A stretch of 32,000 nt of DNA from Wallemia ichthyophaga EXF-994 (Eukaryota > Fungi > Basidiomycota): NCBI RefSeq assembly GCF_000400465.1, contig NW_008806282.1, positions 120,001 through 152,000 on the forward strand, read 5' to 3'. A program made the position numbers and the translations under genes. The number at the start of each line of letters is the position of its first letter. Positions within the stretch are counted from its first letter, which is position 1. The notes beneath the pieces are model-generated. The model was not told where the DNA came from and did no database searches. It saw nothing but the letters and a program-made list of their open reading frames with translations. Shown here piece after piece: positions 1-32,000 of this stretch.

Positions 1-631
1 CTGTTTCGCATCATCGGGGTAGCCTGTGTGTGGGTTAGATGGACGCAAGTAACATGACCACTACCAGCCTTTTGGATTATCAATGTGTTCTGTGGGGAGA
101 TAAACGCCTAAGCGCTCATCGGTCACTTCAAACTCTTCCGTCGCGTAACCGAAAGCCAAGAAGGACATGACCATGACGATGTTGAGGATTGTCTGCTTAT
201 TTATCTTGGACAAAGCAGCTGTGTCATTCGCTTGTGAATAATCGCGGAGAAAATCGTAGAAGTAGATGCGCTTGACATCAAGGCTCGTGAATTTGGTACG
301 CGTCACAGCGGATAGAATACCGCTACCAGACTTCTTATAAAGATCTGCGAGTGCATCCATAATATCACCATGCCGGAATTTCTTTCTGAATTACCTGAGC
401 AACAGTTTGACTTATCGGAGTAGGTACTTACCCCTGCTTAACCTGAGCATCGGTTTGACGTATCGGGGTAGATACTTACCTCTATACTAGCGTATGAAGG
501 ACTGATAGCTGTGAGATTTCCGAGATTTCCGAGTCTGATGACTAGTCCACGTACATATTACCAGCACCAAATGCACTGGCTGTAGTTAACAACACGGCCA
601 CGATCAAGAGCAGAATAACGCCATTTCTCAT
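1..631 (-). CDS. HET-C (heterokaryon incompatibility C) domain protein with signal peptide; 5' part only, continues beyond window start
   Basis: Manual splicing with exons 631-555, 501-480, 433-432, 385-69 and 23-1 gives MRNGVILLLIVAVLLTTASAFGAGNIPSYASIEGKKFRHGDIMD...KRIYF..LRDYSQA...SFLAFGYATEEFEVTDERLGVYLPTEHIDNPKGYPDDAKQ. This matches the HET-C N-terminal signature (AFGAGNI...RHGDI...LRDYSQA...FGYAT.EFEVT.ERLG.Y.P.EHIDNPK). Confidence 0.9.
386..479 (-). repeat. Tandem pair of 46-nt introns (479-434 and 431-386), 38/46 identical, separated by GG
   Basis: Direct alignment of gtaagtatctaccccgatacgtcaaaccgatgctcaggttaagcag with gtaagtacctactccgataagtcaaactgttgctcaggtaattcag. Confidence 0.9.
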
Positions 632-2021
632 TTTGACTGTCAGTGACAGAGTGAGTGCAATAACCTCAGTGTCATCGACGTACAAAATGGAAAAAATAAA
701 AATCAAGATATACAATTCGTTATAAATCAGCATTGAAACAAATGCAGTCGAGCATTGGCCGTAGCTTCCTTGGATTTCTTTGATGGACCAACGTCATTAT
801 CTGTCCAAGGGCGCTTCCTTAGCTCTTTATCTCCGCAACTGTTGCAGCGAGTGTAATTTCCATTACCATACAAAGTGCGCTCAGCTATGTTGTTATTCTT
901 ACAATCAAGATTTGCTTTGTTATGATGTGTTGATTGGTGTGTCTTGGTTTTATGTTGATATTGAAGTGAAATTAATTTGAATATGATTGCGAGAAAGACG
1001 CCGTTCAATACCCACTTTTAAGTACTGGATATGATTTGGTACACTTGATAAACCCAAAATAATCACCCCCAACGAGGCGGACGTTACACGATGGACTGAG
1101 ACATAGTCGAAAACATACGCATATGCACAAACACAAACAGCCACTGGCACAATGACTGGGAGTGCTGACAAGCTCTTTGCTTCAACAAAGCTAAATCGAA
1201 GATGTATCTATGTCGATCTAATGCAGTATGACCTTACCAAAACCAATGAACTGTTTCTGCATGTGATTATAAAGCACAAGATCCATCCTGTTGCCGAGAG
1301 AGCAGTTGTGTTGTTCAGCTTTTGCTAAATCCAACTCAATACGACATCATCTTTTCCGCCGTGATAACAGCACTTTGAGAACATCTTAAGCCTCGCATTA
1401 TTCAAGGTATGGATCGTTTACTGGTAGCCCGTTGCTCTAGACCTTCTTGCCAATTAACAGCCTGCAGAGAGCTGGAATAGTTATGTGTATTGCTATCTTG
1501 GGATATATATATCTGGGCTATTTCCGCTTTACAGAATGCTGCTTGGCGTGTACGAGTAAGCCAAGTCAGAACACCACAGTAAACCGCGAAAGAAATGGAA
1601 TATTGAATTCGAGTGAAACATCACATTTTGTGATCCAATTTATTATATAAACCATTCAACGCCCCTATTCAATCGAAGCATGCCGCCTCGACCAAGCCGC
1701 TAGGCTATCCATGAGCAGATGTGTGGCGGTCCAAACAGCCAACTTTCGGAGAAAATACCCGAGCTTCACGTACTTTAGCCACCCAGCTCCGCTCTGGAAA
1801 ATTTACCATTTCACTTTCTGCAGTCACAGAGAAGATGATTGCACTTAGAATAGTATTCGGATCAAAGTTCTATCAATGAATTATTGAAAGATGCTTATAA
1901 TGTGTGAAGAGAAAAGACACATGGAACATTGTGTATGATCAGCTTCGAGCCATTACTCAGTACGATATTTTTCATGAAAGACATAGTCGCATACGTAAAC
2001 ATACATTCGTATAAATTCACA

Positions 2022-2771
2022 TTAGATGGCGTTCTTGAAGAACGTCGTAAGGCGCTCGTAAGCTTCGACGTACACCTTCTTAGCCTCCTCATCCTGGAGG
2101 TTACATCTAGCAGCAGCAAAGCCGTGAATTGCCTTCTCAGTGTTAAAGTGATGGTACGCATTTTTCTCCTTAAATTCGTTTGACGAGAGGATATCAATAA
2201 CCTTCTTCACTTCACTTCCATCCTCGTCTTTTGATGGGAAGAATCCAATTGGTGTTTTCACCTTCTCCACCACGCCAGCATCCAGCATGGCTGGGTGGAG
2301 AACAGCAACAGCGTCAAACAGCTTAGCATCTTGTGTAGCTGCGTTGAGTGCGATGGCTGCACCCCAGCAGAAGCCAACAAGACCAACCTTGTCATGTTTA
2401 GCACGCAACTCACCGCTAATGTTGATCAACTCAGGGATACGTGCTGGTGGTGCAGCCACAGTGGAAAAGAATTTGCCGAGCTCAGACTGATCGGCTTCAT
2501 TTCCCGGAGGAAACTTCTCTAAAGGGAAAGGTTTACCGCGGAAGAAGTCAGGAAGAACAACTCGATATCCCTTGTCTGCTAATATATCTGCACCTTGCAG
2601 CGTCTGATTAAAGTAGCCAAAGATATCGTATATTCCAACTAGCACAGTCTTTGAGTCTGCTGGACCGGTAACGTAGGCCTTGTTGAAGTAGCCAACCTTC
2701 TCGTATTGGCCTTTTGGTTGGTAGTTTGTTTGATCGATTACGGGTGGGATTGAACAGCAAGCAGCAGACAT
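2022..2771 (-). CDS. Dienelactone hydrolase family alpha/beta hydrolase, 249 aa, intronless
   Basis: N-terminal MSAACCSIPPV typical of fungal DLH; DIFG motif; nucleophile elbow GFCWGA (G-x-C-x-G); HP motif; catalytic His in HGFAAAR. Confidence 0.9.
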   Translation of the reverse strand: MSAACCSIPPVIDQTNYQPKGQYEKVGYFNKAYVTGPADSKTVLVGIYDIFGYFNQTLQGADILADKGYRVVLPDFFRGKPFPLEKFPPGNEADQSELGKFFSTVAAPPARIPELINISGELRAKHDKVGLVGFCWGAAIALNAATQDAKLFDAVAVLHPAMLDAGVVEKVKTPIGFFPSKDEDGSEVKKVIDILSSNEFKEKNAYHHFNTEKAIHGFAAARCNLQDEEAKKVYVEAYERLTTFFKNAI

Positions 2772-3040
2772 CTTGGTGGTGTGGGATGAAGGATGTGGAT
2801 AAGACTGAGTGATGTCATATTAGATTTGAAGCAGCGGCTGTTTCTTTTCAGTTGCTGATATTCGATTTTTGCTCATCTAGATTTCATTTCATGACAATTT
2901 TGGGATTAGTCCTTGCTGCCCTGTAAAACTCAGTTGAGGAATGACCTTTAAACATTCCTGAATATCGCGAATGCCGCAAATTCCGTAAGGCTAATGCTTT
3001 TCATCTGGTTAATCCTTAGACTTGTATAAACCCGAAACAA

Positions 3041-5261
3041 ATGTCAATTGCAGCTGCGAGATTACCACTGGATTTAGAGCTCCCCAGTGAGAAAATTCAT
3101 ACAACACACATCACAGAAAAGTCGCAGAAGCTGCAGAAGCACGACAGTGCATCTACACTCAGCCTCCCTCTCCACGACTCTGTTGAAGTTCAAGAAAATG
3201 TTGAGACAATCCAAGTAGAAGCCGATACTAACCACATGAACAGGCTCACTGTCGACATTGACGCGACTAGGAACGTTTCAGCATCTCCCTCAGGCACATA
3301 CAATGAGAATAAACGCTCATTTGCACCCAGCCCTGCGAGCGAACAGAACAACGTCGAGGAAGTTGGTCTGTTTCAGAAGTCTTACTATCCTAACTTTATA
3401 CATGCATTGAGAGACTCAAAGTCTACTAGCAGCGGCAGGACTATTATTCTTTGCCTGGATGGTACTGGGGACCAGTTTGATGGCGATAACTCTAACGTCG
3501 TGCGTTTTTTCAGATGCTTGAAGAAGGATGAGCCATCGAAGCAATTAGTCTATTACCAGGCTGGATTGGGTACTTATGTACGCGTTCATAGGCTTCTAGT
3601 CAAGACATTACTGACTCATGTCACAGACCACTACGCGCTCTGCGAACCCAATCACTACCAGGTTGTCAGCAATTGGTGATGTGACTATTGGTGAGTTCTG
3701 TTTTGCCAAGTTGGGTTACTGCTCACACTCAACCAGGCTCCGGGCTCGGTCATCACATTGTAAGACACTCAAATTACGTAAAAAAGAGCGCTAACAGCGA
3801 AATAGCGCGACGCCTATGCATTTTTAATGGAGAATTATACCAAAGGCGACAAGATATGCATGGTCGGTTTCTCTCGTGGTGCGTACTCAGCTCGTGGTTT
3901 AGCCGGAATGCTTCAGAAGGTGGGATTGGTGTTTTACTCCGAATGAGCTGACTTCTTGACAAAGGTTGGACTCCTTCCCAAGGGAAATAGAGAGCAGGTG
4001 GGATTTGATTGATTGATTGATTGATTGGTTGGTTGATTGGTATTAGGTGGGATTTGCATACCACATGTTCAAAGACAACTCAGATGAAGGCTGGAAGATG
4101 AGTCAGCTCTTCAAAGAGACCTTCTCAATCAAAGTGAATATCCACTGGATAGGCGCATGGGACTCAGTGTCGTCTATCGGGTTCATTCCGCGTGATCTAC
4201 CCTTCCACAAATCGAACAATGCCGTGAAAAATTTTACGCATGCAGTAGCACTCGATGAGCACCGCGCCAAATTTAAGGCAGGTCACTGGACGCGCTCTGA
4301 TGAAATGGAGGTACGCATAGGTCCATGGCAGCGTCGAAAGGAGGAATTGAAACCTAAATTCGGAGACATAAACGAGATCGAGGAGGACGATGTTATACAG
4401 GAGCAGAAAGACACAGAAGAAGATCCCAAAAGGGCGGTAGAGAAGAAGCGCGCTAAAGTGATGAAAAACATCAAGGAAATACGTAAACGTACACAGAAAT
4501 CTAGTGGTGAGGATGATACCAGTGTAGATGCATTCAATCCGGAGATTCAGGCGCAATTTGAGATGCTGTTCGAGCTTCAGGATAAGGAAGATCTCAGCGA
4601 GACTAAAGTAAAAGAGGTGTTTTTTACAGGTTGCCATGCAGATGTTGGGGGAGGGTAAATAAAACTGGACGCATCATGGTAACTTTTCCACTAACGTCAT
4701 GATAGGGCCGTTGCCAACCATACTAGACATTCTTTGGCTCGTATACCACTCAGGTTCATGCTAAGACAAGCCTTCAAGGCTGACACAGGGCTCTTGTTTT
4801 CGACAGATCTTCTCGACTATTACGGCCTCGACCTCAACACATTGTACCCATACGTCACTCGCCGCCCTCCGGCGGCTGAGGGGGCTCCAGAAGGCTTTCC
4901 GGAGCTTCCTCAACAAGATAACCCCCGCAGAGTGTTTCCAGAAGCTGTCGAAGATTACTACGATGCGTGAGTGCTTTTAGTTAGCTTGGATGATGCTAAA
5001 AGTCTCAGGCTATGCCCTTATCATGATTACCTCAATTTGTCAAAAGGCTGGTGGGTCCTCGAGCTTTGGCCGCTAAGAGAGATCTACCAAGATGGTCACG
5101 GCAAGTATAGAAAGCGTCTTGCGCCAAACCTTGGCCATCACCGCGCCATAAGAGGTACTAACAACAAGTTCCACCGCTCAGTGGCTATTCGCCAGAAACA
5201 GATTGGATATGATATTAAAGCGCGCATGGTTGACTCGCCTACTGCTCACTGGGTAGGCTGA
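3041..5261 (+). CDS. DUF2235 (Tle1-like, YEL023C-like) alpha/beta-hydrolase domain protein, multi-exon
   Basis: Motifs RTIILCLDGTGDQFDGDNSNVV, YYQAGLGTY, MVGFSRGAYSARGLAGML (G-x-S-x-G), IGAWDSVSSIG, HAVALDEHRAKF, EVFFTGCHADVGGG and LARIPLRFM, joined by GT-AG introns such as 3998-4046. Confidence 0.9.
4003..4040 (+). repeat. (GATT)n/(GGTT)n microsatellite making up most of intron 3998-4046
   Basis: Sequence atttgattgattgattgattgattggttggttgattgg read directly. Confidence 0.95.
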
Positions 5262-5538
5262 GACGCGCTTTAGTCACACCGAACCATATCACCACGCTCA
5301 TTCACTTAATTGTTCTCACGCTTCGCTCAAATATTTGCAAACACGTACGCAACGAATACAATGTTAATACACTCCTTAAATCCTAGTACACTTATTACAT
5401 TACTTTATTTGAAAATCCAATTCTTTTGCTCCTAATGCTCCTGCCATACATGAATATTCACTTATTAACTTGCTTAGCATAGCCTGGGCTTCTCGAAAAT
5501 TCAATTCTACCGGTAATGCAACATCTATTGCGTGACGT

Positions 5539-5546
5539 TGACGTCA
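5539..5546. promoter_or_regulatory. Palindromic CRE-like site TGACGTCA (ATF/CREB-type bZIP)
   Basis: Perfect palindrome in the long intergenic region upstream of the amino-acid permease; a single site could be chance. Confidence 0.3.
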
Positions 5547-5783
5547 TCCTAGATAGCTACAGAAATGGGATTTGCTGAGATTTTGAACGTATATCCAGGC
5601 TCCTCAAATGATATTTATTACTGATATACGTCTTCAGGTTGTCACACAACTCACAATAATATCAACTGCTTCCGGTTTTGGATTGCCAGGTCATGCGAAG
5701 GTACCAACTGATAAAAGTGGATAGAGCATCCAATTATTATTTAATGATTCTTTGAAACCCGCTTGTGTAGCTTATGTGGGGCC

Positions 5784-5841
5784 GATAAGTGAGATTGTCT
5801 GCAGGCAATCATGAGTCATTCTGCCACTTGCAGATGACTCA
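5784..5841. promoter_or_regulatory. GATAAG plus two Gcn4/Cpc1-type elements (ATGAGTCAT 5811-5819, ATGACTCA 5834-5841)
   Basis: Exact consensus matches clustered within 58 bp, about 730 bp upstream of an amino-acid permease ATG. Confidence 0.55.
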
Positions 5842-6563
5842 GAGAAGGATGTCTGGATGTCTATTGGAGGATGTTCTGGAGCACGAATCACATCAAAACC
5901 ATAGGCTGGCTCATCCGAGTAATCCGTGAATGACAGAAGTTACTATTACCACGGTCATGGCGCAATACTGCAGGATAATCAAGGCAAATGCACTTGTATT
6001 GATGTCTGTTTACATTTAGGAATCCCGCATTGCACCCTTGAGCACGCAATTCATGCGCCATTCACACCATAGGTTTATCCAGGATTTTCAAATGCGGCAT
6101 TTCAGGCCAAAAAAACGTATAGGCATAGGTTTTAGATGGCGAATTATCCACGTAATTAGCAAACTACATTAAGGTTAGCATGCATTTGATTACGGCGATA
6201 ATGGTGAAGATTTTAACCGCATTAGATCAAATTCCAAAAGGAGGATTATAGTGATGATATTCAGGGATTATATATGTAAATAGGCTTATATGAAATAAAA
6301 AGCAATTTTTTAAATGGAAATGGGTGCGATCACATTGTACGGCTCTGAAGACGTGGAGTTGACAGATTGTTCACAACTTCCATCATCAGCGCACCGGGCA
6401 AAGCACTGTTAATTTACAAAGCTCAAAATTCAGCAAAATATTCAAATTGATCAAATTAATTCCTTCCAATTTAGGAATTTTGCGCCGAATCCATTAGCGT
6501 ATCCAACATCACAATACGCAACGACACGAACAACACAGTCAACACAATTAAAATTTCTTAATC

Positions 6564-8082
6564 ATGGGATTTTTCGAGAAGAAAGATGCTTTGGATGTAG
6601 AGTCAGCAGCACATAAGCTTGATTCTGATAGCAACCTCGAATCCTCCATTAAAGAGAAGTCTCTTTCTTGGCAACAAGCAAGTTTTTTACTTTTGCTTGA
6701 ATACATCGTCATCGCATTGCTAGCGCTGCCTTCCTCATGGGCTAGTCTTGGCTATGGTGGTGGTACCATTGCAACCATCATCCTTGGTCTCACTGCCGGA
6801 TATACTCAACACGTCTTATGGCGCTTCTGCCTCAAGTTTCCAGAAGTACGCGATATTCTTGACGTGGCTGTTATTCTCGTTGGTGGTGGTGCGTCTTATT
6901 TTTTTATCATCAATTATGAGCTAATGTGACAATATCAGGTAAATGGGGTAAAGTGGCGTGGACGTGCGCATTTATCGGATTAGTACTGAATAACGTTGCT
7001 ATTATGGGATTGCATATTGTCCAATTCAGCCTTAGTATCAACACTCTCTCCGACGGTGCGAGATGCACGCAGGTGTTCGCCGTTTGTGGCACCCTCCTCA
7101 TGCTGCTCATTTCCCTCTTCAGAGAATTGAAGCACATGTCTCTTCTCGGGGCTGTAGCTTCCGGAAGTATGCTCGGCTGCATTATACTCGCAATGATCTT
7201 CTCAGGCGTGCAGGATCTCCCCCCCAACCACTCAGGCGGGCCAATCATCGTCGAGCCGTGGGCCCGAGAGGGAGTCGGTCTTGTAGACGGCAACAACGCT
7301 GTTCTCAACATCCTCTACACCTACGTTGGTCACATTCTCATACCGACCTTCGTGGCTGATATGAAGTGAGTCGTCATCTCGACTATAAGCCTCCCCCTAA
7401 ACACACCCTAGAAATCCAAAAGACTTTGGTAAAGCCATCTACGTCTCTATCACTGCAGAAATTGTCCTCTTCTCACTTGCGGGTGGTATCATATACTCGC
7501 AGGTCGGTGCGGCGGACATGACAAGTCCTGCATACGGATCACTCCAACCTGCCTTTCAAAAGACCATTGCGGCATTTGTGTTACCAACCGTAACCATTGT
7601 CGGCGGTGTATATTGCCTCGTCACTGCGAAGACTGTCTTTTCGAGAGTATTCGCTTTCAACTCGGTACACAGACGGAGTCATACCGTGAAAGGATGGTCT
7701 GCATGGATAGTCATCATTATTCTGCTGTGGATATTAGCTTACATCATCGGACAAGCAATTCCATTCTTCAACGATCTCATTTCGCTAATTAGGTGGGTTT
7801 AATTGCTTTTAGCGGCCTATGAATCACACTTACACTCATCTCAGCTCGCTGTTTGACAGCTGGTTCGGTTTTGTCTTCTGGGGCATTGGATATTTCTTTA
7901 TCTACCGCCGCAAGTCCTTCAGCGGTTGGGGCATCGTGGAGGCGCCACTCAATATTATCATCACTATCGTCGGATTTGTCCTATTGGGCTTGGGCACTTA
8001 TACTTCCGTAGAATCCATTATAGAGAGCTATGACACCGGCAGCATTAAATCACCTTTCTCATGCGTCGATAATGGCTTTTAA
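6564..8082 (+). CDS. Amino-acid transporter (Aa_trans/AAAP family, Mtr-like neutral amino-acid permease), 4 exons
   Basis: Motifs LSWQQASFLLLLEYIVIALLALP, LGYGGG, YTYVGHILIPTFVADMK|NPKDF, MTSPAYGSL, GQAIPFFNDLISLI|SSLFDSWFGFVFWG; many hydrophobic TM segments; introns near 6890, 7367 and 7791. Confidence 0.9.
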
Positions 8083-8327
8083 GGTGCTTCTAAAAAGCTT
8101 CTCGCGGTTTTGATGACAGATTATACGGAAGATGTTCACTTTTTCTTTACCTTATTACCTTCTTTCTTCTAGGATTTTAGAGACATTTCAACATGCTTAC
8201 GCTTTATGTTTTTACGGATGAATGCTGTCAAAGATATATCTTGTAATTCTACACAAAATAGACATAATATCATATACGGAGTTACATACAATATACAACA
8301 AACGCGAGAGCACCGAAAAAACACTAT

Positions 8328-9872
8328 TCACATAACATATTTGAAATCATAACGTTCATCACCAGTAACGCCATTTCTATCTTGTTCATCTTTTTCCTCC
8401 TGCGTCATGGCTTCCTTGCGTTTGTTCCGTGCTGTGTAGTTGACCCACTGGGCAGCATACAGGACGCATGACATAGCCATCACTGACATACTGACAGCGT
8501 GTCCAATCCTGTTGGTAGTGTAGATTTGGCCTGCAATGATACCACCAATGTTACCAAAACTCTGGTTCATTCCCATTCCAGTTGAGCGCTTAGTTACACC
8601 GCTCGCGTTGGTGTTCCACATTGTTAGATTAAGGCCAACTGTTACGTATATTCCTGTCCCGCAGACAAAGCATGCGAAGTATTGTACACCGACTATATCA
8701 TCAACGCCAAGCAAGATGGCATATCCGGCAACAGTAATAAGAGACGCTGTGATCAGCATCGGTACTCTGTGATTGTAGCGGTCAGCAACCATGGCGCATA
8801 TGACATAAACGATCGCAGCCCAACAATAATTCGCAGCCGAGAGAAGATTGGCATTCACGTAATTGAATCCTAGGTCTTGAATAATTAGCACGAGGAATGT
8901 GGAATATCCAAATAGACAAGTGTCAGCGCCCAGCTGCGCGATGCAAGAGTAGTATACGGCTGGGTCTTTGAGACATTTTTTCACTTCTGTCTTATAATCA
9001 CCCATGAACTGATACTTTGCCCCGTGTGCATACCTCACTTGCATTAGATATTTCTCCCTCTCATTGAGATACCAGGCCGATTGACTATCCTCTGCCAGAA
9101 GGAAGAAGAGCACGATGCCCCAAACGACGGTGAGCAAGCCTTCAAATAGGTAGAGAATCTGCCATCCTTTTAAACCACCACCATTCAATTGTAAAAGTCC
9201 AGAGGAGATAAGGCCACCGAATGCGGAAGAGATGGCTGCTGCGACAAACAACATTGCTGTCCTAAATGCAATCTCGTTTCTTTTGTAAAAAAATGTGATG
9301 TAAATAGCAAGGCAAGGGAAAAGAGCGGCCTCAAAAGCACCTAAAATGAGCCTCAGAGCAACTAGAGTTGCAAAATTTTCCTGAAAACCACTGCCAATGA
9401 CTACAGCGCCCCACAAAATCATTATAGCGCTCATCATATATCTTACCGGAAATCTTTTCATAAGACTTGATAGAGGTGCTTCAAACAGGACGTAGAGTAC
9501 GTAGAACACACTGGTTGCAATGTTAATGCCATTCGAGGGCATGTTGTTCAAGTCTTCTACCATTCCGCCTGAGGCTGCATTTCCAATGTTGCTTCTCTAA
9601 TATGGCGTGAGTGTGAGGTGTCTGAAATAGACAACTACGCACGTCTAAAAAAGATAAGAAGTAGGAGAAGCTAGTAGTAGTCAGATTGTATCTAAAGAAA
9701 TACTCCAAACTCACCCCAAAACAGGACATATGAATAGGTCTAGCTTTCGCACTAGCTTTTTTTCTTCTTTGGGATCAATTTGGACAGTGGAGAGGTCTTC
9801 CTCATGGTCATTGATACGGAAAGACTGGACTGAACCGTTGATTGAATTGTTGTCCTTTTCTTTGTCGTTCAT
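8328..9872 (-). CDS. MFS transporter, Dal5/Tna1-like (anion:cation symporter family), 3 exons
   Basis: Start MNDKEKDN...EEKKLVRKLDLFICPVL, then FSYFLSFLD|RSNIGNA; motifs YVLFEAP, RLILGAFEAALFP, FFYKRNEIAFR, GWQILYLFEG, AWYLNEREK, KRSTGMG, FGNIGGIIAGQIY, ERYDFKYVM. Confidence 0.9.
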
Positions 9873-9911
9873 TTTGTGTTGAGTGTTTTATTGACAATAT
9901 AAATCACGCGA

Positions 9912-10268
9912 GATAAGGAAGTGATAGTAATATATGACCAATTCTTATCTTATCGCTTAGAAGAATGCTGATAGCTAACTTCTGACTTCTGCTGACTTCT
10001 GCTGACTGCTACAAAGACACGAGTCTTCGACCACCTTCGGCTCTACTCCAAGAATTAATAAAACCAGTCTATTTATATCACCGAGCTGCGTGATCTTGTT
10101 CACTGCAGGTTGAAATTTGACAGCTTTATAGTCAGATGACGTCGTCAATTTCGTCTATTGGTTCTTCCCTGCGGAAAATCCGATTGAGATTAGTCTTATG
10201 AATATTTTCAGCTCACGCTTCCTGCAGTGCCCTCCTGACCCAGTCACACCATCGGCTGGGCAGATAAG
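9912..10268. promoter_or_regulatory. Cluster of four GATAAG/CTTATC elements in the divergent MFS/oxoprolinase promoter
   Basis: GATAAG 9912-9917, CTTATC 9944-9949 and 9949-9954, GATAAG 10263-10268; this is the consensus for nitrogen-regulatory GATA factors (AreA/Gln3/Gat1). Confidence 0.6.
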
Positions 10269-10363
10269 ATTCATCTCGGCTAGAGGTTTCGCTTCAAATA
10301 ACCTCTAAGACCTTGCTATCGACTTCGTTTCGTCATACAACCAAACAACCAACCAATAACGAA

Positions 10364-12799
10364 ATGACAATTCCAGACAGATCAATACGCGTATCCGCAG
10401 ACAGAGGTGGTACTTTCACAGATATTATAGCCAGCTTTCCCAAGAACGGAAAGCACGAGGAGATTGTGGTGAAATTGCGTGAGTTTAGTGGTGGAGGTAC
10501 AAAGACTGCACTAACGAGTACTAGTATCGCAGGACCCCAACAACTACGCAGATGCTCCTACTGAGGGTGTGTAGTACTTGATTTGATCCGAGAAGCCCCC
10601 ACTTAACCCACGCAGGCATCCGCAGAGTGATCGAGATAGCCACCGGCGAATCTATTCCACGTGGCCAGAAGGTTCCATCGAAGAAACTCGATAATATCCG
10701 CCTTTCCACCACTGTAGCGACCAATTCACTTCTCGAGAGGAAAGGGGAAGAGCACGCGCTGCTTATCACGAAAGGATTCAAAGATCTTCTTGAGATCGGC
10801 AACCAGTCACGTCCAAAGATATTTGATTTGTCAATTAAGCGCCCATCGACGCTGTATAATGACGTCATCGAGGTAGATGAGCGCGTCACTCTCGTTGGAT
10901 ACACGCAAGATCCAGAAAGTGGAGAGAATGCGGTGCAGTTCGACGCCAAGGGCCGCATTGCCCGTGGCTACAGAGGCAAGGGTTGGGATGGTCAAGGTGA
11001 CGCAGAAGGTCCTGGCGACGTCGTGATGGGTGTGTCGGGCGAGGCTGTGCGTATACTCAAGCGACCTGATCTCGCTGTTGTGCGCCAGGACTTACAGAGG
11101 CTTTACAAGAAAGGTATACGCTCACTCGCTATTGTGTTCGTGCACTCATACACATACCCCAAACACGAACAGGAGGTGGCTGATTTAGCTCGCAGCATCG
11201 GTTTCACGCATGTGTCTGCCTCCTCCCAGCTCCTGTCTATGATTAAAATGGTGCCAAGGGGGGTGAGCGCAACTGCCGACGCATACCTCACCCCGGTCCT
11301 CTCAGACTACATCAACGGCTTCTTCCATGGCTTCGACGACGCTATCGGAGATGGTAGCGGTGCTGACGGGGGGTGCAAGGTAGAGTTCATGGGCAGCGAC
11401 GGCGGGCTGTTAGATTTGAGGAACTTTTCGGGCCTCAAAGCAATCTTGTCAGGACCTGCAGGTGGAGTAGTCGGTTATGCGCTCACTTCCTGGGACGAAA
11501 AGGCTAGAATACCAGTCATCGGTTTGGATATTGGCGGTACCTCAACCGATGTAAGCAGATTCGCTGGCGCTTACGAGACAGTGTACGAGACCACGACAGC
11601 AGGTGTTTCCATCCAGTCACCGCAGCTTGATATAAACACCGTAGCTGTGAGTTTTATAGCTAAATCCTCGCGCATCTAACAAACAAACACAGGCCGGTGG
11701 TGGATCGTGTCTTACTTTTAGAGACGGGCTGTTCCACGTTGGACCACATTCAGCGGGTGCACACCCCGGTCCAGCCTGCTATAAGAAGGGTGGACCGCTG
11801 GCCGTTACTGATGCGAATCTGTTTCTCGGTCGACTTGTTCCATCGCGCTTCCCGCGCGTGTTCGGACCCAACGAAAACGAGCCAATCGATCCATCGGCAT
11901 CTGCGGCGGCATTTGGGGAGCTAGAGAGGCAGATCAAGGCGGAGACCAACGCAGAGCATGATTTGGACGCTATTGTCTATGGATACCTCAAAATAGCTAA
12001 TGAGACAATGGCGAGACCAATACGCACGCTCACGGAAGCTAAGGGCCATGCGACGTGGTCGCACATTCTCGCAGCTTTCGGGGGTGCTGGTGGTCAGTCA
12101 GCTGCTGAGATAGCCCAGATACTAAAAATCTCGCGCGTTGTTATCCACAAATACTCGTCTATTTTATCAGCATTCGGTTTGTCGCTTGCAAATAGGACTT
12201 TCGAGAAACAACTGCCAAGTTCAAAGCTGTGGAATCAAGACAGCAAGCCTGAATTCACGAAGAGGTTGGATGAGTTGGCGGGAGTTGTCAAGCAGGAGTT
12301 GAATTCACAGGGCTTCGATAACGAGAGAATCACTCTGGAAAGATACCTCAATATGCGCTTCGACGGGAGTGACACAACACTCATGATTACGACAGACTCG
12401 GACGAACACTTCCACGAAGCATTCAAGGAACGCTACATCGACGAATTCGGCTTCCTTCTTGAGTCTGATATTATGGTCGACGATGTTAAGGTGAAGGGGA
12501 TTGGTAAGACTTATGATCAGCTCGGAGAATCTGCGCTGAGCGAGTACTCCAATTTGAAGCGCAGGCCACTCACGAAAAAGGACGCTGACAGTACACAACC
12601 ATCCTACTTTGAAATTCAAGGCAAGGGCCAGAGAGTAGAGACGCCGGTGTATGTGTTGGATAACTTGCAAGTTGGAGACACCATCACAGGACCAGCCATC
12701 GTAATCGACAATACGCAGACTATCGTGGTGTTACCAGATTGGATTGCAACATCTACCACTCAATGTTTGTTTCTTGAGTGCGAGAAGCTGAAACAGTAG
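10364..12799 (+). CDS. ATP-dependent 5-oxoprolinase, N-terminal (hydantoinase A/HyuA) half only, 764 aa, 4 exons
   Basis: Exons 10364-10478, 10525-10566, 10616-11646 and 11693-12799 total 2295 nt in frame. Motifs DRGGTFTD, IRLSTTVATNSLLERKG, ILSGPAGGVVGY, DIGGTSTDVSRF, PQLDINTVAAGGGS, AHPGPACY, TDANL, FGGAGGQ, ITGPAIVIDNTQTIVV. Stop follows CEKLKQ. Confidence 0.92.
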
Positions 12800-13069
12800 A
12801 GTGGAGTGCATGTAGAAATTAAAAGGATTAGAAATTCAAATGTATCTACGTTTCGAAATTAGAGTATAATAGTAAAGCAAAAAGGTATCAATTGAGTGGT
12901 GTATTCCATTGATAGATCTAAAAAGGGAATAGAAGGTAAGGGTTAGTAGAAATGTTAATTTGGGAGAAAATTCAAGTTATCAATCTAGCTGTGATTGTCC
13001 GGTATTAATGCGTCAGTTATTAGTGAAAAGAAGAATTAAAAAAAGTGGAATTCCTGTAAATCATCCAAA

Positions 13070-14864
13070 CTACTCCAAGCTCGCGTTGTAGTACTGATAG
13101 TTGTTCGGCCCAGGCGTGCGAACCGAATCTTCAACGAGGGGCGGAGGCTGGTAAGCGAACTGACCCTCGCCGTTATCAGTATAGTCTTCGCCGAGCCCGA
13201 GCGCCGACATCCTATCAGCAGACGTGGGCGGACAAGTGAAGCCGAAGCTAGCTACAGTTGGTGTCCTAAAGTCGTCCTCGTAGAATGAATGTGTTGAAGA
13301 GGCTGGTATAGTGTCGAAGGAGGGAAGCGATTGGGTTGTGCGTGGGACGGTGTAATCGAATTCCAAGTTAGACGACTGAGTGTGCTGAATGGGAGCGTAG
13401 GCCATGTCAAAGTGATTAAGGTGACCGATGTGGCCAAAATCGAAAGGAGAAACAGAGCTCATGGTACTGATTGTAGGGAGCGAGCTGCCGTAAATGGTTT
13501 GTGGTTGAGAATACCCAGTGTTGTGTATTTGTTGTTGTTGTTGTTGTTGCTCCTGCTGCTGCTCGAAATAATTCAGCTCCCTGGCAAAAGAATCCTCAGA
13601 ACGGTGTTTGCGCATTGGGCCAGATGAAGGCTCAATAGCTTCTCCAAAAGGTAGCAAGCCGAGATGCTCTGGTGAGCCATATTGGCTGGAGGAAGAGGGG
13701 CGCGACGAGTACTGACTGGCTGAGTCTGAGTTAGTAAGCGAAGACATGTACGAGCAGTCAGACAGAGTGTCTGAGTCTGAAGTCCTTGCGAGGGAACCAC
13801 TATGGGTACTACTATGGAAGCTGCGGTAGGCATCCTTGCCGTCTCTCGAATGTGTGCGGGTATGCACCGCGAGGTTATCAGAGCGGGTAAAAGACTTGAG
13901 ACACACGTCACATCTAAATGGACGCTCTTTGGTATGGGACCGCCTGTGTCTGCGGAGATGTTCATGCCGCTTAAACGCTTTGCCGCATTCGTCACACCGG
14001 AAAGTGCGCTCATCGGGTAGCTCGTTAGTGAGGTGCTCGAGGTGGTTCCAAGGGGGCAGTTTGGAAGGGGTGTCTTTGTGTGCAAGACTGCGCTTCTGTA
14101 AGATCTTTCTCAGAGTCTTTCCCTGCTTGTAGAACTCAGAGCCATTTTTTGTGCCGAGGAGAAAGACGTGAGAGAGGTTGTTGTCGTTGAGCTGTTGGTG
14201 GAGAGAGCAGTCATGGAGCCATTTGAATTTGAAGCTGGGCTCAAAAGTTGCAATTGTAGAGGCCTGTGCGGAAATTAGAAATTGAGGTACGGCGGGAGTA
14301 ATTGAATAGCCAACGCACGGGGTTGCCGGCAGCCTCGCGTTTCAAGTCACGCTCCAAGGCGTCGAGAAAAAGTCTGTCATGCGGCACAGCGTGCCAATTG
14401 AAGAGCTTTTGCTTCTTCTGGGTGCGGATAGCGCCATATCTGAAGAGAAGATCGAGAAGTTCACTGCCATTATCTTGAATGATGCTGTCAATACCAGGTT
14501 TTAAGTTGCGTAGGTCAGAAGAGATGCCCTCGTTGAGTTTTCTGTGGTCACGGATGTGTCTGCCGAGAGAGACAAGTTTAAAGCCGACGATCTTGAATAG
14601 GTCGGATGAGGATATGTAGAGATCGTTTAACCAGCGAATGCAGTGAATGTAATTTGATTCGCTCTCTAGTGGTATTCTGTGTATTAGAGCATGTGGATGG
14701 AGTGGACCTAGATCCAGCTCGTTATTAAACAGAGAAGGAGCCTCAATTAAGAAATTATTTAGAATTTTAATCGAACCAGCGATTTGAACGTCTATTTTAT
14801 CCATGTCTAATGGTTTAACAGGCACCAGGCCAAATTGTGATGATCGTTGAGTTGAAACACCCAT
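13070..14864 (-). CDS. STE12: Ste12-like transcription factor (STE domain + two C2H2 zinc fingers + S/Q-rich tail); start at 14864 or 14804; intron 14318-14264
   Basis: STE domain: EGISSDLRNLKPGID, LFRYGAIRTQKKQKLFNWHAVPHDRLFLDALERDLKRE. Fingers FRCDECGKAFKRHEHLRRHRRSH and FRCDVCLKSFTRSDNLAVHTRTH, translated by hand upstream of the listed ORF; poly-Q tract. Confidence 0.88.
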
Positions 14865-16839
14865 GTCAACGACATCTGAAGTTGATGCCGAGTGCACACT
14901 CCTCGAGCAGAATTTGACTAAAGTGAATAATTTGACTAACTCAATGAGCTCAATGGTGTTTAGTCTAGAGGATAGGATGACTAGACTCGAGGGTGCGGTA
15001 ACTCCGCTGCAATCATCGACCAATGGTTTGGATGTTGTCTGTAGGAGTGAGTGTAGGATTGTGTGTTCGAATCTCTCCTAATTCATTTGATACATAGACA
15101 TTCAATCCTCACTCAACGCCATTGATAGCGATCAAAGACTATCAACGATCACCAGCGATGACGAACAAGCAATTATCGCAGGTGCTGATTCAAATGATAT
15201 TAGACCTTACTTGAAATTAGTTTGTTCGCTATGCAATCAACTTAAACACCTAAAACACTCCCAATGGTCTTCTTCTAAGAATGCTGCCACCGATCTCAAG
15301 AACCATGTTCAATCAGGTACACAATCCCTATTAAGGGTGTTTCAGGGCTGGGTTAGAGACGTAAGCATCCCAATTGATGCCGATAGCTGGAATCTCTTGG
15401 ATTTCCCGGGTATACCTCAACACGCCGTCGCGAGGTTAAGTGCCTTTATTGATGCTGTTTATCCTATACTAGACCAACTAGATGACTCTGCGTATACTCA
15501 TCCTTCTATCATTTACTCCTCTGAACGCGCACGCTACTTAAACATTTCTCTCCAGCCAATCTACAAAAAGTCTCAATTTTCACTTGATGCTCATTCTAAA
15601 TCTGGTCCACTTGGTACTCCTTTATATCTAAAAGGTTCTCAATCTCTTTCATCCCTCATAAAGACTGCAATAGCAATGGCTGACGTCGAGTGGCTCTCTG
15701 TCGTTGCTTTGTTTGGCAGGTGTGTTGATGATACAGGCGATAAGAAGGAAACAAATCCCTCAGATTACTCATCTCACTCAATCCATTCCCCCTTTACCTC
15801 TGCAATTGCACCAGCTGCCACTCTCATCCACTCCGCTACTTCAAACATATTCTCTCTTGCACGTTCAACCCCTCTCAAACACATTTTCCCTGTCTTAGAT
15901 GTTATTGAAGGTGTTACTCCACTCGCTGAGCCCTGGGACAAAGCCGTCACTGCGAGATGCACTCAGCCATCCACCAACCAAGTCGCCGCTTTGGTTGAGG
16001 AGTGTCGCTCAATCGCCCTGCACAGCTTTTCCGATGTTATCAAGCGCGTGCGCTTGCATAACGAAGAGAAACACATGACGGATGTGTCAGTAGTGACGAA
16101 TGATACCATTGCATATCTCAAAGAAATACCCGCATATTCCAACACTATGGAGCAGCTCCTGAGGCGTGTGGAGTGGGGGGGAAGGAGTGAACAACGCGCA
16201 CCACGCGCCAACCTCCTCGAGAATTACCTCCGTGATGTACTCACTAATCTGATAACCACACTCACGCACCTCAAACCAAATGCCTACACTACCATTTACA
16301 CGCTCAACAATCTCTCAGTGCTGCGACGCGAGCTGATAGAAGCTTGCGAGCCGGTATCACTCGACCCTAGCAAAGCCGACTCCCCCTCAAACCGCGACAT
16401 AGGAGATCTTTTAGGTGAAGCAGCTGAAGATGCACTCAACGACGCTTTGCGGACGTGGCGCATGGCGTATCTCGACGCAGTGTGGAAACCGTCCCAGGTG
16501 GCGCTGACGTCGGATGAGCTGAGCACCACAAATCAAGGGCCACACGTCCCCACGGCATTAGGGGGGAGTGCCGAACGTAAACAGCTCATCAAGGATAAGT
16601 TCAGCAGATTTAACGAGGCATTTAGCCATCTCGAAAGCTTGCATACCAAGCACCCCGTCGCCAAACGCGACAAAACGCTGCTTGGCAGACTAGGCAAGGA
16701 GTGCAAAGCTATGCTCCTACCTCCATACGCTACGCTCTGGGGTAAAAACCAGTCGGGGGACTTTGCCAAGACACCGTCAAAGTATATGCGCATCACACCT
16801 GATCAGCTCGAGGCGCGTATTGATGGGTTGTTTGTGTAG
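14863..16839 (+). CDS. EXO70: Exocyst subunit Exo70; intron 15047-15097
   Basis: N-terminal coiled coil LLEQNLTKVNNLTNSMSSMVFSLEDRMTRLEGAVTPLQ..NIQSSLNAID; C-terminus IYTLNNLSVLRREL, KDKFSRFNEAF, DFAKTPSKYMRITPDQLE; exons splice in frame. Confidence 0.88.
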
Positions 16840-16997
16840 ATGGCTTGTCTATTTAGTGTGCGAATTGGCGTGTACATTGCGTCTTTATATTTGTTTTACT
16901 TTTTACTTTTGTGTGCGCGTGTGTGCATGTGTGCATTTGCGTCACTTGATTAGCAACTTCAATCACCAAACAAAATACACCAGTCAAAAACCAGAAG

Positions 16998-19900
16998 ATG
17001 GGAGTACCAGGATTATGGGATGTGAGTGGCAGAATGGCGTGAATGTACCGCTCAATTGGCTCCAGCTCCTCCGCCCAGCCGCGTGCTCCCACTCGCTATC
17101 GCGGATGTCTGTCGATGCGTTTGTAGCAAACAACCGTGGACACCGGGGACTGCGCGTAGGCGTAGATGCCTCAATCTGGCTTATACACTCACAAACAGCG
17201 CCTGGCGGTCTAAATCCAGCACTCCGCACGCTTTTCTTCAAACTGAGCAAGCTGATGACGCTGCCGATACTCCCTCTATTCGTGTTCGATGGGCCAGGCA
17301 GGGTGGGTTATGAGAGTGCGCAGTAGACCGCCTTTTTAATGCACTACCCACAGCCCAAAATGAAACGCGGTAAACAGGTACGCGGGAGACAGCCCCGCGG
17401 ACTTAAAGACTTTATTAAGCTTATCGACGCTTTCGGCTTTGAGCATCACCAGGCGCCCGGTGAAGCAGAGGCTGAGCTAGCCCATCTGTCCAAGATGGCC
17501 ACCATCGACGTCATCCTCTCTGATGATGTCGATAGCCTGCTTTTCGGCGGTGTCAAGATTCTGCGCAATTGGTCCCTCACTCTGTCGGGGAACAGCAGTC
17601 GATCTCAGCTGCAACTGCAGGCAGATGGACAAACCCGCACCCATGATTCACTTGCTGCCGACGATCACCGCGTCGAGACCTACACACTTTCCGACGTGCA
17701 CAGTCATCCCTCCACCGCCGTCACGCCTGCTGGGCTTATTCTCGTTGCGCTACTTGCAGGCGGCGACTACCACCCAGTGAGCGGGAAATATTTCTCTCAT
17801 TGCACTGTCTCACTTCAATGCAGGCCGGAGTGCAGAACTGCGGGACCAAAAACGCTTTCGGCTTGGCGCGAGCAGGTTTCGGGGAGAAGCTGATGGAGGG
17901 TGTGAGCTTGACACCGCCATCTGAGCTACCTTCCTTTTTGGATGCGTGGCGGGCTGAAATGCGCGAGGAGCTCACTCACAACACCTCCGGTCACCTCAGC
18001 AGCAAACGTCCAGCAGTAGCTGCAGCGCTAACGCCATCTTTCCCCGACATGGAGGTTCTCGCACGCTACACGCACCCACTAACGACGGCGTCGACCGAGT
18101 GCGACGCTGTTTACCGCGCCTCACTCGCCGCAGTCCGTTTCGCGAAAGAGCCCGATATCGCAGCCCTAGCCCGTTTCTGTGAGGAATACTTCGAGTGGGG
18201 TGAACGCTCGCGGATCGTTGCCAAATTCCGCAGCAGCGTCTGGGACGGGGTGTATGTGCGTGCGCTGCGCGCTGCCACTTGCGCTCTGGATAGTGGGGAA
18301 TGTGGGGAATTCAACGAGGAGGCCAAATCTCATCTCGTCCGCATACACCAAACTCGCAACAAAAGCAACGCAGAAAGGTACGTCGAGTACCGCATTTCAG
18401 TCGATCCCGCACCTTACGTTCGCATCGTGGAGATGGCACTTACTGGTGACATGCGCGCTTTGAGAGAGGCTCGTAAACGCAACGACCCTGCTCTGCGCGA
18501 TCTGCGCAACGCCTTGCCAGATGAGAACGGTGGTAACAGCCTTGGCACGGATGTCTCCTCGTCTAATTTGGATCTGACAGCGGATCCTACCCCATCTCAA
18601 ACTCAAACTCAAACTCCATCGCAGTCGCTGAATACACAAAAATCTAAACCACCTACTGACCAACACGCCCCGCTGAGAATGTGGGTGCCGTCGCAGATTC
18701 TCCGCGCCGCTTTGCGCAATGAGACGGATGCTTTCGATAGCGGACGTGGTGTTCATTCCAGTGGTAGCGAAAGAGTGGCGACAGTAGCCCCGAGCCGCAT
18801 CCCACACCCTGCATCTGCTTTAGTACGCGAGAAGACCATTGTGGATGAGCAAGATAAGCAAGATGAGCAAGGAGATGGTAATGGTGGCGGTGATAATAGT
18901 GACATTACTACTCGATATAGAAGTGTCAGAGGTAGTAGAGGTGGGAGAGGTAGAGGTGGTGGTAGGCGCAGACGCGCTACTGCCAACGACTTCACCACAA
19001 ACACGCACAACACCCTCACTCGTCACGCTACCATAGAAGACCAGCCTGATTACACTCAAGCTAACAACTTTGATTTCGTCGATTTCACCGACTCGAATAA
19101 CCCCATCGTCCTGCCTTCTCCACCCAAGGTGAGTCGTAAGAGGGCGACAAAGGGCGGTGTAAATGTGGCGAGTACGGAAGGTTACGTAGGCAACCGCGCA
19201 AGCACTCAACGCACCCAGCAAACTCAACACACTCAACGCACTCCACGCAAAACCAGCGGTAGTAAGCGCCACGTCGATAGTACGTCGACTGACAATCTCG
19301 GTGAGCGTTTGAAGCGGATTGGTGCGGTGGGAGAGGGTGCACAAGACACTGCAGCGCCTGAAGATTTAAATGCCAGGGAGGAATTAAGAGATTCTGAAGA
19401 CGCAGCATACTCAGGATACTCAGGATATTCAGGTCATCCTCAACATCATCGACACTCTCCGCCCAGCTGCAGCAAAACTCCATCAAAACCCAAACAATAT
19501 AGCCTCGCCAGCCCTCTGGATGCATCGCTCAGTCCACCGTCGCCTTCGGCGTTGTTTGGTTTGGGTGGAATGGGTGGAAATGAGAAGGAGAAGGGGGAAT
19601 TTGGGGAATATGCTCTGAGGCATAGGCATAAACCTAAAAACAAAAACAAGGAACCGATACAGATTGACGATTCACCCGTAAACACAAACAACACCCAGGA
19701 CCTAGATGGAGAAAGAGCGAAAACGACCCGTACACACGCAAGCCACTCACCTATCAACATTTCGAGCGACGAAAGCTCAACGCCGCGGGGGAAGAGTACG
19801 AGCGTGGTGAAGGGGAGTAAGAGTAGGAGTAAAAAGAGAGATTCACTGTCGCCGTCGTTGCGGCGTAGGAGTGAGGGCAGCAAAAGAAAGAACAAGACAC

Positions 19901-20004
19901 TTACGGGTGTGTTCGCCGGGCGTAAGCCTGTGCATACGCCTGCATCTACGTCTGCCCACAAGCAGTTAAACAGCAAGACAAACGACGTTATAGATCTGAC
20001 GTAG
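16998..20004 (+). CDS. YEN1: GEN1/Yen1-like XPG-family Holliday junction resolvase with long disordered C-terminal tail, 4 exons
   Basis: MGVPGLWD|LLRP, RVGVDASIW, LRTLFFKL, LFVFDGPGR|PKMKRGK, APGEAEAELA, ILSDDVDSLLFG, LVALLAGGDYHP|AGVQNCG; low-complexity tail. Confidence 0.88.
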
Positions 20005-20103
20005 AGATGATGATGTAATAATACAACACAAATGGAATTTGAGTTTAATTGAGTTAATGTACAATAGACCACTATGCAAAAAGTAATTGAAAATATAGTC
20101 CAA

Positions 20104-21846
20104 CTACCAAAAGTTTTCACTGCGTGCTTCAACACTATACTCACCTCTTTCGCATCTCTTCCTCCGCTCAAGCAACCAAGCGTCGAACCAATTTTTCATT
20201 CGCAGGCGACTCGCCGGCTTTGCATTGTTGACAGTGGCGATGATGCGCGTGTGGTCAATGGAGAGAGCGAAGCAAGTGAGTTCCGTGAAAGATGAATGTT
20301 CCGAGTAAGGTACGCCATAGCAGCTAACGTAATCGTTAGAGCCGCGTGTGCTGTGAATGTGTTTGTGCGTGTACGTGTCCCACCTGCTGAGGTCTTGTTT
20401 AAGGAGGAGGTCGATGGACGGCGACTTGCTATCACTTGCCGACCCACTCCCACTACTGCTTTCGCTCTTGCCGCCCCTTCCGCCCCCGCTGTACGTCCAG
20501 CCGGTCGGCTTAATGCCGATTACGCGCGAAAAGCGCCCGTTGAATCTGGATATGTAGTCGGGAAGCGCGGCAATAGTTACCCCACCCAGACCCTGAATGT
20601 GCACTTGAGCAGCGTAAGGGTCGGAAGTGAGGAGAGCATCGAGGTCGCTGTCGCGCTCGTTGCGCAGAAGCGCTTGTCGCCGCTTATCGGCGTATACTTT
20701 GGAATTGAGGGCATGAGCAATCGCCTTTACTATCCGCTCCTTGCCGATGGAATAGGTGCCGACCACAACGAGGACATCGTTGGGGAGAGTATGTGGGTGA
20801 ATATTTTCATTTTCACTTTTATTTTCACCACTGGATGGTTTTTCATCTGTCACGTACTCACCATGCTCATCTTGCTCAGGAGCACCACTCAGCTTCTTCC
20901 AGCCACCCTTGATCATGTCGAGCATTGAGCTGTTTGGCTGCATCAGGCTATTCACTCGCATCTCACCCCGTAAATTCGCGAGGACGAGGTCGCGGCAGGC
21001 ATCAATAACGAGTGGCTGTGGAGGGAAGGAGTAGGTGGGATTGAGGTAGGTGGTGTCTAAGTAGATAATGTCGAATTTTGACCGAGCGATGGCGGGATGG
21101 CGTATGTGTCTGGGACTGGCCCTGAAATCGCCGCAATGGAGGTATTTGAAAGAGCGGCTGCTGCCGATCCACGGGGAAGTGAAAGTGGATGGCGCAGCAT
21201 CGACTGTCTGCCTACCCTCGAAGACAATAATGCAAGAACCGGGGCAGTGGTTTGCGTCGATAAGGGTCGCGGTGACGCCATTCGTGCCTGGGATGGTGTG
21301 TGCAGTGTTGAGTGAGAGCGGGCGGAGGTACTCTCGCTTGACGCTTGTTATGTGGTGGACGAGCTCGGCCGTAATCTCGGAGCAGTATATCGGACCACCA
21401 CTCCAGTTCTTGGATAGTGACTGATAATGGTCGCTGTGGGCGTGTGTGAGGAAGTAGGCTGTGATATTGGGGATGGACGAGTACGCGAACGCGTCAACGG
21501 CGATGGGCATTCCTTGGAGTATCTTGTAGAAAGGAGGTTGGCGCGGTTGGCGTGGCTGTGATTGTGCGTCTGCCTCCGCATCTGCCTTCTCTTCGGGGTT
21601 ATTGGATGACATGAGCACGTTGAATGCAGATATCTTTTTCTTCTTCGCGGGTGGCGGGGGAGGAGTGGGCGAGGGGGATAATCGCTTGTCTTGTACTTGG
21701 TTGTTCTCTAGCTGCTTATCAGCCACAGCCACAGCATCATAGCCACCATCCAGGCATCGGTTCACGTGGTGATTTGCAGCTGGTTGATCGTGATTGGACA
21801 AATCTAGATTGCAAACCGGGCAAAATGGGCAAACCGGGAGATCCAT
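20104..21846 (-). CDS. PSO2: DNA cross-link repair nuclease Pso2/SNM1 (MBL + beta-CASP) with N-terminal UBZ-type zinc finger, intronless
   Basis: CPVC...HVNRCLD; IAVDAF; FLTHAHSDHY (HxHxDH); DANHCPGS; LHCGDFR; LDTTYLNP; GTYSIGKE; GIKPTGW; VPYSEHSSFTEL. Confidence 0.92.
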   Translation of the reverse strand: MDLPVCPFCPVCNLDLSNHDQPAANHHVNRCLDGGYDAVAVADKQLENNQVQDKRLSPSPTPPPPPAKKKKISAFNVLMSSNNPEEKADAEADAQSQPRQPRQPPFYKILQGMPIAVDAFAYSSIPNITAYFLTHAHSDHYQSLSKNWSGGPIYCSEITAELVHHITSVKREYLRPLSLNTAHTIPGTNGVTATLIDANHCPGSCIIVFEGRQTVDAAPSTFTSPWIGSSRSFKYLHCGDFRASPRHIRHPAIARSKFDIIYLDTTYLNPTYSFPPQPLVIDACRDLVLANLRGEMRVNSLMQPNSSMLDMIKGGWKKLSGAPEQDEHGEYVTDEKPSSGENKSENENIHPHTLPNDVLVVVGTYSIGKERIVKAIAHALNSKVYADKRRQALLRNERDSDLDALLTSDPYAAQVHIQGLGGVTIAALPDYISRFNGRFSRVIGIKPTGWTYSGGGRGGKSESSSGSGSASDSKSPSIDLLLKQDLSRWDTYTHKHIHSTRGSNDYVSCYGVPYSEHSSFTELTCFALSIDHTRIIATVNNAKPASRLRMKNWFDAWLLERRKRCERGEYSVEARSENFW

Positions 21847-21876
21847 CGGGTGCAATCTTCTTACCAACCGACGGTG

Positions 21877-22887
21877 ATGACGGGATGGAATAGAGTGCTT
21901 AAATTCTGGGTAATATTCGTGATAGCGACGTTGAATATAAATTTAGTACAAATATTCAGCAGTCCATTTAAATTAATCAGTAAATCCATCTACACAAGCA
22001 TCATCGACTACTCGAAAGCGTCATTCTCCAAGTTTCTGGTTATTTTGTTAAATTTGCAAGGTAATGGAAGCGTAGTGAGAGTGTACAACCCAGTAACAGT
22101 TCAACCACAATCTGTAATCTTCTCAAACCACCAACTGTACACTGATTGGATTTACATCTGGACTCTCCTCTATAAGCTGGAATCCAACGCTGATCACCTT
22201 ATCATCATCCTCAAACACTCCCTCAAACACATCCCCATCCTTGGCTGGGGTATGCAATTTTTCAACTTTATCTTTCTTAGACGCAGTTGGGCTGTTGATA
22301 ACAAGACACTCTCTAATCAATTACATCAGATTTCTGCCAACAGCAACCCATACACCCTTCTCCTCTTCCCTGAAGGTACCACCATCTCCAACGATTCTCG
22401 CCCAAAGTCAAACAACTTTACGAAGAAAATTGGCGTTGAAGATTTTCACCATCTCCTCTACCCACGTGTTACTGGTCTCCTCCACTCCCTCAGGTCTCTC
22501 TCCCATAATCCCAACCTCCAGGTCATCGACTCTACCCTTGCATACCCAGACATCCCCCCTGGCGTCTACGGCCAGGACTGGTACACGCTTAAAAACACCT
22601 TCCTCAGGCGCATCTCGCCGGATATTATACACTTGCACATGAGCAGCTGGAAATTGTGTGACATTCCAATCCACTCGGATGATTTATTCACTAGCTGGCT
22701 TCTACAGAGGTGGCACGAGAAAGAGCAACGTTTGCGTGTTTTCCAAGAGTCACACACTCTAGATCCATCTGGCAAGTACCAAGACATCCCTCTCAATCTA
22801 ACCCATCCACTAGCACACACACTCGATGCTTTCATCTACTTTGTTCCTATCATTTTGGTGTATGTTCTATGTCGTTTGGTGATATAA
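21877..22887 (+). CDS. PlsC-type lysophospholipid acyltransferase (Cst26/LPLAT-like), intronless
   Basis: SNHQLYTDW (NHx4D), LKHIPILGWGMQFFNFIFLRRSW, LLLFPEGT, LLYPRVTG, WLLQRWHEKE; N- and C-terminal TM segments. Confidence 0.9.
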   Translation: MTGWNRVLKFWVIFVIATLNINLVQIFSSPFKLISKSIYTSIIDYSKASFSKFLVILLNLQGNGSVVRVYNPVTVQPQSVIFSNHQLYTDWIYIWTLLYKLESNADHLIIILKHSLKHIPILGWGMQFFNFIFLRRSWAVDNKTLSNQLHQISANSNPYTLLLFPEGTTISNDSRPKSNNFTKKIGVEDFHHLLYPRVTGLLHSLRSLSHNPNLQVIDSTLAYPDIPPGVYGQDWYTLKNTFLRRISPDIIHLHMSSWKLCDIPIHSDDLFTSWLLQRWHEKEQRLRVFQESHTLDPSGKYQDIPLNLTHPLAHTLDAFIYFVPIILVYVLCRLVI

Positions 22888-22916
22888 AATTCATGTCATT
22901 TGATATCGATAATCAT

Positions 22917-23483
22917 CTAAAGGAATTTGCTAGCCAGGCTGCTCAGCCCACCCGAGTCACTTCCTCCAATTGTACCACCACTCATCTTGGACTTGATGAC
23001 GAGTTTACCGAAAGTCATTGCAGCGCTGTCAACAGCAGACTGTTTGTCGTCGCTGCTACCATGACTAAAGTGTTCATCAGCCAATTTCTTAGCCTCGGCG
23101 ATAACTTTTCCGAGGAGATCGCTATCTTTCTCGTTTGTCTGGTTTTCTCCACCAGCAAAGTGTTTCTTGAAAAGGCTCATAGCGTAAGCAGTGCCGTGCT
23201 CTTGAGGCGAGGCGCCCTTGGTATCGCCCTCTTCAAAAACCTTGTTATGTGCCTGCACGGAGCCTTCCTCATCCACATGGCCATTCATCTCGCCCTGCTT
23301 GTCGTTGAGCATGCCTACTGCCTTCTCGAGGTACGAGTGCTGTGACTCATCGCCGTGCTCTGACTTGGCCATGCCGAGGACTGACCTCAAATCGAATCCT
23401 TGCCCAGAAGAGGTGTTACCTGAGTCGCCGCTATTACCTGCGTACGCCTCATAGCCTTGTTTAGCCATATTTACAAAGTCCAT
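22917..23483 (-). CDS. Beta-flanking (beta-fg)-like glycine/serine-rich protein
   Basis: MDFVNMAKQGYEAY..., then IAEAKKL..., DKQSAVDSAAMTFGKLVIKSKMSGGTIGGSDSGGLSSLASKFL. This resembles the conserved C-terminus of agaricomycete beta-flanking proteins (KQDAVNGAAMT..KL...SK.SG...GG.NSGGL..LASKF); recognised from memory. Confidence 0.7.
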   Translation of the reverse strand: MDFVNMAKQGYEAYAGNSGDSGNTSSGQGFDLRSVLGMAKSEHGDESQHSYLEKAVGMLNDKQGEMNGHVDEEGSVQAHNKVFEEGDTKGASPQEHGTAYAMSLFKKHFAGGENQTNEKDSDLLGKVIAEAKKLADEHFSHGSSDDKQSAVDSAAMTFGKLVIKSKMSGGTIGGSDSGGLSSLASKFL

Positions 23484-23728
23484 TGTGGATGTGCTTGTGT
23501 GTTTACGGTGCTGATGGTGCTGGTGCAACGTGTATTGCTATCTGATCGGTCCGGGAGCAATTCGGGAAATTAGAGCGTAATGTGATTGCGGAGGAGAGCC
23601 CAAACTTCAAAGGTGCACTTGCCTGCATTTTAATGCGTTGTCTGCTTGCATCTCCTCATCTCCCCGTCCACCTCTTCATCTCCCGAACATCCATCATCTG
23701 GATAACAAATTCAGATAACAGATAAAAG

Positions 23729-25511
23729 ATGGGCACACAACATGCGCGCGCGGCCCTGCATGCCGCACACAGCCTACGCGCCGTCCCGCGGTCGTGGAAG
23801 GCGCGTATTGGTCGAGTTCTACGGGAGGGGGAGGACAAGGACGCACAGGGCACACAAAGCAAACGACGTCTACTGAGTGAGTGAGTTAGTTGCGGGGATG
23901 TCCACCGACGCGATCTTACAAAATATAGTCTATGGCAGCCACACCAAACAGCTCGTTGAGGCTCTCCTCCGCGATCCATTGGCTGGCGGTAAAGCTGGTG
24001 GTGGTAGTGGCAGTAGCAGCAGCTCTAATAACACCCCCCACACCTCCGCTACAGACATTCTCCAGCAGCGAAGACACCTCGGCGGACGGCGGAACGAGGG
24101 GCGCGTGTGGACTATACAGCACAGCCACCAACACGCTCCAAGCACACCCACCACTGAGCATGTCCTTATTCCTCTGCCGGCGCTGGAGAAAGTGGATGTG
24201 GTTGAGTGGAGTGACGGTGACGGCGATCGGGAGAGTTGGTCCAAACACGCACACGCACACCACTCCCAACTCACCGACGAAGCTGTCGCGTCGCACGACC
24301 TGATTATCGATAATGGGCCAGCAAGTGCGTATCTCCGCGGCTTGTTCGGCGATCGGCCACGAACAATAAGTATAAACGGGCGCAACGAGCTCGCAGTAGA
24401 TGCGACAGGTGCTCTCGGTGCTCTTGATGCGTTTGAAGCGAAGGACGTAAATGGGTATACGCGACTGACGGATTCCTCCAACATACGAAAGTTGAAGCAA
24501 GTGTTAGTGGGTGATATGCGAGTAGCAGAACGAGAAGCGCACGCTGTGCACGCAGTCAAACTGGCACTCAGCGCGACAGACAGAGTGCTGCGCACGAAAG
24601 AGCACGTTCTAGCGTCGATGGAGAGGGAGAGTGAGGTATGCGTGGAGGAGACAGAAGGGGAATGCGCCAAACTCCTCCAACATTTCCCGTCGTCTACTCA
24701 CATTCAACACGATCATACAGTCTCGTTGCACAAGGCACTCGCAATGCTCAGGTCTTTCCCAGTCGCTCTCCTCCCTATACGCATAGACGACCTGGGTGCG
24801 TTTGTGGAAGGGATACTCAACAAACATTTCGCTGACACCCTCGCACTCGAATATGCCGCCTTTGATGGCGCTGTTGCCCAGACTAATGCGCGCGTTCACC
24901 ACCTCGCACATGAACAGCTGGAGCGCGCGGGTAAGCGGAGTGTAGAGGGTATAGAGGGTTTAGATACAAATGAAGATAAGGATATGCCTCTGCACCTGCA
25001 CACAGCCATCCACCAAAACAACTTGGGCAGAAACGCGTCTGCACTTGCATCAGCACCTTCCACAGACAGCCGCAGTATAGCGCAGCGCACACTCAATACT
25101 CTCACACAGCCAGGTGGCTTGCCTGACAGTATAGCGGCGCGGATGCAGGCAGCGCTTGTGCGCGCGTACGGGGGTGTTTTGTCCACAAGTGCACTGGGGT
25201 ATGCAGGCGCTATGGGTGAGTGGTGCACAACTCAGTCAGCAGTTGGTCTAGCTGTTTTAGGTGGCGTGTGGAGCGTCAAGCATGTGCTCACCAAGTGGAC
25301 TACCTCGGTTGGGATGTTTGAAAGTAGCTGGAAGAGGGGCTATGCGCTGATAGAGGCGGAAAGCGAGGACTATAAACAGACAGTCAGAGCTGGGATGATG
25401 AAAGATGCGCGTTTCGTAGATGCCGTTGTGAGACAACACGTGAATAGACACAGGCACCAACTGGAAGATTTGCAGAAAGAGGTGGAAGGAGTGAGGAAGG
25501 AGTATTTGTAG
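23729..25511 (+). CDS. Conserved fungal membrane protein, probably Mmc1-like; intron 23877-23928
   Basis: An upstream exon from ATG 23729 splices in frame (KRRLL|IYGSHTKQLVEALLRDPLA); two C-terminal hydrophobic segments (LSTSALGYAGAMG, AVGLAVLGGVWSV) are followed by KW and a coiled coil. Family assignment from memory. Confidence 0.55.
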
Positions 25512-25612
25512 GGTGATTTGGGTGTATAGATGAATGAATAGAAATGATTTGATTTGGTTGGTCGGCTAAGTTTTAGTGGGATCGAGAATCCACCACCTTC
25601 TCTGTTTGTGCA

Positions 25613-26443
25613 ATGCCATCATCATCCGCAACGAAGAAGACAGCGAAGAAAACAGCGAAGAGTGATCAGTCTATGGCACCTTCTAAACCACCATCTAAAG
25701 CACCTAAAACACAGCCCAAGAGCATCCTCAAGAAGAAGGAGGCGGTACAAGAGCCGAGCAGCGAAGACGGGGAGAGTGATGAGGGTGACGTGGAGGGCGA
25801 CAGCGAGAGTGATTTAGACAGCGATGTAGACGCAGACTCTGATGCCTCCGCGTCGTCCGCCTCCTCTGGATCATACACCACGCTCAAACCAAAGAAACGC
25901 AAGCGCAAGAATAACGAAACAGAGGCAAACACTTTCGCTAGTGCCCTCACAAACCTCGCAGACACCTCAGCCACATCGGCGAAAAACCTCGAAATTCTCC
26001 CGCAAGCCAACAAATCACTCAAGAAGCACAGGATGCAATTGAAGGCGCAAAAAGTGTTGCGTGACGAGGCCAAACACAAGGAAGATATTGGCAGAGTGCG
26101 CGATGTTGTTAGTGGCTGGGCTGTGCCGTCAACGGTGATCAAGGGGGGTGAAGGAGGTGCAGACGCAGACAACGCAGTAAACGCACATGTTGACTCCGGC
26201 GCCGCCAAGGAAAAGAGACTGAGGAAGGTGGCACAGAAAGGTGTCGTGCGCCTATTCAACGCAATTCTCGCAGCTCAGAAAGCAGAGAGTGGCGCTAAAG
26301 TGGTTGATAAGGAGAAGGATAGGGGACTGGGTAAGCAGAGGCTTGAAGCACCCGCTAATTTCCCATCGCAAAACAAGAAGCAGGCTAAGAACACAGACAC
26401 TGTAGCCAAGAATGCTTTCATGGATGCCATACGTAAGGGATGA
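25613..26443 (+). CDS. RRP15: Ribosomal RNA-processing protein Rrp15, intronless
   Basis: Basic/acidic N-terminus; KEDIGRVRDVV..W; EKRLRKVAQKGVVRLFNAI; C-terminal FMDAIRKG. Confidence 0.88.
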   Translation: MPSSSATKKTAKKTAKSDQSMAPSKPPSKAPKTQPKSILKKKEAVQEPSSEDGESDEGDVEGDSESDLDSDVDADSDASASSASSGSYTTLKPKKRKRKNNETEANTFASALTNLADTSATSAKNLEILPQANKSLKKHRMQLKAQKVLRDEAKHKEDIGRVRDVVSGWAVPSTVIKGGEGGADADNAVNAHVDSGAAKEKRLRKVAQKGVVRLFNAILAAQKAESGAKVVDKEKDRGLGKQRLEAPANFPSQNKKQAKNTDTVAKNAFMDAIRKG

Positions 26444-26633
26444 ATATTTTGTAGAATTATAATTTTGATTTTTTTTTATGCTAAATTCTTATCTAATGAC
26501 GCCATTTGTAAAACTCCTAAACTCCGGCGCTCGAGTGAAATGCCGGGGTTGACTGAGACGACCATCAGATGACGCGGGATAATGGGGAAAATAAAAGAAC
26601 GAGTGGAATAAAACAGCCGGTTTAAGTTTTACA

Positions 26634-28572
26634 ATGAAGCACATATTCAACGATCCAAATGAGCTCCTCAAATGCGCCATCAATGCTCAGCCAACCCTCA
26701 ATCCTTCCCTCGCAGTAGACGTGGCCCAGGGCGTCGTATACGATACACATTCACCCACACCGCACAGGCGTGTTTCTGTTATCGCAGGCGGTGGCTCTGG
26801 TCATGAACCCGCGCATGTATCGCTCGTTGGTGGGTAAGAGTGTACATCCGGCAGAACTCAGCTCATACGCAATCACAGGCACTGGTATTCTCCAAGCCAG
26901 CGTCTCTGGCCACATATTCGCCAGCCCCTCTTCCACGCACATCCTCCACGCCATACAGCGCACACCACCCACCCACGCCATCCTCCTCATTATCAACCAA
27001 TACACAGGCGACAAGCTTAACTTCAACCGCGCTGCACAGAAGGCGCGCTACGATGGTCGCGTCGTGCATACAGTCACTGTCGGAGACGATGTCTCACTTT
27101 CCCCCACAGCCATCGCCAAAGTTGGGCGCAGGGGGCTCACAGCAAACCCTCTCGTCTGCAAGGTGGCTGGAGCGGCGGCCGAGCGTGGGCTGGATGTGGA
27201 GGCAGTGCAGCTTATTAGCGAGGCGGTAGCTGCGAATGTCGCCACTATAGGAGCGTCGCCCCAACACTGCCATGTTCCAGGTCGAGAGAGGGCGCAGGAC
27301 GAGTCCACCGATAACTCCTTATATGTGGAACTGGGTCTCGGTATCCACAACGAGCCTGGGGCTAAGAAGGTGGTTGACAATTCACACTCTCCACACACCC
27401 ATCTCATTCAAGATATGCTCCTTAGAATCCTCTCCTCCCCTTACACAGCCTTTGGTGATGAGGACGACGTTATACTCGTCGTTAATAACCTGGGCGGCCT
27501 CTCGCTTGTCGAGCTGTATGGTGTGGTGGGGGTCGCTAGTGAGGTGCTCACCAGACAACACGCTATTCACCCCCTTCATACCCTCGTAGGATCATTCATG
27601 ACCAGCCTCAACATGCCCGGCTTCTCCCTCTCCCTCCTCAACGTCACCCGCGCAGATAGCGTGTGTGGCGGTGTCGGCGGTGTTAGCGTGGTTGATCTGC
27701 TGTACGACCCCACAGCCGTGACGGCATGGCCAGCTATGAGTATGGGCAAAAATACAAGTATCGAGCAGGAAGAGAGGCAGGAGAGGGTGGAGGATGGGTA
27801 TGATGTCGGAGCTGAGGTTGAGACTAAGACTGAGCAGAACAAGACACACGACAAAGTGAACCTTGAAGCGCAACCATCCACACTCACACCACACTCAAGA
27901 CTCATCGCTCAAGCAGTACACAGCGCATGCGACGCCGTCCTCGCAGCTGAACCCGATCTAACGCACTGGGACACGCTCGTCGGCGACGGCGACTGCGGTA
28001 CGACATTCTCGGGCGGTGCATCAGCCATCAAGGCAGCTCTCGCAGCAGACAGGCTCCCGCTCACACATCCAGCCCCACTCTTTTACTCCCTCTCCCTCCT
28101 CGTCGAATCAAGTATGGGCGGTACGGCTGGTGCGCTGTTCGCGCTGTATTTTGGTGCACTCAGTAATGCGCTGAGCGGGGCAAACGACGTGGGTGAGGCG
28201 AATGCGAGTGTGGATGTCGACTGGAGTGTGCATCTCACATCCGCTGCTCTAACTGCCCTCGACGAACTGCGGTTGTTTACTCCCGCTCAAGTCGGTGATA
28301 GGACGCTCATGGATGCTCTCATCCCCTTCTCCAGCGCGCTCGAGAGTGGGCTGGGTATCGCCGTCGCAGCTCAGCACGCTAGGAAGGGTGCTGAAGAGAC
28401 GGCTTTTATGGTTGCTACTCTTGGACGAGCTGCTTATTGCACTGATTATGCAGATGGCTCTGACGTTAATGACAAGGACAACACTCACAACAATAAAACC
28501 CCCAATATTCCAGATCCTGGCGCTATGGGTGTGAGCGCTATCATTGGCGGTATAGCAGGTTGTTTTAATTAA
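26634..28572 (+). CDS. DAK1: Dihydroxyacetone (triose) kinase, fused DhaK-DhaL; intron 26830-26878
   Basis: IAGGGSGHEPAH, IFASPS, NQYTGDKLNF, VGRRGL, VELGLGIHNEPG, VNNLGG, FMTSLNMPGFS, DTLVGDGDCGTT, SMGGTAGALF, GDRTLMDAL, LGRAAY, PDPGA. Confidence 0.95.
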
Positions 28573-28654
28573 CGTGCTTGTATGCTTTGAATACCATGGA
28601 TAATTTCTTTCTGTCTAAAAATACAATAGGGTGCCATCGCACCATATAAACCTC

Positions 28655-29793
<1,139 letters not shown>

Positions 29794-30007
29794 TTGGCCG
29801 CTTGAGCCACCCTCCCCCTCAGCTATTGTAATATCAATTGTACACTAATTTCATACCACTTTGAATATTCTTAAGGGTACCTAACCTGAATATGTATAAA
29901 CGTAAATCCCCGCCTTAGTTTGTGATTGAAATGCTCACATCACGTGAACCGCAACTGTCATCATCGATAAGCAAGATAACACGGATAAGCGTGGAATTGG
30001 ATATGTG

Positions 30008-31466
30008 ATGGGATTTATGCGGTGAGTTGCGTTTCAAGGGAATTGTAACCCACTCACACACCTCTATCCAGACGAGCAGAAGAAGTCGAGCTGCTACAGC
30101 TACAAGATTCAGATAACCCGTACTTGATTTATCAGCCACCATTCGCATACTCGCTGCCGTCTCAAATGCTCGTTATCGGAATCGTACTCACTCTATGCAC
30201 CGTTCTGCTCTCACACCTCTCTTTCACAGCGCAATACCACTTTCCACTATCAAAGCTCAACTTTCTTTTACAAACGCTGGCTGTCCTCAGTCTCCTTACA
30301 AAGGTTTCCGCTGAATTGGCCCTGGCCTCTATCAAGCTTTACGACATTTCCTCAATTTGGCCTTATATGTTTGAATACACGGCTATTGACATACCTTACA
30401 TTGAATGGGATGTTTGGAAGACTGGCGCGTGGCTAGCGATGTTAGCTATAGTCTCAGCACTTGTCAATGTGGGTGGTTTCTATTTTTAGCACTGAGATCA
30501 CTAATGTCTCACCCCTCACAGCTCACCCACATACAATTCCTCACTCTCCTCTTCCCTTCAGATCTCGAGCAGCTGCTAATATTCACTATTCTTGGCCCTT
30601 TAGCCGTCGTTGGCGCTGCTCTCACCTTCTGCGACCTCAGCAGCTCTGACTCCACTATCAAGACCGCAGAGTCAATTAAGAATGTTTGCAACTCTACACT
30701 CACCCTTCTCTTCACTGCCGCTTTGATTATCTGGGGTGGCGTTATCAATCGTCGCCGTGCTTGGAGGACTGACGGTGGCACTGCTGCCTTTGGTGTTTTT
30801 GCTATAGCCTTGGCTGTTCTTGGTACAGCTGTAAACTTTCTCATCGTCAAAGAAGATGAAGTTCCTTGGTTACAGTCGGTTGAATGGGCTATCGTTATGT
30901 GGCAGTCCTGGCTCGGTTTCTGGTGGTGGGTTGGCGCCGGTATGGGCATTGGTGAGGTCGAAGATAGACGCGCACGTAAAACCAAGAAGCAGAAACTCAA
31001 ACGACGTAACAAGAATCGCACAGTCGAATCTCAAGTTGAATCCATGTTCACTGATAATGGTGAGAATCAAGCCGTCAAACGTAGATGGCGGAGTAGTCAC
31101 AATAACACAAACAATATTCATAACACCCCTCAAACTTCCTCGTCAGACTCACCTGAAACTTCCTCAGATACCTTCCTCTTCAGATTCTCGCCCAGCTATC
31201 TCGTTAGTTATGTGTATAATAGTCTCAAACGCGCACACAACGCAGCTGCAAGAATACAAGCAAAAGAATACAAAAAGAAGCAAGAACAACATGAGAGGAG
31301 ATGGGGTCCAGGTGAATTCGCCATGTCCTCAATAAACCCTATTCCTCAACATTCTCAACTCTCAACGACGGATGAGGACACTGAGGCTCTCAAGTCGGAA
31401 AGAGGTGAAAGGAGCTGGTTTAAGTGGTCGGAGAGGTTTCGACGGCGAAGAGCTGATGAGTGGTGA
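30008..31466 (+). CDS. Multi-pass (~7 TM) membrane protein, probable basidiomycete Rra1-like/PalH-analogous pH sensor, 3 exons
   Basis: MGFMR|RAEE...YQPPFAYSLP, HLSFTAQYHFPL, WPYMFEY, THIQFLTLLFPS.LE..LIF.ILGPLA, RRRAWRTDGGTAAFG, WQSWLGFWWWVGAGMGIGEVED followed by a K/R-rich stretch after the last TM, as described for Cryptococcus Rra1. Functional assignment from memory. Confidence 0.55.
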
Positions 31467-31615
31467 TTATGAGTACTAGTCAGTGATAGTGTTGGACAAA
31501 ATCAAGACTCAATGAAGGTTCAATGAAGACTCGATATCCGGATAATATACGTTATGAGTTTTGTATAAGTAGTGTAGTATGCATCTTAGAAATATAAATA
31601 TGTTCACTCTCACTC

Positions 31616-32000
31616 TCAATCCTCTTTAAGCAACTTGAGTTTGTCGTGTACACCCCCATGATCATCCTCATCACCCTCCTCCTTGATATCGCCAATCTCG
31701 TCCGCCTTACGCTTCCTGCTAGTCGGATCATCCTCATCGTCGATCAATTCAACCTTGACGTGATTATAAACCCACCACACATTGAAATAGTTGCTACCAA
31801 CCTGTATAGATTTTTTATCAAGCTTGCTGGGTATTTCAGGCAGTGGATATTCCAATTTCTGATTACGACGACGTGGATCACGCAAATTGGAAGCGCCTCT
31901 AAGATGAAATTTGAGATGTTTAGTGATATTTTGTGTACCTACGCTGATCCACTTGACAGAATGTTCCAAGCGATTGATTTCCTTTTTGAACTCCTTACTA
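31616..32000 (-). CDS. 3' end of an unidentified protein (acidic C-terminus with KRK cluster); runs off window end
   Basis: Frame open from the window edge: SKEFKKEINRLEHSVKWIS...LEYPLPEIP...YFNVWWVYNHVKVELIDDEDD...RKRKADE; possible intron near 31942-31899. Confidence 0.6.
   Translation of the reverse strand, partial: SKEFKKEINRLEHSVKWISVGTQNITKHLKFHLRGASNLRDPRRRNQKLEYPLPEIPSKLDKKSIQVGSNYFNVWWVYNHVKVELIDDEDDPTSRKRKADEIGDIKEEGDEDDHGGVHDKLKLLKED

Follow-up and report, generated by a model that had tools for sequence, protein, structure and literature searches.

The gene at positions 10364–12799, on the forward strand of the 32-kb stretch of Wallemia ichthyophaga DNA analysed here (the window), probably encodes the α-subunit, a HyuA-type, actin-like ATPase, of a 5-oxoprolinase that in basidiomycetes is encoded by two genes. 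The protein comprises the ATP-binding A part of the enzyme and is referred to here as A-only. We propose that, in the stem lineage of Basidiomycota, a fused gene of the OPLAH/OXP1 type was cut within its interdomain linker, and that the A half (~765 aa) and the B half (~580–600 aa) would have been inherited since then as two genes, unlinked where checked.

Four exons (10364–10478, 10525–10566, 10616–11646 and 11693–12799), separated by introns of 46, 49 and 46 nt that all begin with GT and end with AG, are spliced into a coding sequence of 2295 nt. Its translation is a 764-residue protein that ends in ...CEKLKQ*, contains no internal stop and differs in a single residue (I645M) from a W. ichthyophaga protein deposited at NCBI. 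A Pfam search of this protein identifies the domains Hydant_A_N (4.6e-54), Hydantoinase_A (1.5e-85) and Hydant_A_C (9.4e-09), and finds no Hydantoinase_B domain. All three actin-like ATP-binding motifs of the family (DxGGTxTD, DxGGT and GxxPGP), as defined in the study of caprolactamase (PMC8453981), are present. The γ-phosphate motif P1 reads DRGGTFTD (residues 13–20, codons 10400–10423), the β-phosphate motif P2 reads DIGGT (residues 357–361, codons 11569–11583), and the adenosine-binding motif is GAHPGP (residues 418–423, codons 11757–11774). The TAG stop codon (12797–12799) lies at the start of the linker that joins the A and B domains in the fused enzymes, as seen in an alignment of the junction. 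Spliced translation, Pfam and motif search agree with the initial annotation, which described four exons, an intact 764-residue protein free of internal stops and a full set of HyuA ATPase motifs; its statement that the protein ends where the B domain should begin is borne out by the junction alignment.

The orthologue in Wallemia mellicola is likewise 764 residues long and 83% identical. Between the two species dN is 0.14 and dS is saturated, so that no dN/dS ratio can be given; this low rate of non-synonymous change alongside saturated synonymous sites indicates that the A gene is under purifying selection. Intron positions have turned over in the same interval. The W. ichthyophaga gene has three introns, at positions 115, 157 and 1188 of the coding sequence, the first two of which (window 10479–10615) enclose a 42-nt micro-exon at 10525–10566. 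The W. mellicola gene (locus L001, 10001–12568) has six, at positions 115, 324, 610, 1006, 1188 and 1600, and only two positions are common to both genes.

Proteins of the same architecture are widespread in basidiomycetes. None of the 119 further homologues listed for the W. ichthyophaga protein carries a B domain; 117 of them are 746–790 aa long and consist of A domains only, and the other two are longer models with unrelated extra domains. Besides W. mellicola, these matches include a wide range of Agaricomycetes at 61–66% identity. The matches listed include orthologues of ~765 aa from over 100 Agaricomycetes; others are present in Pucciniomycotina, where an exhaustive search of representatives clustered at 50% identity recovered an A-only protein from Pseudohyphozyma (57% identity to the Wallemia protein). 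The nearest relatives that are not A-only are fused enzymes of ~1230–1375 aa with 50–54% identity, from Dimargaris, a chytrid, a beetle, a nematode and a hemipteran bug.

A tree of 106 A domains unites the basidiomycete A-only proteins in a single clade (support 100), in which Wallemia is sister to the Agaricomycetes and has the longest branch. The A-only group is in turn embedded in a larger clade of fused fungal enzymes (support 99), with the animal enzymes adjoining. Because the A-only clade nests among fused eukaryotic enzymes, the tree indicates that the A-only gene descends from such an enzyme rather than from a bacterial hyuA, and that the B part was lost from it once, early on. We also considered a bacterial origin by horizontal transfer and rejected it: the nearest relatives are fused eukaryotic proteins, and CapA, the bacterial caprolactamase subunit, is much more distant. 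Two basidiomycetes, a Tremellales species (P0130) and Desarmillaria tabescens (P0129), additionally carry a fused A+B paralogue. These paralogues group with ascomycete enzymes (Aspergillus, Fusarium, Diplodia) and not with the basidiomycete split pair, which points to an old duplication or to transfer from Ascomycota.

A matching set of B-only proteins, about 570–620 aa long and containing Hydantoinase_B alone, is present in all three basidiomycete subphyla. Two successive searches, one with the Dimargaris B half and the other with a B-only protein of Moniliophthora as query, listed 120 matches each. They recovered B-only proteins from Pucciniomycotina (Rhodotorula, Puccinia, Melampsora, Sporobolomyces, Leucosporidium, Atractiella and Pseudohyphozyma), Ustilaginomycotina (Malassezia, Meira, Violaceomyces, Testicularia, Sporisorium and Pseudozyma) and Agaricomycotina (Tulasnella, Ceratobasidium, Dichomitus, Fomitopsis, Gelatoporia, Pleurotus, Mycena, Heterobasidion and others). 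A tree of 184 B domains groups 35 of the basidiomycete B-only proteins in a single clade (support 100). As for the A-only clade, its neighbours are fused enzymes of early-diverging fungi (Glomeromycota, Kickxellomycotina and a chytrid). The B-only protein of Dichomitus squalens retains the Asp-His-Asp-His metal tetrad, aligned to D41/H99/D102/H124 of CapB, the second caprolactamase subunit (metal-ligand numbering from PMC8453981).

Several further features of the B-only set were observed. Meredithblackwellia, Leucosporidium creatinivorum, Rhodotorula kratochvilovae and Sporobolomyces johnsonii each have two B-only paralogues (P0369, P0406–P0412). The B-only proteins of Moniliophthora and Paramarasmius are 72% identical to the second Pucciniomycotina set, compared with 64–68% to those of other Agaricomycetes. 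A 580-aa B-only protein deposited under the fern Adiantum nelumboides (P0348) is separated by at most 0.01 substitutions per site from proteins that cluster with Meira miltonrushii, and is probably a fungal contamination of the fern assembly.

Both an A-only and a B-only gene were found in at least 15 species: Pseudohyphozyma, Moniliophthora roreri, D. squalens, Fomitopsis serialis, Gelatoporia subvermispora, Hymenopellis radicata, Crassisporium, Hebeloma, Hypholoma, Pholiota conissans, Irpex rosettiformis, Artomyces, Marasmius oreades, Auriscalpium and Crepidotus. The two genes of Pseudohyphozyma are located on different contigs of the same assembly. The Pfam domains of neighbouring genes show no B gene closer than 10 kb to the A gene in W. 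mellicola, Earliella or Pseudohyphozyma. In Pseudohyphozyma and D. squalens, an A gene is likewise missing from within 10 kb of the B gene. In the junction alignment, the A-only proteins end a few residues past the last strand of the A domain, and the B-only proteins start 8–20 residues ahead of the first B motif, DPILL..F.NRFMS. The ends of the former and the starts of the latter thus flank the interdomain linker, which places the cut within it.

How the two polypeptides might work together is suggested by bacterial caprolactamase, in which CapA binds ATP, CapB holds the metal site, and the subunits form an (αβ)2 complex with a 40-Å tunnel (PMC8453981). The scheme proposed there, in which A activates a lactim that B then hydrolyses, has likewise been proposed for oxoprolinases (PMC8453981). 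On the CapAB model, ATP bound by the basidiomycete A subunit would be used there to phosphorylate 5-oxoproline in its lactim form. An internal tunnel would carry the activated intermediate on to the B subunit, where the ring would be opened at the metal site to yield glutamate. A and B would be expected to assemble in the same way, as an (αβ)2 complex with a tunnel, and the A-only protein by itself is unlikely to run the 5-oxoprolinase reaction.

Judged from sequence relationships, 5-oxoproline is the most likely substrate, since among basidiomycete proteins the split pair is the one most closely related to the animal enzyme, and the Wallemia protein is the only A-type protein listed for its genome. 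It is unlikely, but conceivable, that the two-gene enzyme is as described and acts on another lactam or hydantoin, for example N-methylhydantoin or some other cyclic amide. The family does include ATP-dependent N-methylhydantoinases, caprolactamase and carboxylases, the pairs of B-only paralogues in several Pucciniomycotina suggest diversification, and the fused paralogue carried by some basidiomycetes could be the true 5-oxoprolinase. However, no basidiomycete protein is closer to the 5-oxoprolinases of animals and early-diverging fungi than the split pair (50–54% identity for A, 57–60% for B), and the N-methylhydantoinase (E 1e-50) and caprolactamase (E 1e-38) in the PDB are far more distant. 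In addition, W. ichthyophaga has one A-domain protein in the rows listed from its published domain table, so that, on those rows, any 5-oxoprolinase of this family in the species must use it.

This table (Table S1 of PMC3849046) gives the W. ichthyophaga proteome one Hydant_A_N protein and one Hydantoinase_A protein in the rows listed from it, and these A-domain entries adjoin STE, Exo70 and DRMBL in genome order. With one A-domain protein there is therefore no second, fused copy, as far as these rows extend. The same rows hold no entry for PF02538, the Hydantoinase_B family, in W. ichthyophaga, and a Wallemia B-only protein is not among the 120 matches listed in either B search. Its absence from the latter is to be expected because of the long Wallemia branch: when 121 A-only proteins are ranked against an outgroup query, that of Wallemia comes last, so that a Wallemia B protein would be expected below several hundred others. 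Given that the A gene is conserved and under selection and that the pairing of A and B is invariable elsewhere, we infer that the Wallemia genome probably carries a B-only gene as well, against which the absence from the listed matches does not count.

If instead Wallemia had lost its B gene, the A-only protein would act alone or with another partner, as an orphan ATPase. The Wallemia genome is reduced, and no B gene was found for it in the window, in the B matches listed or in the rows listed from Table S1. Yet this negative result is uninformative for a long-branched lineage in searches with 120 matches listed each, and the A gene, which is under strong purifying selection, has kept all its ATP motifs. 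Both genes are present in every basidiomycete species visible to both searches, and the proposed hydrolytic metal site of the related caprolactamase resides in the B subunit (PMC8453981). We therefore regard a B-less Wallemia enzyme as distinctly unlikely.

The locus itself offers no place for a B half. The A gene and its convergent neighbour, which contains an STE domain (STE12), are separated between their stop codons by a spacer of 270 bp (12800–13069) with 31% GC, compared with 51% in the A-gene coding sequence. The spacer has stops in all three forward-strand frames and, by tblastn, no coding potential for a B domain, in line with the earlier description of 270 bp of AT-rich sequence ahead of the STE12 stop with no room for the B half. 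Across the 32-kb window, the B halves of three fused enzymes, used as tblastn queries, gave chance matches only (E ≥ 0.6), and no Hydantoinase_B domain was found in the larger open reading frames scanned. Gene order in the window is the same as in W. mellicola, where two assemblies show Het-C, DLH, a Tle1-like hydrolase, an amino-acid transporter, an MFS transporter, the A gene, STE12, Exo70, GEN1 and DRMBL; the W. mellicola locus is also without a B gene.

The neighbouring genes have some features of their own. Upstream of the A gene and divergent from it, across a spacer of ~490 bp, lies a gene for an MFS transporter of the anion:cation symporter type (8328–9872, reverse strand), whose best NCBIfam match is TIGR00893 with a score below the cut-off. 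The promoter region common to the two genes contains a ~10-bp tandem repeat (CTTCTGCTGA-like units) at 9975–10012. Just beyond the MFS gene is an amino-acid transporter gene of the Aa_trans type (6564–8082, forward strand). This arrangement of two transporters is kept in W. mellicola and is absent beside the A gene in Earliella and Pseudohyphozyma; the pair could be a candidate uptake system for the substrate of the A enzyme. Further upstream, a multi-exon gene with a DUF2235/T6SS Tle1-like hydrolase domain (3041–5261, forward strand) is flanked by a dienelactone hydrolase gene (2022–2771, reverse strand) and the end of a Het-C gene, in the same order as in W. mellicola. On the other side, a CAA/CAG run (13520–13560, reverse strand) gives the product of the STE12-like gene a poly-glutamine stretch, QQQEQQQQQQQ, in its C-terminal part. 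The W. mellicola annotation presents Exo70 and the GEN1/XPG nuclease as one protein of 1424–1448 aa (L001, 14447–19310), whereas the two appear as separate sets of open reading frames in the window (15211–20004); the W. mellicola protein is likely a merge of gene models.

A recent fission of the fused gene, specific to Wallemia, has only the A-only architecture itself in its favour and is very improbable, as one clade holds A-only orthologues that end at the same C-terminal position, from all across the Agaricomycetes and also from Pucciniomycotina, and the B-only clade spans three subphyla. The initial annotation had offered two readings of the split, a lineage-specific fission with the B half encoded elsewhere or an A-only paralog with a different partner or function. 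Fission proves the better of the two, given the position of the A-only proteins inside the fused clade and the existence of a matching B-only clade, with the Wallemia B half itself deduced from the pattern in other species. Its restriction to a single lineage does not hold, as the split extends across Basidiomycota. Equally improbable is an artefact of assembly or annotation (a truncated fused gene or a misassembly), because two W. mellicola assemblies and another W. ichthyophaga strain have the same 764-aa protein with an identical stop position, in the same order MFS–A gene–STE12. The proteins of more than 100 species share this end point, and all three forward-strand frames of the spacer contain stops.

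The closest relatives of the Wallemia protein outside the A-only clade, by sequence and by tree, are the eukaryotic 5-oxoprolinases (EC 3.5.2.9) such as human OPLAH and yeast Oxp1. It shares with them the three A-type Pfam domains and the ATP motifs, and its A domain falls within the eukaryotic clade. Unlike these enzymes, which are single fused A+B polypeptides of about 1250–1290 aa (PMC8453981), the Wallemia A part is a separate protein of 764 aa that ends at the linker. In having separate A and B polypeptides, the basidiomycete enzyme resembles the bacterial CapAB (PDB 6YRA), OplAB and HyuAB, in which A is ~700 aa and B ~580 aa long. It shares with CapAB the ATP motifs of the A subunit and the Asp-His-Asp-His site of the B subunit, the latter seen in the B-only protein of D. 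squalens. CapA and CapB are also the best NCBIfam matches, with scores far below the equivalog cut-offs, but the sequence of the Wallemia protein is only distantly related to that of bacterial CapA (E 1.7e-38). The bacterial genes are adjacent, with capB and capA sharing an intergenic region (PMC8453981), in contrast to the fungal A and B genes, which are unlinked where checked. The fungal split also differs from the bacterial two-subunit organization in being secondary, arising from a fused ancestor.

With respect to the A-only proteins already annotated as 5-oxoprolinase in other basidiomycetes, the Wallemia protein is an orthologue (61–66% identity) of the same length and end point and in the same clade. 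The gene is thus an ordinary basidiomycete orthologue, itself already deposited as '5-oxoprolinase'. The split as a whole is publicly annotated in basidiomycetes, under the names '5-oxoprolinase' and 'Hydantoinase B/oxoprolinase', and is not novel for Wallemia. The novelty that the initial annotation had seen in it accordingly falls away, A-only and B-only genes being the norm across Basidiomycota. A literature search, with a coverage that excludes the paper of Leonard & Richards (2012, PNAS) on fungal fusions and fissions, found no description of a split or fission of the basidiomycete oxoprolinase. A more far-reaching reading, to which we give a low probability, is that the division of the gene into two unlinked ones was a unique, rare genomic event that marks Basidiomycota and is new to the literature; in a stronger version of this idea, Wallemia would have lost B and its A protein would have a function independent of it.

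For Wallemia itself the finding has little significance, and the pattern across the phylum is of modest value. The A-only protein that bears the name '5-oxoprolinase' serves as a warning for annotation pipelines. The fission may possibly be of use as a rare-genomic-change marker for Basidiomycota. A fused enzyme that would need an internal tunnel between its two halves would have been cut once, early, and kept as two genes, and would thus represent a eukaryotic counterpart of the bacterial two-subunit enzymes.
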